Below, one piece after another: positions 1-64,000 of a stretch of DNA of 64,000 nt. How positions within the stretch are numbered: the stretch's first letter is position 1; the number at the start of each line of letters is the position of its first letter. This stretch comes from Gemmatimonadales bacterium (GTDB taxonomy: Bacteria > Gemmatimonadota > Gemmatimonadetes > Gemmatimonadales > GWC2-71-9), in contig JAICJD010000001.1 in the NCBI GenBank assembly GCA_025928645.1, positions 24,108 to 88,107 on the forward strand. Direction: 5' to 3'. The notes beneath the pieces were generated by a model. That model was not told the DNA's origin. It did no database searches and worked only from the letters and a program-made list of their open reading frames with translations. The translations under genes and the position numbers were made by a program.

Positions 1-372
1 TCGCTCTATGCGGCGCACGTCCAGCTCGCCCGTATCGCGGAGGCGCGCCAAGACTGGGACCAGGCGGTTCGGGAGCGCCAGGCGGCCATCGACGCCAACC
101 CCGAGGATCCTGGCCTGGTGACGGATCTCGGCGTCACGCTCTTCCGGGAAGGGCGGCTCGAGGACGCCGCCGACGCGCTGAACAAGGCGATGGCTTCAGC
201 ACCGCGAGATGCGCGCGTTCCCTATCTCTCGGGCATCGTCGCGCTGAGACTGAACCGCCGGGATGACGCCCGAGCAGCCTTCGACCGCTTTCTGGCGATC
301 GCCCCGAGCCGGTTCGGGCCCGAGATCGCGGAAGTACGTGACCAGCTCCGCACGCTGGAGGCTGCCCCGTGA
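1..372 (+). CDS. TPR-repeat protein, C-terminal fragment (5' end lies outside the window)
   Basis: Frame 1 is open from base 1 to the TGA at 370-372. It has helical Ala/Leu/Asp-rich repeats of TPR type (AIDANPEDPGLVTDLGVTLFREGRLEDAADALNKA, ALRLNRRDDARAAFDRFLAI). Confidence 0.55.
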   Translation, partial: SLYAAHVQLARIAEARQDWDQAVRERQAAIDANPEDPGLVTDLGVTLFREGRLEDAADALNKAMASAPRDARVPYLSGIVALRLNRRDDARAAFDRFLAIAPSRFGPEIAEVRDQLRTLEAAP

Positions 373-1940
373 TCCGCTCGCGGTCCGGCCCGGGAATCGT
401 GTGGGGGCTCGCCCTGGCATTGGGGGCGCCCGTGCCGCTCGCCGCCCAGACCACGACCTACGAGCAGCTGCAGGCATTCTCCGGTGTCTTGAGCCAGGTC
501 AGGGCCAACTACGTGGATTCCGTGGACGTGGGCCGCCTGGTCCAGGCGTCCATCCGGGGCATGTTGAGCTCGCTGGACCCTCACAGCCGGTACGTGACCC
601 GCGAAGACTTCGACCTCCACGTGCGCTGGGACCGGGGCGACCTCGCCGAGCCGGGGCTCTCGCTCGAACGGTCGGATGGGGCCGCCATCGTCCTCGACGT
701 GCAGACGGGAGGGCCCGCGGCTCAGGCCGGTGTTCAGCCCGGCGACCGGATCGTCCGGGTGAATGACAGCAGCGTGGTGGGCCTTGATCCGAACGCCGTC
801 GAGGCACGGCTCCTGGGCGACAAGGGAACGCGTCTCCGCATCACTTTCGAGCGCGGCAGCGTGGTGGATCCCGATACGTTTGCGGTCACCGTGAAACGCG
901 CGTTGCTCGACCACCGTGTCGTGACCGCACCGCGGATGGTGGACCCGTTGACCGGCTACGTGAGGCTCCAGCGGTTCACCCCGCCCGCGCCCAAACAGTT
1001 GAGCGAGGCGGTCAGGAAGCTGAGGGGCATGGGCGCGAAGCAGCTCGTGCTCGACCTGCGCGGCAATCCCGGTGGGGATCTCCAGGCCATGATCGAGATC
1101 GCCTCCGAATTCCTTCCGGACGGGTCCGAGGTGCTTCACACGGAAGGGCGCAAGACATCGACGCTCCCCCGGGCTGTGACGCATGGGGCCGGTGAGTTCA
1201 CGGCGCTTCCCCTGATCGTGCTGATGAACGCCGGATCGGCGAGCGCCTCGGAGATGCTCGCGGGCACGCTGCAGGACCACGATCGAGCCCTCATCCTTGG
1301 CCGGCGGAGCTTCGGCAAGGCCTTGATGCAGTCGGCCCTGCCGCTGGCGAACGGTGATGTCGTCTGGCTGACCACTGCCCGGGTCGTGACGCCGAGCGGG
1401 AGGATCATCCAACGTCGGTATACGGGCCTGGGGACGGACGAGTATCTCGCGCTGGCCGGAAGGGGTGGCGCGCCGGAGGACACGCTCGCGGTATACCGCA
1501 CTGACCACGGCCGGCCGGTTCGCGGCGGTGGTGGCGTAGCGCCTGACGTGACACGGCCCCTCGGAGCAGAGATTCCGGTCTGGTTCAGCGTAGCGTCCGA
1601 GCGCGGGTACGCCATGGCCGTCGCCGACAGCGTTGCCGCGACCCTCTCCCCCGCGGCGCCCGCGCGCACCGCGTGGCTCGCCGACAGCGCAGCGTGGGAC
1701 ACTCGGCTCGTAACGCCATTTCTTGCACAAGTGCGAGAGCGGCTCGGAGCTCGGGCGGAGTGCTCGCCGGCGCTTCGAGCCCGAATTGGGCGTCTGCTGG
1801 CGGCTCGAGCCGCCTTCACGCGCTGGGGCAGCGATGCCGAGGAAGACCTGCTCCTTGGGACCGACGCCGACGTCCGGGCGGCGCTGCCGCTGTTTCCCCG
1901 CCTTCCGGAGCTGCTTGCCGGCTCGGGGGTAGCTCCCTAG
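369..1940 (+). CDS. S41 family C-terminal processing (tail-specific) peptidase with PDZ domain
   Basis: N-terminal signal-like segment (WGLALALGAPVPLAAQ). PDZ-like GVQPGDRIVRVNDSSV. S41 motifs LVLDLRGNPGGD and GSASASE...RRSFGK. The GTG start overlaps the upstream stop (GTGA). Confidence 0.85.
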   Translation: MIRSRSGPGIVWGLALALGAPVPLAAQTTTYEQLQAFSGVLSQVRANYVDSVDVGRLVQASIRGMLSSLDPHSRYVTREDFDLHVRWDRGDLAEPGLSLERSDGAAIVLDVQTGGPAAQAGVQPGDRIVRVNDSSVVGLDPNAVEARLLGDKGTRLRITFERGSVVDPDTFAVTVKRALLDHRVVTAPRMVDPLTGYVRLQRFTPPAPKQLSEAVRKLRGMGAKQLVLDLRGNPGGDLQAMIEIASEFLPDGSEVLHTEGRKTSTLPRAVTHGAGEFTALPLIVLMNAGSASASEMLAGTLQDHDRALILGRRSFGKALMQSALPLANGDVVWLTTARVVTPSGRIIQRRYTGLGTDEYLALAGRGGAPEDTLAVYRTDHGRPVRGGGGVAPDVTRPLGAEIPVWFSVASERGYAMAVADSVAATLSPAAPARTAWLADSAAWDTRLVTPFLAQVRERLGARAECSPALRARIGRLLAARAAFTRWGSDAEEDLLLGTDADVRAALPLFPRLPELLAGSGVAP

Positions 1941-2010
1941 AGGCCCTCGCGCGGCGCTATCTTCCGTATGAATTCAGTCCCGGCACCGCGACCCTCTCCC
2001 CCCGAGTCCG

Positions 2011-4137
2011 ATGGCCACACGCACCTCCCTCAGGCCCCGCACGGCCGCCAAGCTGGAAAAGGCGGACCTCCTCGAGATGTACCACCTCATGCTGCTCGCG
2101 CGCCGGATCGACGACAAGGAGATCCAGCTCAAGCGGCAGAACAAGATCTTCTTCCAGATCTCCGGGGCGGGACACGAGGCAGTGCTGGTGGCGGCCGCCC
2201 GAGTGCTCAGGCCGGCATACGACTGGTTCTACACCTACTACCGCGACCGGGCCCTCTACCTCGGCCTGGGCATGACCGCCACCGAGCAGCTCCTCTCCGC
2301 CGTGGGCGCGGCCGACGACCCCAATTCCGGCGGCCGCCAGATGCCCTCCCATTGGGGGCACAAGGCGCTCAACATCGTAAGCGCCTCGAGTCCGACGGGC
2401 ACCCAGTTCCTCCAGGCGGTGGGTTGCGCCGAGGCGTGGCTCCGGTACTCCAGCATCGAGGGGATCGCCGATCGGGACGAGCAGATCCATGGCGACGAAG
2501 TGGTGCTCTGCACCACCGGCGACGGCACCACCAGCGAGGGCGAATTCTGGGAGGCGCTCAACACCGCCGCCAACCTCAAGCTGCCCGTCGTCTTCCTGGT
2601 CGAGGACAACGGCTACGCCATCTCGGTCCCGGTGGAGGTCAACACCGCGGGCGGCTCGATTTCCCGCCTCCTTACCGGATTCCCCGGGCTCTTCATCCAG
2701 GAAGTCGACGGCTGCGATGTCTTCGCGTCGTACGACGCCATGGTCAAGGCCGTGGACTACGCGCGGGCCCGGAAAGGCCCGGCGCTGGTCCACGCCAAGG
2801 TGATCCGCCCCTACAGCCACTCGCTCTCGGATGACGAGGTGCAGTATCGGCCGCCGGTCGAGCGCCAGGTGGACGCGGAACGCGATCCGCTGAACCGGCT
2901 GCCGAAGCATCTGCTTGAGGAAGGGATCGCGACGCAGGCGGAGCTCGACGCGATCGCGCAGCAGGTCGCCGAGGAGGTGCAGGGCGCTACCGAGGTGGCG
3001 CTCGCCTCGCCGCAGCCGGCCACCGACACGGTGTATCGCTACGTCTATTCCCCCGACGTCGACCCCACCTCGGAGCAGTTCGACACCGAAGACGATCCGC
3101 GCTTCACCGGCGACCCGACCACGATGGTCGACCTGCTCAACACCTGTCTCCGGGACGAGATGACGCGGGATGCCCGGATCGTGGTGTTCGGCGAGGACGT
3201 GGCGGACTGCAGCCGGGAGGGCAACCTCGCCGACGTGAAGGGCAAGGGAGGCGTTTTCAAGGTCACGTGGGGCCTGCAGCGCGCCTTCGGCAGCGCCCGG
3301 GTGTACAACTCGCCCCTGGCTGAGGCGAACATCATCGGCCGCGCCATCGGGCTCGCCACGCGCGGACTCAAGCCGGTGGTGGAGATCCAGTTTTTCGACT
3401 ACATCTGGCCCGCCTACATGCAGCTCCGGAACGAGCTCGCGCTCATGCGCTGGCGGTCCAACAACGCCTTCTCGGCGCCCGTGGTGGTTCGGGTCACCTA
3501 CGGCGGCTATCTCAAGGGCGGCTCGGTGTATCACTCGCAGACCGGCGCCGCGATCTTCACCGGGGTGCCGGGCCTCCGCGTGGTCTGCCCGTCCACCGCG
3601 CTCGACGCGAACGGGCTGCTCCGCACCGCCATCCGGGCCGACGACCCGGTGCTCTTCCTCGAGCACAAGCATCTCTATCGGCAGACGTACAACAAGGCGC
3701 CGAACCCCGGTCCGAACTTCATGATCCCGCTCGGCAAGGCCAAGGTGGTCCGCCCCGGGACCGATCTCACCGTCATCACCTACGGCGCGCTGGTGCAGCG
3801 CTCGCTCTGGGCCGCGAAGGAGGCGGAGGAGCGGCACGGACTAAGCGCCGAGGTGGTCGATCTGCGCTCGCTCTCACCGGTGGACTGGGACACGATCGGA
3901 GCGTCGGTGCGGAAGACCAACCGCGTGATCGTGGCGTACGAGGATTCGCTGTCGTGGGGCTATGGAGCGGAGATCGCCGCGCGCATCGCGGACGAGATGT
4001 TCAGCTATCTCGATGCGCCGGTCCGGCGGGTGGCCTCCACCGACACCTTCGTGGCCTACGCACCGGAGCTGGAGGACGTCATTCTGCCGCAGGTGAACGA
4101 TCTCGAGGAGGCGATGATCGAGATCGCGAAGTTCTGA
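2011..4137 (+). CDS. Fused alpha/beta E1 component of a 2-oxoacid (branched-chain type) dehydrogenase, TPP-dependent
   Basis: 708 aa. The N-half resembles E1-alpha ([38 protein letters not shown]). The C-half resembles E1-beta/transketolase ([10 protein letters not shown]..., [21 protein letters not shown]). Confidence 0.85.
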
Positions 4138-4138
4138 G

Positions 4139-6037
4139 CTACGGGCGCATGGCCTCGCGGATCTCGCCCGCGGCGGCGATCGCGTTGTCCACGTCGCGGG
4201 ACAGCGCCTTGGCCTGCTGGGTGGCCTGAGTCAGGTCGCCGAGGACGGCCGCGACGCCGGCGGAACGAAGGCGAAGCAGGTCGAATCGGACATTCTGCAT
4301 GGCCAGCACGCAGGATTCGAGGTGCCCCGCGACCTGGCCTCGGCGGCTCTGGATATCCACGATGGCCTGCCGCTGCCGCGCGAGCAGGTTGAGCCGGCGT
4401 GCCCGCTCGGGATCGTCAGGCTCGCGGTTGAGGGCGGCCAGCCGTTCGTCGATCTGGAGCAGCTCCTCGGTATTCATGCTGCTGTCGAGAGCATGCAGGG
4501 TCCGGGCGAGATCCGTGGCGCGCTCGTACAGCGCGTCCACCGTCTGCTGAACCTCAGGCAACATTTTCCGCTCCGAGGCGGGAAGCCGATCGAGCAGCTT
4601 CAGGATGGCCTGGCGGTCGCCCTGGACCTGCTGGATGGCGCCCAGGTGCACTCCGAAATCCTCGGGCTTGGGCGGCGGGAGCTGCCGCCCAAACCGCGTC
4701 GATCCCTTCACCATGGTAGTCTCGATGGCGTCCGGAGCCGGTGGGCGCGTCAGCACGTCACGCCAGCTGTACCCCGCCTGCCAGAGCTGAGAGTATCCCC
4801 TGAACAGGCCGATCCCCATGCCGAACATGGGGAACAGAAACCAGGGATCGTGGATCCCCGTGGCGACGTTGATGCCGAGACAGCCCAGGCTCACCGCTGC
4901 CCAGCTCGCGAACTGGCCGCGCACCCGCTGCACGATCCTCGGCTCGCCGGTGTCCGGGACGAGATCCTTGTCCCGATCGTGCCGCTCACGGAGATCGCGC
5001 CGGCGCGCGGCGCCGGCGGCTCGCGGAGAAAGCGGCGGCCCCGGGCGGCCGGGCAGGGCACGGGCGCCCGGATCGCGCCCCGCCGGTGGCCGGGCGCGGC
5101 TTCCGGTCAGCGGACGAGGCGAGGCCGCGCCGGGTTGCTGGCCGCGGAAGGTCGTTCCCGTCGGCCGGTAGCCGCTCACCGAGCGGCTCTCCAGCGAGCG
5201 CCGGAGCGCATCGGCGCTGGGCCAGCGGTTTTCCGGGTCCTTCTCCAGGCACCGGCTCACCGCGAGCGCCATGTCCTCGGGCACGTCGGGCCGGCGGGTG
5301 CGGAGGTCGGGCGCTGGTTCGGTGATCTGCTTCATGAGGATCCCGGCCACCGTCGGCGCGGTGAACGGGAGCTCGCCGGTGAGCATCTGGTAGCTCACCA
5401 CGCCCAGGCTGTAGACGTCCGAGCGGCCGTCGATGTCGCGCTCGCCCGCGGCCTGCTCGGGGCTCATGAACGCGGGCGTTCCGATCGCCACGCCCGCTCC
5501 CGTGAGCGTCGCCCCCGAGCTGGATGAGAGCGCCTTCGCGATGCCGAAGTCCGTCACCATGACCCGGCCGCGCGGCCCTTCGAGCAGGATGTTGTCGGGC
5601 TTGATGTCGCGATGAATGATCGACAGCGCATGGGCGGCGCTCAGGGCGTCCGCGGCCTCCATCATGATCCGCCGTGCCTCGTCGACCGGCAGCTTTCCGC
5701 GGCGCCGAATGCGGGCGGCCACGGACTCGCCGTCCACGTATCCCATCACGAAATAGACGAGGCCCTGGCCCTCGCCGACCGTGTGGATCGGCACGATGTT
5801 GGGGTGTGAGAGGCGGGCGGCCGTCTGCGCTTCGCGGGTGAACCGCTCGCGAATGTCCCGCTGAAAGGCGAGCTCGGGGGGCAGAACCTTGATGGCGACC
5901 CGTCGCTGGAGCCGCTCGTCACGGGCCCGGTACACGACGCCCATGCCTCCGCGGCCGATCTCTCCCTCGATGGTGTACGCGTCGCCCAGCGCTTCGGCAA
6001 GGCGCGCCGCCAGCGGCTTATCGGCCGAGTCTGTCAT
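4139..6037 (-). CDS. Ser/Thr protein kinase with C-terminal membrane-spanning and helical region
   Basis: Hanks kinase motifs: GEIGRGGMGVVYRA, AIKVL, HRDIKPDNILL, TDFGIAK, GTPAFMSPEQ. I moved the start to the ATG at 6035-6037 (MTDSADKP...) because the 113 upstream codons of the track ORF are Arg/Pro-rich and non-protein-like. Two hydrophobic segments (WAAVSLGCLGINVATGI, WFLFPMFGMGIGLF) precede a long helical tail. Confidence 0.85.
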   Translation of the reverse strand: MTDSADKPLAARLAEALGDAYTIEGEIGRGGMGVVYRARDERLQRRVAIKVLPPELAFQRDIRERFTREAQTAARLSHPNIVPIHTVGEGQGLVYFVMGYVDGESVAARIRRRGKLPVDEARRIMMEAADALSAAHALSIIHRDIKPDNILLEGPRGRVMVTDFGIAKALSSSSGATLTGAGVAIGTPAFMSPEQAAGERDIDGRSDVYSLGVVSYQMLTGELPFTAPTVAGILMKQITEPAPDLRTRRPDVPEDMALAVSRCLEKDPENRWPSADALRRSLESRSVSGYRPTGTTFRGQQPGAASPRPLTGSRARPPAGRDPGARALPGRPGPPLSPRAAGAARRRDLRERHDRDKDLVPDTGEPRIVQRVRGQFASWAAVSLGCLGINVATGIHDPWFLFPMFGMGIGLFRGYSQLWQAGYSWRDVLTRPPAPDAIETTMVKGSTRFGRQLPPPKPEDFGVHLGAIQQVQGDRQAILKLLDRLPASERKMLPEVQQTVDALYERATDLARTLHALDSSMNTEELLQIDERLAALNREPDDPERARRLNLLARQRQAIVDIQSRRGQVAGHLESCVLAMQNVRFDLLRLRSAGVAAVLGDLTQATQQAKALSRDVDNAIAAAGEIREAMRP

Positions 6038-6343
6038 CGGCGCGGCGGTTCGGAGGCTCCCCGGAAAGGGGCCGGGGGGCGGGACGCGAAGTGTTGGAAC
6101 CGCTGAACATGGCACCCAATCTGTACCGGCGCGCGGCCAGCGGCAACTGAATTGAGGCCGCGCGAGCGCCCTGGTTCGCGGGCGCCAGGAACCCGCTTGG
6201 CTGGTTGCGCGCTTCGGTGTTTCCGTCAAACTGGCAGCAGACAAGGGTGCCATGCGGGCGGCATCTGCCTCGCCGGCGTGAGGCGGAAACCCTCCCGGCT
6301 CATAAGTTGTTTGGTAGCACGGCCCGAAGTAGCGGCGCGGGGC

Positions 6344-6358
6344 TGGCACGCTCGGTGC
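6344..6358 (+). promoter_or_regulatory. Candidate sigma-54 (-24/-12) promoter upstream of lon
   Basis: cTGGCACgctcgGTGCg compared with the consensus TGGCAC-N5-TTGC (GG and GC elements correctly spaced, one mismatch in the -12 box). It lies about 70 nt upstream of the lon ATG. This is motif evidence only. Confidence 0.25.
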
Positions 6359-6428
6359 GTTTCCCGCCCCGATCACGCGGGACCGTCATCCTCCCCAATG
6401 CTGGGGTTTTGGAAGGAGTAGTCTCTAC

Positions 6429-8966
6429 ATGGCCGAACGAATGACCTTGCCAGTGCTGCCTCTGAGAGAGGTGGTGCTGTTCCCCGGGGTTACCGCCCCG
6501 ATCGGCGCCGGTCGTCCAGCGACTCTGCGCGCCATCGAGGCTGCGCTCGCCACGCCGGAGCGGCTCGTGTTCGCCGTGTCGCAGCGGCAGAACGTCGAGA
6601 GCGTCAACCCGGACGTCCTCTATACCATCGGCACGATCGCGAAGATCGGGCAGCTGCAGCGCGGACTCTCGGGCATGCAGCTCCTCCTGCACGGCGAACA
6701 GCGTGGCATCGCGATCCACTACAGCGAGCGCGAGGGGTACCTCCAGGCCGTGGTCCGTGAAGCCGAGGAGATGCTCCCCATCAACCCGGATGACCCGGCC
6801 TTCGTGGCCCTTCATCGCGAGGCCCGCGCCCGGGCCGCGGAGCTGGGGCAGAAGTCCGGGCTGCCGGACGAAGTCGTCCAGCAGGTGCTCGCCGGCGTCA
6901 ACGAGCCGGGCCGGTTCGCCGACCTGGTCGCGGGCTACATCGATATCACGCCCGCCCAGCGGCAGGGGCTGCTCGAGACGCTGAGCGTCGAGGAGCGCCT
7001 CCGTCGGGTGCTGGTTCACGTCCAGCGCCAGATCGGCGTGCTCGATGCCCAGGAAGACATCAAGTCGCAGGTCCAGGAGGAACTGGGCGAGCGGCAGCGC
7101 GAGATGTTCTTGCGCGAGCAGCTCAAGACCATTCAGCGCGAGCTGGGCGAGGGCGACGAGCGCGACGACCTGCAAGAGCTCCGCGAGAAGATCGAGGCGC
7201 TCGACCTGCCGCCGGAGGCCCGGAAGGAAGTCGACCGCGAGCTCGGGCGGCTGAGCCGCATCGGCCGCGAGTCAATGGAGAGCCAGGTCATCCGGACGTT
7301 CCTGGAGAACGTCGTCGAGCTGCCCTGGAACGTGCGGAGCAAGGAGCACCTCTCGCTGCCCGAGGCGCAGCAGATCCTCGACGAGGATCACTACGCCCTA
7401 AGCGACGTGAAGGACCGCGTGCTCGAATTCCTCGCGGTGCGCCAGCTCCGTATGCAGCAGGAGGACGCGGCCCAGGCCGATGAGGCCAAGGCCGAGCGGA
7501 AGGCGGTGGAGGTGGCCGAGGGCGAGTCCACGGACGCGCCGCAGGCCACGGCGACCGTACCGGCGCCGAACACCGCGGTGAAGGGCAACGACGACGACCG
7601 GGCCCGTGGGCCGATCCTCCTGTTCGTGGGTCCGCCCGGCGTCGGCAAGACGTCGGTGGCCAAGAGCATCGCCCGGGCGATGGGGCGGAAGTACGTCCGC
7701 ATCTCGCTGGGCGGCGCGCGCGACGAGGCCGATATCCGCGGCCACCGGCGCACCTACGTCGGGGCCATGCCGGGCCGCATCGTCCAGGGGATGAAGCAGG
7801 CGGGCACCAAGAACCCGGTGTTCCTGCTCGACGAAGTGGACAAGCTGGGCGTCTCGTTCCAGGGCGACCCGGCGAGCGCGCTCCTCGAGGTGCTCGACCC
7901 GGCCCAGAACGACTCGTTCGTGGACCACTACCTCGGCGTGCCGTTCGACCTGAGCGAGGTGCTGTTCATCGCCACGGCGAACTTCATCCAGAACATCCCG
8001 GGGCCGCTGCTGGACCGGATGGAAGTCGTCGAGTTCGCAGGGTACACCGAGCGCGAGAAGCAGGAGATCGCCCGGAAGTACCTCATTCCGCGTCAGTTCA
8101 CCGAAAACGGGGTGAGCCCGGACAACCTCATCATCGCCGACGAGGCGCTGGCGGAGGTGATCACCAGCTACACCCGCGAGAGCGGCGTACGTCAGCTCGA
8201 GCGGGAGATCGGACGGCTGGCGCGCAAGGTGGCGCGCAAGTTCGCCTCGGGTGAGACCGGTCCCATCACGGTGAACAGGGAGATGGTGGACGACCTGCTC
8301 GGCCGTCCCAAGGTCCATCCGGAGAAGATGGCGCGCCACGACGAGGTCGGCGTCGCCACGGGGATGTACTACACCCCGACCGGCGGCGACATCATGTTCG
8401 TCGAGGCGAGCACGATGCGCGGCAAGGGCGAGCTGGTCCTCACCGGCCAGCTGGGCGACGTCATGAAGGAGTCGGCCCGCGCCGCCTGGACCTACGCCCG
8501 CTCGCACGCGGCCGGGCTGCAGATCCCGGACGAGATGTTCGACCGCGACATCCACATCCACGTGCCGGCCGGCGCCATCCCGAAGGACGGCCCGTCGGCG
8601 GGCGTGACGATGGCCTCCGCGGTCGTGAGCACGCTGTCGGGCCGGCCCGTTCGGCACGACATCGCGATGACCGGTGAGATTACGCTACGCGGCCGGGTGC
8701 TTCCGATCGGCGGCGTGAAGGAGAAGGTGCTGGGCGCAGTCCGGGCGGGCATCGACCGGATCATTCTCCCCAAGGAGAACGAGCCCGACCTCGAGGATCT
8801 GCCGCAGGAAGTGCGCGACACGATCGAGGTGCACCTGGTCTCGGAGCTGGGCGAGGTGCTCGCGCTCACGCTCCGGGGCGCGACGTTCCGGGAAGGCCGC
8901 CTGCTGTTCGGCGACGAGAAGAACCCGCGGGACGTGATGCCGCTGTCGGGTGGGTACAGGCACTAG
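6429..8966 (+). CDS. lon: ATP-dependent Lon protease
   Basis: Lon N-terminal domain. Walker A GPPGVGKTS and Walker B VFLLDEVDK. Protease active-site region PKDGPSAGV. SD-like GGAAGGAG sits 10 nt upstream of the ATG. Confidence 0.95.
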   Translation: MAERMTLPVLPLREVVLFPGVTAPIGAGRPATLRAIEAALATPERLVFAVSQRQNVESVNPDVLYTIGTIAKIGQLQRGLSGMQLLLHGEQRGIAIHYSEREGYLQAVVREAEEMLPINPDDPAFVALHREARARAAELGQKSGLPDEVVQQVLAGVNEPGRFADLVAGYIDITPAQRQGLLETLSVEERLRRVLVHVQRQIGVLDAQEDIKSQVQEELGERQREMFLREQLKTIQRELGEGDERDDLQELREKIEALDLPPEARKEVDRELGRLSRIGRESMESQVIRTFLENVVELPWNVRSKEHLSLPEAQQILDEDHYALSDVKDRVLEFLAVRQLRMQQEDAAQADEAKAERKAVEVAEGESTDAPQATATVPAPNTAVKGNDDDRARGPILLFVGPPGVGKTSVAKSIARAMGRKYVRISLGGARDEADIRGHRRTYVGAMPGRIVQGMKQAGTKNPVFLLDEVDKLGVSFQGDPASALLEVLDPAQNDSFVDHYLGVPFDLSEVLFIATANFIQNIPGPLLDRMEVVEFAGYTEREKQEIARKYLIPRQFTENGVSPDNLIIADEALAEVITSYTRESGVRQLEREIGRLARKVARKFASGETGPITVNREMVDDLLGRPKVHPEKMARHDEVGVATGMYYTPTGGDIMFVEASTMRGKGELVLTGQLGDVMKESARAAWTYARSHAAGLQIPDEMFDRDIHIHVPAGAIPKDGPSAGVTMASAVVSTLSGRPVRHDIAMTGEITLRGRVLPIGGVKEKVLGAVRAGIDRIILPKENEPDLEDLPQEVRDTIEVHLVSELGEVLALTLRGATFREGRLLFGDEKNPRDVMPLSGGYRH

Positions 8967-9019
8967 GAAGCGGTAGGCAGCAAGCAGTAAGCGGACATAG
9001 CGTGCGGGAGAGGCACCTG

Positions 9020-9100
9020 TCATCCCGAGCGCAGCGAGGGACCTTGCCGGGGAATGGCTCGAACTATGCCCGGCAAGGTCCCTCGCTGCGCTCGGGATGA
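9020..9100. repeat. 32-bp perfect inverted repeat (hairpin, 17-nt loop) between convergent lon and GGDEF genes
   Basis: Left arm 9020-9051 (tcatcccgagcgcagcgagggaccttgccggg) is the exact reverse complement of right arm 9069-9100; I checked it base by base. There is no flanking T-tract on either strand. Confidence 0.9.
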
Positions 9101-9165
9101 AGCCTGACGCTCGGGATGAAGGCTCGTGTCCGGCTTGCTACTCACCGCCCGCCGCCAGCCGCCGC

Positions 9166-10728
9166 CTACTGCTTCTCTTGTTTCTCCCTCTGCATGGCCC
9201 TCACCGCCGCGTGGATCAGCTCGCCAGCGGTGCTGCCGTGGCTCGGGAAGCAGGCCCAGCCCACGCTCACGTGCAGCGGAATGATCACGCCTTCGGCCGT
9301 CGTGGCCGACTGCTCGCCCAGCACGCGCCGGAGCTTGGCGGCGACGACGGCGGCGCCGTCGGCGCCGACTCCCCGCAGCACCATCGCGAATTCCTCGCCC
9401 CCGAATCGCCCGATGAGGTCGCTCGCGCGCACGTTCGCCCGGAACACGTTGGCGATGTGCCGCAGCACCTGGTCTCCGACCATGTGGCCGAACTGCTCGT
9501 TCACGTCATGGAAGCGGTCGAAGTCGAAAACCAGGAGTGACAGCGGGCCACCGTGCCGTCGGCCATAGTCCACCGCGTACTCCAGCTCGCCGACGATGGT
9601 GGAGTGATTGAGCAGGCCCGTCAACGGATCGCGGAGCAGCAGCTCTCGGAGCCGCCGTCCGCGCTCGGCGCGCACGACCACGGTCTGGAGCAGGAGGCCG
9701 TCGTCGGGCGGGATCGTGAGGTAGTCGTCGCCCCCGGCCTGGAGCGCCGAGACGCGCTCCCCGACGTCCTCGGGCCCGACGAAGACGATCGGCATCATGC
9801 GGAACCGCGGGTCCTCGCGGACGATCCGCGCCACCGTGGCGCCGCTCCCGTCGGGCAGCGTCGTGGCGAGCAGCATGAGGCCGGGCACCTCCCGGTCCAG
9901 CAGCTCCTGAACCGCCTGCGCGAGCGCGCAGCGCACGACGCGGACATTCGCCGCCTCGAGGCTCCGGGCCACGGCCGCGGCCCGCTCGGCGTCGTGCTCC
10001 ACGAGGAGGATGCTCGAGGGCGGCGCGCCCGCCTGCGCCAGCGTGCGGGCGTAGCGCGGCAGGTCGTCGATCATGCGCTCCACCGCCACCACGGCATCAA
10101 CGCCGGAGGCGATAGCCCGCAGCCGGTCCACCGCCCGCAGCGTCTCGATCAACACTACCGCGCGCGGCCGCGCCGCCCGCGCGGTCCAGGTGGATGCGAC
10201 CGCCGAAGGATCCCCCTCACCGGCCGCCGTGCCGATCACCAGCAGGTCCGGGCGCTCGCCCGGAGGGATCTCGGCCGGGTCATCCAGGCGGTGGCCCAAC
10301 CTGACCTCGTACCCCTCTGCCTCGAGCGCGGCGACCAGGCGGTCGACGTCCGCCGAGGGCGGCAGAATGAGCATGGCCCGCCGAGCCGCGCCGGCCGTGC
10401 GCGGCGGCCGGCCCAGCGCCGCCTGCGCCTGGCGAAACAACGCAGCCAGTCGGTCAACCGCCTTGTCCAGCCGCGGCGCTTCGCCCGGCGCGGGCTTGGT
10501 TCCCATCCACTGTTCCATCTCCCGGGCCACGACGCTGATCTCGGGAAACCCGTACGATCCCCCCGACCCGGCGAGCCGGTGAAAGCGCGTCTTGAGCGAC
10601 GCGGCTGCCTCCGGCCTGAGCGCGCGAAACGCCGAAATGTCGGCCCGCAGCTCGTCGAGCCGCTCGGGAAACTCCGCCAGATACTCGCGCCGAAGCTCGA
10701 CCAGCGCGTCGTCGAGAGGATCGGTCAT
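9166..10728 (-). CDS. HPt domain / two degenerate receiver-like domains / GGDEF diguanylate cyclase
   Basis: N-terminal HPt-like FHRLAGSGGSYGF. C-terminal GGDEF domain with an intact GGEEF, and an RxxD I-site (RASD) five residues upstream. The receiver-like segments lack the usual phospho-acceptor Asp (LLVIGTAAG; LMLLATTLPDGSG). The ATG overlaps the upstream stop (ATGA). Confidence 0.85.
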   Translation of the reverse strand: MTDPLDDALVELRREYLAEFPERLDELRADISAFRALRPEAAASLKTRFHRLAGSGGSYGFPEISVVAREMEQWMGTKPAPGEAPRLDKAVDRLAALFRQAQAALGRPPRTAGAARRAMLILPPSADVDRLVAALEAEGYEVRLGHRLDDPAEIPPGERPDLLVIGTAAGEGDPSAVASTWTARAARPRAVVLIETLRAVDRLRAIASGVDAVVAVERMIDDLPRYARTLAQAGAPPSSILLVEHDAERAAAVARSLEAANVRVVRCALAQAVQELLDREVPGLMLLATTLPDGSGATVARIVREDPRFRMMPIVFVGPEDVGERVSALQAGGDDYLTIPPDDGLLLQTVVVRAERGRRLRELLLRDPLTGLLNHSTIVGELEYAVDYGRRHGGPLSLLVFDFDRFHDVNEQFGHMVGDQVLRHIANVFRANVRASDLIGRFGGEEFAMVLRGVGADGAAVVAAKLRRVLGEQSATTAEGVIIPLHVSVGWACFPSHGSTAGELIHAAVRAMQREKQEKQ

Positions 10729-11411
10729 GGTCTGCCGCGAAAATGTTCGAGCGCGAGGCGCGCGCCCGCGACGAAGGCCGGCGCGGTGCTCCAGTGCCCG
10801 CGGACGTCAGCGCCCTGGCGCGCGGCCATGAGCGCACTCGTGTCGTCGACGACGCTGATGATAGGCATGCCCGGCCAGCGTTGCGTATCGGTCACGACCT
10901 CGACCACCGAAAAGCCGAGGTCCACGGCGCTCGTCGCGCAGAGAACGAGGGGAAGGCCGGCGGCGTATGGACGCCTCAGCGCGGGCGCGAGGAGCGGAAA
11001 CGCATCGGCGGGCGCGAGCAGCGCCACGGAGGCGGCGGCCCGGGTCACGTCATGGCTGATGAGCTGCAGCACCGCTCGGCCCGACTCGACCTCGACCAGC
11101 GTGGTTGTCGCCGGCACGGCGACGGCGTCGAGATCGCTGCTGAGCCGCTCCATCGCAAGGCCATGGTCGGTCGAGATACGGGCGATGAGCGCCGCCGGCG
11201 ATTCCGGCCGGTAACGCTTGGGGCGGCCCCCTTCGACCCGGGCGGCGCCCTTCGAGACCAGCCCCTCCAGCGCGCTGTAGGCGTTGGCCCGCGCCAGCCC
11301 AGCCGAACGGGCGATGGCGTAGCCGGTGCCGGGGCCACCGGTGAGCAGCACCTCGTACACGAGGCTTTCGGTCGGGGTGAAGCCGAAGTGGGTGAGGTTG
11401 ATGCGCGGCAT
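10725..11411 (-). CDS. TrmB-family (winged-helix) transcriptional regulator
   Basis: N-terminal LTHFGFTPTESLVYEVLLTGGPGTGYAIARSAGLARANAYSALEGLVSKGAA is typical of the TrmB HTH domain. It is translationally coupled to the GGDEF gene. Confidence 0.75.
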   Translation of the reverse strand: MPRINLTHFGFTPTESLVYEVLLTGGPGTGYAIARSAGLARANAYSALEGLVSKGAARVEGGRPKRYRPESPAALIARISTDHGLAMERLSSDLDAVAVPATTTLVEVESGRAVLQLISHDVTRAAASVALLAPADAFPLLAPALRRPYAAGLPLVLCATSAVDLGFSVVEVVTDTQRWPGMPIISVVDDTSALMAARQGADVRGHWSTAPAFVAGARLALEHFRGRP

Positions 11412-11464
11412 GGTGAGTAGTGTGGAATACTACGTCGGTTCACGCAATGCTGGACGCACGGCGC

Positions 11465-12409
11465 TCAGACGTAGTCGAGCGGCCAGCCCAGCAATTTCGC
11501 GATCAAAGCGAGCCGGAACGTGACATCGACCTCCCGTCCCTCGGTCGTCTTCGCGTCCACCTGCAGCGGGTAGTAGTGATAGCTGATCTTGTTGATGGCC
11601 TTCGGCTGAGAGCGCAGGTTCTTGGGCCGCCAGATTCCCACCTCGTCGCAGTCCTTGAGCAGCCGGCCGAGCACTCGGGACGCGACCGGAGCCCAAGGGA
11701 GCGCGCCCATCCGGGCCATGAGCTCGATGTAGTGGAGCGCCAAGGGGATGTCCTTGGGCTGGCTCTTGGCATCCGCCTCGATGGGGTCGCCCAGGAGCAG
11801 ATGCTGCGGCTTGACCGTGCGCTTTCCGACCTGGATGGCGTACGCCTTCTTCGGCGCGGGCTGAGCCAGGTAGTGCCCCAGCCGCTCGGTAAAGCCGGCG
11901 CGCTCCCGCTGCAGGTTCGGCATGGATGCCAGCATCGCCACGGAATACCAGCTCGGCGGGTGGGCCTCCGGATGCAGCACGAACTGGCTGCCGGATTTGA
12001 CGAACGGCTTCTCCGCGACGGGGCTGCGGAGGAACTGCGAGATGGCGTTGGCGATCTTGTGCCCCGAGCCCCGCAGCCGTGGATCGTCAGCGTAGCCGGC
12101 CTCCGCCAGAGCCGCGGACGCGGCTTCCCTCATGATGTCCCGCGCCCACAGCTCGGCACCGGGGTCCAGCTTGGCGGTCTTCTGGAACTCGAACAGGAGC
12201 GTCGGGTCCTCGTCACGGCTCAGGAGCCGGAACAGCACCCGATCGGCCAGCTTGAACGGGCGGCTCGACCGCGGCCACCCCAGCTGGAGCAGCCGCCGGT
12301 ACTGCGGGATCGTTCCGGCGTCCTTGATGCCCTGGGCCGGTGAGGGCGCCAGACCGAGGAGATTGCCGCTCCACACCCCCGAATCCTTCTGCTTCTTGAC
12401 GAGCACCAC
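11465..12409 (-). CDS. Hypothetical protein; the frame stays open upstream to 12673 with no ATG/GTG/TTG codon
   Basis: Protein-like composition over 314 codons from the GTG at 12407-12409. The same frame reads through a further 88 protein-like codons (…FLDLPNQHRIPLTWLLENAGPSIRYRTYTEL…) up to a TAG at 12674-12676. One QxxxGxW (QW-like) element, QKDSGVW. I recognise no family. Confidence 0.5.
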   Translation of the reverse strand: MVLVKKQKDSGVWSGNLLGLAPSPAQGIKDAGTIPQYRRLLQLGWPRSSRPFKLADRVLFRLLSRDEDPTLLFEFQKTAKLDPGAELWARDIMREAASAALAEAGYADDPRLRGSGHKIANAISQFLRSPVAEKPFVKSGSQFVLHPEAHPPSWYSVAMLASMPNLQRERAGFTERLGHYLAQPAPKKAYAIQVGKRTVKPQHLLLGDPIEADAKSQPKDIPLALHYIELMARMGALPWAPVASRVLGRLLKDCDEVGIWRPKNLRSQPKAINKISYHYYPLQVDAKTTEGREVDVTFRLALIAKLLGWPLDYV

Positions 12410-12673
12410 TGCGGTCTTGGACTCGACTACCGCGGTCAGCGCGGCGGCGATGGTATCGGGCGCGGCATACCCGGCCGGGGCGAGCTCGGTGTAGGTGCGA
12501 TACCGGATCGACGGCCCGGCGTTTTCGAGCAGCCAGGTGAGCGGAATCCGGTGTTGGTTGGGCAGATCCAGAAACGCTCCTGGGGCGGGGGTCAGGGCGT
12601 AAGCGGCCGGGAAGATAGGCGAGACCGCCGGACGGCGGTAGGGCGGCGCCCGGCGGGTTGTCTCTCTCTGAGG

Positions 12674-13339
12674 CTACTCTGTCGACACCGAGGTTCGTTT
12701 CTGGCCGGCCGCACGGAACTCCGAGCCAGATCTCCACTTGGGCTGCTCGCGGGCCGTGCCGATGAGCAGTGCTGCCCGGACGATGACGCGTAACTGTTGA
12801 ACGGCCCCCTCGTAGTTGAACCACGGCTGGACCTCCAGGCGAACCTGTGGTCCGACCCATCCCGAGAGCACGGTCGTCCATGGATACGTCGCGCTCTCGG
12901 TGGTGTGGACCATCAGAATGCCGGCGGCGCCCTGGCGCTGCGCCTCTTCGATCTTGTAGGTCCAGCGCCCGTAGTACGTCAGAATCTTGCCGCGGAAGAT
13001 GGTCGAGTCCTGGAGCCCGGAGTCGTTGACCAGGACGACCACGATCTTTCCCTTGGCGTCGAGGCCGGCATAGTCGTTCCACCCGTATTCCGGAGCGACG
13101 ATGCCGTACCCCGCGAAGACCGCCGGAGACCGTCAGCTTCGGCTCGGGCGTCAGGGCGATGATGGGCACTCGCTGGAAGCAGGTGCCGCTGTCGCCGGCA
13201 GGCTCGAGCCCCAGCCGTTCGAACTGGCTCGCGGTGTACCTGGCGGCCGTTCTGCCGCCTCGCGTACCGGGCGCGCGCCTTCGAGCGCATCGTCGGCGAG
13301 GAATTCGAGGTGCGCTCGCAGCACGCGCGGGTCCACCGC
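12674..13339 (-). pseudogene. Decayed M28-family peptidase with PA domain: two or more frameshifts, internal deletion of the catalytic core, 5' truncation
   Basis: Three collinear pieces lie in three frames: AVDPRVLRAHLEFLADDALEG | RAPGTRGGRTAARYTASQFERLGLEPAGDSGTCFQRVPIIALTPEPKLTVS | PAVFAGYGIVAPEYGWNDYAGLDAKGKIVVVLVNDSG...YYGRWTYKIEEAQRQGAAGILMVH. The sequence then jumps directly to a C-terminal-type tail (GAVQQLRVIVRAALLIGTAREQPKWRSGSEFRAAG). No zinc-ligand region (H/D/E/E/H) remains and there is no signal peptide or start. Confidence 0.7.
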
Positions 13340-13340
13340 C

Positions 13341-14090
13341 CTACAGCCGGAGACGCTTGAAGACTCGTTCGGGAATAGCACGGACCACGAGCATGATGGG
13401 CCGCCAGAACCAGGGCACGTAGGCGACGTCGCGCCGGCGCTCGATCGCACGGTAGACGGCCCTGCCCGCCCGGCGGGCGCTCACGAAGAGGGGCCCCTGG
13501 TCCATGGCCGAGGTCATCGGGGTGTCCACGAACCCGGGCTTCAGCGTCACGACAGCGACCCCGGACCGGTGCAGGCGGTTCCGAAGGCCCTGAAGAAACC
13601 GATCCAGTCCGCCTTTCGCCGCGCCGTACACATAGTTGCTCTGACGGCCGCGGTCGCCCGCCACCGACCCGATCACCGCGATGCAGCCCCGGCCCGCGGC
13701 CCCGAAGCGGTTGGCGAGTGGCGTCAGCAGGGCCACGATTCCGACCAAGTTGACATCGAGCGCCGCGACGGCCGCCGCTCCGTCAGCCTCACAGCGGAGC
13801 TGATCGGGCAGAACGCCCGCGGCGAGCAGAGCGACATCGAATCCGCCGAAGGCGGTCCACGCCTGGTCGATCACGGCCGTGCCCCCCGCGTGGTCGGTGA
13901 CGTCCAGCGTCAGGGCACGGACCTCGGCGGCGCCGCGCACGCGAAGATCGGCCGCCACGGCCTCGCCCCGCTCCGGGGTGCGCGCCGTGACCACCAGGCG
14001 GGCGCCCCGCTCCGCATAGGCGCGCGCCGTCTCGGTCGCGATCGCCGAGCTGGCGCCGACGACGAGGACTCGGAGGCCGTCAGGCCGCAC
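13341..14090 (-). CDS. SDR-family reductase, DprE2-like (decaprenylphospho-erythro-pentofuranosid-2-ulose 2-reductase type)
   Basis: Rossmann segment VLVVGASSAIA and the YxxxK motif (YGAAKGGL). The C-terminal tail YVPWFWRPIMLVVRAIPERVFKRLRL parallels the mycobacterial DprE2 tail as I recall it (…[21 protein letters not shown]). Its start overlaps the DprE1-like gene by 11 nt. Confidence 0.8.
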   Translation of the reverse strand: MRPDGLRVLVVGASSAIATETARAYAERGARLVVTARTPERGEAVAADLRVRGAAEVRALTLDVTDHAGGTAVIDQAWTAFGGFDVALLAAGVLPDQLRCEADGAAAVAALDVNLVGIVALLTPLANRFGAAGRGCIAVIGSVAGDRGRQSNYVYGAAKGGLDRFLQGLRNRLHRSGVAVVTLKPGFVDTPMTSAMDQGPLFVSARRAGRAVYRAIERRRDVAYVPWFWRPIMLVVRAIPERVFKRLRL

Positions 14091-15384
14091 GAACCCGCCG
14101 CCAGAAGGAGGAGGAGAACCGGGGATCCCGCTGGGTCTCGAGTCGCTCGGCGGCGGGAAAGAACGCGCGGAAGCTCGCCGGACTCATCCGGGCATCCTTG
14201 GCAGGGTATACCGCCCCGCCGGCCGCCGCGACCACCGCGTCCAGCTCATCGAGCAGTCTCAACGTCGAGGCGCCCCGGAAGGGGAAGTCCACCGCCAGCG
14301 TGAGGCCCGGACGCGGGAATGACAGCCAGCCGGGCGATCCGAGATCGCCGAAGCGCTTGAGGACGGCAAGCGAAGCGGCCTCGCCCGACCCGGCGATGCG
14401 ATCGAATACCGTCCTGATGGCCTCGCCGTTCGGCGTGTCGGGCACGACGCACTGATACTGTACGAACCCTTTGGGGCCGTAGAGGCGGGTCCATTCCCCG
14501 ACGGCGTCGAGCGGAAAGAAGAACGGCGCGTAGGGCACGGTCGCGCGGCGCCGGGCGCGGAGCCCGGCACGATAGTACGCCTCGTTGAACAGCCTCATCG
14601 TGAAGGCGTTCACCAGGCCGCCCGGCGCGTCCATGGGCACCCGGAGACGTTGGGCTTCCAGCGGCGAGGGCGCCGTGCGCTCGAGCGGCGCATGGTCGCC
14701 GCGTAGATAGACGCCCCGGCCCAGACGGCGCCCGCGCGCGAGGCAATCCACCCAGGCCACCGTATACTCGAAGCGAGCGTCCTCGGCGGCCAGCTCCAGG
14801 AACCCATTCAGGTCGGGAAACCGGATGCGTTCCATCGCGATGCCGGCTCCGGGCACCCGCTTGAGCGCGATCTCAGCCCACAGAATGACCCCGGTGAGTC
14901 CGAGCCCGCCGACCGTGGACTGAAAGATGGGATCGGCGGGTGTGCAGGTGATGCGCTCGCCGCTCGAGCGAAGCAGCTCGAGCCGGGTGACGTGCGCGCC
15001 GAACGTGCCGGCGCGGTGATGATTCTTGCCGTGGATGTCGTTCGCGATCGCGCCGCCCACCGAGACCCAGCGGGTGCCCGGCACGACAGGCAGGAACCAG
15101 CCGCGCGGCACCACCAAGTCCAGGATCTGCGCCAGGGTAACGCCGGCCTCGCAGCACAGCAGCCCTCGCTCACCGTCGAACGAGATCAGCCGGTCGAGCC
15201 GCCGCACGTCGAGCAGCACGCCGCCGTCGTTGAGGCAGCTGTCGCCGTAGCTCCGGCCACAGGCGTAGGCGAGGAGTGGGCCCCGCGCGCGCTCGAGCGG
15301 CGGCGGGTCGGACCGCCAGACGACGGGCACCACGGCCGCCGGCGTGGCCTCGGGGTAGCGCCCCCAGGATCGGTAGGCGCGCAC
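14080..15384 (-). CDS. FAD-binding oxidoreductase, DprE1-like (decaprenylphosphoryl-beta-D-ribose 2'-oxidase type)
   Basis: [33 protein letters not shown] and [13 protein letters not shown] match the DprE1 FAD-binding core as I recall it. The C-terminal [15 protein letters not shown] and YPAKDARMS also match. Start set to the GTG at 15382-15384 ([11 protein letters not shown], compare LTGWGRTAP), 1 nt after the UbiA stop. Confidence 0.85.
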   Translation of the reverse strand: [434 protein letters not shown]

Positions 15385-15385
15385 G

Positions 15386-16327
15386 CTAGAGGGCGAGATA
15401 GAGCACCACGGCCACCAGGGCGCCCACCGCGTAGCTCGAGGGGTCGCGCACCGTCGCCACGATCGGGTCATCGTGCACGCGGCCGCGATACGCCAGGAGC
15501 CACATCCGGCCGATCCAGAACAGGAGCAGCGGGCAGATGAGCCACAGCGCCAGCGGCCGGCGGTACAGCGCCACCACCTGCTCGCTGTTGATGTAGAGCG
15601 CGAGCACCAGCACGCTCAGGTAGCCGCTCGCGCCGCCCATCGAGCCCAGCCACTCGCGGTCGGCGCGCAGGTACCCGCGCCGGCGGACCTGCTCGGTCGG
15701 AGCGCCGTCCATCGCGCTCACCTCGGTGTAGCGCTTGAGGAAGGCGAGGCTCAGGAACAGGAAGGTCGAGAAGGCGAGTAGCCAGGTCGAGAACCGCACG
15801 TCCGCGGCCGCGATCCCGGCGAGCACCCGAAGCGTGTACAGGCCGGCGAGCAGCAGGACGTCCAGCACGGCGACGCGCTTCAGGTAGAGCGAGTACGCGG
15901 CGGTCAGCACGACGTAGACGGCGAGCAGCGCGACGAACGACGCCGGCAGGGTTCCCCAGCTCAGCGCGAAGCCGATCGCGAGCAGCACGGGCGCGAAGAC
16001 GAGGCCGAACGTCGGACTCAGGAGCCCCGCCGCGAACGGCCGGAAACGTTTGGTGGCATGCCGGCGGTCGGCCTCGAGATCCACGATATCGTTGAGCACG
16101 TACGCGCTCGACGCCGCGCAACAGAACGCCGCGAAGGCGGTGGCGGCGTGGAGCATCGACTCGACGTGGGTAATCTTGTGGTCGAGCACCACCGGAACGA
16201 ACACGAGCAGGTTCTTGACCCACTGGTGCGGCCGCATGGCGCGGACGACGGCCAGCACGCGCGTGCCGGGGCCCGGAGCGGCGATGTCGGCCGTGGCCAG
16301 GGGAGAGGCTCCCAGCGGATCAGGCAC
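15386..16327 (-). CDS. UbiA-family polyprenyl-phosphate 5-phosphoribosyltransferase (Rv3806c-like)
   Basis: AMRPHQWVKNLLVF and SSAYVLNDIVDLEADRRHATKRFRPFAAG closely parallel decaprenyl-phosphate phosphoribosyltransferase. Multiple TM segments. Start set to the GTG at 16325-16327, which overlaps the upstream stop; the longer track ORF is Arg/Pro/Ser-rich. Confidence 0.85.
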   Translation of the reverse strand: MPDPLGASPLATADIAAPGPGTRVLAVVRAMRPHQWVKNLLVFVPVVLDHKITHVESMLHAATAFAAFCCAASSAYVLNDIVDLEADRRHATKRFRPFAAGLLSPTFGLVFAPVLLAIGFALSWGTLPASFVALLAVYVVLTAAYSLYLKRVAVLDVLLLAGLYTLRVLAGIAAADVRFSTWLLAFSTFLFLSLAFLKRYTEVSAMDGAPTEQVRRRGYLRADREWLGSMGGASGYLSVLVLALYINSEQVVALYRRPLALWLICPLLLFWIGRMWLLAYRGRVHDDPIVATVRDPSSYAVGALVAVVLYLAL

Positions 16328-17669
16328 GTGGCATCCCCCGGAGCCGGAAGGCGGAGGCCTCCGCGAAGCGCGCGCTACGCACGCCGAGGCCGGCAAGGAC
16401 CGCGTCGGCGGTCTCGAGCCCCGAGCCGAGGGCGGTCCCCGTGGAGACGATGGACGGAAAGGCGCGGTAGTTCCCTGCGAAGTACACGTTCTCCCACGAT
16501 GCGCTCCGGATGGGCGGATTCCGGAAGCTGCGCCCGAAGACCGGCGAGTACATGGGCACCCGCGCGACATTGGTCCAGAACGGCGTCAGCTCGGTTCCGA
16601 ATACGGCCCGGAAGTCGTCGGCATAGCGGGCCAGCAGCTCGCCGTCGGGAGCGTGGAACAGCGGCCGATCCCGGCCCCTTAAATGGGTCACGAAGTTCAC
16701 GCAGGTATCGCCAGGCGCGCCGATCGTCGGGTTCAGCGCGCTGAGCAGGAAAATGCCACAGGCGGTGCGGTCGAGCGAGGCCAGGTTGATCCAGTACGCC
16801 CGTGGGTCGATCGGCTGCCGCGTAGCGCAGATGACCGAGATCAGGGCGGAGTAGGCGATCCGCTCCAGCTCGGGCGTGTGGTCTCCCGGCACGAGCCGAC
16901 GGTAGATCTCGGTCGGAATCGTGCTCACGAAGAGGTCCGCCGGGAGCCGCTCGCCAGTGCTCAGCTCGGCCTCGACGACGCGTCCCCCTGACGTGGCGAG
17001 CCGCTGCACCGTCGACCTGAGCCGCACTTTGACGCCGTGCTCCTCGAGCAGCCGCGCCACGCCGTCGCACAGCACCGTGGTCCAGTTGGTGCCGGGAATG
17101 TAGCCCAGCGGCGCCGAGCCTTCGCGGAAGTGGAGCCGCGCGCCCAGCCAGGCGCCACTCACCGCGTCGCACGGCAGCTCGAACTTGAGCCGGGTGAGCC
17201 GCTCGAACAGCGCCGTGCGCGCCCCCGCGCCGGCGTACGTGTCCACCAGCTCGGCGGCGCTCCGATCCTGCCAGTCGGACCAGTCGCGCTTGCGGAAGGC
17301 GGTCAACATGAGCCGGACAAAGCCGGCCTTGTCGCGCAGCCGCATGGGGAAGCCGAGAAACCCGCCCGGCGTGCCCAGGTCGTAGCTCCGGCCGCCCAGG
17401 TCGAACAGCATCCGAACCCGGCGCCAGCGCACGCGCGGCAGCGCGCCGATCCGATCGAGGAAGTGCAGCAGCACCCGGTCGCGGTGCAGGATGTGATGGT
17501 AGCCCAGCGGATAGAAATGGCCGTCCCGCTCGAAGCTTCCGGCCAGGCCGCCCAGCGTGTCGCCCCGCTCGACGACCGTGATGTCGCTCACCCCGCCAAG
17601 CGCGAGCGCGTAGGCCGCCGCCGCGCCCGACAGCCCACCCCCGAGAACGACGACCGCGGGTCCGCTCAC
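16320..17669 (-). CDS. NAD(P)/FAD-dependent oxidoreductase (amine-oxidase / phytoene-desaturase-like fold)
   Basis: N-terminal dinucleotide-binding VVVLGGGLSGAAAAYAL...VVERGDTLGG and C-terminal FAGNY...GTALGSG. It is coupled to the UbiA gene by overlap. Confidence 0.75.
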   Translation of the reverse strand: MSGPAVVVLGGGLSGAAAAYALALGGVSDITVVERGDTLGGLAGSFERDGHFYPLGYHHILHRDRVLLHFLDRIGALPRVRWRRVRMLFDLGGRSYDLGTPGGFLGFPMRLRDKAGFVRLMLTAFRKRDWSDWQDRSAAELVDTYAGAGARTALFERLTRLKFELPCDAVSGAWLGARLHFREGSAPLGYIPGTNWTTVLCDGVARLLEEHGVKVRLRSTVQRLATSGGRVVEAELSTGERLPADLFVSTIPTEIYRRLVPGDHTPELERIAYSALISVICATRQPIDPRAYWINLASLDRTACGIFLLSALNPTIGAPGDTCVNFVTHLRGRDRPLFHAPDGELLARYADDFRAVFGTELTPFWTNVARVPMYSPVFGRSFRNPPIRSASWENVYFAGNYRAFPSIVSTGTALGSGLETADAVLAGLGVRSARFAEASAFRLRGMPRA

Positions 17670-17672
17670 GCC

Positions 17673-19424
17673 CTACTCCTCGGCCACCAGCAGGGAGAGC
17701 TCCGCGATCCGGAACGTCGCCGGGCGGAAGTCGGGCGTGATGCGGATCTGATGCACCGTGTCGTCGATCCACATCGTGAGCGTCGTCGCGGAGTCCTCGA
17801 GCCGGGTCCAGGCGCCCCGCTCCCAGTTGGCCCGGTCCCCCGTCGGCGAATACTTGTAGAACCGAGCCGGGGCGAACGACCGTTCGCCGGCCGTCTTCCA
17901 GCGGATCGCGATGTAGGGAAGGGTGCCGTCGTCGGCCCGATACCGATAGCGCAGCCGGATCCCGGCCACCCGGCGGTCCTCGGAAAGCTGGAAGACCAGC
18001 GCCGGGTCTGGTCCCTGCACCCTCGCCACGCTGTCGCTCCACGTGAGCTGGACCGTTTGCACTGGCGTCTCGGGCACCGGGACGGCGGAAAACACCGGGT
18101 CTTCCCGGAGCCGCGTGTAGGGGCCGACGCGCGCGCGGGCGAGCAGGCGCAGGTAGTCGGCGACGATGTCCTGATGCGGGTGCAGCCACGGCCCATGTCG
18201 CCGGATGAGCTCGTGCGGCGGAACTCCCTCAGCAAGGTCGCGCTCGAACGCCGAGAGGTGCGTCCTGAGGTCGCTCGCGTAGGCCAGACCGAAGCGCACG
18301 TTAGGCACCAGCGCGACGGCGGCCACCGCCGTGAACAGGGCGGGGGCGACCCACCGCACCGTGCCGGGGCCATACAGTCGCCACGCGAAGTAGGCCGCGC
18401 ACCACGCCGGGGCGGCGAGCGTGACGTAACGGGTCTCGAATCCGTCGCGGCCCAGGCCCAGCCCCAGCGCCAGCGAGGCCATGGCGCCGAGGAACAGGAG
18501 CAGGCCCAGCGCCCGCGGCCGCTCCGCCGCGTTCGTGCGCCACACCCACGCGAGAAGCGCGACAGTCGCGGCGCCGCCCAGAAACACGACGTACTCCGAC
18601 AAGGGCCACCAGGCGTGGCCGGCCGGTCCGAGGCCGATCGCCAGGAACTGCAAGGCGGTCTTGAGGGTCTGGTGGACGCTGTGGCTCTTGGGATGGTACG
18701 GCACCGGCTGCCAGCGCACGAAGTACACGGCGGCGAGCACCAGCGCGGCGGCGCCCGCGGCGAGGGCGCCGCGACCCGCGCGGCGGTTTACGCCGGTCCA
18801 TCGGGGCGAGAGGAGCGCCAGCCCGATTGGCCAGGCGGCGAGTCCGGGAACGAGCCCGAGCCCATTCGCGCCGGAGAGCGTGAGCGCCACGGCGCACACG
18901 CCCACGATCGTGGCGGTGCGGCTCGGGTCGGCGCCCGGACCCGTGCGGACGATGGCGAGCAGCGCGATGCACGCCAGCACCACCGAGCAGAAAAACTGGA
19001 GCTGCCACCCCCAGAGCAGGTTGGCGGCCTGCCCCCAGTGGAGCAGGATGAGCGGAAAGAACGCGTCCGCCAGATTGGCTCCGCGTTGCCGCCTCGCGGC
19101 GAGCACCATCGCGGCCGCCACGGCGGCCATCGCCAGGGCGTCGACCACCATCGTGGCCCGGAAGTCGGTGCCGGTCACCCGGTTGATCGCGAGGTACAGC
19201 AGGCGCGGGAGCGGCACGCGATGCTCGTTGTGCTGCGACCAGAGCCAGCCCGCCGTCACCGGCTGCGCGCCGGTAAGGGTCGGCACCATGTCCCAGTCGT
19301 CCCAGGAGGGAACGTTGCTGCCGTAGCGGACCACGAGCCAGAGTGCCCCGGCGCTCATCGCCGCCCAGGCGATCCACACCGCGACGAGCACGCCCCGCGC
19401 GCGGCGCTCAGCGAAGGCGTTCAT
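17673..19424 (-). CDS. Polytopic membrane protein, putative GT-C-type glycosyltransferase with C-terminal soluble beta-rich domain
   Basis: About 10 or more hydrophobic segments. Acidic first-loop motif NVPSWDDWDMVP, then WSQHNEHRVPLPRL. The C-terminal ~170 aa are non-membrane. Start set to the ATG at 19422-19424 (MNAFAERR…). Confidence 0.5.
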   Translation of the reverse strand: MNAFAERRARGVLVAVWIAWAAMSAGALWLVVRYGSNVPSWDDWDMVPTLTGAQPVTAGWLWSQHNEHRVPLPRLLYLAINRVTGTDFRATMVVDALAMAAVAAAMVLAARRQRGANLADAFFPLILLHWGQAANLLWGWQLQFFCSVVLACIALLAIVRTGPGADPSRTATIVGVCAVALTLSGANGLGLVPGLAAWPIGLALLSPRWTGVNRRAGRGALAAGAAALVLAAVYFVRWQPVPYHPKSHSVHQTLKTALQFLAIGLGPAGHAWWPLSEYVVFLGGAATVALLAWVWRTNAAERPRALGLLLFLGAMASLALGLGLGRDGFETRYVTLAAPAWCAAYFAWRLYGPGTVRWVAPALFTAVAAVALVPNVRFGLAYASDLRTHLSAFERDLAEGVPPHELIRRHGPWLHPHQDIVADYLRLLARARVGPYTRLREDPVFSAVPVPETPVQTVQLTWSDSVARVQGPDPALVFQLSEDRRVAGIRLRYRYRADDGTLPYIAIRWKTAGERSFAPARFYKYSPTGDRANWERGAWTRLEDSATTLTMWIDDTVHQIRITPDFRPATFRIAELSLLVAEE

Positions 19425-21105
19425 ACACCCGGGCTCGCCCATCGGGCGAAGTGAAGGCCAGTCGCCACCCGTCCGGCTGCCGTGCGACGACCGGAGCCGC
19501 ATAGCGTTCGCTGATGCCCGGCAGGCCGAGGCGGTCCACCAGCACGTAGCTCACCGGGACGCTGTCGAGCAGGCGTGCCGCCGCGTCGGGATCGGGCTCG
19601 AGCGGCGGCAAGACCGTCTTCCGTCCGGTCCGCAGGTAGGCGAGCTGCGGCACGCTGGTGGCCACGATGGCGTCCGCCGGGGCATGGCCTCGCACCCATT
19701 CGAGCGCGGGGTCCAGCGCGTGCCAGACGGGCTCGTAGGTGAGCAGCCGGTACGGATGTTCGCGGCCCGCTCGATCGTACCAGCTCACCGGCAGAAGCGT
19801 GCGCAGGAAGCTGCCGGCGATGAACACCTGCACCAGCAGCATGGTCGCGAGCGGGATCGTGACGACGGCCGACGCCGCAGTGCGGGCGAGGGCGCCCCCC
19901 CGGCTTCGGATCGACCGGTCCGCCTGGCGCAGCGCGGTGACCAGAAAGATCATGGTGAGCGGCACCAGCGGCGCCAGGTATCGCCAGAACTGGCTGGGCC
20001 AGGGCGTGAGCACGATCATCCCGATCGTCACGGCAAAGTAGAGCGAGAGAAACCATTCGCCGGACCGCGCGACGGAGACGGCCCCGATCACGGCGCCCAG
20101 CCCGATCAGCACCAGGCAGACCTTGAGCGCGGAGGAAGCCAGCGTCCGCGCGTCCTTCGGCAGCGGCATGTGCGCGACGCGCTCAAGCTTGTCGAGCACG
20201 TACAGCTCGGAATTGACGGGAATCCACGCGCTCTCGCCCAGCGCGCGCGGAATGGCCGCCAGATTGCGCGCCACTCGGCCGCCGAGATTGGCCGAGGAGG
20301 TGCGGCCGAGCTCCGGCTGGAACGGATCCACGAACCAGCTGTTCTCGCCGTAGGTGACGTTGGTGTAGTACCACGCGGCCCGCTGGTAGGGGTAGGCGGG
20401 GTGCCGGTAGGTGTCGGCGTGGGTCACGTGGTGGACGTACACCCACCATGCCAGGACTGGGGCCGCGGCGGCGGCGCCGCGCAGCACGGCCTGGCGGAAG
20501 CGTCGGCGGCCCACGCTCTCGAGCACCCAGGCCGCGAGCAGGCCGAGCCCCGCCGTGCGGCAGAGGTACGCCGCCGCGCCGAACACGCCGGTCGCGACGG
20601 CAAAGGCTGGCCGCTCGCTCCGGCGGTGGCACAACAGAAACAGCAGGCTCAGCAGCCCGAACGGAATCTCCGCGTACAGCGCGTCGGACAGGTACAGAAA
20701 GCCGTAGAACGAGAGCCCCGTGGTGGCGGCCACGAGAAGCGCGTAGGCCGGCTCGAGCAGCGCCCGCGCCAGGCCGTACGCCGCGAGCAGGTACAGCCCG
20801 GAGAGCACGAAGTAGCAGAGCCGGAGCCGCCAGGCAACCGTCAGCACGTCGCTCGTGCCGAGCGCGCGCTCGTGCGCCGCCACCAGCAGGGGCACGAACG
20901 GCGGATACTGCACGGCCTGGATCTGTCCGGGCTCGTTCAGCAGCCGATAGCCGCGTCCCTCGGCGAGCGAGGTGCCCAGCACGTAGTACGTGCTTGCGTC
21001 CCACCTCAGGTCGATGGGCCCCTGCAGCCGGGGCGCCCAGACGGCGATCCAAAGCAGCAGGAGCGCACCCACCGCGGCCACGTCGTGGCGGCGAGGCAGG
21101 GTCAT
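19408..21105 (-). CDS. Polytopic membrane protein, putative GT-C-type glycosyltransferase (paralog A)
   Basis: Start at the ATG at 21103-21105 (MTLPRRHDVAAVGALLLLWIAVWAPRLQGPIDLRWDASTYYVLGTSLAEGRGYRLL). Many TM segments. Collinear similarity along the full length to 22709-24445. Confidence 0.55.
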   Translation of the reverse strand: MTLPRRHDVAAVGALLLLWIAVWAPRLQGPIDLRWDASTYYVLGTSLAEGRGYRLLNEPGQIQAVQYPPFVPLLVAAHERALGTSDVLTVAWRLRLCYFVLSGLYLLAAYGLARALLEPAYALLVAATTGLSFYGFLYLSDALYAEIPFGLLSLLFLLCHRRSERPAFAVATGVFGAAAYLCRTAGLGLLAAWVLESVGRRRFRQAVLRGAAAAAPVLAWWVYVHHVTHADTYRHPAYPYQRAAWYYTNVTYGENSWFVDPFQPELGRTSSANLGGRVARNLAAIPRALGESAWIPVNSELYVLDKLERVAHMPLPKDARTLASSALKVCLVLIGLGAVIGAVSVARSGEWFLSLYFAVTIGMIVLTPWPSQFWRYLAPLVPLTMIFLVTALRQADRSIRSRGGALARTAASAVVTIPLATMLLVQVFIAGSFLRTLLPVSWYDRAGREHPYRLLTYEPVWHALDPALEWVRGHAPADAIVATSVPQLAYLRTGRKTVLPPLEPDPDAAARLLDSVPVSYVLVDRLGLPGISERYAAPVVARQPDGWRLAFTSPDGRARVYERLR

Positions 21106-21128
21106 GGAAGCGGCCGGGTTATCTTGCG

Positions 21129-22778
21129 TTGCATCCGTGCTCCATCGGGGTTCACCTGGTCGATCTTCGCCGTCGGCGCCGCATCGCGGTGCTCGCCGTG
21201 TTCGGGCTCGCGCTGGTGCTCCGGGTCCCGCTCGCCGCGCGCCAGGGACTCTGGGCGGACGAGTTCTTTTCCCTCGCGATGGCCACCGGCCACAGCCTCG
21301 AGCACCCGGCGGCGGAGGCGGTGCCGGCGCTCGGCGATTTCGTCGAGGCGCGCGCAGCGGTGCCCGCCGCCGAGTACGCCCGGTATCTCGGGCGCGATCG
21401 GCCACCCGCGTCGGCGGCTCGCGTCGTCCGGGCCGTGCTGCTCTCCGACACGAGCCCGCCCCTCTACTACCTGCTGCTGTCGGCCTGGACGGCCGCGGCC
21501 GGCACGGGAGATACGGCGCTCCACCTCTTCTCGGTGGCGTGGGCGCTCGCCGCGTTCCCGCTGCTGTACCTGCTGGGCCGCCGGCTCGGCGGCTGGTACG
21601 CCGGCTTCGCGGCCTGCGTGCTGTTCGCGGTGTCGCCTCTCAGCCTGTACTACGCCGTGGAAGGGCGGATGTACGCCCAGCTCTGGTTCGTCACTCTGCT
21701 GTTCGCCTGGCTCACCGTGCGGCGGCACGACAGGGGCGACCCGCCGCTCCGGCTCGGCGCGTGGTCTCTGGCCGGCTCGGCCGGCCTGCTCACCCACTAC
21801 TTCTTCGCCTTCGTGTGGGCAGCGGGCGTGCTCTGGCTCCTGGTCCAACCCGGCCGAAGCCGCCGGGCCCTCACGCTCGCTGGCGGGGTCCTGAGCGGGC
21901 TCGTGGTCCTGCCGTGGTACCTGCGCCTGCCGGAGAGCCTGGCCCGCTGGCGCGTGACCGGGCACTGGCTCGACGGCCCGCTGACGCCGGGCCAGGCGCT
22001 CAGCGCGCCCGTGGTGCTGGCCCGGGACCTTCTGAGCGGCCGCGGTTCCTGGGGCGGCGAGCGGTGGCTCGACCGGGCCGGCGCGGCGCTCTTCGCGCTG
22101 CTCGGGCTCGTGACGCTCTGGCGCCGACCCCGCTGGCTGTTCCGTCGCCGCCCACTGCTGCTCTGGGCCTGGCTGCTCGCCGCGTGCGCCGGTCCGGTGG
22201 TCTTCGACCTGCTTCGCGGCACCTACACCGCGCTCATTCCACGCTACGCGCTCGCCGGCATGCCGGCGGCCATGCTTCTGGCCGGCCTCGCGCTGGCGGG
22301 GCTTCGGGAGCCCGTGGCCGCGGTGGTACTCTCGCTCGCTGCCATCGCGTGGCTCCCCGGTGTGCGGGCCGTCTTCCATGGCACCTCGCGCGCGGGTGAG
22401 CCCTATCGCCGAGTGGCTCGGGAGATCGCGGCCCGCACGCACGGAGAGAATCTCGTGCTGGTGCACTCGATCCCCTCCGGCGTGGCGGGAATTTCGCGCT
22501 ACCTGGAGCCGACCACGCCGGTGGCCGCGTGGGTCGCGCAGCTCGGCCGCCGCCGCGTGCCCGATGACATCGCCGCTTTGGTCCAGGGCCGGCACCACGT
22601 CGCCTTCGTCCGCATCCACGACGTGGGCGCGCCCGCGCCCGAGCTGGACTGGCTCATCGCCCGCGCGGGCGCGGTCGATTCGGCGCGGCGCGAGAACGCC
22701 ACCGTGGTTTACCTCACGCTTCCGGTGCCCGGCGTAGCAGCGGCCGCCGCCGGCGCCGGCAGCACCGCCCGGCGGTAG
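21129..22778 (+). CDS. GT39/ArnT-like (PMT_2-type) polyprenyl-phosphate-sugar-dependent glycosyltransferase
   Basis: TM1 is followed by LWADEFFSLAMATGHS (the acidic first-loop motif of GT-C enzymes). It also has SPPLYYLLLSAW, and YYAVEGRMYAQLWF. The start is uncertain: the TTG at 21129 is the first start codon that keeps TM1. It is the only plus-strand gene in the locus. Confidence 0.6.
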   Translation: MHPCSIGVHLVDLRRRRRIAVLAVFGLALVLRVPLAARQGLWADEFFSLAMATGHSLEHPAAEAVPALGDFVEARAAVPAAEYARYLGRDRPPASAARVVRAVLLSDTSPPLYYLLLSAWTAAAGTGDTALHLFSVAWALAAFPLLYLLGRRLGGWYAGFAACVLFAVSPLSLYYAVEGRMYAQLWFVTLLFAWLTVRRHDRGDPPLRLGAWSLAGSAGLLTHYFFAFVWAAGVLWLLVQPGRSRRALTLAGGVLSGLVVLPWYLRLPESLARWRVTGHWLDGPLTPGQALSAPVVLARDLLSGRGSWGGERWLDRAGAALFALLGLVTLWRRPRWLFRRRPLLLWAWLLAACAGPVVFDLLRGTYTALIPRYALAGMPAAMLLAGLALAGLREPVAAVVLSLAAIAWLPGVRAVFHGTSRAGEPYRRVAREIAARTHGENLVLVHSIPSGVAGISRYLEPTTPVAAWVAQLGRRRVPDDIAALVQGRHHVAFVRIHDVGAPAPELDWLIARAGAVDSARRENATVVYLTLPVPGVAAAAAGAGSTARR

Positions 22779-24445
22779 ATCCGCGGCCCGGTGTCGTTGG
22801 CGAAGTAAATCAGCGACCAGCGGTCCGGCGCCCGCGCGATCATCGGGCGAGTGTACCGGCGCCCCACGTCGAGAAAGCTCAGGTTGTCCACGATCAGATA
22901 GGTCACCGGCACCGCGTCCACCATGCGCTGCGCGACCGCCGGGTCGGCCTCGTACGGCGGCATGATGGCCGGCAGCCCGGTGCGGAGATACGCCCAGTGG
23001 GGCGTGGAGGTCGCGATGACCTCGCCCGGGCGGGAATGGCGGGCGAGCCAGTCGAGCGCGTCGTCGTGGAGCCGCCAGGTGCGATCATAGAACAGCAGGT
23101 GGTACTTGTGCCGCTGCCCCGCGGCGTCGGTGTAGAACGCCCGCTCGCGATGGTGCGCGAACGAGGTGTACAGGGTATAGACCTGCTGCAGGAGGATGAG
23201 CGACACGCCGGCCGCGATGGCGAGGCGCCCGGCGATCCGCCACGGGCTCCGGCGCGCGCCCAGCCGGCGCATCACCTCCGCGAGCAGGTACATGAGCGCC
23301 AGCGCGAGAAACGGTGTCAGCGGAATCAAGTAGCGGGAGAACTGCACGGCCCACGGCGTGAGCGCGATCAGCACGACCGAGCCCACCGTGTACAGCACGA
23401 ACAGCCAGTACCCCTGGATCGCGAGCAGCACCAGCCCCGCGGCGACGGGAATGCTGAGGAGCGCGAGCCCCGTGTCGGCCGCGGACTCGGGCATGGCGAG
23501 CGCGGGCACCTTCTGGCTCCACTTGCCGACCTGCCCGCGCCACCATCCCTTGTGCTCGCTGACCGCCTCCCCCACGCTGAGCGGAATGAGCCGGAAGTTC
23601 TCGAGCGCGCGCCGCGCCATGCCCGCCGGCGAGACCCGCCCCAGCTCCGGCCGGAACGGGTCCACGTAGCGCATGTTCTCGACGTACCCCACGTTGTAGA
23701 ACTGGTAGTCGGCCCGCTGATAGGCGTACGCCGGTTGACGGTACTCGGGGCTCGCCTTCACGCGCGCGATGTACCCTTGCCAGCTCGCCACCGCCGCGAG
23801 CGCGACGGCCGCACGCAGCGCCGTCCGGCCCGGCCGCCGGTCGAGCGCGCTTTCCATGATCCACGCCGCGAGCAGCGCCACCCCCGCCGTCCGAAGCGCA
23901 TACGCGGCGACCGCGAGCAGCCCCTCGAGCGCCCCGTGCGGCTTGGGCGCGGCCTCGTCGCCGTGCCGGCGCCAGGCCGCGACCACGAAGAACAGGCTGG
24001 TGACCAGCGCGAACGGCACGTCGGCGGTGAAGAAGTCGGAGAGGAACACGGTCTGCATGTGCATGGCCGTGATCAGCCCGACCAGCAGCGCGTAGGTGGG
24101 GCCCACGATCCGCCGGCTCATGGCGTACACGGCCGCGATGTACGCCAGGTACATCGCGCAGGCGGTTACCCGAAGCCAGGGGCCGACGACCGCCGGATCC
24201 GCCGTGCCGAGGAGCCGCTCGTGCAGGGCCCCGATCGCGGGGAGGAGCGGCGGATACTGGATCGCTTCGATCGCGCCCGGCTCGCTCAGGATGCGGTAGC
24301 CGCGGCCCTCGGCGAGCGCGGTCCCCAGGATGTAGTACACGCCCCCGTCATAGCGCAGGTCCGGCGGCCCCTGCAGCCGGGGCAGCCAGATCAGGACGAC
24401 GAGGGCGAGCAGCGCCGGAAGGTGCCAGCGCGCGCCGAGGGTCAC
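22709..24445 (-). CDS. Polytopic membrane protein, putative GT-C-type glycosyltransferase (paralog B)
   Basis: The GTG start at 24443-24445 overlaps the upstream stop (GTGA). VTLGARWHLPALLALVVLIWLPRLQGPPDLRYDGGVYYILGTALAEGRGYRIL aligns with paralog A. The shared C-terminal region is …YLRTG….PP.E.DP..A.R..D.VPV.Y…. Confidence 0.55.
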   Translation of the reverse strand: MTLGARWHLPALLALVVLIWLPRLQGPPDLRYDGGVYYILGTALAEGRGYRILSEPGAIEAIQYPPLLPAIGALHERLLGTADPAVVGPWLRVTACAMYLAYIAAVYAMSRRIVGPTYALLVGLITAMHMQTVFLSDFFTADVPFALVTSLFFVVAAWRRHGDEAAPKPHGALEGLLAVAAYALRTAGVALLAAWIMESALDRRPGRTALRAAVALAAVASWQGYIARVKASPEYRQPAYAYQRADYQFYNVGYVENMRYVDPFRPELGRVSPAGMARRALENFRLIPLSVGEAVSEHKGWWRGQVGKWSQKVPALAMPESAADTGLALLSIPVAAGLVLLAIQGYWLFVLYTVGSVVLIALTPWAVQFSRYLIPLTPFLALALMYLLAEVMRRLGARRSPWRIAGRLAIAAGVSLILLQQVYTLYTSFAHHRERAFYTDAAGQRHKYHLLFYDRTWRLHDDALDWLARHSRPGEVIATSTPHWAYLRTGLPAIMPPYEADPAVAQRMVDAVPVTYLIVDNLSFLDVGRRYTRPMIARAPDRWSLIYFANDTGPRIYRRAVLPAPAAAAATPGTGSVR

Positions 24446-25593
24446 TCGGCGTCTCCCGGCCGCGTCATGGACATCGCCGAGATGAAGAGCGACGAGAACA
24501 GGGTGCTGAAGCCGATGATGACGAGAGTCGCGGCGAACGCCACCCATTCCGGGTGCGGCAGCGGCAGCAGGTCCGACCGCAGCCACTCCGCCACGTTCAC
24601 GGCCAGGATGCCCGCGCCGATCGCCACCAGACCCGCCCCGACCAGGAGCCCGCCCTCGAGCTTGAACCGCGCGTAGAACGCCCCGAGCACGCGGTTGTCC
24701 CGGTCGAAGCGGCGGCTCCAGGAATAAGTCTTGGCGTGGAGGCCGAGGCTCAGGATCTCGAACCCGACCACGCTGAAGATCGTGGCGAAGATCGCCGTCA
24801 CGCTCGAGGCCGGCCGGCCCCCGAACCGGACCAGCCCGAGCAGCACGGCCAGGTGAATGAGCAGGCCCAGCGCGAGCAGGACCGACCCCGGCAGGAAGAA
24901 GACCTTGTTCGGCGAGTAGAGCAGCATCATCCGCAGGCTGCGCCAGCCGTCGCGGAAGGTCCGAAGCTTCGACTCGCCCTTGCGCGGGGCGAGCACGATC
25001 GGAATCTCCTTGACCCGAAGGCCGGCCAGGCCCGCATTGATGGCCAGCTCCAGGTTGAACTCCATGCCCGGGCTCACCGGCCGGATCCGGTCGTAGGCCT
25101 CGCGGGAGAACGCGCGGAAGCCGCAGTACACATCGGTGTAGCGGGCGCCGAAGAACAGGTTCAGAATCCGCGTCAGGGCCGGGTTCCCGAACCAGCGGTG
25201 CAGCGCGGTGATGTTCGCGTCGCCGCCGTTGAGATACCGGCTGCCGGTCACGAAATCATGGCCCTCGTCGCGGAGCGCGGCGAGAAACTGCGGAATCATG
25301 GTGAAGTCGTAGGTGTCGTCGGCGTCGCCCATGACCAGGTAGCGGCCGCGCGCGGAAGCGAACCCCTTGAGGTACGCCTGCCCGTAGCCCCGCAGCGGCT
25401 GGTGCACCACCCGCGCGCCCATCCGCTCGGCGATCGCGACCGAGGCGTCGGTCGAGCCGTTGTCGCACACCACGATTTCGCCGTCGATGCCCGCCGCCGC
25501 GAAGGTCCGCTGGATCTTCTCGATACAGGGGCCGATGGCCTCTTCCTCGTTGAGGCACGGCATCACGACGGACACGAGCGGTTGCTGGCTCAT
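24442..25593 (-). CDS. Membrane-anchored GT2 glycosyltransferase, polyprenyl-phosphate glycosyltransferase type (DPM1/GtrB/ArnC-like)
   Basis: VSVVMPCLNEEEAI, VCDNGSTD and MGDADDTYD (DxD), followed by four C-terminal hydrophobic segments. The ATG at 25591-25593 overlaps the upstream stop (ATGA). Confidence 0.75.
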   Translation of the reverse strand: MSQQPLVSVVMPCLNEEEAIGPCIEKIQRTFAAAGIDGEIVVCDNGSTDASVAIAERMGARVVHQPLRGYGQAYLKGFASARGRYLVMGDADDTYDFTMIPQFLAALRDEGHDFVTGSRYLNGGDANITALHRWFGNPALTRILNLFFGARYTDVYCGFRAFSREAYDRIRPVSPGMEFNLELAINAGLAGLRVKEIPIVLAPRKGESKLRTFRDGWRSLRMMLLYSPNKVFFLPGSVLLALGLLIHLAVLLGLVRFGGRPASSVTAIFATIFSVVGFEILSLGLHAKTYSWSRRFDRDNRVLGAFYARFKLEGGLLVGAGLVAIGAGILAVNVAEWLRSDLLPLPHPEWVAFAATLVIIGFSTLFSSLFISAMSMTRPGDAE

Positions 25594-26570
25594 CGGCCGT
25601 TCCCGGTGAAAGTGCGCGCGCGCGGATAGCGCCCAAGGCCCCGAAGCAGACCCTCGAGCTCGGCGAGGGCCAGGCGCCGCATGGGCGCGGCCGGCCCGCT
25701 CTTCGGGCGGACCACGCGGAAGCATGTCTTGGCCGCCCAGCGGCCCCAGAGCCGGGCGAAGGCCCAGCGCTCGTCGGGGTGCCGCGAGGCGCCGCGGACG
25801 ACGTAGGACGAGAAGCTCACCCCATGATCCCGGATCTGGCTCACCAGCTCGGCCATCTCACGCCGGTGACGATGGTGTACCACGGCCGCCGGCTCGTAGA
25901 CCAGCGCCCAGCCCGCCTTCAGCACGCGAAAAAAGATGTCGAGGTCGTCCCCGCCACGGGTGGGTGTGCCCGCGCCGAGCGACGGATCGAACCCGCCGAG
26001 CTCGTGGAGCACGCGCCGACGGAAGGCCATGTTGGCGCCGGTGCCGAACGAACCGGTCATCCCGTACCGCTCGGCGACCGGCCTCTCGCCCGCCGCCTCC
26101 GCCCGCACCCGCACCCCGCCGCGCGCGAAGCTCCGATAGCGCTCGAACAGCCGTTGCGCCTCGGTCTCGAGCTCGAGCGGCAGCACCAGGCCGGTCACCG
26201 CTCCGACCCGCGGATCCTGCCGGAACACGCCGGCCAGGGCGGCCACCCACGACGGATCGACCACCACGTCGTCGTCGGTGAACGCCAGCAGCTCGCCGCG
26301 GGCCTCCGCCAGCGCGCGGTTCCGCGCGTGATCGAGCCCCGGCCGCGGCTCGCGCACGTAGCGCACGCCAGCCCGCCCGGCGATCAGCTGCTCGGTCGCC
26401 GGCGTAGCCGGCGCGTTGTCCACCACCAGGAGCTCGAGGCGGGGATAGTCGAGCTGCTGGAGCGCGTCGAGGCAGCGGGCCAGATCCTCCGCCCGGTCGC
26501 GAGTGCACACCGCGACCGTAACGGAGGGCGCCGCGACGATGTCGCCGGCGGAGCCGTCAGCGCTGGCCAC
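25590..26570 (-). CDS. GT2 family glycosyltransferase
   Basis: VAVCTRDRAEDLARCLDAL, VVDNAP, and VREPRPGLDHARNRALAEARGELLAFTDDDVVV. Paralogous to 28087-29055. Confidence 0.8.
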   Translation of the reverse strand: MASADGSAGDIVAAPSVTVAVCTRDRAEDLARCLDALQQLDYPRLELLVVDNAPATPATEQLIAGRAGVRYVREPRPGLDHARNRALAEARGELLAFTDDDVVVDPSWVAALAGVFRQDPRVGAVTGLVLPLELETEAQRLFERYRSFARGGVRVRAEAAGERPVAERYGMTGSFGTGANMAFRRRVLHELGGFDPSLGAGTPTRGGDDLDIFFRVLKAGWALVYEPAAVVHHRHRREMAELVSQIRDHGVSFSSYVVRGASRHPDERWAFARLWGRWAAKTCFRVVRPKSGPAAPMRRLALAELEGLLRGLGRYPRARTFTGNGR

Positions 26571-27348
26571 GATACGCGTCGAGCACCGCGTCGATGTCGC
26601 CGTCCATCACGACCGCCCCGTCCCGGAGCCAGACGCCGCGGCTGCAGAGGTCCCGTACCTGCTCGAGCTCGTGCGAGACCAGCATGAGGGTTCCGCCGCG
26701 CGCGTGGAACGCCCGGAGCCGCTCGAGGCAGCGCTCCCGGAACTCGCGGTCGCCCACCGCGAGCACCTCATCGAGCAGCAGGATCGCCGGCTCGAGGCAC
26801 ACGGCCACCGAGAAGGCCAGCCGGGCCTCCATGCCGCTCGAGTAGTACTTGAGCGGCGTGTCCAGGAAGTCGCGCATCTGGGCGAACTCGACGATCTCGT
26901 CGTAGTGACCCTGCAGCTCGCGGCGGGTCAGGCCCAGCACGGCCCCGTAGAGGCGGATATTCTCCGCGCCGGTCAGCTCCGGGTGAAAGCCCGCGCCGAG
27001 CTCGATGACGGCGGTGATGCGGCCGCTGGTGGTGATGTCACCTGCCGTTGGCCGGTAGATCCCCGCGACCAGGCGCAGCACCGTGCTCTTTCCCGAGCCG
27101 TTGTGCCCCAGGAGCGCCACCGACTCCCCCGGCTCGACCCGGAGGCTCACGTCGCGCAGCGAGAACGCCGTGTGGCCCACGTGGATCGGCCGTCTGAGCA
27201 CGCGCCGGATGAACCACTCCCGGAGCGAGCTGGTGCGGTGCTCGTAGAAGTAGAACCGCTTCGAGACCGCTCGAAGCTCGACCGCCGGGGCCGGCGCCCG
27301 GTCAGACGACTTCGGCGAAGACGCTGGCGTAGCGGTGGAAGACGGCAT
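26557..27348 (-). CDS. ABC transporter ATP-binding protein (polysaccharide/O-antigen exporter Wzt/TagH type, no C-terminal carbohydrate-binding extension)
   Basis: Walker A GHNGSGKST, signature YSSGMEARL, Walker B AILLLDEVLAVGD. It sits immediately downstream of an ABC-2 permease. Confidence 0.85.
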   Translation of the reverse strand: MPSSTATPASSPKSSDRAPAPAVELRAVSKRFYFYEHRTSSLREWFIRRVLRRPIHVGHTAFSLRDVSLRVEPGESVALLGHNGSGKSTVLRLVAGIYRPTAGDITTSGRITAVIELGAGFHPELTGAENIRLYGAVLGLTRRELQGHYDEIVEFAQMRDFLDTPLKYYSSGMEARLAFSVAVCLEPAILLLDEVLAVGDREFRERCLERLRAFHARGGTLMLVSHELEQVRDLCSRGVWLRDGAVVMDGDIDAVLDAYRGQR

Positions 27349-28093
27349 AGCCGATGGCGTAGACGATGGCGGCCTGCGCGGCGGTCGCGCCGAACAGGGT
27401 GGGCGACGGCCACTGGCCGCCGTACAGGACGTCCTGATACAGCGTGAGCAGCCCGGCGACCGGGTTCAGGAAGTAGACCATGCGAGCCGACGCCGGCACC
27501 ATGCTCGCGGGGTAGAAGACGGGCGAGAGGTAGAACAGCGATGTGAGCGCGATGGGGAGCGCGTGGTAGACGTCATGGTAGAACACCGAGAGCGTGGCGA
27601 TCGGCAGCGACAGGCCGATCGCGATCACGAGCTGGATCAGGATCAGCACCGGCAGCATGGCGTAGCTCGCCGGCACGCCGTGATGGTGCACCAGCACCAG
27701 CACCAGGAGAACGAGCGAGATCTCGGCCACGAACTCGAGCAGCCGCGAGCCTGCCGCGCTGAAGACCAGAATTTCGCTCGGGAAGGCGACGCTGCGCGTC
27801 AGGCGGGAGTGCTCGGCGAAGATCCAGGTCCCCGTGGTCAGCGTCTGCAGCGTGAAGTTCCAGACGAAATAGCCGCTGAGGAGGAACGCCCAGTAGTCCG
27901 GCACCCGGATGCGGACCACGTGGCTGAACACCACCACGAGGATGGTGACCGTGAGCAGCGGATTGACCAGCGTCCACACGAAGCCCAGCAGCGAGCGCTG
28001 GTACTTGACCTTGAGGTTGCGCACCACGAGGCCGCGAAGCAGCTCGCGGAAGCGCCACACCTGATAGACCCGGCCTGAGGCGGCGTTCACCAT
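27302..28093 (-). CDS. ABC-2 type transporter permease (Wzm type)
   Basis: Start set to the ATG at 28091-28093 (MVNAASGRVYQVWRFRELLRGLVVRNLKVKYQRSLLGFVWT, a typical ABC-2 N-terminus). Six hydrophobic segments. The upstream part of the track ORF is Arg/Gly/Ala-rich. Confidence 0.8.
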   Translation of the reverse strand: MVNAASGRVYQVWRFRELLRGLVVRNLKVKYQRSLLGFVWTLVNPLLTVTILVVVFSHVVRIRVPDYWAFLLSGYFVWNFTLQTLTTGTWIFAEHSRLTRSVAFPSEILVFSAAGSRLLEFVAEISLVLLVLVLVHHHGVPASYAMLPVLILIQLVIAIGLSLPIATLSVFYHDVYHALPIALTSLFYLSPVFYPASMVPASARMVYFLNPVAGLLTLYQDVLYGGQWPSPTLFGATAAQAAIVYAIGYAVFHRYASVFAEVV

Positions 28094-29055
28094 GCGCGGG
28101 CCTCCCGACGGATCCGCGCCAGCCGCCGGGCCCGCGGATAGGCGACCAACCCTACCCAGCAGTTCCACCACATGCTGGCCAGCACGGGGGCCGGCAGCGG
28201 GTCCCGGCCCAGCATCCGGCGCACCAGCCGCACGCCGGGCTTGACCAGACGCCAGGCGACGTAGCCGGCCAGGGCCCCCCGCGCGCGCCCGCGGCGCGCC
28301 ACGTGCTTCGCGAGGAACGCGAGCAGGGCTCGCTGATGCCCCACGATCTGCCCGTGCGCGCTGACCGCGCCGGAGCGGTGCTCGTGCCATGCGAGCGCCG
28401 CGGGCTCGTAGACCACGGAATGCCCCCCCTCCAGCGCGCGCCACAGGAGGTCGTGATCGCCGCCGCCCGGCAGGGCCGTGCCGAGGTCGAGCGCCTCGTC
28501 GAAGCCGCCGAGGGCGAGCGCCGTCTCGCGGCGGACCGCGTAGCTGCAGCCGCTGCCCACGCTCACCGCCCACGCGATGAGCGGCGCTGCTTTCCCGTGC
28601 AGCGGCTGCCGCGCGTCGGCAGGCAGGCGAATTCGGCGCTCGCCGCGGGAGAACCCGCCGTTGGCTTCGAATACCCGCTCGCCCTCGGTGCCGGCGCCGA
28701 GCGCCTCGACCCGGCCGGTGCAGACCGCCACATCCGGCTCCGCGGCGAACACCGCGCCGATCGCCCGGGCCCCGCCGGCGTCGGCCACGGCGTCGTCGTC
28801 CAGGAACGCGACGACGTCACCCGTGGCGCTCGCGAGCGCCCGGTTCCGCGCGAAGTCGAGCCCCTGCGCCGGCTCCCGCACGTAGCGCACGCCCGGATAC
28901 CGGCTGGCGACGAGCTCGCGGGTCGCCTCGTCGGGCGGCGCGTTGTCGACGACGAGGATTTCGTGGACGGGCGGCTGCTGGGCCAGCAGCGAGTCCAGCG
29001 TTCGCGCGAGCGTGTCCGGCCGGGCGCGGGTGCATACGGCCACGCTCATTCCCAT
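28087..29055 (-). CDS. GT2 family glycosyltransferase
   Basis: MSVAVCTRARPDTLARTLDSL, VVDNAPPDE, and VREPAQGLDFARNRALASATGDVVAFLDDDAV. The start is the ATG at 29053-29055, or the ATG two codons downstream. Confidence 0.8.
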   Translation of the reverse strand: MGMSVAVCTRARPDTLARTLDSLLAQQPPVHEILVVDNAPPDEATRELVASRYPGVRYVREPAQGLDFARNRALASATGDVVAFLDDDAVADAGGARAIGAVFAAEPDVAVCTGRVEALGAGTEGERVFEANGGFSRGERRIRLPADARQPLHGKAAPLIAWAVSVGSGCSYAVRRETALALGGFDEALDLGTALPGGGDHDLLWRALEGGHSVVYEPAALAWHEHRSGAVSAHGQIVGHQRALLAFLAKHVARRGRARGALAGYVAWRLVKPGVRLVRRMLGRDPLPAPVLASMWWNCWVGLVAYPRARRLARIRREARAW

Positions 29056-30029
29056 CGCGCGCGCGCCTCCGCCGCGGCAGGTCCGAAGCGCATCCAGCGA
29101 ATCGCCCCCGCGACCAGCCCCGCGGAATAGGCGGCTCGAGCCGCGAGCACCCACGGGAGCATGAGCAGGGGCTCCGCCACCCCGGCCCGCAGCCAGCAGC
29201 CCACGATGTAGGCGGCGCTGCCCACCGCGAGCGGTGCGCTCCCCAGCACGAGCAGGCCCGGATAGCGGTACACCCAGGCGAGCCGTGCCGCGCCCGTCGG
29301 CGCCTTGCTCTCGATTGCGCTGAAGCCCCAGCGGTAGTTGCGGCGGAGCAGATTCCTGAAGCCGGGTCGGTTGTAGTGATACACGATGGCCCGAGGCTCG
29401 AACCGGATGCGGCCGCCGCGCCGCCGGACCGCCGCCTGCCAAGCCAGCTCCTCGTGGGCGTAGGCGACCGGTTGCTGCTCGGTGAACCCCGGGCCCGCCG
29501 CGAAATCGGCGCGCCGGACACTCAGGTTGCCCGGTGGGTGGTTGGGCACGTCCCCCGCCGGCCGGCGAGAGTGCACGTGATACCAGCCGCAGTAGTAGTC
29601 GCAGCGGGCCGTGGCGGGCAGTCCGTCGGGCAAGTCGAGCGCGCCGCCGACCACGGCGGCGCCGTCCTCGTGTCCGGCCAGGAGAGCGGCGAGCCAGCCC
29701 GGCGCGGGAAGGCAGTCGGCGTCGAGAAAGATCAGCGGGTCGCCACCCGCGGCGAGCGCTCCCCGGTTCCGGGCGAGCGCGGGATTGCCGCCGCGCGGTC
29801 CCGGCTCCAGCCTGACCACCCGCGCACCCGCCAACCGGGACGCCTCTGCGGTCTCGTCGCCGGAGCCGTCGTCCACCACGATCACCTCGAGGCGCCAGCG
29901 GTCGGGCGCCTGCGCCAGCACCGCGCTGACCAGCCGGCCGATGGTGCGGGATTCGTTGCGGGCCGGAATGATGATCGACGCGAGTCGGGCCGGGGCGGCC
30001 GGCGCCGGCTCAGCGGCCGGCGAGGGCAT
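29046..30029 (-). CDS. GT2 family glycosyltransferase
   Basis: ASIIIPARNE, VIVVDDGSGDET, NPALARNRGA, IFLDADCL. Start set to the ATG at 30027-30029 (MPSPAAEP…). Confidence 0.75.
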   Translation of the reverse strand: MPSPAAEPAPAAPARLASIIIPARNESRTIGRLVSAVLAQAPDRWRLEVIVVDDGSGDETAEASRLAGARVVRLEPGPRGGNPALARNRGALAAGGDPLIFLDADCLPAPGWLAALLAGHEDGAAVVGGALDLPDGLPATARCDYYCGWYHVHSRRPAGDVPNHPPGNLSVRRADFAAGPGFTEQQPVAYAHEELAWQAAVRRRGGRIRFEPRAIVYHYNRPGFRNLLRRNYRWGFSAIESKAPTGAARLAWVYRYPGLLVLGSAPLAVGSAAYIVGCWLRAGVAEPLLMLPWVLAARAAYSAGLVAGAIRWMRFGPAAAEARARWE

Positions 30030-31356
30030 GCCGTTCGAGCTCGGCGTAGAGCGAGGCGACCGAGTCGCGGAACCGAACCCAGCCCAGGTGGGTCGTGGCA
30101 TAGTGGCGGCCGGCGGCGGCGAGGCGGCGTGCCCGCGCCGCGTCGCCCAGCACGGAGATGATCCCTTCGGCCAGCGCCTCCGTGCGGGGGGCGACGAGCA
30201 CGGCGCGCTCCTCGGAGAGGACGCTCCGGTGGGTCGGGATATCGGTGGCGACGATCGGCCGGTCGGCGGCCAGGTAGTCGAAGATCTTGAGCGGAAGGTT
30301 ACCGCCGTAGGCGCGGGGGGACACCAGCACGTCCGCCAGACCGAGGAAGGCCGGCATCTCGTCCCGCGGCTGGCGCTCCACGATGCGCAGCGCGCCGGCC
30401 GCGATGAGCGGCTGGGCCGGCGCCAGCACCTCGCTCGACCCGTCGGCGCCCACGAACACGAACACGGCGGCCGGGTAGCATGCGCGCACCGCCGGAATAG
30501 CGCCGATCAGCTCGGGGAGCCCCTGATACGCTTCGAACGTCCCGCTGTACAGCACGACGGGCGACGCGGGATCGATGCCAAGCCGCGCCCGGAGCGCTTC
30601 CACCGTGCGCCGCTCGGCGTGACGAGGCGCGCTGGGGAAGTGCCACTCGCGTACCGGGACGTCCGGCGCCGTGGCCCGGACCCTTGCCGCCAGACCCGCG
30701 CTCGTCACGATCAGGCTCGAGTGCCGAACCAGCCAGCGCTCGGCGCGCTCGAGCAGCCGGCGCGCCGGGCCGGTCCGGAAGCCCGGCAGCCGTGAGAGCT
30801 GCTCCGGAAGGCTCGACTGCATGTCGTACAGCACCGGCACACCGTGCCTTCGAGCGAGGATCACCGCCGGGAATGCCGCCTCCTCGACGGCGTGGACCGC
30901 GAGGTATCGCTCACGCACGAGCCGGGCGCGCAAGGCCGCCACCAGCGAGACGTCCAGCACGAGCTTCCTCACCGACAGGCCGACCGGCACGGAGCGGTAG
31001 CCCAGCGGATTGCCCGCCCTGAAAATACGCAATCCAGGGTACTCGACGTCGGTGCCTATCGGGTAGGTCAGGAGGTCGACCGGGCGTCCGATCTCGCTCA
31101 GCGCCTGAAGCACCTGGCGCAGGGCGATGGGCGTTCCCCGGTCCTGATAAAACGGCTGCGGCGCGACCACCAGAACCCGGTCCCCGGGGCCTTCCGCCAG
31201 TCCCCGGGCGAACCTCCCCAATCTTCCGCCCGCAGCTTCAGGACGGCGAGTCGGCTGGTTCAGGAGGGCGCCTGGGGGGCCGCGGTCATCAGCTTGGGTC
31301 ACGCCGATCTCCGAGGAGGTCAACTGGCGAAGCTGCAACGGCTTGCCGACGGCCAT
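30010..31356 (-). CDS. GT4 (GT-B fold) glycosyltransferase
   Basis: VLVVAPQPFYQDRGTPIA at the N-terminus. The C-terminal half has LYSGTFEAYQGLPELI, FVFVGADG and PRAYGGNLPLKIFDYLAADRPIVATD, as in the glycosyl transferases group 1 family. It is the first gene of the minus-strand locus. Confidence 0.75.
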   Translation of the reverse strand: MAVGKPLQLRQLTSSEIGVTQADDRGPPGALLNQPTRRPEAAGGRLGRFARGLAEGPGDRVLVVAPQPFYQDRGTPIALRQVLQALSEIGRPVDLLTYPIGTDVEYPGLRIFRAGNPLGYRSVPVGLSVRKLVLDVSLVAALRARLVRERYLAVHAVEEAAFPAVILARRHGVPVLYDMQSSLPEQLSRLPGFRTGPARRLLERAERWLVRHSSLIVTSAGLAARVRATAPDVPVREWHFPSAPRHAERRTVEALRARLGIDPASPVVLYSGTFEAYQGLPELIGAIPAVRACYPAAVFVFVGADGSSEVLAPAQPLIAAGALRIVERQPRDEMPAFLGLADVLVSPRAYGGNLPLKIFDYLAADRPIVATDIPTHRSVLSEERAVLVAPRTEALAEGIISVLGDAARARRLAAAGRHYATTHLGWVRFRDSVASLYAELERHALAGR

Positions 31357-31467
31357 CCGCGACGGTGTCCGCCACGGCAGGGCCGGTTCGGCAGGGCAAT
31401 ATAGAGAGGCACCGTGAACCTTAGCGTGATGCAGGCCCGGTGGGGAGCAAAATCCTTGCCCTTGAAC

Positions 31468-32133
31468 CTAGACCGTACTGGAAGGGCAGATGTCGGACAG
31501 GACGCACTCGCCGCAGCGCGGCCGCCGGGCGACGCAGATCTGGCGTCCGTGGAAGATCAGCAGATGGGACAGCAGGCCCCAGTGCTCACGGGGAAACAAC
31601 GGCATCAGGTCCCGCTCGATCTTGACCGGGTCGTCCTCCCGAGTGAGACCAAGCCGCTGGCTCACGCGGGTGACGTGGGTATCCACGGTGACCCCTTCAT
31701 TGATGCCGAAGGCGTTTCCGAGGACGACGTTCGCCGTCTTGCGGCCGACGCCGGGAAGCCCGCGCAGCTGCTCCATGGTGCGGGGGACGTCCCCGCCATA
31801 TTCGGCGACGAGTGCCTGGGCCATACCGATCAGGCTGCGGGTCTTGTTACGAAAGAAGCCGGTGGACTGGATGATCTTCTCGACCTCCGACGGCCTGGCG
31901 CGCGCCAGGCCGTCGGGCGTGGGATACTTCGCGAACAACACCGGCGTCACCAGGTTCACGCGCGCGTCGGTGCACTGGGCGGAGAGGATGGTTGCGGCCA
32001 GGAGCTCGTAGGCGTCGCGATAGTCGAGCGCGCAGCGGGCGTCGGGATACGCGGCGCGCAGTCGGGTGAGGATCTCGGGCGCGCGCGCCGCGGCGCTGCC
32101 GGTCCGTCTTGCGCGGCGGACCTTGGGCGTCAC
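31468..32133 (-). CDS. nth: Endonuclease III (DNA-(apurinic or apyrimidinic site) lyase)
   Basis: HhH-GPD LPGVGRKTANVVLGNAFG and the Fe-S cluster loop CVARRPRCGECVLSDIC. Its start overlaps the polX stop by 4 nt. Confidence 0.9.
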   Translation of the reverse strand: MTPKVRRARRTGSAAARAPEILTRLRAAYPDARCALDYRDAYELLAATILSAQCTDARVNLVTPVLFAKYPTPDGLARARPSEVEKIIQSTGFFRNKTRSLIGMAQALVAEYGGDVPRTMEQLRGLPGVGRKTANVVLGNAFGINEGVTVDTHVTRVSQRLGLTREDDPVKIERDLMPLFPREHWGLLSHLLIFHGRQICVARRPRCGECVLSDICPSSTV

Positions 32134-33848
32134 GCGCGCTGCCGCCGGATCGCCAGGAACTCTTCCACCGGCCGCGCGTTGAGCACGTCGGCCGGCCCGA
32201 GCCAGGCCTTGCGGGCCACGTGCACGCCGTAGGTCACGTTGTCGATTCCGGCCACGCTGTGGGCGTCCGCCCCGATGGAAAACCGCACGCCGCGTTCGCG
32301 GGCACGCCGGGCATGCCGCCAGTCCAGATCGAGCCGGTGAGGGTCGGCGTTGATCTCCAGCGCGACGCCGGTGGCGGCGGCCTTATCGATCACGGCGTCC
32401 AGGTCCAGACCGTACGGGTCCCGCGAGAGCAGCAGACGGCCGGTCGGGTGGCCGATGATCGTGAGGTGCGGGTTGTCCATGGCGGTCAGGAGCCGCGCCG
32501 TCATCTCGCGCTCGCCCATGTTGAACCGGGTGTGAATCGAGGCGATCACGAAGTCCAGCCGGGCCAGCACCTCCTCATCGAAGTCGATCCGGCCGTCCTG
32601 CAGGATGTCGGCCTCGACGCCCTTGAGCACGCGGATCCCCTCGAGCCTGGCATTGACCTCGTCGATCTCGTCCGACTGGCGGGCCAGGTCCTCGGGCCGG
32701 AGGCCGCCGGCGTAGGCCGCCGCCTGGCTGTGGTCGGTGATGCCGATGTAGCCGTATCCGGCTTCGCGGCAGGCCAGCGCCAGCTGCTCGATCGTGTTGG
32801 AGCCATCCGAATAGCGCGTGTGGCAGTGCAGGAACCCGCGCAGATCCTCGCGCGCCACGAGGCGGGGCAGCCGGTGCTCCGCGGCCGCGTCCACCTCACC
32901 CATGCCTTCGCGCAGCTCGGCCGGGATCACATCGAGACCGAGGGCAGTGTAGAAGGTGGCCTCGTCGGATGTAGGGACGAATGTGCTGCCGCGCCAGAGG
33001 GCGGCGCCCGTGAGCGCGAACTCGCGCTCGGCGGCGTGGGCCGCGACCTGACGCAGGTGGGCCTCGCTTCCGGTCGCCTGTACGAGGACGGCGCCGAAAT
33101 TGACGGGAGTCGTCACCACGATCTGCGCGCTCGCCCCGCCGGCGAAGCGCAGCGTCATCCGCCGGTCGTCCTGCCCCGCGAACTCGTGCACGCCGGGGAG
33201 CTGGCTCAGCCGCTTGAACAGCTCGGCCGGCGCGATATCGGCCACGACCACGAGCACCACGTCGCGCACGACCTCGACGCGGCGGCGCACGTCGCCTGCC
33301 ACCACCGCCTTGAGCACGCCGGGCAGCCGCTGGAACGCCGCGCAGAGCCCCTCGGCCTCGTCGGCGGCGTGGTGCAGCAGGCGGAAGGCGCTTGCCTGCC
33401 GCAGGTAGGCGATGCCCTTGAGGATGTTCTCGCTCGTCTTGGGGCCGAACCGCGGCAGCTTGGCCAGCCGGCCGTCCAGCGCGGCGGCCTCGAGCTCCGG
33501 GATCGAGTCGATGTCGAGCACCTCGTGGATCTGCCGGATCTTGGCCACGCCCAGCCCGGAAATGTCCAGCATCTCCACCAGGCCCGGCGGGATCTGCTCA
33601 CGCAGCTCCTCGAGCATGCTGGCGCGGCCGCTGGCGACGATCTCGGAGACGATCTGAAGCGTGGCCGGGCCGACGCCCTTGGTGCTCGCGAGACCCCCGT
33701 CTTCGAGGCCCTCCCGCAGGTCGCCCGGAAAGCTGCCCACGGCGCGGGCCGCCGTGCGGAAGGCGCGGATGCGGAAGGGATTCTCGCCCTTGAGTTCCAG
33801 GAACGCGGCGATCTGCTCGAGTACCTGCGCGACCGCCTTCTTGTCCAT
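32130..33848 (-). CDS. polX: DNA polymerase/3'-5' exonuclease PolX (Pol-beta-like domain plus PHP domain)
   Basis: N-terminus MDKKAVAQVLEQIAAFLELKGENPFRIRAFRTAARAV and HhH GVGPATLQIV. C-terminal PHP motifs LHCHTRYSDG, ITDHS and SIGADAH. Start placed at Met95 of the track ORF by frame arithmetic; the upstream 94 codons are Arg-rich. Confidence 0.85.
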   Translation of the reverse strand: MDKKAVAQVLEQIAAFLELKGENPFRIRAFRTAARAVGSFPGDLREGLEDGGLASTKGVGPATLQIVSEIVASGRASMLEELREQIPPGLVEMLDISGLGVAKIRQIHEVLDIDSIPELEAAALDGRLAKLPRFGPKTSENILKGIAYLRQASAFRLLHHAADEAEGLCAAFQRLPGVLKAVVAGDVRRRVEVVRDVVLVVVADIAPAELFKRLSQLPGVHEFAGQDDRRMTLRFAGGASAQIVVTTPVNFGAVLVQATGSEAHLRQVAAHAAEREFALTGAALWRGSTFVPTSDEATFYTALGLDVIPAELREGMGEVDAAAEHRLPRLVAREDLRGFLHCHTRYSDGSNTIEQLALACREAGYGYIGITDHSQAAAYAGGLRPEDLARQSDEIDEVNARLEGIRVLKGVEADILQDGRIDFDEEVLARLDFVIASIHTRFNMGEREMTARLLTAMDNPHLTIIGHPTGRLLLSRDPYGLDLDAVIDKAAATGVALEINADPHRLDLDWRHARRARERGVRFSIGADAHSVAGIDNVTYGVHVARKAWLGPADVLNARPVEEFLAIRRQRA

Positions 33849-33868
33849 GAAGCTGCGCACGGCGTCCG

Positions 33869-34528
33869 TCACGAGGGCACCGCCATGTCCGCGGCCAGCG
33901 CCCGGGTGCGCCAGCCGAGCTCGAGCAGCTCCTCGGCGCCCACGAGCGAATGCAGGCCCGCCGCGGCGCCGCCGGCCAGCACCGGCGAGAACAGGGGGGA
34001 GCCGTCGGACCGCTCGAGCGCGTGAGGGCGCGGGCCAGCGGTCTCGACCGCGCTGAAGCCGTCGCGGTCGGGCCGGAGACCGAAGATGCCGAGGACGCGC
34101 AGCTCGTCGCCGGTCGTGGACACGAAGCACCCGTCCATCGGCTCGGCCGGTAGTTGATCTACCACGCGGGCCCAGACCTGGCGATCCTCGAACTGGGCGT
34201 AGTATGCCCGCGGCGCGCGGTCGCCGAGGTCGGACGGCGGCGCGTCGAACAGGGCGGCCGCCTGGTCGGCGGACACCGGCAGCGTGAGCTGACCGGCATC
34301 CCAGTAGCGATAGGCGTGGTGGAGCAGCGCGACGAGCTGATCCATGCCCTCCCCGATACCCTCCTCGGGTCTCAGGTCGTGCAGGAGCGAAACGACTTCC
34401 GGGACCATCAGGAAGCCGTCGCGCTCGGCGGGGTCCTGGCCGGCCCGCTCGAGGGCCGCCCGAACGGCGGGGAACACGGTCTCGGCGGCCCGGGTGAAGA
34501 CGAGGTCGAAGGGCGTCGGCCGGGGCAT
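33869..34528 (-). CDS. Hypothetical protein
   Basis: Protein-like 219-aa ORF from the ATG at 34526-34528 (MPRPTPFDLVFTRAAETVF…). I recognise no motif. Confidence 0.45.
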   Translation of the reverse strand: MPRPTPFDLVFTRAAETVFPAVRAALERAGQDPAERDGFLMVPEVVSLLHDLRPEEGIGEGMDQLVALLHHAYRYWDAGQLTLPVSADQAAALFDAPPSDLGDRAPRAYYAQFEDRQVWARVVDQLPAEPMDGCFVSTTGDELRVLGIFGLRPDRDGFSAVETAGPRPHALERSDGSPLFSPVLAGGAAAGLHSLVGAEELLELGWRTRALAADMAVPS

Positions 34529-34572
34529 GGAGGGAAGATAGCCCGGCCGCCGAAGGTCCGGCGGCGTGTCTG

Positions 34573-35418
34573 CTACGCCAGGAAGCCCCCGATGACCGCG
34601 CGGAACTCCTTGGGGGCCTCGACGTACGGCACGTGCCCGCAACGGGGAACGGGGTGAAACTCGCCGCCGATCAGCTCGGCCGTGGTCCGTGCGGCCTCGA
34701 GGGGGATCGGATCGTCCTCGCCGTGCAGCACCAGCGAGGGGACCTCGCGCAGGCGAGGGAGGCTGGGGCGCAGGTCGTAGTCGCCCAGGCTCTGCCAGAC
34801 CTCCTGCTGGGTTCGCCCCGTCACCCGGAAGGGCGTGAGATCGCGGGACTTCGCCGGATCGAAGAAGTAGGGCGCCACCGACAGCTCGAAGATCCGCTGC
34901 TGAAACGCCGCGGGATCATGCTCCCGCAGTCCGCTTTCGCGGAGACGGCGGCGCTCCTCCTGGAACAGCGGGTCCAGGTTTCGCTGAGCGAAGCGCGCCT
35001 CGAAGCGCTGCCGCGCGGCGCGCCAGCTCGGCGCGGACGAGACGAGCGCGAGCCGCGTGAGCCGCCCAGGATGCTGCACCGCGTAGAGCAGCGCGAGCAG
35101 ACCGCCCCACGAGTATCCCACAACGGTCATCCGCTCGAGGCCCCAGCGCTCCCGCAGCGCCTCGAGGTCCGCCACCTGCTCGGTCCAGCCCACCGGCACG
35201 TCCCGAGGAACGGGTGACCGGCCGCCGCCCCGCTGGTCGTAGTAGACGAGCTCCCGGCCATCCGCCAGCGCGTCGAAGCCCGGGCGGAGGTACTCGTGGT
35301 CGGCGCCCGGCCCCCCGTGGAGCACGACGACCGGCGTCCCCGCTCCGACCCGGCGGACGAACAGCTCCAGGCCGCGGATGGAGACGAGCTCGGTCCGGCC
35401 TTCCAGCGTCTCAGGCAT
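34573..35418 (-). CDS. Alpha/beta hydrolase (proline iminopeptidase-like)
   Basis: VVVLHGGPG, YDQRGGGRS, nucleophile elbow GYSWGG, and a C-terminal CGHVPYVE. Confidence 0.8.
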   Translation of the reverse strand: MPETLEGRTELVSIRGLELFVRRVGAGTPVVVLHGGPGADHEYLRPGFDALADGRELVYYDQRGGGRSPVPRDVPVGWTEQVADLEALRERWGLERMTVVGYSWGGLLALLYAVQHPGRLTRLALVSSAPSWRAARQRFEARFAQRNLDPLFQEERRRLRESGLREHDPAAFQQRIFELSVAPYFFDPAKSRDLTPFRVTGRTQQEVWQSLGDYDLRPSLPRLREVPSLVLHGEDDPIPLEAARTTAELIGGEFHPVPRCGHVPYVEAPKEFRAVIGGFLA

Positions 35419-36310
35419 ACGCCGCGAGCGCCGCCCCGACCATCGTGCCCTGGATGTCGATCACGTCCTCGAGCCGGCGAGCGTACCCGCCGGCCATGGT
35501 CACCACCAGCGGGATGCCCCGGTGACGAACGGCCTGAAAGACGCGGGCATCCCGCCGGGCGAGCCCCGTCTTGCTCAGGCCGAGCCGGCCGAACCGGTCG
35601 TGCACGAAGGGATCGGCGCCGCCGAGGTAGAACACGAGCTCGGGCCGCGCCGCGTCGAGTGCGGGCTCGAGATGCGCGTCGAGCGCGGCCAGATAGGCCG
35701 CGTCGTCACACCCGTCGTCGAGCTCGACGTCAAGCGTGCTCCTCTCCTTGCGGAAGGGAAAGTTGCGGGCGCCGTGCAGCGAGAACGTGTACACGTCGGG
35801 GTCGCCCGCGAAGATGCGCGCCGTCCCGTTCCCCTGGTGCACGTCCACATCGACCACCGCCGCCCTGGTGAGCCTCCCCTCGCGCTGCAGCACCCGCACG
35901 GCCACCGCGACGTCGTTGAAGACGCAGAATCCCTCCCCGTGCCCGGCGAAGGCGTGGTGCGTGCCCCCCGCCAGCGTCACGCCGAGGCCGCCGTCGAGCG
36001 CGTCCCTGGCGGCCTCGATCGTCGCCTGCACGGTTCGCAGCGAGCGCTCCCGGAGCTCGGCGCTCCAGGGGAGACCGAGCCGGCGGACCTCGGTTGGTGC
36101 CAGCGAACCGTCCAGCACCGCGTCCACGTAGGCCGCCGTGTGCACCAGCTCGAGTGCCCAGCGCTCGACCCGGTCGGGCTCTTCGATGGCGTCGTCGGGA
36201 AGGAGCCCGCGCGCGATCACCTCGTCGCGAAGACGGGCGTACTTGATCAGGGGAAACCGGTGCCCATAAGGCAGAGCGAAGCTGAATCGGGCGGACGACC
36301 ACGCGCGCAC
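35411..36310 (-). CDS. Histone deacetylase-family amidohydrolase
   Basis: LAGGTHHAFAGHGEGFCVFND, VDVDVHQGNGT and FYLGGADP are typical of the HDAC/AcuC family. Confidence 0.85.
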   Translation of the reverse strand: MRAWSSARFSFALPYGHRFPLIKYARLRDEVIARGLLPDDAIEEPDRVERWALELVHTAAYVDAVLDGSLAPTEVRRLGLPWSAELRERSLRTVQATIEAARDALDGGLGVTLAGGTHHAFAGHGEGFCVFNDVAVAVRVLQREGRLTRAAVVDVDVHQGNGTARIFAGDPDVYTFSLHGARNFPFRKERSTLDVELDDGCDDAAYLAALDAHLEPALDAARPELVFYLGGADPFVHDRFGRLGLSKTGLARRDARVFQAVRHRGIPLVVTMAGGYARRLEDVIDIQGTMVGAALAAYA

Positions 36311-36313
36311 GGA

Positions 36314-36790
36314 TCAGAGCAGCACGGCCAGGGCGTCGGCCACCTTGCGCACCTCGGCTTCTTCGTCCGCCGTGAACGGGTCGGGCACGTCGCTGTCCAC
36401 GTCGATCTGGCCCAGGATGGTCGCGCCGCGCCGGATGAGCACGACCAGCTCCGACCGGGTCCATGCGTTGCAGGCGATGTAGTTCTCGATGGCGCGCACG
36501 TCGGGCACGTTCTGGTCCTGCCCGGTGCTGACCGCGGTGCCGCAGACGCCATGACCCACGGCGATCCGGGTGTGCTCGGTGTCCCGGCCGGCGTGCGACT
36601 CGAGCTCGAGCTGGTCGCCGTGCAGCATGTAGAGGTACACCGACGTGTACGGCGCCCCGGCCGCGCGGATCCGCTCCGCCGCCAGCCGCAGCAGCTCGGC
36701 CCGGCCCACATCGCGGGCAAAGGCGCCGCGCAGCGCGGCGATGACGCGGTCGGCTTCGAGCACGGGCACGTCAGCCTCCCCGTTGCGCAA
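36314..36790 (-). CDS. GAF domain protein (free methionine-R-sulfoxide reductase-like)
   Basis: GVCGTAVSTGQDQNVPDVRAIENYIACNAWTRSELVVLI resembles the fRMsr/GAF core (…GVCG…HIACD..S.SEIVVP). Confidence 0.75.
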   Translation of the reverse strand: MRNGEADVPVLEADRVIAALRGAFARDVGRAELLRLAAERIRAAGAPYTSVYLYMLHGDQLELESHAGRDTEHTRIAVGHGVCGTAVSTGQDQNVPDVRAIENYIACNAWTRSELVVLIRRGATILGQIDVDSDVPDPFTADEEAEVRKVADALAVLL

Positions 36791-38078
36791 GCGTGGCGCG
36801 CAGCGTCAGCGTCTGCGCTCCGCGCCGCACCACGATGTCCACCGTATCGCCGGGCTTGTGGCTCCGCAGGGCGACCGTCATCCCCTCGAGATCCCGCACG
36901 TCCATGTCGCCGATCCTCGTGATGATATCATCGCCCCGAAGGCCGGCCTGCTCCGCCGGGCTCCCGGCCCGGACCCCGAGCAGCCGCACGCCCTCGGGGC
37001 TGTCCGTCATGTCGGGCACCGTGCCCAGGTAGGCGCCATAGCCGGGAGAGGCGGGCGCCGCCGTCAGGACGGGGGCCGGAGGGACGGCGACCGGCGTGAG
37101 CGGCCGCGTCCGGTTGGCCAGGGCGGTCAACGCGCCGGTCACGAAGGTCGCGACCTGCCCGAATCCCTCGACGTTGATCTTTTCCCAGTCGTCGGTGGTG
37201 CGGTGGTAATCCTCGTGCAGGTCGGTGAAGAAATGGAGCACGGGTCGCCCGGCGGCATAGAACGACGATTGGTCGCTCGGACCGTAGCCGTCGCCCTGCG
37301 CCTTGAGATCGAACCCCGCGTACCAGTTGAGCGAGTCGAGCAGCCTGGGGAACTCTTTGGCCGTCTGCGCCCCGTACACGATGAGCCGCTTCTGCCGGAG
37401 CCGCCCGACCATGTCGAGGTTGATCATGGCGAGCGTGGTGGACAGCGGGTATACCGGGTGCTTCACGTAGTACTCCGAGCCCAGCAGGCCGAGCTCCTCC
37501 CCGCTGAACGCGATGAAGACGACGGTTCGCGCCGTCGGCGTCGCGGCCAGCCGCTGGGCGACCTCGATCAGCATCGCGGCGCCCGACGCGTTGTCGTCCG
37601 CCCCGTTGTGCACCTTGCCGGTGCTGTCCGGATCCAGGCCGCCGAAGCCGCCCAGGCCCAGGTGGTCGTAGTGGGCGCCCAGGATGATGCACTGGTTGCG
37701 CAGGACGGGATCGTGACCTGGCAGCAGGCCGATCACGTTCCGGCCGGTGAGTCCCGCGACGTGCGCATGCTGGGCCGCCGGCGCGTCGCGCTCGATCGGA
37801 AACGGCTGGAACCATCCGCCGGCCGCCGGCTGCAGCCCGACCGCCGCGAACCGCCGCGCGAGATACGCCGCGGCGGTGTCGGCACCCGCGCTCCCGGTCA
37901 ACCGACCGGCCAGCCGGGCGTCGCTCAGGAACTTGATGTCGTCGATCGGAAGGATCGGCGGGGGCGCGGGCACCCGGACGACCTCGGGCGGCGCGGTTCC
38001 CATCTGCTGGGCGGCGAGCGGCGCGACGAGGCAGGCCAGGGCGGCGAGCAGTCCGGCGGGCGTACGGCGTGCGGGCAT
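36771..38078 (-). CDS. M28 family metallopeptidase with C-terminal PDZ domain
   Basis: Signal-like MPARRTPAGLLAALACLVAPLAAQQ. M28 motifs LGAHYDHLG, GADDNASG, FSGEELGLLGS. PDZ segment GSPAEQAGLRGDDIITRIGD. Start set to Met63 of the track ORF. Confidence 0.8.
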   Translation of the reverse strand: MPARRTPAGLLAALACLVAPLAAQQMGTAPPEVVRVPAPPPILPIDDIKFLSDARLAGRLTGSAGADTAAAYLARRFAAVGLQPAAGGWFQPFPIERDAPAAQHAHVAGLTGRNVIGLLPGHDPVLRNQCIILGAHYDHLGLGGFGGLDPDSTGKVHNGADDNASGAAMLIEVAQRLAATPTARTVVFIAFSGEELGLLGSEYYVKHPVYPLSTTLAMINLDMVGRLRQKRLIVYGAQTAKEFPRLLDSLNWYAGFDLKAQGDGYGPSDQSSFYAAGRPVLHFFTDLHEDYHRTTDDWEKINVEGFGQVATFVTGALTALANRTRPLTPVAVPPAPVLTAAPASPGYGAYLGTVPDMTDSPEGVRLLGVRAGSPAEQAGLRGDDIITRIGDMDVRDLEGMTVALRSHKPGDTVDIVVRRGAQTLTLRATLAQRGG

Positions 38079-38103
38079 ACGGTCGAAGGATACCACGCCC
38101 CGA

Positions 38104-39183
38104 CTAGCGGGGCACGAAGTCGATGTCCGGCGTGAGGCGACCCACGAACGCGGCGAGCAGCCGCGCCGTGCGATCGAGATCCTCGAGCGCCACCATCTCG
38201 TTGGGGCTGTGCATGTAGCGGTTGGGCACGGAGACGAGGGCCGTGGCCACGCCGCGGTGCGCATTGAAGATCGCCTCGGCGTCAGTGTGGGTGTCGCGCG
38301 AGGCCGCCTCGATCGTGTACGGAATGCCCTCCGCCTCCGCGGCCGCCGCGAGCCGCTCGAACACCAGCTCGCTGACCGATGCGCCGCGTGACAGCACCGG
38401 TCCGCCGCCGAGGCGGTAGTCGCCGTGCTTGCGCTTGTCGATGCCCGGGGAGTCGGTCGCGTGGGTCACGTCGACCACGATGGCGACGTCGGGCTCGAGC
38501 GTCGCCGCCGACGAGCGGGCCCCGCCGCCGGTGGCGGCGATCTCCTCCCGCGTCGTCGCGACCGCCGTCACCGGCGCGTCCGGGCGGCCGCCGTCCCGCG
38601 CGAGCAGTCGAACCGCCTCGAGCACGACGAACGCGCCGATGCGATTGTCGATGCACCGGCTCACCAGCCGTCCGTTGGGAAACTCGAGCACCCCGGCCGC
38701 GAGCACGCCAGGGTCCCCGATCCGAAGCTGGCGCTCCGCGTCGGCCCGGTTCGCCGCGCCGACGTCGATCCAGAGATCGTCGACCTTGGAGATCTTCTCG
38801 CGCTCGTCCTTGTCCATCATGTGGATGGCCCGCTTGCCCACGACCCCCGCCACGGTGCCCTGGCGCCCCAGCAGCACGACCCGCTGGCCGACGAAGACCT
38901 GGTGGTCCCATCCGCCGATCGTGTCGAAGCTGAGATAGCCGTCGTCGTCGATGTGCGTCACCATGACGCCGATCTCGTCGATGTGGCCGGCGAGCATCAC
39001 GCGTGGGCGGCCCGCGCCCTCGAGGGTGGCGAACGAGTTGCCCGCGACGTCCGCTCGGACCTCGTCGGCGAACCGCTGGGCCTCGGTGCGCCACCGCCTG
39101 GCGGGGGCCGCTTCGAAGGCGGATGGACCGGGCGTATCGAGCAGCGACTTGAGAAAGGCGAGCGATTCTGGCGTCATGGGCAT
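38104..39183 (-). CDS. M42 family aminopeptidase (FrvX / glutamyl aminopeptidase type)
   Basis: LLDTPGPSAFE, MLAGHIDEIGVMV, SRCIDNRIG, TTREEI, and NRYMHSPNEMV. Confidence 0.85.
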   Translation of the reverse strand: MPMTPESLAFLKSLLDTPGPSAFEAAPARRWRTEAQRFADEVRADVAGNSFATLEGAGRPRVMLAGHIDEIGVMVTHIDDDGYLSFDTIGGWDHQVFVGQRVVLLGRQGTVAGVVGKRAIHMMDKDEREKISKVDDLWIDVGAANRADAERQLRIGDPGVLAAGVLEFPNGRLVSRCIDNRIGAFVVLEAVRLLARDGGRPDAPVTAVATTREEIAATGGGARSSAATLEPDVAIVVDVTHATDSPGIDKRKHGDYRLGGGPVLSRGASVSELVFERLAAAAEAEGIPYTIEAASRDTHTDAEAIFNAHRGVATALVSVPNRYMHSPNEMVALEDLDRTARLLAAFVGRLTPDIDFVPR

Positions 39184-39227
39184 CGGGTCGAAGAGCGAAC
39201 AAAGGTCGCGGCCATCGCGCCGCTTGT

Positions 39228-39710
39228 CTACCCCTCGCCGGGGAGCAGGGCCAGCTCGAGAAAAACGGCGCCGGGGAGCGGGTTCTGCCGGTAAGCCTCG
39301 ATTCGCCGGAACCCGAGCCGCTGGTAGAGGCTATGGGCCTCCGCCATGCCGGCCAGGGTGTCCAGCCGCATCGCGGAATAGCGGGCGGCGCGAGCGTGCT
39401 CGATCGCGGCAGCCGCCAGCCGCCTGCCCAGCCCGGTGCCCCGAAACCGCGGTCTCACGTAAAGCCGTTTCATTTCGCACACCGCCGATTCCAGGGGGCG
39501 GACACCCACACACCCTGCTGGCTCGCCGTCGACCCCGCCCAGGAGCAGGCACCCGGCCGGCGGCGCATACGCCCCGGGGAGCGTCTCGAGCTCCGCCGAA
39601 AAGCCCTGGAATTCCAGATCGAAGCCCAGTCCGGACGCGTACTCCTCGAACAGCGCCCGCACCTCCGCCACCGCGCGACCGTGGTGCCCGGGCCCGATGT
39701 CGACCCTCAT
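39228..39710 (-). CDS. GNAT family N-acetyltransferase
   Basis: [27 protein letters not shown] (acetyl-CoA binding R/QxxGxG/A motif). Start set to the ATG at 39708-39710 ([10 protein letters not shown]…), overlapping the upstream stop (ATGA). Confidence 0.8.
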
Positions 39711-40600
39711 CCCTGAGGACGCCAGCGCTCGAGGCCGGGCATGACTCGGCCCGCCATGGCGGAATGAAGTCGCTCGGCGCCGTCCACCAGGCGAGGACCC
39801 GGACGGGAGCTGTAGGCATTCCCGTCCAGCACCCACACCACGTCCGCGCTTCCGCCCCGGAGACGGGTCGCGAGCGGAGGGTCGAGCCGATCCAGCTCGG
39901 CCCGGGCGCGCTCGATCCCGAACCCACACAACATGACCATGACCAGATCCGGCCGGAGCGCTGCCACCGCTTCCCAGTCCGTGACCCTCGAGTGGTCGCC
40001 GGAACGGGCGCCGATGTTCGAGCCGCCTGCCGCCTCTACCAGGTCCGGCACCCAATGGCCCGCGAGGTAAAGTGGCTCCAGCCATTCGATGCACAGCACC
40101 CGTGGACGAGCTTCGGCGGCCTGCTGCCTCAACCGGTCCAGCCGCGCTGCGAGGGCATCCACCAGAGCCTCACCCTCCGGAACGAGGCCCAGGCTGCGGG
40201 CCGTCCGCCGGATGTCTTCCAGCACGCCGTCCAGCGTTCGGCCCCGGAGCGTCAGGATCTCCGGCGGCTGGGGCATGACCGCCGCCAGCCGGTGCACCGC
40301 GCCGTCGGCCACCGCGCAGACCTCGCACAGGTCCTGGGCGATGATGACGTCGGGGCTGAGGCGTTCCAGCGCCTCGGCATCGACCGTGATGACGGCGCGG
40401 CCGGACTCGCGGAGCCGCCGCACCTCCGCGTCGATGGCCGCGCCGGGCAGCGACGGATCAATCGGCGTGCCGGTGACCTGCGGCAGGCCGCGCACCCAGT
40501 CCGGGTAGTCGCATTCGTGGGACACGGCCGCGAGCGTCGCGCCGCCGCCGAGCGCCGCGACGATCTCGGTAGCGCCGGGAAGCAGCGTCACGACGCGCAT
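39707..40600 (-). CDS. BtuF/FhuD-like ABC-type substrate-binding protein (no obvious signal peptide; no cognate permease or ATPase nearby)
   Basis: [31 protein letters not shown] and [26 protein letters not shown] are typical of cobalamin/siderophore-type periplasmic binding proteins. Confidence 0.7.
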
Positions 40601-40601
40601 G

Positions 40602-41021
40602 TCAACGCTCAGTCAGGCGGCGCGGGCGGTAGCTGGCGAAGAGCAGCAGGCCGATGAACGGCGCCAGCAGGGTTCGAAAGTCGTGCGTCAAGGTGTAGGC
40701 CAGAAGCCCCAGCAGGGTTGGCGCCTCGATCAGCGCCCAGGCGACCAGCACCCGGCCGAGGTTGGCGCGCCACCAGTCGTCCTCGCTGGCGGCGCCCGCC
40801 GGAGCGACCAGCCGTCCCACGGTGAACGCCGCACCCCCGAACAGGATGGCGCTCACCACCGCGAGCGCGATGTAGAGCACACGCCGGTCGGGCAGCGCGA
40901 CTTCGGGCACCGAGCGCTCCTGGATCGCCCACGCCAGCACCCAGAACCCCAGAATCCCGAACACCAGCGCCCCGTGGATGATCCTCGCGCGGATGGAAGG
41001 CGAGACCGGCGGCTGGGCCAT
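40602..41021 (-). CDS. Hypothetical membrane protein (4 predicted TM segments)
   Basis: 139 aa with four hydrophobic stretches. It is tightly packed between the OPT and binding-protein genes. Confidence 0.5.
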   Translation of the reverse strand: MAQPPVSPSIRARIIHGALVFGILGFWVLAWAIQERSVPEVALPDRRVLYIALAVVSAILFGGAAFTVGRLVAPAGAASEDDWWRANLGRVLVAWALIEAPTLLGLLAYTLTHDFRTLLAPFIGLLLFASYRPRRLTER

Positions 41022-41024
41022 CGC

Positions 41025-43214
41025 TCAGCGGCTCGCGACGCGATACAGCACCGCCGCCATGAACGCGAAGACGCCGAGCGCCACGAGATCGTTCGTGGCG
41101 AAAGTGCCCAGGGCGTCCTGCAGCCCCGCGACGTGCGCCAGGTAGTCGGCCGCCGGCACCTGGGCCGCGTCCGCCCGCTTCACCAGCGCCGCCGCCACGC
41201 CGGCGATCGCGATGCCGGCGAGCGCGCCGCCCGCGATGAGTCCGCTCGAGAACAGCACGCCGGGTCCGGACTCCACCTCCGCGATCGAGCGGGTGCCGCC
41301 GCGCGCCCGCCGCTCCACCAGCCAGCGCACCACGCCGCCGGCGAACATGGCCGAGGAGGTCGAGATCGGGAGGTATACGCCCACCGCGATCGGCAGCGAT
41401 TGCAGCCCCATCAGCTCGATCGACAGCGTGAGGAACACGCCGATGAGCACGAGCCCCCACGGAAGCTTCCGGGTGAGGATGCCGTCGGTGACCAGCGCCA
41501 TGATGGTCGCCTTCGGGGAGTCGAGCTTCGTGATGGGCCGCCCGTCGAGCTCCCGGATGCGCCCGCCGATCCCCGGGTCCACCAGGTAGGCCACCTCGCG
41601 GGTGGCCGGGTCGATGAGATACTTCCCGGGCTGGACGCCCTGAGTCGGCAGATTCACGCGGACCACGTCGTATTCGTGGCCGGCGTGGCGCATCCGCTCG
41701 CCCAGTGAAGTCACCGAGCGGGTCTCCGCGCCGGGCGCCGCCGCTTGGAGCGCGACGCCCTGGTGCCGCTCGGGCACGATCGTGGTGTAGGTGGTGTTGA
41801 GCAGCGTGAGGGTCCAGCCCACGGCCAGCGCCGAGGTCACCGCGCCGATGATGATGCCGATCTGCTGCCGGCGCGGCGTGGCGCCGACGAGGAAGCCGGT
41901 CTTGAGGTCCTGGCTGGTCGCGCCCGCGTTGCTCGCGGCCACGGCGATGACCCCGGCGATCGAGATCGCCCCTACCCGGTGGTCCACCCCGGTCCAGCCG
42001 ATTAGCAGGAAGATCGCGGTCGTTCCGATCAGCGCGGCGATGGTCATGCCCGAGACCGGGTTCGCGCTGACCCCGATCTCGCCGGTGATGCGCGATGAGA
42101 CCACTACGAAGAAGAAGCCGAAGACGATGATGAGGATCGCGCCGAGCAGGTTGACGGAGAGCTGGGGCAGGAACGTGAGGAAGAGCGCCAGCACGACCGC
42201 GCCCACCAGGGTGACCCACACCGGCAGATCCACGTCCGTGCGCACCCGCGCGCTCGCGTCGCCCAGACTGCCGCGGAGGTCCTGGAAGCCGGAGCGGAAC
42301 GCGCCGATGATGGTCGGGAGCGAGCGGAGGAGCGCGATGATCCCCGCCGAGGCGACCGCGCCGGCGCCGATATAGAACACGAAGTTCGCCCGGATGTCGC
42401 TCGGGCTCATGTCGGCGATCAGCGTCGTCTCCGCGAAGATCGGCTTGGTGAGCCCGCTGCCGAACAGCTTGATCGCGGGGATCAGCACCAGGTACGCCAG
42501 CGAGCCGCCGGCGAACAGATACCCCGCGATGCGCGGGCCGATGATGTAACCGACGCCCAGCAGCTCGGGCGAGACCTCCGCCGAGATCGACGCGCCGCGG
42601 TACCCGGTCGAGACCCAGCCCGGGTACTCCTTCCACACCTTGAGCCCCGACATCAGGAACTTGTAGGCGAAGGCGAAGCCGAACGCCTGGAACAGCCGCC
42701 TCGCCTGCAGCCCGCCTCTCTCCCCGGCGACCAGCACCTCGGCGCAGGCCGTGCCCTCGGGATAGGTCAGCCGGCCGTGCTCCTTCACGATCAGCGCGCG
42801 CCGGAGCGGAATCATGAGCAGCGTGCCCATGACCCCGCCGACCACCGCCACCACCGCGACCTTGCCCACGCTCAGGTCGTAGCCCATGAGCAGGATGGCC
42901 GGCAGGGTGAAGACGATGCCGGCGGCGATCGACTCGCCCGCCGAACCGGTCGTCTGCACCATGTTGTTCTCGAGGATCGTGGAGTGCCCCAGCGTCCGGA
43001 AGAAGGCCACCGAGAGCACCGCGATCGGGATGGAGGCCGAGACAGTGAGGCCGATCTTGAGCGCGAGGTACACACTCGACGCCGCGAACACGAGGCCGAG
43101 CAGCGCGCCGAGGACGAGGGCGCGCACGGTGAGCTCGGCCGGCTCGCGCGTGGGCGGAACGAACGGTTCGAATGTCGGAGCGGGTTCCGCGACGGGCGGC
43201 GTGACGGTCGCCAT
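41025..43214 (-). CDS. OPT-family oligopeptide transporter
   Basis: ELTVRALVLGALLGLVFAASSVYLALKIGLTVSASIPIAVLS and about 16 hydrophobic segments, characteristic of bacterial OPT superfamily proteins. Start set to the ATG at 43212-43214 (MATVTPPVAEP…). Confidence 0.85.
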   Translation of the reverse strand: MATVTPPVAEPAPTFEPFVPPTREPAELTVRALVLGALLGLVFAASSVYLALKIGLTVSASIPIAVLSVAFFRTLGHSTILENNMVQTTGSAGESIAAGIVFTLPAILLMGYDLSVGKVAVVAVVGGVMGTLLMIPLRRALIVKEHGRLTYPEGTACAEVLVAGERGGLQARRLFQAFGFAFAYKFLMSGLKVWKEYPGWVSTGYRGASISAEVSPELLGVGYIIGPRIAGYLFAGGSLAYLVLIPAIKLFGSGLTKPIFAETTLIADMSPSDIRANFVFYIGAGAVASAGIIALLRSLPTIIGAFRSGFQDLRGSLGDASARVRTDVDLPVWVTLVGAVVLALFLTFLPQLSVNLLGAILIIVFGFFFVVVSSRITGEIGVSANPVSGMTIAALIGTTAIFLLIGWTGVDHRVGAISIAGVIAVAASNAGATSQDLKTGFLVGATPRRQQIGIIIGAVTSALAVGWTLTLLNTTYTTIVPERHQGVALQAAAPGAETRSVTSLGERMRHAGHEYDVVRVNLPTQGVQPGKYLIDPATREVAYLVDPGIGGRIRELDGRPITKLDSPKATIMALVTDGILTRKLPWGLVLIGVFLTLSIELMGLQSLPIAVGVYLPISTSSAMFAGGVVRWLVERRARGGTRSIAEVESGPGVLFSSGLIAGGALAGIAIAGVAAALVKRADAAQVPAADYLAHVAGLQDALGTFATNDLVALGVFAFMAAVLYRVASR

Positions 43215-43513
43215 TGGGGTCCTGAGCGTTGGGGAACGGGCGTGCGGATCGGACTGGAAGGGGAAAGGTAGGGCGGCCGGAAGGGTCAGTCTAGCCGAGG
43301 TGCGCATCCGCCCCGCGGCAGCCAGGGGCCAGGATGGAGCACCGGCGGCATGTGCGGGGTGTCCGGCGGGCCGGGTGACCATAGTCACCGCCCCGCATGG
43401 GCCAGATGTGCTATCGTCGCGATGGTCGGCTCGCTCCTGCCGACGGGCATTCGATCATCGTGATGGCGCGAGGCACAACGAAGCGATCAGGCTCCAATCC
43501 AGGGGAGGGCGTC

Positions 43514-43663
43514 ATGCTGTGGACCATCTTCGTAATCCTGCTCGTGCTGTGGCTGCTCGGGATGGTGTCGTCGTACACCCTCGGCGGCTTCATTCACGTG
43601 CTGCTGGTCGTCGCGATCGTCATCGCGCTGATCCAGCTCATTCAGGGCAGGCGCGTGGTATGA
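43514..43663 (+). CDS. Small membrane protein, lmo0937-like family
   Basis: MLWTIFVILLVLWLLGMVSSYTLGGFIHVLLVVAIVIALIQLIQGRRVV: 49 aa with two TM segments and the family-typical MLWTI…LIQGRR ends. GGAGGG lies upstream of the ATG. Confidence 0.6.
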   Translation: MLWTIFVILLVLWLLGMVSSYTLGGFIHVLLVVAIVIALIQLIQGRRVV

Positions 43664-43881
43664 GGCCGGCGGCGATCGTCGGGATCCTGCTCATCATCCT
43701 GGGCGTCGTCGGCCTGGCGTTCGGCGGCTTCTCCTTCAAGCACAAGGAGAAAGTGGTCGATCTCGGGCCCATCGAGGCTACGGCCGACAAGAAGGAGTCG
43801 GTGCCCATCCCGCCGATCCTCGGAGGACTTGCCATCGTGGGCGGCATCGTCCTGTTGGCGACCAGCGCGCGGCGGGCCTGA
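43660..43881 (+). CDS. Small two-TM membrane protein (hypothetical)
   Basis: The ATG at 43660 overlaps the upstream stop (ATGA). 73 aa: a TM, a charged loop (KHKEKVVDLGPIEATADKKES) and a second TM. Confidence 0.55.
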   Translation: MRPAAIVGILLIILGVVGLAFGGFSFKHKEKVVDLGPIEATADKKESVPIPPILGGLAIVGGIVLLATSARRA

Positions 43882-43916
43882 GCCCACGGCAATCTCGCCG
43901 GCTCCCGCCGGAGGGT

Positions 43917-43958
43917 CCGAAGGGGAATCCGTTGACGGGATTCCCCTTCGGCGTTTGG
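43917..43958 (+). terminator. Rho-independent terminator candidate after the small membrane protein pair
   Basis: A 14-bp perfect stem, ccgaaggggaatcc / ggattccccttcgg, with a 7-nt loop, followed by cgtttgg (a weak U-tract). Confidence 0.55.
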
Positions 43959-44120
43959 GACAGCTTGCGATCCAGGTCGTCCGGGGCCCGCCACTTCCGC
44001 GAATGGCGCGGTGCCTGTCCATTTGTTCGTCGGCACAGAACCGGAGCAGTTTCCGGTTCGTTCCCCGGATGTCGGCACTGCCCCCGGTGGGCAGACTCCC
44101 CCACAACCGTCACGCCAGGG

Positions 44121-44777
44121 ATGAGCCGCCAGCTTTCGCTGTCTCCTGACCCCGATTCCGGCGCCCCACCGACGCCCGAGGGGGGCGGCCGCCGTCCGCT
44201 CGGGCTCGCGCGCGAGAGCACGCTCCGCCGCCGGCTCATGGCCCGCGACGAGCAGGCGCTGGTCGAGCTGATCGAGCTGGCGAGCCCCTGGCTGCTGGGG
44301 CTGGTCCAGTCGATGCTCCGCGACCAGGACGAGGCCGAAGAGGTGGTGCTCGAGGTCTTCGCTACCGCCTGGGACCGGGTCGGCACGCTGGGCGACGAGC
44401 ACGATGCGCTGCTGCCCTGGCTGCTCCGGATCGCCCGGAATCGCGCGATCGACCGCCTGCGGCGGCGGCGGCGGTGGCGGCTCAAGCTGGACCGGGCGAA
44501 GGCATTCGGCGAGGTGTCCGCCGATCGGGTCGGTCCGCGCGAGGTCAACGAGGCGGCGCAGCCCGGCTGGCACGTGCACGAAACGGTGCACGCCGCCCTC
44601 GCGCGCCTCCCGGCCGATCAGCGGGAGGTGGTTCGGCTGGCCTACTTCGAGGGGCTCACGCACTCCGAGATCGCGCGGCGGCTCGATCTTCCGATGGGCA
44701 CCGTGAAGACCAGACTCCGCCTCGCGTTCGACAAGCTGCGCGTGACGCTGGGGTCGATCAAGGACTGGATCGCATGA
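44121..44777 (+). CDS. ECF (sigma-70 family, group 4) RNA polymerase sigma factor
   Basis: Region 2 EAEEVVLEVFATAWDRV…LLPWLLRIARNRAIDRLRRR. Region 4 REVVRLAYFEGLTHSEIARRLDLPMGTVKTRLRLA. The ATG at 44121 is the only start that keeps the helix preceding region 2. Confidence 0.8.
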   Translation: MSRQLSLSPDPDSGAPPTPEGGGRRPLGLARESTLRRRLMARDEQALVELIELASPWLLGLVQSMLRDQDEAEEVVLEVFATAWDRVGTLGDEHDALLPWLLRIARNRAIDRLRRRRRWRLKLDRAKAFGEVSADRVGPREVNEAAQPGWHVHETVHAALARLPADQREVVRLAYFEGLTHSEIARRLDLPMGTVKTRLRLAFDKLRVTLGSIKDWIA

Positions 44778-45499
44778 CGGCTCACGACTGGTACACCGAG
44801 AACCGTGCCGGCTTCGTGGCCCGCAGCCTCGAGCCCGATGAGGAGCGCACCTTCCGCGACCATCTCGCGCGCTGCGAGGAATGCCGCCGCGAGGTGGAGG
44901 CGCTCGAGCGGGAGTTGGGATGGCTGCCGATGGCGGTGCGCCCGGCGGCTCCTGCGCCGGGGTTCGCGCGCCGCACCGCGGCCGAGGTGCTCGACCGCCG
45001 GAGCCGCTGGCGGCGCCGCTTTCCGCTGGCTGCCGCGGCGGTCCTGGCGCTCGCCGCCGGCACCGCTGCCTTCGGCGCGCGGCGCGAGGGCCGTGAGCTC
45101 CGGGTCCAGCTCGTCCGCAACGAGGTACGGCTCGCGGCGCTGCAGGATACCCTCTCCGTCCTTCGCCGGGCCAACAACGTGCTGCAGACGCGCATCTCGA
45201 TGGGCGGACACCAGGGCGGCATGCTGATCTTCCAGGATGCCGCCTCGCACCGGTGGTGTGTCATCGTGCACGGCCTGCCGCCCGCGCCGGTCGGCAGCAA
45301 ATATCAGTTCTGGTTCATCACCGAGAGCGGCATGGTGCGGTCGGTCGAGGTGAACGCCGATCCCAGCCGGCCGGCCATCATGACATTGCCGATGCCCGGC
45401 GTCCGCGCGCCGGTCATGGGGGCCGCCCTCACCATGGAGCCGATGCGAAACCGCTCGGACGAGCCCGAAGGGGTGACGCTGGCGCACTTGGTTTTCTGA
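44774..45499 (+). CDS. Anti-sigma factor (zf-HC2 N-terminus, one TM, RskA-like C-terminal domain)
   Basis: The ATG overlaps the sigma-factor stop (ATGA). HLARCEECRRE (HxxxCxxC). TM segment FPLAAAAVLALAAGTAAF. C-terminal …YQFWFI…. Confidence 0.75.
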   Translation: MTAHDWYTENRAGFVARSLEPDEERTFRDHLARCEECRREVEALERELGWLPMAVRPAAPAPGFARRTAAEVLDRRSRWRRRFPLAAAAVLALAAGTAAFGARREGRELRVQLVRNEVRLAALQDTLSVLRRANNVLQTRISMGGHQGGMLIFQDAASHRWCVIVHGLPPAPVGSKYQFWFITESGMVRSVEVNADPSRPAIMTLPMPGVRAPVMGAALTMEPMRNRSDEPEGVTLAHLVF

Positions 45500-45564
45500 C
45501 GGTCTTCTCAAGGGGTTTTGACGCACGCCGGCGGTCAGGTCATCGAGAGGCTGGTCAGGAACGA

Positions 45565-45701
45565 GCAGGGCCGCGAGGGCCGGGTGCTCCTTCGGGGCGC
45601 TGCGGAACGCTCTGCTGCGGAGCCCCGGCAAACTGCGCCGGGTCTCCTCCACGACGCGTTCCAACGCGCCCCTACGGAGCACCCGGCCCTCGCGCCCCTG
45701 C
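45565..45701. repeat. Long imperfect inverted repeat (rod-like hairpin) in the convergent intergenic region
   Basis: Arms 45565-45610 and 45656-45701 pair at 40 of 46 positions, including an uninterrupted 18-bp run (45572-45589 with 45677-45694). The apical 45 nt carries its own 6-bp hairpin (45624-45629 with 45637-45642). Checked base by base. Confidence 0.8.
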
Positions 45702-45715
45702 CTCGTTCCTGAACC

Positions 45716-47317
45716 TCAGTGCTGCATGAGGAGCAGCGTGTCGGCGGTCGCCGGTTCCTCGGCCACCGAGTCGCTCTCGCTGGCGCCCGCCGGCCACCAG
45801 CTCGGTGGTGGCGAGGTCTGGTCGCCGCCGAGCTGGACGGGCGGCGCCTCCGGCACCGTGTCGGTCGGGATGACCACGCCGTTCGCGCCGAGCTCACGGA
45901 ACAGCTTCCACTGCGCCTGGCGTGCCGCCCACGGCCGGCCGCCGTTGTACATGAGCGCGACGAGCAGCGTTCCCTCCGGCTGCCCCAGGTAGCCCACGAC
46001 CGTCGACACCCGCCCGAGCGTTCCGGTCTTGGCCCGCACCACCCCGACGCCGGGGAGCCCGCTGTTGAGCCGGTACAGAGTGCCGCTGCCGTTCGCAGGG
46101 AGCAGCATGGGGAAATTCCGGCCGGCGGCCGTGCCCGGGAACTTCGCCAGGTACGTCACGAAGGTTCTGGGCGTGACCCGGTCGTCGTAGGAGAGGCCGC
46201 TGCCGTCGACCAGGGTGACGCCCGCGTCCGCCCCGACGACGTTCCGGACGTGATCCGTGAGGAGCGCGGGCGCATGGTCGCGGCCGCCGGCCCACTGAAG
46301 CAGCAGCTCCGCGCCGAGGTTGAGGCTCCGCCGGTTGATCTCGCTCGCCAGCGAGTCGAGCGTGGGCGAGGAGACCTCCGCCAGGATCCGCGGGCCGCCG
46401 GCGGGCGGGGCGCCGACCGTTGCCGACTGCACCCAGGTGATGCCGGCGCGCTGGAGCGCCCCGGCCCACACGGCGCTCAGGACCGCGCGCGGATCGCGCG
46501 CGACCGCCGTCAGCCGGCGCGGCGCCGCGCGCACGCCGATCGTACCGGTCACGACCCAACCGCCGTCGGCGCGGGCCGTGAGCGCGAGGCGCGAGCGGCG
46601 GCCCGATCGGGTGCGGGCCGTGACGCTCACCATCTGGCGGATGCCGTCGGGCGCGGTCTCGATGACTCGCGGCCGCTGGCCGACGCGCGCGGCTGGCTGC
46701 ACCGTGACCCACACGACGTTCTCATGTACGGTGAGCGGGCCCACCAGCGGGGCGAAGATGCGACCCCGATGATGCACCGACCAGACGGTGGGGTAGACCG
46801 CGTTGGCCGGGCCGTCGGAGCTCTGGAGCTGCAGCGGGCCGGTGAGCTTGCGGATGCCGCCGCTGGCGAGCTGCAGCGCGAGATCGTACAGGGTGGGCCC
46901 CGAGCCCTCGGCCCGCTCGAGCGACGGATCGCCGTTCACCTCGAGCGCCCAGGTTCCGATCCACGCGCCGGTCGACGGATCCAGGCTGCCGACGCCCACG
47001 ATTCTGGTGGGCCGGCGGGCACCCCCGCCCAGCACGCTGCGGGCAAATCCCGTGGTAAAGAGCTTGACCGTCGAGGCGGGCATGAGCGGCAGGTCGGGGT
47101 TCACGCTCCAGAGCGCGCCACCCGACTGGTCGGCGATGACGACGCCCCAGTCGCCCGGCGCGCTGTGCTCTGCCCGGTGGTACCAGGCATCCATGCGGCC
47201 GGTCAGCCACGCGGCGTCGGTCTGCTGCGCCGCGAGCGGTGCGGCCGAAACCTGAAGCGCCGCGGCGGCCGCGAGCCGGATGACCCGATACTGGAGCGAT
47301 GAAAGACCCACTGGCAC
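45716..47317 (-). CDS. dacB: D-alanyl-D-alanine carboxypeptidase/endopeptidase (PBP4, S13 family)
   Basis: Signal-like N-terminus. SxxK (ASTVKLFT). KTG (AKTGTLG). DGSGLS. GTG start at 47315-47317. Confidence 0.8.
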   Translation of the reverse strand: MPVGLSSLQYRVIRLAAAAALQVSAAPLAAQQTDAAWLTGRMDAWYHRAEHSAPGDWGVVIADQSGGALWSVNPDLPLMPASTVKLFTTGFARSVLGGGARRPTRIVGVGSLDPSTGAWIGTWALEVNGDPSLERAEGSGPTLYDLALQLASGGIRKLTGPLQLQSSDGPANAVYPTVWSVHHRGRIFAPLVGPLTVHENVVWVTVQPAARVGQRPRVIETAPDGIRQMVSVTARTRSGRRSRLALTARADGGWVVTGTIGVRAAPRRLTAVARDPRAVLSAVWAGALQRAGITWVQSATVGAPPAGGPRILAEVSSPTLDSLASEINRRSLNLGAELLLQWAGGRDHAPALLTDHVRNVVGADAGVTLVDGSGLSYDDRVTPRTFVTYLAKFPGTAAGRNFPMLLPANGSGTLYRLNSGLPGVGVVRAKTGTLGRVSTVVGYLGQPEGTLLVALMYNGGRPWAARQAQWKLFRELGANGVVIPTDTVPEAPPVQLGGDQTSPPPSWWPAGASESDSVAEEPATADTLLLMQH

Positions 47318-47613
47318 TTCCCTGCGAAGAGATGTCTGCTGGCGTTCGGGCGCGGGAATGTATCGCCCGGGGCGGCCCGGCGTGTCAAGTCTCTAACGCT
47401 ATGCTCGGTACAATGTTACGCAGTATGCGCCGGCGGAGTTCCAGGGCGGGGCGGCAATCTCGGCCGGTCGGTGCGGATAAGTGCAAATCCCGGGCCCGGA
47501 TATGAATGCCGCGCGGGGGCGCGGACGGCCCGCTGCCGAGCGCAGGGAGCCGTCCCGTGGCTTGGATGCCGCGACAGGTCGAGCCAGGCGTCGCACCGGG
47601 TCGACGAGCTGGA

Positions 47614-48777
47614 CTACTTGAGCAGGCTCTTGGCGATGGTCTGGAGCTGCATGTTGCTGGTGCCCTCGTAGATGGTCCCGATCTTCGCATCGCGGTAGTA
47701 CTTCTCCGCCGGATACTCCTTCGAGTACCCGTAGCCGCCGAACAGCTCGAGGCAGCTCGACGTGGTCCGGTCGGCCACCTGCGAGCTGAACAGCTTCGCC
47801 ATGGCGGCCTGCTGCGCGAACGGCTGCCCCGCGTCCTTGAGCCGCGCGGCGTTGTAGACCATGAGCCGCGCGGCCTCGAGGTCCGTCGCCATCTGCGCGA
47901 GCTGGAACTGCACGCCCTGGAACTCCGCGATCGTCTTGCCGAACTGGCGGCGCTCCTTCACGTACGCGGTCGCGGCCTCGAGCGCCCCGGTCGCCAGGCC
48001 GATCATCTGCGCTCCGATCCCGATCCGTCCTTCGTTGAGGGTCTCGATCGCGATCTTGTATCCCTGGCCGATCGGCCCCAGCACGTTGGCCTCCGGCACC
48101 CGGCACTGCTCGAGGATGAGCTCGGTCGTGCTCGAGGCCCGGATGCCGAGCTTGTTCTCCTTCTTGCCGACCGAGAACCCCGGAAAGCCGCGCTCCACGA
48201 TGAAGCCGGTGATCCCCTTGTATCCCTTGGAAGGATCGGCGTTCGCGAACACGATGAAGACGCCGGCCTCGGCCCCGTTGGTGATCCAGAACTTGCGGCC
48301 GGTGAGCTCCCAGCCCTCGCCCGCGCGCACCGCTCGGGTGGCGAGCGCGAAGGCATCGCTGCCGCTGCCGGGCTCCGACAGCGCGAACGCGCCGAGCAGG
48401 CCGCTGGTGAGCTGGGGGAAGTAGCGGGCCTGTTGCTCGTCGTTGCCCCAGCGGAGAAAGCAGTTGTTCACCAGCGTGTTGTGGACATCCACGTAGATCG
48501 CGGCCGAGGCGTCCACCCTGGCGAGCTCCTCGATCGCGAGCACCGACATGAAGATGCCGCCGCCGGCGCCGCCGAACCGCTCGGGCACCTCGATGCCCAT
48601 GAGCCCGAGCTCGAAGAAGCGGGGAATCAGCTCCGGCCGGAACTGCGCCGCCTCGTCCATCGACTGGACGTGCGGCCGCACCTCGGTCTCCGCGAACTCG
48701 CGCACGGCGTCGCGGAACATCTGTTCTTCGTCGGACAGGGTGGTAAGAGCGGGCGCGGCACTGCGGAGGTCCTGCAT
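47614..48777 (-). CDS. Acyl-CoA dehydrogenase (short/branched-chain type)
   Basis: ALSEPGSGSDA, FWITNG, and GGYGYSKEYPAEKYYRDAKIGTIYEGTSNMQ. Confidence 0.9.
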   Translation of the reverse strand: MQDLRSAAPALTTLSDEEQMFRDAVREFAETEVRPHVQSMDEAAQFRPELIPRFFELGLMGIEVPERFGGAGGGIFMSVLAIEELARVDASAAIYVDVHNTLVNNCFLRWGNDEQQARYFPQLTSGLLGAFALSEPGSGSDAFALATRAVRAGEGWELTGRKFWITNGAEAGVFIVFANADPSKGYKGITGFIVERGFPGFSVGKKENKLGIRASSTTELILEQCRVPEANVLGPIGQGYKIAIETLNEGRIGIGAQMIGLATGALEAATAYVKERRQFGKTIAEFQGVQFQLAQMATDLEAARLMVYNAARLKDAGQPFAQQAAMAKLFSSQVADRTTSSCLELFGGYGYSKEYPAEKYYRDAKIGTIYEGTSNMQLQTIAKSLLK

Positions 48778-48812
48778 GCGACTGGCGCTCCGGCGAAGGT
48801 CGAGGGCGGTGG

Positions 48813-50693
48813 TCAGGTCGGGGGAGTATATCCCGGACTTCCGACCGGTTCAATCGGCGCGGCCTCGAGCACGTCGAGCGCCACCGGCACTCGGCCGAGC
48901 GGCGCCGCCACCTGCACGCCCTGGACCCGCTCGGCGACGGCGGCCAGCATCTCGCGCGAGATCCGCACGCCTTCGGCCAGCCCCTCCTCCTTGCCCCGCG
49001 CGCTCGCGGCCCGCATCCGCTCCACCACCGCGTTCGGCACGCTCACGCCCGGCACTTCGTTCGCGAGGAACTCCGCGTTCCGGAGCGAGACCAGCGGCCA
49101 GATGCCCGCCACGATGGGGATCCTGAAGCTCTCTACCCGCGAGAGGAACCGGTCGAGCTGCGCCAGGTCGAACACCGGCTGCGTGATGGCGTACTCGGCG
49201 CCCGCCTCGACCTTGTAGGCGAAGCGCTTGAGCTCGCGCTCGAGGTCCGGCGCCGCGGGGTTCACCCCGACGCCGATCACGAACCGCGTGGGCTGGCCCA
49301 GCGGATTGCCGCCGGGATCGAGCCCGTGATTGAGTCGGCTTACCAGATTGGTGAGTCCGATGCTGTCGATGTCGAAGACCGCCGTGGCGTCAGGATACGG
49401 GCCCATCTTGGGCGGATCGCCCGTGATGATGAGCAGGTTGCGGACACCGGCCGCGGCCGCGCCGAGCAGATCCGACAGCATGCCGAGCAGGTTGCGGTCG
49501 CGGCAGGCGTAGTGGACCACGGCTTCGAGCCCCACCTCGCGCTGGATCATGAGCGCGGAGAGGAGCGCGCCCATCCGGCTCTGTGCGCGGGGCCCGTCGG
49601 GCACGTTCACCGCGTCCACCCCCGCGGCCTTGAGCTGGCGGACCTGCTCGAACATCGGCGCCGGATCCACCCCCTTGGGCGGCACGATCTCCACCGTGGT
49701 GACGAACCGCCCCTCGGCGAGCTTGGCCCCGAAGCGGGAGCGCGCGGCCAGCGGCACCGACTGCAGGGCCACCGCCGGCGCCGGCGCGGGCAGCGTGCCG
49801 AGATCGAACGCGTGGCGGGGCGAGACGCTCTGCACGAAGCCCACGATGGCGCGGATGTGCTCCGGCGTCGTACCGCAGCACCCGCCGACGAATCGTGCGC
49901 CTGCCTCCACCATGCGCCGGGCGTAGCTCGCCATGTACTCGGGCGAGGCCATGTACATCTTGCGGTCGCCCACCTCGCGCGGCAGGCCGGCGTTGGGCTG
50001 CGCCGCGATCGGCACCGTCACCACGCGCGCGAGCTTCTCGACCGCCTCGAGCACGCCGTGCGGGCCAACCGAGCAGTTGACCCCGATCACGTCCACGTCC
50101 ATGGCCTGGAGCTCGGGGCCGAACACCACCGGGTCGGTGCCGTAGTGGGTCTTTCCGTCGGTGCCCACCGTCATCTGGGCGATGAGCGGCAGGTCGGACA
50201 CCGACCGCACCGCCTGCACCGCGGCGCCCAGCTCCGCGACGTCGCTGAAGGTCTCGAGGATGAAGCCGTCGACGCCGCCCGCGAGCAGCCCGCGCGCCTG
50301 GCGCTCGTACATGGCGCGGGCTTCCTCGAGCGACAGCTCGCCGAACGGCTCGACCCTGACGCCCAGCGGTCCCATCGCGCCGAGCACCGCCGCGCGGGAT
50401 CCGGCGGCGTCGCGGGCGAGCCCCGCCGCCTCGGTGTTGATCCGCTCGGTCTCCGCCGCCAATCCATGGGTCGCGAGCTTCAGCGGGTTGGCGCCGAAGG
50501 TGTTGGTCTCGAGCAGCTCGGCCCCGGCCCGCAGGTACTCGCGGTGGATGTCACGCACGAGGTCGGGCTGGCGCAGGTTGAGCTCGTCGTAGCACACGTT
50601 GAGGAACACGCCGCGCCCGTACAGCATGGTGCCCATGGCCCCGTCCACCACGTGGACGCGGCCGTCGGCCAGGAGGTCGCGCAGCGTCGGCAC
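48813..50693 (-). CDS. Bifunctional homocysteine S-methyltransferase / 5,10-methylenetetrahydrofolate reductase (YitJ-like)
   Basis: N-terminal Hcy-binding domain ([33 protein letters not shown]). C-terminal MTHFR-like domain (FVTTVEIVPPKG…ITGDPPK…). It starts 1 nt after the metH stop. Confidence 0.85.
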   Translation of the reverse strand: MPTLRDLLADGRVHVVDGAMGTMLYGRGVFLNVCYDELNLRQPDLVRDIHREYLRAGAELLETNTFGANPLKLATHGLAAETERINTEAAGLARDAAGSRAAVLGAMGPLGVRVEPFGELSLEEARAMYERQARGLLAGGVDGFILETFSDVAELGAAVQAVRSVSDLPLIAQMTVGTDGKTHYGTDPVVFGPELQAMDVDVIGVNCSVGPHGVLEAVEKLARVVTVPIAAQPNAGLPREVGDRKMYMASPEYMASYARRMVEAGARFVGGCCGTTPEHIRAIVGFVQSVSPRHAFDLGTLPAPAPAVALQSVPLAARSRFGAKLAEGRFVTTVEIVPPKGVDPAPMFEQVRQLKAAGVDAVNVPDGPRAQSRMGALLSALMIQREVGLEAVVHYACRDRNLLGMLSDLLGAAAAGVRNLLIITGDPPKMGPYPDATAVFDIDSIGLTNLVSRLNHGLDPGGNPLGQPTRFVIGVGVNPAAPDLERELKRFAYKVEAGAEYAITQPVFDLAQLDRFLSRVESFRIPIVAGIWPLVSLRNAEFLANEVPGVSVPNAVVERMRAASARGKEEGLAEGVRISREMLAAVAERVQGVQVAAPLGRVPVALDVLEAAPIEPVGSPGYTPPT

Positions 50694-50694
50694 G

Positions 50695-53600
50695 CTAGCG
50701 CTCGTAGTTGAGGTTGGGGGCCAGCCAGCGCTCCACGGTCGCCACCGGCAGCTCCTTGCGGCGGGCGTAGTCCTCGACCTGGTCCCGCCCGATCTTGCCC
50801 ACCCCGAAGTACAGGGCCTCCGGCCGCCAGAAGTAGAACCCGCTGACCGAGGCCGCGGGCAGCATCGCGAAGCTCTCGGTCAGCGTGATGCCCGCGTTCG
50901 ACTCCGCCCGGAGCAGGTCGAACAGGATCCGCTTTTCCGTGTGGTCGGGACACGCCGGATAGCCGGGGGCGGGCCGGATGCCCTGGTACTTCTCGCGGAT
51001 GAGATCGGCATTCTCGAGCGACTCGTCGGGCGCGTAGCCCCAGTACTCCCGGCGTACCCGCTCGTGCAACCGCTCGGCGAACGCCTCCGCCAGGCGGTCG
51101 GCCAGGGCCTTCGCCAGGATGGCGCCGTAGTCGTCGTGCGCGGCCTCGAACCCGGCGGCCAGCTCCGCCGCGCCGACCCCGGCCGTCACGGCGAAGGCGC
51201 CGATGTAGTCAGCGATGCCGGTCTCGCGCGGCGCCACGAAGTCGGCCAGCGCCAGATTCGGCCGGCCCGGCGGTTTCGGCATCTGCTGCCGGAGCGTGTG
51301 CACCACCGCCAGCCGCTCCTCGCGGTCGTCGTCGGCGTAGAGCTCGATGTCGTCGCCCACCGCGTTGGCGCGGAACACCCCGAACACCGCGCGCGCCCGG
51401 AGCAGCCGCTCACGGACGATGCGGTCGAGCAGCGCCTGGGCGTCCCGGTAGAGGCTCGTGGCGGCGGCGCCGACGGTGGGGTCGTCGAGGATCGCGGGGT
51501 AATGGCCCGGCAGCTCCCAGGTCTGGAAAAAAGGGGTCCAGTCGATGCGGGGGACCAGATCGTCGAGCGGATAGTCGTCGAGCACCGTGAGTCCGGTCGA
51601 GCAGGGAGCCGGCGGCGGCGTCCGCGCCCACTCGATGGCCAGGCGGTGGCGCCGCGCGTCCGCGATCGATTGGCGCCGCTCATCGGGCCGCCGCCGGCTC
51701 CGCTCATCGCGCATGTCCCGGTACTCGCGGCGCACGCCCGACACGAAATCGTCGCGCAGGGTATCGCTCAACAGCGTCCCCGCGACGCCGACCGCCCGCG
51801 AGGCGTCGAGCACGTGCACCGTCGGTCCGTGGTAGTTGGGCTCGATCTTGACCGCCGTGTGCACCCGGCTCGTCGTCGCGCCGCCGATGAGGAGCGGAAT
51901 GGTGAAGCCTTCGCGCTCCATCTCGCTGGCGACGAACGCCATCTCCTCGAGCGACGGTGTGATGAGCCCGCTCAGGCCGACGATGTCCACGCCCTCGCGG
52001 CGCGCCGTCTCGAGAATCTTGGCCGAAGGCACCATCACGCCCAGGTCGATCACCTCGTAGTTGTTGCACTGCAGCACGACGCCCACGATGTTCTTCCCGA
52101 TGTCGTGCACGTCGCCCTTCACGGTCGCGAGCAGCACCCGCCCGTTGGTCTGGGCCGCGGCCCCCGCCTCCCGCGACGCCTCGATGTAGGGCACCAGGTG
52201 CGCCACGGCCTTCTTCATCACCCGGGCGCTCTTCACGACCTGCGGCAGGAACATCTTGCCGGCGCCGAACAGGTCACCTACGACGTTCATGCCCGCCATG
52301 AGCGGGCCCTCGATCACCTGGATCGGCCGGTCGAACTGCTGCCGGGCCTCCTCGGTGTCCTCGATGATGAAGTCGGCGATGCCCTCGACCAGCGCGTGGG
52401 TCAGCCGCTCCTGGACCGGCGCGTCGCGCCAGGCCAGGTCGGCCGCCTGGGCGCCGAGCTGCCCCTTCACCTGGTCGGCCGCGGCGAGCAGGCGGTCGGT
52501 GGCGTCCGGCCGCCGGTTAAGCACCATGTCTTCGACCAGCTCGAGCAGGTCGGCCGGGATGTCGGCGTAGATCGGAAGCTGGCCCGCGTTCACGATGCCC
52601 ATATCCATCCCCGCCTCGATGGCGTGGTACAGGAACACGGCATGGATCGCCTCGCGCACCGGGTCGTTGCCGCGGAACGAGAACGACACGTTGCTCACGC
52701 CGCCGCTCACCGACACGTGCGGCAGCGCGGCCTTGATCCGCCGCGTGGCCTCGATGTAGGCCACCGCGTAGTCGTTGTGCTCCTCGATCCCGGTCCCGAT
52801 CGCGAAGACGTTCGGATCGAAGATGATGTCCTCGGGCCGGAGCCCGACGCGCTCGGTGAGGATGCGGTAGCAGCGCTTGCAGATGGCCAGCTTGCGTTCC
52901 GCCGTATCGGCCTGACCCTGTTCGTCGAAGGCCATCACGATCACCGCGGCGCCGTACCGCCGCACCAGCGTGGCCTGGCGGACGAACTCCTCCTCGCCCT
53001 CCTTGAGGCTGATGGAGTTGACGATGCCCCTGCCCTGAATGCACTTGAGCCCGGACTCGATGACCGACCACTTGGACGAGTCGAGCACGACCGGCACCCG
53101 GCTGATATCGGGCTCCGCGGCGGCGAGCTGGAGGAACTTCACCATGGCCGCGGCCGAGTCGAGCATCGCCTCGTCCATGTTGACGTCGATCATCTGCGCG
53201 CCATTCTCCACCTGCTGGCGCGCGATCTCGAGCCCCGCCTCGTAGTTCCCCGACAGGATGAGCCGCGCGAACTTGCGCGACCCGGTGACGTTGGTCCGCT
53301 CGCCCACGTTGGCGAAGATGCTGTCCGGTCCGATCGTGAGCGGCTCGAGGCCGCTCAGCCGGAGCTTGGGTTCGAGCTCCGGCCGCTGGCGCGGTGGAAG
53401 CCCTCGGACCGCTTCGGCGATCGCCCGGATGTGGTCCGGCGTGGTGCCGCAGCAGCCGCCCACGAAATTGAGCAGTCCGTGCTCGGCGAACTCGCGGAGC
53501 ACGGTGGCCATGTGCTCGGGCGTGTCGTCGTACTGCCCGAATTCGTTCGGCAGGCCCGCGTTGGGGTGCGCGCTCACGAACACCGGCGCCACCCGGGCGA

Positions 53601-54432
53601 GCTCCTGCACGTACTGCCGGAGCTGCACCGCGCCCAGCGCGCAGTTGAGCCCCACGCTCAGCGGCCGCGCATGCGACACCGAGTTCCAGAATGCCTCGGT
53701 CATCTGGCCCGAGAGCGTGCGCCCGCTCGCGTCCACGATGGTCCCCGAGATCATGACCGGCACCCGGAACCCGATCTGGTCGAACACCGCCTCGATCGCG
53801 AAGATGGCGGCCTTCGCGTTGAGGGTATCGAAGATCGTCTCGACCAGCAGCAGGTCGGCCCCGCCGTCGATCAGCCCGCGGGCGCCGTCCGCGTAGGTGG
53901 CGACAAGCTGGTCGAACGTGACGTTCCGGAACCCGGGATCGTTCACGTCCGGCGAGAGTGAGGCGCTCCGGTTGGTGGGCCCCAGGACACCGGCCACGAA
54001 CCGCGGCGCGTCGGGGGTGCGCTGCTCCCAGGCATCGGCGGCGTCCCGCGCGAGGCGCGCGGCGGCGCGGTTGAGCTCGTAGACCAGCTCCTCCATGCCG
54101 TAGTCCGCCAGCGACATGGCGTTGGAGGTGAACGAGTTGGTCTCGATGATGTCGGCCCCGGCCTCCAGGTAGGCCATGTGGATGGCCCGGATGATGTCGG
54201 GCTGGGTCAGGGTCAGCAGATCGTTGTGGCCTCGGAGGTCCCGGGGCCAGTCGGCGAAACGTTCGCCCCGGTAGTCGGGCTCCGCCAGCCGGTACGACTG
54301 GATCATCGTGCCCATGGCTCCGTCGAGCACGAGGATCCGCCGGGCCAAGAGCGGCTCGAGCAGGGTCAGCCGTGCGTCGCGGGATAGCACGGTGGCGGAA
54401 GAGGCGGGGGGTAAGGACTGATCAACGGGCAC
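50695..54432 (-). CDS. metH: Cobalamin-dependent methionine synthase
   Basis: Hcy domain ([24 protein letters not shown]), pterin-binding domain, B12-binding [10 protein letters not shown]…SGLITPS, and a C-terminal AdoMet activation domain. Start set to the GTG at 54430-54432, with GGAG 5 nt upstream. The track's TTG start at 54468 lies inside a terminator stem. Confidence 0.9.
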
Positions 54433-54448
54433 GGCTGCTCCGGGGATG

Positions 54449-54481
54449 AAAAAACCCCTGAAGGCCAAAACGCCTCAGGGG
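54449..54481 (-). terminator. Intrinsic terminator / attenuator 17 nt upstream of the metH start codon
   Basis: Minus strand CCCCTGAGGCGTTTTGGCCTTCAGGGGTTTTTT: a 9-bp stem (with one G-U pair) followed by U6. It is followed by the SD sequence and the GTG. Confidence 0.7.
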
Positions 54482-54669
54482 ATGCGTTTTAGCGGTTGTT
54501 TAACGTGGCCGCAAGCAGCGCAAATCGCCACGACTGAGTTGTCCGACCCAAGTAACCTATCAGCCGGCCTCCCGCGGGCCAAGGCCTGGGCCGAGGAGAG
54601 GCGGACGCCTCCGGGCATCGGAATCACGAATGACCCGCCCCCCGTGCTCCCTCCGATGCCTGGAGCCGC
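54482..54669 (-). promoter_or_regulatory. Structured 5' leader of the metH operon (candidate riboswitch aptamer or attenuator; class unassigned)
   Basis: It contains hairpin GGCATCGGA…TCCGATGCC (54660-54652 with 54622-54614). It also contains hairpin CGTGGC-GATTTGCGCTGCTTGCG-GCCACG, whose loop (GATTTGCG) can pair with the 3' tail (CGCTAAAAC). The AAAACGC segment (54490-54484) can alternatively pair with GCGTTTT (54473-54467) in the terminator loop. Confidence 0.35.
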
Positions 54670-55248
54670 TCAGATGTGCGACAGCACGAAGCCGCGGACT
54701 ACGCTCAGCAGCAGCCAGGCGACCAGCGGGCTGAAGTCGATCATGCCGAGCGGCGGGAGAATCCGGCGGATCGGATCGATGATCCAGTCGGTCAGGATCA
54801 TGACCGGCCGCATCCACGGCCGATACGGGGAGATGCCGAACCAGGAGGAGATCACTCGCACGAACAACGCGATGATGAGCAGGGTGAACAGCCCGTTGAC
54901 CAGCGAGTAGGCCCAGGCGCGCGGTCCCGACCGCGCCATGATCCCGACCGTGATGGCAAACCCCGCCAGCCACTGCACCAGGCTCACGAGCAGCAGGCCG
55001 CCCACGATCGCGATGCCGACCAGCCACAGCGGCGCGTCCTGCGGGTTCCCTCCCGAACGGAGGATGCGCCGCTCGAGCGGCCGGAGCACCGGGTCGCTCG
55101 CCTGCCGCACGAGGCGCGGCCAGCGGCCGAAGGGGCTGATCCGCCGGCTCCGCACCGCCCAGTGGGTGAGCGCCACGATCGTGGTGTACACCAGCGCCAC
55201 GACGACCACGACGCGGGAGGCGAGAATGAGGTATGGAAAGACCATCAT
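54670..55248 (-). CDS. YggT family membrane protein
   Basis: FVRVISSWF…ILTDWIIDPIRRILPPLGMIDFSPLVAWLLL is the YggT signature region. Four to five TM segments. Confidence 0.8.
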   Translation of the reverse strand: MMVFPYLILASRVVVVVALVYTTIVALTHWAVRSRRISPFGRWPRLVRQASDPVLRPLERRILRSGGNPQDAPLWLVGIAIVGGLLLVSLVQWLAGFAITVGIMARSGPRAWAYSLVNGLFTLLIIALFVRVISSWFGISPYRPWMRPVMILTDWIIDPIRRILPPLGMIDFSPLVAWLLLSVVRGFVLSHI

Positions 55249-55258
55249 GGGCGGGTAC

Positions 55259-55705
55259 TCAGCGGTCGGCGCCTACCTGCATCGGCCGCTGCGAGCCGGA
55301 GACGCTGGTGCACATGACGGTGAAGCGGCCGCCGTTCAGGGTGGCTTCCTCGAGGATCTGGCTATCGCCGCGGCAGGAGGTGATCTCCCGGCTGGCGGCC
55401 CGGCGGAAGGTGACGGTGATGACGGGCTCGCGCGCGAGGTTCACCAGGCTGCGCGCCGTCGTGGGGGTCAGGCTGTCGATCCCCATCTGCCGGAACGAAG
55501 CCGCCGGCCGGCCCTGGTGCGACCCGCGGTAGTCGATGGCGCGGTCGACCAGCTCGAACACTTCCTGGCCCAGCAGCTCTGCATCGCGCCGGTCCGGCGG
55601 CAGGTCCGCCGCCGGCTCCGACCGGCGCGAGCGGCTCGACTCCTTGGCGGCGCACGCCGCGAGGAGCATCAGGGCGAGCAGGCGTCCCGCCGCGGCGCGG
55701 CGCAT
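55259..55705 (-). CDS. Hypothetical lipoprotein
   Basis: Signal peptide with a lipobox-like LLAAC (MRRAAAGRLLALMLLAACAAKE). I recognise no domain. Confidence 0.5.
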   Translation of the reverse strand: MRRAAAGRLLALMLLAACAAKESSRSRRSEPAADLPPDRRDAELLGQEVFELVDRAIDYRGSHQGRPAASFRQMGIDSLTPTTARSLVNLAREPVITVTFRRAASREITSCRGDSQILEEATLNGGRFTVMCTSVSGSQRPMQVGADR

Positions 55706-56682
55706 CAGTCCATCGCGAATTCGCGGTTGAACACGACTTCGAAGCGGAAAGTCTTCGCGCGGCTCCGCGTCTCCATCAGCTCGGCGATGCGCTTGAGCCG
55801 CGACGGGATGCCCATGATCTTCTCCTGGGCGATCCGTCCGATCTCGTTCAACCCCTGGAGGCTCTCGATCTTCCAGTAGCGGATCTGCTCCTGGACGATC
55901 CGCAGGTAATCCCGCGGACCGTAGATGCCGGCGCGCCGGATCACCTCGGCCAGCTCCTTGAAGCCCGGCATGGTGACGCCTGGCATGTCGATCGCCGGCA
56001 GGATGAACGCCGCCGAATGGAGGGCGCCGTTGGGATCCCGCTGGAGGATGAGCTCGAACACGTTGCGGTAGAACGCGTAGTGCCGTGCCTCGTCCTTGGC
56101 CACGTGTGCCAGCACCTGGGCGAGCCGAGGCTCGTACTCGCCCACGATACGGCCGGTCTCACTGTGGGAGAACTGCGTCGCCCGCTCCTGCACCGTGGTG
56201 TAGGCGAAGACCCGGTAAGGGTCCTTGTCCCAATCGGGGTGGAAGCCGGCCCGCAGATACTCGAACTGCATCTCCTCGATCTTCCGCTGGTCGAACAGCC
56301 GGGTGTCGCGCGTGTAGTCGTGCAGCACCTGGCCGTGCCGATCCTCCTCCGCGGTCCACAGATTGTTCCATCTGCGCCAGTGGCTGTCGTCGCCCAGGTA
56401 CACCGCCAGCAGGCGGTGGAAGTGGGGCAGGCCTTCCTCGGTGAGCATATTGAGGGCGAGCGCGGCACGGATCGGATCGGGGATGCTCTTGGCCTGATCG
56501 CGGAGCTGGCGGAAGAACTCGTCGGGACAGGACTCCGGCTGGGGGCCGAGGATGTCCGAGGGCATCCACACGTCCCGCTTGCGCTCGTGGTTCTCCATCA
56601 GCTCGCGCACCGGTTCTTCCAGGTCCTGCAGCACTTCGATTTTCGAGGCGAGGTCGCGCGCCGGATCGGTGGCGGAGCCCAT
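55705..56682 (-). CDS. Soluble acyl-ACP desaturase (di-iron, FA_desaturase_2 family; DesA-like)
   Basis: Two EExxH di-iron motifs (TAEEDRHG, AKDEARHY) plus LNMLTEEGLPHF and TVQERATQ. Start set to the ATG at 56680-56682 (MGSATDPARD…), preceded by AAGGAAAC. Confidence 0.85.
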   Translation of the reverse strand: MGSATDPARDLASKIEVLQDLEEPVRELMENHERKRDVWMPSDILGPQPESCPDEFFRQLRDQAKSIPDPIRAALALNMLTEEGLPHFHRLLAVYLGDDSHWRRWNNLWTAEEDRHGQVLHDYTRDTRLFDQRKIEEMQFEYLRAGFHPDWDKDPYRVFAYTTVQERATQFSHSETGRIVGEYEPRLAQVLAHVAKDEARHYAFYRNVFELILQRDPNGALHSAAFILPAIDMPGVTMPGFKELAEVIRRAGIYGPRDYLRIVQEQIRYWKIESLQGLNEIGRIAQEKIMGIPSRLKRIAELMETRSRAKTFRFEVVFNREFAMD

Positions 56683-56692
56683 GTGTTTCCTT

Positions 56693-56720
56693 TTGTAGCA
56701 AGCTGCTTGTAGCAAGCTGC
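56693..56720. repeat. Perfect tandem duplication of a 14-mer directly upstream of the desaturase start codon
   Basis: ttgtagcaagctgc at 56693-56706 is repeated exactly at 56707-56720. The junction creates the 11-nt palindrome caagctgcttg (56699-56709). Confidence 0.9.
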
Positions 56721-56748
56721 GGGTCGGGGCCATTCCCCGTCCAGGTGA

Positions 56749-56785
56749 CAAAACGGCCAGCCGCGAAAGATACAGCGACTGGCCG
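56749..56785 (-). terminator. Rho-independent terminator candidate after the GNAT gene
   Basis: Minus strand CGGCCAGTCGC-(10-nt loop)-GCGGCTGGCCG, an 11-bp stem with one G-U pair, followed by TTTTG. Confidence 0.55.
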
Positions 56786-56809
56786 TGCCGAGCCAAGGAA
56801 TCCTGGGGT

Positions 56810-57241
56810 CTACCGATCGCCGGAGCCGAGCCGCTTCTCCATCAGGGCCCAGGAACGGTGGCCTATGTAGTCGTCCCGGCGGAAGATGCGCCGCCAGCCG
56901 AGGGCGGCGAGCAGGCCTTCCGAGCGGTCATCGTCCGTCCAGAATTCAGCCACGTGACCCCCGGATTCCGTTGCCCGCTCCTCGAAGGCCTGTAACAGCC
57001 GATGGGCGTGGCCCTGATGCCGCTCCTGCGGCAGGACTACCACGTCGACCAGATGGGCCACCCCGCCGCGCAGCCAATAGCGCAGGCCGCCCACCCAGTC
57101 GCCGATCTCGTTGCTGAGAATGAGGTAATGCTCGTCGAGGTCGCCCGAGCCTGTGAGTCCCTCCTCCTGCTCGAGGAGCTCGGAGAACCAGGCCGAGAAA
57201 TCCTCGTCCTGGCCCATCTCTCGAATGGTGAGCTCGCTCAT
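56810..57241 (-). CDS. GNAT family N-acetyltransferase
   Basis: HLVDVVVLPQERHQGHAHRLLQAFEERA (GNAT motif A-like). Start set to the ATG at 57239-57241 (MSELTIREMG…). Confidence 0.7.
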   Translation of the reverse strand: MSELTIREMGQDEDFSAWFSELLEQEEGLTGSGDLDEHYLILSNEIGDWVGGLRYWLRGGVAHLVDVVVLPQERHQGHAHRLLQAFEERATESGGHVAEFWTDDDRSEGLLAALGWRRIFRRDDYIGHRSWALMEKRLGSGDR

Positions 57242-57407
57242 GGGGCCACCCGCTTTCCGGTGTGATTCACGACCACCCTTTGCAACAGTGATGCCAGTCG
57301 CCTGGTTCCTGTCCGTGAACGCGGTCACGCGCCGCTTGCCACACGCAACCGCCCACCTACACTTAGCTTGAAACCCAAGCGCGTTCACGCGGCCGAACGG
57401 AGCTGCC

Positions 57408-57851
57408 ATGCCCTCGAATGAAGATCGACACGCCACTGTCCGCTGCGTGTTCTGTCAGACCCCCAATCGAGTCGACCTCGCGAAGCTCTCGAACGGTCCG
57501 AAGTGCGGCAACTGCCACCGGCCCATCCTGCTCGACCGCCCGATCAAGGTGACGCAGGAGGACTTCGATCAGACCGTCCGCGGCACCACCGTTCCCGTCG
57601 CGGTGGACTTCTATGCCGACTGGTGCGGGCCCTGCCACATGATGGCGCCGACGCTGGACGAATTCGCCAGCCGGCACGCCGGCCGGGCCCTCGTTCTCAA
57701 GCTCGATACCGATGCCGATCCGGCCATAGCGGGTCGCTACGGCATCCGGGGCATCCCCACCCTGATCGTCTTCGAGAGCGGGACGGAGCGAGGACGCCAC
57801 GTGGGCGTGGCCGACCTCAAGACGTTGGAGACCCTCGCCGGCCTCACTTGA
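57408..57851 (+). CDS. trxC: Thioredoxin 2-type thioredoxin (N-terminal zinc-finger extension)
   Basis: N-terminal CVFCQ…CGNC zinc-binding pair, then the thioredoxin fold with the WCGPC active site. Confidence 0.85.
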   Translation: MPSNEDRHATVRCVFCQTPNRVDLAKLSNGPKCGNCHRPILLDRPIKVTQEDFDQTVRGTTVPVAVDFYADWCGPCHMMAPTLDEFASRHAGRALVLKLDTDADPAIAGRYGIRGIPTLIVFESGTERGRHVGVADLKTLETLAGLT

Positions 57852-59211
57852 GGCCCACCGCCACGGCGACCCCGATCGCCACGGCCGCGAGCGCCACCAG
57901 CGCTCCAACGACCGGAAGCACGAACCGCAGCCAGTCCTCGTAGCGCACGCCGCTCGCCGCCAGCATCGCCATCAGCGCGCCGTTCGTCGGCGTCACCAGC
58001 TCGCACAATCCCGCCCCGTACTGGTAAGCCAGCACCGTCACCTGTCGCGACAGGCCGATCAGGTCCGAGAGCGGGACCAGCAGCGGCAGCGTCAGTACGG
58101 CCTGCCCGCTCGTGCTCGGCACCGGCAGGTGCACCAGGGCGTGGAACGCCATCATCCCGAGGGCGGACAGCGTCGTGGGCAGCGCGGCGATCGGAACGAG
58201 CAGCCCATGAACGATCGTATCCACCACGTGTCCCTGGTCGAGCACGACGAAGATGGCCCGGGCGAAGCCGATGAGGAGCCCGGCGAACGCCATCGACCGG
58301 AAGCCGTCCACGTACCCTTCGGCGGTGCCGCCGAGTCCCAGGCCGCCGATCAGGCCGGCCGCCACTCCCATCAGGAAGAAGAGCGCGGAGAGCTGATCGA
58401 AGTCCCAGCCGAGCACCTTCACGCCGAAGACGAAGGCGACGAACGTGAGCACCACGATCCCGAGGACGACCGTCTGCCGCCATCCGGACGTGCCGGCCGG
58501 CGGCTCGGCGGAGGACTCGGCCGCCGCGGGCGACTCCGGCACCGTGCGCGTGCGACGCGCGAAACGCATCGTCCCGCCGATCCAGATCACCCACGCGGCC
58601 GCGAGCGCGACGCACCGGAACAGCGACCCGCTGAGTGGCCGGAGCTCGGCCACCTTCTGCGCGATCCCCACCTGGAACGGGTTGATGAAGCTGAATGACG
58701 CCCCCACCGCGGCGACGCCCATGCTCATGGCCACCGCCGTGAGCGCGTTGAGCCCGAGCCGGCGCACGAGCAGCAGGAGCACGGGGACGAACGCGATCAG
58801 CTCTTCCTGCATCTGGATCAGGATGCCGCCCCACGCGAAGGCGAACCCCACGATCGGGATCGCCCACAGACCTCGTCCGGCGAGCCGCCGAACCAGCGAT
58901 TCCACCAGCCTCGCGAGGGCGCCGGTGCGCTCGACGACGGCGAACGCGCCGCCCACGAGAAAGACGTAGAAGATGATCGAGCCCGCGTCCTCCATTCCCT
59001 TGGGGATGGCGACCAGCGTCTCGAAGGCGCCCACCGGGCTCGCGGCTACGCGATGGTAGGTCCCGGGGACGACGACGTCCCGGCCGGTGACCTCGTCGTG
59101 GCGGCGGTCGTACTGTCCGGCGGGCAGCGCCCAGGTGAGCACCGTCGCGACGACGACGCAGAGGACCAGCAGGACCAGCGGGTGAGGCAGCCGGATCCGT
59201 GGGGCGCTCAT
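57844..59211 (-). CDS. YfcC / C4-dicarboxylate anaerobic carrier (DcuC-like) family transporter
   Basis: 455 aa with about 11-12 TM segments. The N-terminus (…HPLVLLVLCVVVATVLTWALPAGQYDR….G….VVPGTY) is typical of YfcC-family proteins. Confidence 0.7.
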   Translation of the reverse strand: MSAPRIRLPHPLVLLVLCVVVATVLTWALPAGQYDRRHDEVTGRDVVVPGTYHRVAASPVGAFETLVAIPKGMEDAGSIIFYVFLVGGAFAVVERTGALARLVESLVRRLAGRGLWAIPIVGFAFAWGGILIQMQEELIAFVPVLLLLVRRLGLNALTAVAMSMGVAAVGASFSFINPFQVGIAQKVAELRPLSGSLFRCVALAAAWVIWIGGTMRFARRTRTVPESPAAAESSAEPPAGTSGWRQTVVLGIVVLTFVAFVFGVKVLGWDFDQLSALFFLMGVAAGLIGGLGLGGTAEGYVDGFRSMAFAGLLIGFARAIFVVLDQGHVVDTIVHGLLVPIAALPTTLSALGMMAFHALVHLPVPSTSGQAVLTLPLLVPLSDLIGLSRQVTVLAYQYGAGLCELVTPTNGALMAMLAASGVRYEDWLRFVLPVVGALVALAAVAIGVAVAVGLK

Positions 59212-59225
59212 GCCGGGCGCGGTCG

Positions 59226-59498
59226 CTAGAGCGTTCGGCAGTGGCGGACGACCGGCTCGGTCCCCGCGCAGGCGATCCGGTCGTTCATCGAGGCGGTGAG
59301 CGGTCCGCAGGCTGAGGTCATGGCTTCACGCAGCGCGTCACCCCGCGAGGCGGCGGAAGCCGTGGCGGACCCCGTCCGGCCCTGGAACGAGACCTCCACG
59401 CGGCACTCGGCCCGCTGGCTCGCGAGGGTGGACCAGAGCAGGAAAGCCACGAAGCCCAGCACGACCAGCAGAGTGACGGCTCGTCCACGACCAGTCAT
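59226..59498 (-). CDS. Hypothetical small exported/membrane protein (4 Cys)
   Basis: 90 aa with an N-terminal TM or signal segment (VTLLVVLGFVAFLLWSTLA). It lies 14 nt upstream of the YfcC-type gene. Confidence 0.4.
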   Translation of the reverse strand: MTGRGRAVTLLVVLGFVAFLLWSTLASQRAECRVEVSFQGRTGSATASAASRGDALREAMTSACGPLTASMNDRIACAGTEPVVRHCRTL

Positions 59499-59582
59499 GG
59501 CGAGGAACCTCCGGTGGGAGTCCGCTGTTCAGCAGGCGAAAACAGGGGCGTGGCACCGGCGCCCGAAGGGAGGCGTGCTCTA

Positions 59583-59822
59583 ATGGAATGTCCCGAGGTC
59601 GCCGAGCGGCTGTGGGAATATCTGGACGACGAGCTTGCGGCGAAAGAGGCGGCGGCGCTCGCTTTTCATCTGGAAGGATGTGGACACTGCCGGCCCCATT
59701 ATCGATGCGACCGCGCCTTTCTCGTCCTCGTGGTCCGCAGTCTGCGAGCGCCCTGTCCCGCTCCGGCCCGGTTGCGAATGGTCGTTCGGGCTCGCCTCGA
59801 CGAGTTGAGGGCCGGCCGCTGA
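59583..59822 (+). CDS. RsrA-like zinc-binding anti-sigma factor (zf-HC2), with no adjacent sigma factor
   Basis: MECPEVAERLWEYLDDELAAKEAAALAFHLEGCGHCRPHYRCDRAFLVLVVRSL…P..LR..V…L follows the RsrA pattern (N-terminal Cys, H-x3-C-x2-C, and a conserved C-terminal helix). Confidence 0.65.
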   Translation: MECPEVAERLWEYLDDELAAKEAAALAFHLEGCGHCRPHYRCDRAFLVLVVRSLRAPCPAPARLRMVVRARLDELRAGR

Positions 59823-60066
59823 CATTGCAGAGCTGAACCGTCCATCGCGCCGGGGGGCTCCCGTTCCGCCGCCAAGGCAGTGCCGTAAGGAATTGCAGTT
59901 CTCCCGCCATGCGTGAACAAGCCCGACCCACCTGGCCGTCCCGGGCTCGATCGGATTTCTCCATGCACCTGTAACACTTCGACTTACGGCCCTGCCGCCC
60001 CCCGGGTCTGCCTCTTGCACGTCCGGCTGCGCTCCCAATCACGCAGGCTTCCGACCAGCGAGACCG

Positions 60067-60447
60067 ATGCGGCTGCTCGTCGTCGAGGATTCCCCGCTGC
60101 TGCGGAAGATGTTCGGCCTGGCCTTTCCTACCGTGCACCACGAGCTGGCGCAGGCGGAGAGCGGACGCCAAGCCATCGAGCTGCTGAGGGGGAGCGCCGC
60201 CCCGTTCGACGCGGTGCTGCTCGACCTCAGCATGCCCGACATGAACGGGCCCGAGTTCATCCGTGCGCTCCGCCGGCTGCCGCTTCACGGGCGTACGCCC
60301 GTCGTGCTCACGACGGCCGAGCCCGACGATTCGGATTTGATGCGCGAGGCCACCTCGCTCGGCGTGTCGGCCGTGGCGAAGAAGCCGTGGACGCCCCAGT
60401 CGCTGCGGGCGCTGGTGCAACAGGTGCTGGACTCTCCGACCGGGTGA
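60067..60447 (+). CDS. cheY: Single-domain response regulator (CheY-like)
   Basis: Receiver residues are present: VVEDS, LLDLSMPDMNG, VVLTT, AKKP. Confidence 0.8.
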   Translation: MRLLVVEDSPLLRKMFGLAFPTVHHELAQAESGRQAIELLRGSAAPFDAVLLDLSMPDMNGPEFIRALRRLPLHGRTPVVLTTAEPDDSDLMREATSLGVSAVAKKPWTPQSLRALVQQVLDSPTG

Positions 60448-60450
60448 CCG

Positions 60451-60846
60451 ATGCCGCACTCCTTTCTCGTGATCGACGACTCGAAGCTCCACCACCAGAT
60501 GTATCGCCTCATCTTCGGGCGTGGCGCGTTGGCGGGAAGCACGGTGTACTACGCGACCAACGGCCGCGAGGGGTACGGCCTCCTCGCCGCGCACCCTGAG
60601 CTCACGATGGTGCTGCTCGATCTCAACATGCCCGAGATGAACGGGCTCGAGATGCTCGAGCGCCGGCGGGCGGAGGCGATGCACCCGCACGTGCCCATCG
60701 TGCTGGTGACGACCGAGGGCACCGCCGAGGACGAGGCCCGCGGCCGCGCCGCGGGCGCCTGGGAATACCTGCGGAAGCCGTTTCAGCCGGCCGACGTCGA
60801 GCGGCTGGTGCTGCGCGCGCTGGCCGAGGCCGCGCCGACGTCCTGA
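60451..60846 (+). CDS. cheY: Single-domain response regulator (CheY-like), second copy
   Basis: VIDDS, LLDLNMPEMNG, VLVTTE, LRKPF. Starts 3 nt after the previous stop. Confidence 0.8.
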   Translation: MPHSFLVIDDSKLHHQMYRLIFGRGALAGSTVYYATNGREGYGLLAAHPELTMVLLDLNMPEMNGLEMLERRRAEAMHPHVPIVLVTTEGTAEDEARGRAAGAWEYLRKPFQPADVERLVLRALAEAAPTS

Positions 60847-60847
60847 C

Positions 60848-62509
60848 GTGGGCGACTCGGAGAATCCCTTCGGGGAGCTGCTGCAGGACTACGTCCTCGA
60901 GTGCCTGCCCCTGGCCGAGCAGGTGGCCGACGCGTTCGTAGAGCTGGAGCGGCGCTGGCGCGAGGGTGATCCGGCCGACACCCTCCTGACCTCGCTCGCG
61001 GGACGGCTCCACACCGTCAAGGGCAACTCCGCCATGATGGGCCTGGTGCCGATGCGGGAGACTGCCCACGCGCTCGAGGATGCCTGCGCGCTGCTGCGCC
61101 AGCAGCCCGAATGCCGGAACGACGAGGCCGCGTCGCTGCTCGTGGCGGGTGGCAGCCTGCTCGTGGACCTGGTGCGTGACGCCTCGGCCGAGCTCGACCC
61201 GGCGCCTGCCGCGCGCTTCGTCGAGCGGGTGCGCCAGTGGCTCGCCGCGGGAGGCGCGCCGGCGGCGGACACCCAGCCCGAGCGCCGGCGGGCCGAGCGG
61301 CGGGGCGCCGAGGCTCCCGCCGATCCCGACAAGGCTGCCAACGTGGTGCGGGTCGACTTCCGGCGGCTCGACGCGATGCTCGAGGTCCTGGGCGAAGGCC
61401 TGATCCAGCACGCCGCGTTGGCCGAAGCCTACCGGGCGCTCGCCCCGCGGGCGCGGGCCGGCCCGGAGCTCGCCCGGCTCGACCATGCGGTCGTGGCGCT
61501 GGAGAAGACGCTCAAGCGGCTCGAGTCCACCCTGATGGAGACGCGCCTGCTGCCGATCTCCACCGTGTTCGCGCGGTTCGCGCGGATGGTGCGCGACACG
61601 GCCGAAGCCGAAGGCAAGCGGGTCCGGCTGGTCACGGCCGGCGGCGAGACGCCGCTCGACAAGGCGGTGCTCGATCGGCTGAGCGAGCCGCTGCTGCACC
61701 TGATCACCAACGCGATCGTGCACGGGATCGAAGGCGGCGAGGTCCGCCGGCAGGGCGGGAAGCCGGACGAGGGGAGCGTCCGGCTCGAGGCGGCGCCGCA
61801 GGCGGGGCGCGTGGTGATCCGGGTCTCGGACGACGGGCGCGGACTCAACGAGCAGGCCATCCGGAAGAAGGCCGAGGCGCTGGGGCAGGAGCTCCGGGAC
61901 GGCGAGACCGTGCCGCTTCGCAATCTGATCTTCCTGCCGGGGCTGTCGACCGCCGAGCGGGTGTCGACGCTGGCCGGCCGCGGCGTGGGCCTCGATGTCG
62001 TGGCCGGCGCGATCCACACGCTCGGCGGCACCATCGACGTGGCCACCGCGCCGGGGCGCGGCACCGCCTTCACGCTGAGCCTGCCGGTCACGCTGGCGAT
62101 CGTGCGTTCGCTGATCGTGGAGATCGATCAGGAGCGCTACGCGCTGCCGCTCGCGCACGTGGCGGAGACGGTCCGCGCGGAGCCCGAGGCCATCCGCGAG
62201 ATCAATCACCGCGGCGTCGCCCAGTGGCGGGGCGGCCTGATCCACGTGGCCGACGGCGGCGCCCTCCTCGGCACCGCGCGCGGCCGGCCCGAGCCGCGGC
62301 GCTACTACGTGGTGATGTCGGCCGGCGGCAAGCGCCGCGGGCTCCTGGTGGACCGGCTGGTGGGCCACCAGGACGTCGTCGTCAAGGGCCTCGACGCGGC
62401 GCTGGGACGGCCCGATGTGGTGTCGGGCACCACCATTCTGGGCGACGGGCGGGTCGCCTGCATCCTGGACGCGGTCCGGATTCTCGAAGGAGGTCGGCGT
62501 GCCGGCTGA
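60848..62509 (+). CDS. cheA: Chemotaxis histidine kinase CheA (HPt-dimerisation-HATPase-CheW-like; no recognisable P2 domain)
   Basis: HPt LHTVKGNSAMMG. Dimerisation VRVDFRRLDAMLEVLGE. The HATPase domain has LLHLITNAIVHGIE, DDGRGL and GRGVGLDVV. C-terminal CheW-like domain. Only a ~60-aa low-complexity linker sits where P2 would be. Confidence 0.85.
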   Translation: MGDSENPFGELLQDYVLECLPLAEQVADAFVELERRWREGDPADTLLTSLAGRLHTVKGNSAMMGLVPMRETAHALEDACALLRQQPECRNDEAASLLVAGGSLLVDLVRDASAELDPAPAARFVERVRQWLAAGGAPAADTQPERRRAERRGAEAPADPDKAANVVRVDFRRLDAMLEVLGEGLIQHAALAEAYRALAPRARAGPELARLDHAVVALEKTLKRLESTLMETRLLPISTVFARFARMVRDTAEAEGKRVRLVTAGGETPLDKAVLDRLSEPLLHLITNAIVHGIEGGEVRRQGGKPDEGSVRLEAAPQAGRVVIRVSDDGRGLNEQAIRKKAEALGQELRDGETVPLRNLIFLPGLSTAERVSTLAGRGVGLDVVAGAIHTLGGTIDVATAPGRGTAFTLSLPVTLAIVRSLIVEIDQERYALPLAHVAETVRAEPEAIREINHRGVAQWRGGLIHVADGGALLGTARGRPEPRRYYVVMSAGGKRRGLLVDRLVGHQDVVVKGLDAALGRPDVVSGTTILGDGRVACILDAVRILEGGRRAG

Positions 62510-63017
62510 CGGTGCTCCCCCAGGCGAGGGGTTGCTCGGCTTCGCCGAGGCCATGGACGCCTCGCCGGCCGAGACCGCGCCCGCGCCCGGCCCCGAGCTT
62601 CACCTTCTCACCTTCGTGCTCGGGCGGGAGGAGTTCGGCATCCCGGTCACCCAGGTGCGGGAGGTGATCCGGGTGGCCGACATCACGCGCGTGCCCCACG
62701 CGCCGGCGCATGTGCGCGGCGTCGCCAACCTCCGCGGCCGCATCCTGGCCGTGGTGGCGCTGCGCTCGCGCCTCGGGTTGCCGGCGGCGGAGCCGACCCC
62801 GCGCTCGCGAATCGTGGTGGTCGACCTCCGGGGTCGCGTGCTCGGCCTGCTGGTCGACGCGGTGTCGCAGGTGACCAAGGTCCCGGAGGCGAGCGTCGTG
62901 GCGGCGCCCGAGGACGTGCGCTCCGCCGAGGCCGACTACGTGACGGGTGTGGCCCGATGGCAGTCCCGGCTGATCATTCTCCTCGATCTCGAGAAGGCGC
63001 TCGCGCCGACCGAGTAG
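62499..63017 (+). CDS. cheW: Chemotaxis coupling protein CheW
   Basis: [22 protein letters not shown]…P.AP..V.GV.NLRG.I..VV.LR. GTG start at 62499, preceded by GGAGG; it overlaps cheA by 11 nt. Confidence 0.85.
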
Positions 63018-63037
63018 CTCTCACCACGGGTGGACCG

Positions 63038-64000
63038 ATGTCGAGCTTCGCGCAGGTGATCAAGGACTGGACGATCCGACGGAAGATCCTCACCGGATTC
63101 GGCCTCGTGCTCGCGCTGACCGCGCTGCTCGGCTGGCGCGCGCTGCACGCACTGGGCACGATGTCGCAGCTCGCCGCGGGGGACTACGCGGGTGCGGAAC
63201 GGATCGTGGACGACTCGCGCACCGCGATCCTCCTGCTCCTGGGCCTGACCATCGCCCTCGGCGTGGGGCTCGCTCTCTCGCTCAGCCGCCTCATCGCCGA
63301 CCCGCTCACCAGTCTCGGCATCCTGGCCGAGCAGGTCTCCAAGGGCGACCTCACGGCCGACATCCGGAGCCGCTCGCGCGACGAGATCGGCTGGCTCGAG
63401 CACTCGATGCGCCAGATGGTCAAGAACCTGCGCGAGATCGCGAGCCAGATCGCGGTCTCCTCGCGCACCGTCGCCGCGTCGGCCGAGGAGATCTCGGCCA
63501 ACTCGACCCAGATGGCCAAGGGCGCCGAGATGCAGAGCAGCTCGACCGAGGAGACCAGCTCCACGATGGTGGAGATCGCCTCCCAGATGCAGCACCTCGC
63601 CCGGAGCGCCGAGGCGCTCGCCGCCAACGTGGACCAGACCTCGGCCTCCATCCAGCAGATGAGCGCCACTCTGGTCCAGACCGCGCAGAACGGCGAGATC
63701 CTGCTCGGCGCGGTGGAGCGCGCTACCGGCACGCTCACCACGATGATCGAAAACGTCGGCGCGATCGCCGCGCGGGTGCACCAGGTGGACCAGGTGAGCC
63801 AGCAGTCGGCGTCCGACGTCCGGCGCGACGGCGAGCGGCTGCAGGGCGCCATCGGCTCGATCGGCGAGCGGTCCGACGAGATCGGGAAGATCGTGAAGGT
63901 CATCGAGGGCATCGCCGACCAGACCAACCTGCTCGCGCTCAACGCGGCGATCGAAGCCGCCCGGGCCGGCGAGGCGGGGAAAGGGTTCGCCGTCGTCGCC
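63038..64000 (+). CDS. Methyl-accepting chemotaxis protein (3' end lies outside the window)
   Basis: I translated this by hand because the ORF track omits it (open-ended). TM1, a ~30-aa external loop, TM2, and a HAMP domain ([24 protein letters not shown]). Signalling hairpin [41 protein letters not shown]. Confidence 0.85.

Follow-up and report, generated by a model that had tools for sequence, protein, structure and literature searches.

A member of the SAM-II riboswitch class in the metH leader of a Gemmatimonadales bacterium

Background

SAM-II riboswitches were defined as a class by Corbino et al. in 2005. They follow OFF logic, and in many members a terminator lies between P2 and the open reading frame (ORF) (PMC1273637). 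Near-consensus -35 and -10 elements are found a few nucleotides ahead of P1 (Corbino et al. 2005, PMC1273637). Within Proteobacteria, no other class is linked to terminators as often as SAM-II, which has been placed in the alpha-, beta- and gamma-Proteobacteria and in the Bacteroidetes (PMC2258182). Proteobacterial targets listed for it are metY, metA, metX, metW, hom, and metC (Leyn et al. 2014). The gene metH (COG0646 together with COG1410) lies downstream of several representatives from the Sargasso Sea (Corbino 2005, Additional file 1, PMC1273637).

SAM-II RNAs bind S-adenosylmethionine (SAM) and discriminate against SAH. How the class holds its ligand can be seen in the crystal structure 2QWY, in which the adenine of SAM lies stacked between U21 and G22 and has the unpaired U44 as its pairing partner. 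A triple is made by U11 and the pair U21-A45, U10 contacts U44, and U12 contacts A46 (PMC3303485).

The closest described systems are those of alpha-proteobacteria (the metA motif), such as A. tumefaciens metA and S. meliloti metZ (PMC1273637, PMC9373788). The element described here has the same P1, the same GAUUUG/GCUUGC/GUUAAA/GCUAAA blocks, and the same pseudoknot between loop and tail. A terminator after P2 and a target in the methionine pathway belong to both, as do a putative promoter a few nucleotides before P1 and probable OFF logic, and in both the 3' strand of the pseudoknot doubles as a predicted antiterminator strand. The host is different: known SAM-II elements come from Proteobacteria and Bacteroidetes, whereas this one comes from Gemmatimonadota. 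No paper that mentions SAM-II together with Gemmatimonad* was found in the open-access literature.

The metH operon

The window analysed here is a stretch of 64,000 nucleotides from a Gemmatimonadales bacterium, and all positions below refer to it. The gene metH (50695-54432, minus strand) encodes a cobalamin-dependent methionine synthase of 1245 amino acids. All five MetH domains are found in it by Pfam (S-methyl_trans, Pterin_bind, B12-binding_2, B12-binding, and Met_synt_B12). The second gene of the operon (48813-50693, minus strand), whose start overlaps the metH stop, encodes a fusion of a homocysteine S-methyltransferase with MTHFR (626 amino acids; Pfam S-methyl_trans and MTHFR). Just 3' of this gene and overlapping its end is an ORF of 484 amino acids (47399-48853, minus strand) without a Pfam match; an ORF of 570 amino acids on the opposite strand overlaps it, and either of the two may be the real gene.

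Upstream, the intergenic interval runs from 54670, where a YGGT-family gene of that strand stops, to the GTG start codon of metH (54432-54430, minus strand). Read along the minus strand, it contains an inverted repeat, a GC-rich spacer, the P1 hairpin, the segment UUAAACAAC, an A-rich tail, a terminator with its U6 tract, and 16 nt that include GGAG.

Identity of the aptamer

The leader matches the Rfam family RF00521 (SAM_alpha, SAM-II) at 54472-54541 on the minus strand, with 40.7 bits over model positions 1-79 of 79. In the scan of the whole 64 kb window the E-value is 1e-5; in a local scan it is 8e-8. The score lies about 5 bits over the curated gathering score of 36 bits, and this is the sole Rfam match at the gathering threshold across the whole window. 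All of the strongly conserved consensus blocks (CGUGG, GAUUUG, GCUUGC, CCACGUUAAACAA, and CGCUAAA) are present in the alignment, which also contains two matched deletions of 4 nt, one halfway along the loop and one immediately 3' of the tail.

Apart from RF00521, a permissive local Rfam scan returned only noise and a sub-threshold match to the SAM-II long-loop variant RF01726, which was rejected at 28.2 bits against a gathering score of 44. SAM-V (RF01826), SAM-I (RF00162), SAM-IV, SAH (RF01057), cobalamin (RF00174), and ZTP gave no match in 54300-54800, even with permissive filters and E-values of up to 10 allowed. Of the families that the initial annotation had put forward for a scan, SAM-II was the one that matched, while SAM-V, SAH, SAM, and cobalamin did not.

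The metH leader element is an ordinary, bona fide member of the SAM-II class, which has been known since 2005. Metabolic target and platform are likewise of known kinds, since both metH and terminators have been described with SAM-II before. The initial annotation had proposed a candidate riboswitch for the methionine-cycle operon, and the match to RF00521 before that operon bears this out. Its suggestion that the element may be an undescribed class, only loosely reminiscent of SAM-II or SAM-V, gives way to a score above the gathering threshold and to a SAM-II core that is kept together with its SAM-contacting residues. Nothing in the evidence points to the protein-dependent attenuator that it had offered as another reading.

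Distribution in Gemmatimonadota and metagenomes

Related loci were fetched with the N-terminal 350 residues of MetH, taking one genome per species (loci carry L numbers below). The closest matches, with 66-87% identity, are metagenome-assembled genomes (MAGs) of Gemmatimonadales and other Gemmatimonadota, which places the window in that phylum. RF00521 passes its cut-off directly upstream of metH in 12 of the 13 Gemmatimonadota genome loci, with 37.6-51.9 bits; the one locus with no RF00521 match before metH is L059. Since these loci were retrieved through the protein, the conservation of the RNA is independent of the search.

SAM-II was not found in the seven loci from outside the Gemmatimonadota that were scanned (L012-L015, L017, L020, and L030, including Competibacteraceae, Pseudomonadota, and Burkholderiales). 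One of these, L020 from an Anaerolineae MAG, contains a SAM-I riboswitch (RF00162, 90 bits) at 2809-2913, in the same position before metH. Its ligand and its OFF logic are presumably the same, but its four-way-junction aptamer is unrelated, so that the likeness to the SAM-II element of the window is one of analogy and not of homology. In two others, a Competibacteraceae MAG and a Pseudomonadota MAG, the opposite strand has a gene for RNase P RNA (RF00010) no more than 2.5 kb upstream of metH (L015 563-920 and L017 1287-1637).

When metagenome contigs were scanned with an exact pattern for the 5' half of the aptamer, at least 120 contigs matched. Together with the genome loci they give 118 distinct leaders among the matches listed. 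Because the metagenome set was collected with an exact aptamer pattern, it is uninformative about variation at the positions that the pattern fixes. A MetH-like ORF follows the aptamer in 106 of the 117 callable cases among the metagenome and genome matches listed.

The pseudoknot and the SAM-contacting residues

All parts of the aptamer lie on the minus strand. The 5' strand of P1, CGUGGC (54527-54532), pairs with its 3' strand, GCCACG (54504-54509), and encloses a loop of 17 nt, GAUUUGCGCUGCUUGCG (54510-54526), whose GAUUUG and GCUUGC blocks are identical to the Rfam consensus. The loop contains the U-run of L1 (54524-54522), a possible 5' strand of the distal P2, GCG (54521-54519), and the 5' strand of P2, UUGCG (54514-54510). 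L3, UUAAACAAC (54503-54495), follows directly 3' of P1, and is itself followed by the 3' strand of the pseudoknot, CGCUAAAACGC (54484-54494). This strand, the switching tail, is laid out as CGC-U-AAAA-CGC. Its first CGC pairs with GCG at 54512-54510 and its AA with UU at 54514-54513, leaving U54491 unpaired.

The predicted H-type pseudoknot between the P1 loop and the tail is the SAM-II pseudoknot. A hairpin CGTGGC...GCCACG with pairing from loop to tail had already been noticed in the initial annotation; it is present at 54532-54504, with the tail at 54494-54484, and matches the SAM-II aptamer.

Each SAM-contacting residue named for the metX aptamer of 2QWY (U10-12, U21, G22, U44, A45, and A46) has an identical counterpart in the predicted SAM pocket of the window. 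U10-U12 correspond to U54524-U54522 in L1, U21 and G22 to U54513 and G54512 in the UUG of P2, and A45 and A46 to A54490 and A54489. U44, the residue that pairs with the adenine of SAM, corresponds to the unpaired U54491. The metX RNA is thought to act on translation, with its Shine-Dalgarno sequence hidden in the pseudoknot, whereas here the Shine-Dalgarno sequence lies 46 nt downstream, past the terminator.

The proposed helices are conserved in related leaders. In the 13 genome leaders, 100% of the P1 cells are paired, with C-G/U-G variation at both ends of the helix. The outermost pair of the proximal P2 covaries: among the matches listed, it is G-C in 84, G-U in 19, and A-U in 10 of the 118 distinct leaders, with 5 mismatches. 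The rest of the 3' pseudoknot strand is invariant.

In the distal P2 at most 3 bp are possible, between GCG (54521-54519) and CGC (54486-54484), and both strands are invariant; the alpha-proteobacterial systems have 5-6 bp there, and in Proteobacteria this helix covaries strongly. Among the Sargasso Sea members, which belong to the same class and of which some have metH as their target, AACY01001152 has a distal P2 of 3 bp followed by a terminator. The Sargasso Sea sequences are AT-rich, marine, and ascribed to alpha-proteobacteria, unlike the window.

A further motif, (G/U)(G/A)ACAAC, precedes P1 by about 6 nt in each of the 13 genome leaders (54538-54545 in the window, with equivalents in L001-L011 and L022). 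Three of its A's are invariant in the 13-leader alignment, and it sits between the aptamer and the likely start of transcription.

The promoter and the extent of the leader

Two promoter-like hexamers lie upstream of P1 on the minus strand. The putative -35 element is TTGGCC (54577-54582), in which the T and G of TTG are invariant in the 13 Gemmatimonadota leaders. The putative -10 element, TAGGTT (54554-54559), follows after 17 nt, and its TA...T is conserved in the same alignment. In the 13 genome leaders the pair takes the form of conserved TTGnCn and TAnnTT blocks that are 17 nt apart and lie some 23 nt 5' of P1. Among the matches listed, 73 of 131 leaders contain the pattern TTGNNN-N16-18-TANNNT, as compared with 1.3% of shuffled upstream regions, and in most leaders the -10 element ends 23-24 nt before GTGG. 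From this placement we infer that transcription of metH probably begins near 54547, roughly 15 nt ahead of P1.

Because the conserved promoter-like pair stands at 54582-54554, the real leader is taken to be about 115 nt long and not 237 nt. Three results speak against a single structured leader of 237 nt, as originally described. The whole 250-nt region folds no more stably than shuffled sequences (z = -0.14), which led to the idea being dropped; its 5' half contains a hairpin that is not conserved; and the promoter-like pair intervenes.

That hairpin, with 9 bp, is present as the initial annotation had it, but it is not part of the riboswitch. It is specific to this genome, it lies 5' of the putative promoter, it is missing from L002, and the region around it is no stabler than shuffles. 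It belongs to an inverted repeat at 54606-54668, directly after the YGGT stop, with 17-nt arms that are 88% complementary and a spacer of 29 nt. The repeat occurs in a single copy in the window and is absent from L002, the closest relative with the same YGGT-metH junction. A lineage-specific insertion could account for it; alternatively, it may be a hairpin without a U tract at the 3' end of the YGGT transcript.

A simple promoter and terminator scanner found nothing in 54200-55000. This is consistent with a terminator stem that is bulged, having only 3 contiguous pairs beside its loop, and with a promoter that merely resembles TTGNNN...TANNNT. RNAfold and comparative conservation were used in place of the scanner.

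The terminator and the antiterminator

An intrinsic terminator ends just before the ribosome-binding site of metH. Its hairpin, CCCCUGAGGC-GUUUU-GGCCUUCAGGGG, spans 54455-54481 on the minus strand (RNAfold, -19.2 kcal/mol), with the 5' arm CCCCUGAGGC at 54481-54472 and the 3' arm GGCCUUCAGGGG at 54466-54455. It is followed by the U6 tract (54449-54454). The gap of 16 nt between the U tract and the GTG contains the Shine-Dalgarno sequence GGAG (54438-54441), 5 nt before the start codon, and most related leaders have a GGAG-like motif in the same place. The initial annotation had read a terminator abutting the Shine-Dalgarno sequence as an expression platform, and the hairpin at 54481-54455 with its U6, separated from the GTG by GGAG, agrees with it.

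The tail of the aptamer can also pair with this hairpin. The strand GCUAAAACGC (54493-54484) and the strand GCGUUUUGGC (54464-54473, minus strand) are complementary at all 10 positions and form a 10-bp antiterminator helix, which is also detected as an inverted repeat. The shorter pairing of AAAACGC with GCGTTTT in the terminator loop, proposed at the outset, thus exists and extends further than was then described. The 5' strand GCUAAAACGC is the complete 3' strand of the aptamer's P2, and GCGUUUUGGC begins with the final 2 nt of the terminator 5' arm, runs through the loop, and ends 3 nt into the 3' arm. Taken with the SAM-II pseudoknot and the terminator, this complementarity supports the earlier sketch of three mutually exclusive pairings around the A-rich tail.

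With two extra pairs past a mismatch included, the antiterminator reaches -13.6 kcal/mol. The terminator is stabler, at -19.2 kcal/mol, so that read-through would depend on kinetics. With the segment 54494-54430 left free to fold, the antiterminator is part of the minimum-energy structure (-24.0 kcal/mol); when the tail is barred from pairing, mimicking the SAM-bound pseudoknot, the terminator forms instead (-21.5 kcal/mol). The antiterminator is present in the free fold of 43 of 71 related leaders among the matches listed.

Across related leaders the terminator keeps its loop and top unchanged, and its lower stem varies. A hairpin with a U-rich tract is found in 103 of 118 leaders among the matches listed when each sequence is folded on its own. 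This count was preferred to pair counts from the MAFFT alignment, where 83% of the terminator pairs are paired, a figure blurred by insertions and deletions in the 3' arm.

For the antiterminator, 96 of the 118 distinct leaders among the matches listed contain a best partner strand that is complementary to the tail at 9 or more of 10 positions, against 3% of shuffles; in 89 of 93 (again among the matches listed) this partner covers the terminator loop completely. In the 13 genome leaders, 99% of the antiterminator cells are paired, with no double change and with shuffles doing equally well. Compensatory changes among the 118 leaders in the matches listed are four from C-G to G-C at position 10 and one from C-G to A-U at position 8, and position 3 alternates between U-G and U-A. 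Since such changes are few, support for the antiterminator comes from conservation and not from covariation; half of the helix (GCUAAAA) is conserved for the aptamer anyway. Of the helices proposed in the initial annotation, P1 is fully paired, the outermost proximal P2 pair covaries, and the antiterminator is conserved with few compensatory changes, whereas the 9-bp hairpin is not conserved.

The placement of the antiterminator differs from that of described relatives. When nascent prefixes of the Agrobacterium, Brucella, and Sinorhizobium sequences in the seed alignment are folded, the terminator 5' arm is paired at its base (CCGGUC/CCGGCC) with the distal P2 3' strand (GACCGG/GGCCG), whereas here the partner is the apex of the terminator. 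Such an apical placement was not found in the searchable literature.

The 3' arm of the terminator (CUUC-A-GGGG) is complementary to CCCC-GGAG, including the Shine-Dalgarno sequence (54466-54438), and the read-through conformer is predicted to mask that sequence. Masking by the freed 3' arm was set aside as a mechanism: in 71 leaders among the matches listed it is predicted at about the same frequency in both states (47 vs 43).

Proposed mechanism and alternatives

The metH leader very probably contains a SAM-II (RF00521) riboswitch that turns off transcription of metH and of the homocysteine methyltransferase/MTHFR gene when SAM is plentiful. RNA polymerase would start near 54547 from the conserved promoter, and the first 60 or so nucleotides would fold into P1 with its 17-nt loop. 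If SAM is present, the tail CGC-U-AAAA-CGC (54494-54484) would pair into this loop, giving the pseudoknot and a U-A-U triple helix that encloses the ligand. Since a tail held by SAM would be unavailable, CCCCUGAGGC and GGCCUUCAGGGG would then make the terminator, and the polymerase would halt at U6, 16 nt before the start codon. If SAM is absent, the free tail GCUAAAACGC would pair with GCGUUUUGGC once that strand has been transcribed. The antiterminator hairpin would consume the loop and the top of both terminator arms and enclose the remaining 5' arm in a small loop of its own. In the resulting kinetic competition the terminator would be delayed, allowing read-through into metH.

The aptamer could be genuine SAM-II without controlling the terminator, which would then be a constitutive attenuator or a stop that generates a small RNA, with regulation exerted on translation, mRNA stability, or the promoter. 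The greater thermodynamic strength of the terminator speaks for this, as does the pairing predicted for the Shine-Dalgarno sequence in many leaders in both states. There is also a precedent in S. meliloti metA, where a validated terminator 3' of a SAM-II aptamer is not predicted to respond to SAM (PMC9373788). However, a constitutive terminator would have no reason to keep an invariant loop and top complementary to the P2 3' strand, as is found in those 96 of 118 listed leaders against 3% of shuffles. The Shine-Dalgarno sequence lies 46 nt beyond the tail and outside the pseudoknot, and blocking the tail switches the predicted fold. We regard an uncontrolled terminator as unlikely. It is a good deal less probable still that the element only resembles SAM-II and in truth belongs to an undescribed riboswitch class or is a protein-dependent attenuator. 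The modest Rfam score (40.7 against 36) would fit such a reading, and so would a distal P2 much shorter than the alpha-proteobacterial consensus, reflected in the matched 4-nt deletions of both strands. Yet the window and 12 relatives all score above the curated threshold, with up to 51.9 bits, the conserved core blocks and SAM-contacting positions are all identical, and no other Rfam family comes near. A distal P2 of 3 bp is already known in seed members before metH, for example GCC/GGU in AACY01001152.

Finally, the hairpin and U tract sit in the intergenic region after the YGGT gene and on its strand, and might terminate that gene or an antisense transcript, their place before metH being incidental. 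This is hardly credible, since a conserved promoter-like element separates the YGGT stop from the aptamer and the spacing to the metH Shine-Dalgarno sequence is conserved (13 leaders). Moreover, the unit of aptamer and terminator stays with metH where the upstream gene differs (L001 and L003, as compared with the window and L002).

Variant leaders

Non-metH ORFs downstream of the aptamer (L151, L122, and L135) are rare exceptions. In L151, a SAM-II-like aptamer (552-578, plus strand) has an altered tail, GCUAAAAAGU, and no terminator. It is followed by AAGGAG-N7-ATG of a protein with SNF2, Helicase_C, and SWIM domains (Pfam), an unexpected target with a platform that looks translational. The downstream ORFs of L122 and L135 have no Pfam match above the cut-off.

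A subgroup of leaders (L094, L120, L123, L126, L145, L162, L189, and L193) combines the loop GCGCCUA with the tail AAAACGG(C/U). The GCGCCUA loop and the CGGC/U tail change together in 8 of 9, with an ambiguous register and in what may be a single clade. This suggests a predicted distal P2 pairing of GCC with GG(C/U). Pairing of the antiterminator partner is down to 7 of 10 positions in 6 of these 8 leaders.

Two other leaders, L097 and L118, have a hairpin without a U tract after the tail, flanked by AACGC...GCGUU and followed by GGGGAGG. Their platform may be a translational or Rho-dependent version.

Significance

The SAM-II elements before metH in Gemmatimonadota might perhaps form a distinct sub-type, marked by a distal P2 reduced to the minimum and by an apical expression platform, although we put this forward only tentatively and hold it to be rather doubtful. 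Read this way, the terminator loop and its flanks (GCGUUUUGGC) would copy the 5' strand of the aptamer's P2 and so capture the complete ligand-binding tail, and the antiterminator hairpin would enclose the terminator 5' arm rather than pair with it. Should the layout prove truly distinct from the platforms of Proteobacteria, and should function depend on it, the architecture of expression platforms would gain a further variant. The sub-type, if real, would also document SAM-II outside Proteobacteria and Bacteroidetes.

As an ordinary SAM-II element, the leader is only mildly new in its host phylum, Gemmatimonadota, by which the recorded host range of SAM-II is extended. Any annotation pipeline based on Rfam would label it, and it opens no new question. 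The unit of aptamer, antiterminator, and terminator is compact, at about 95 nt from P1 to the U tract, and could suit kinetic studies of pseudoknot riboswitches. Its value lies mainly in annotation: it points to feedback by SAM on the last step of methionine synthesis and on the supply of methyl-THF, apparently in many Gemmatimonadota.
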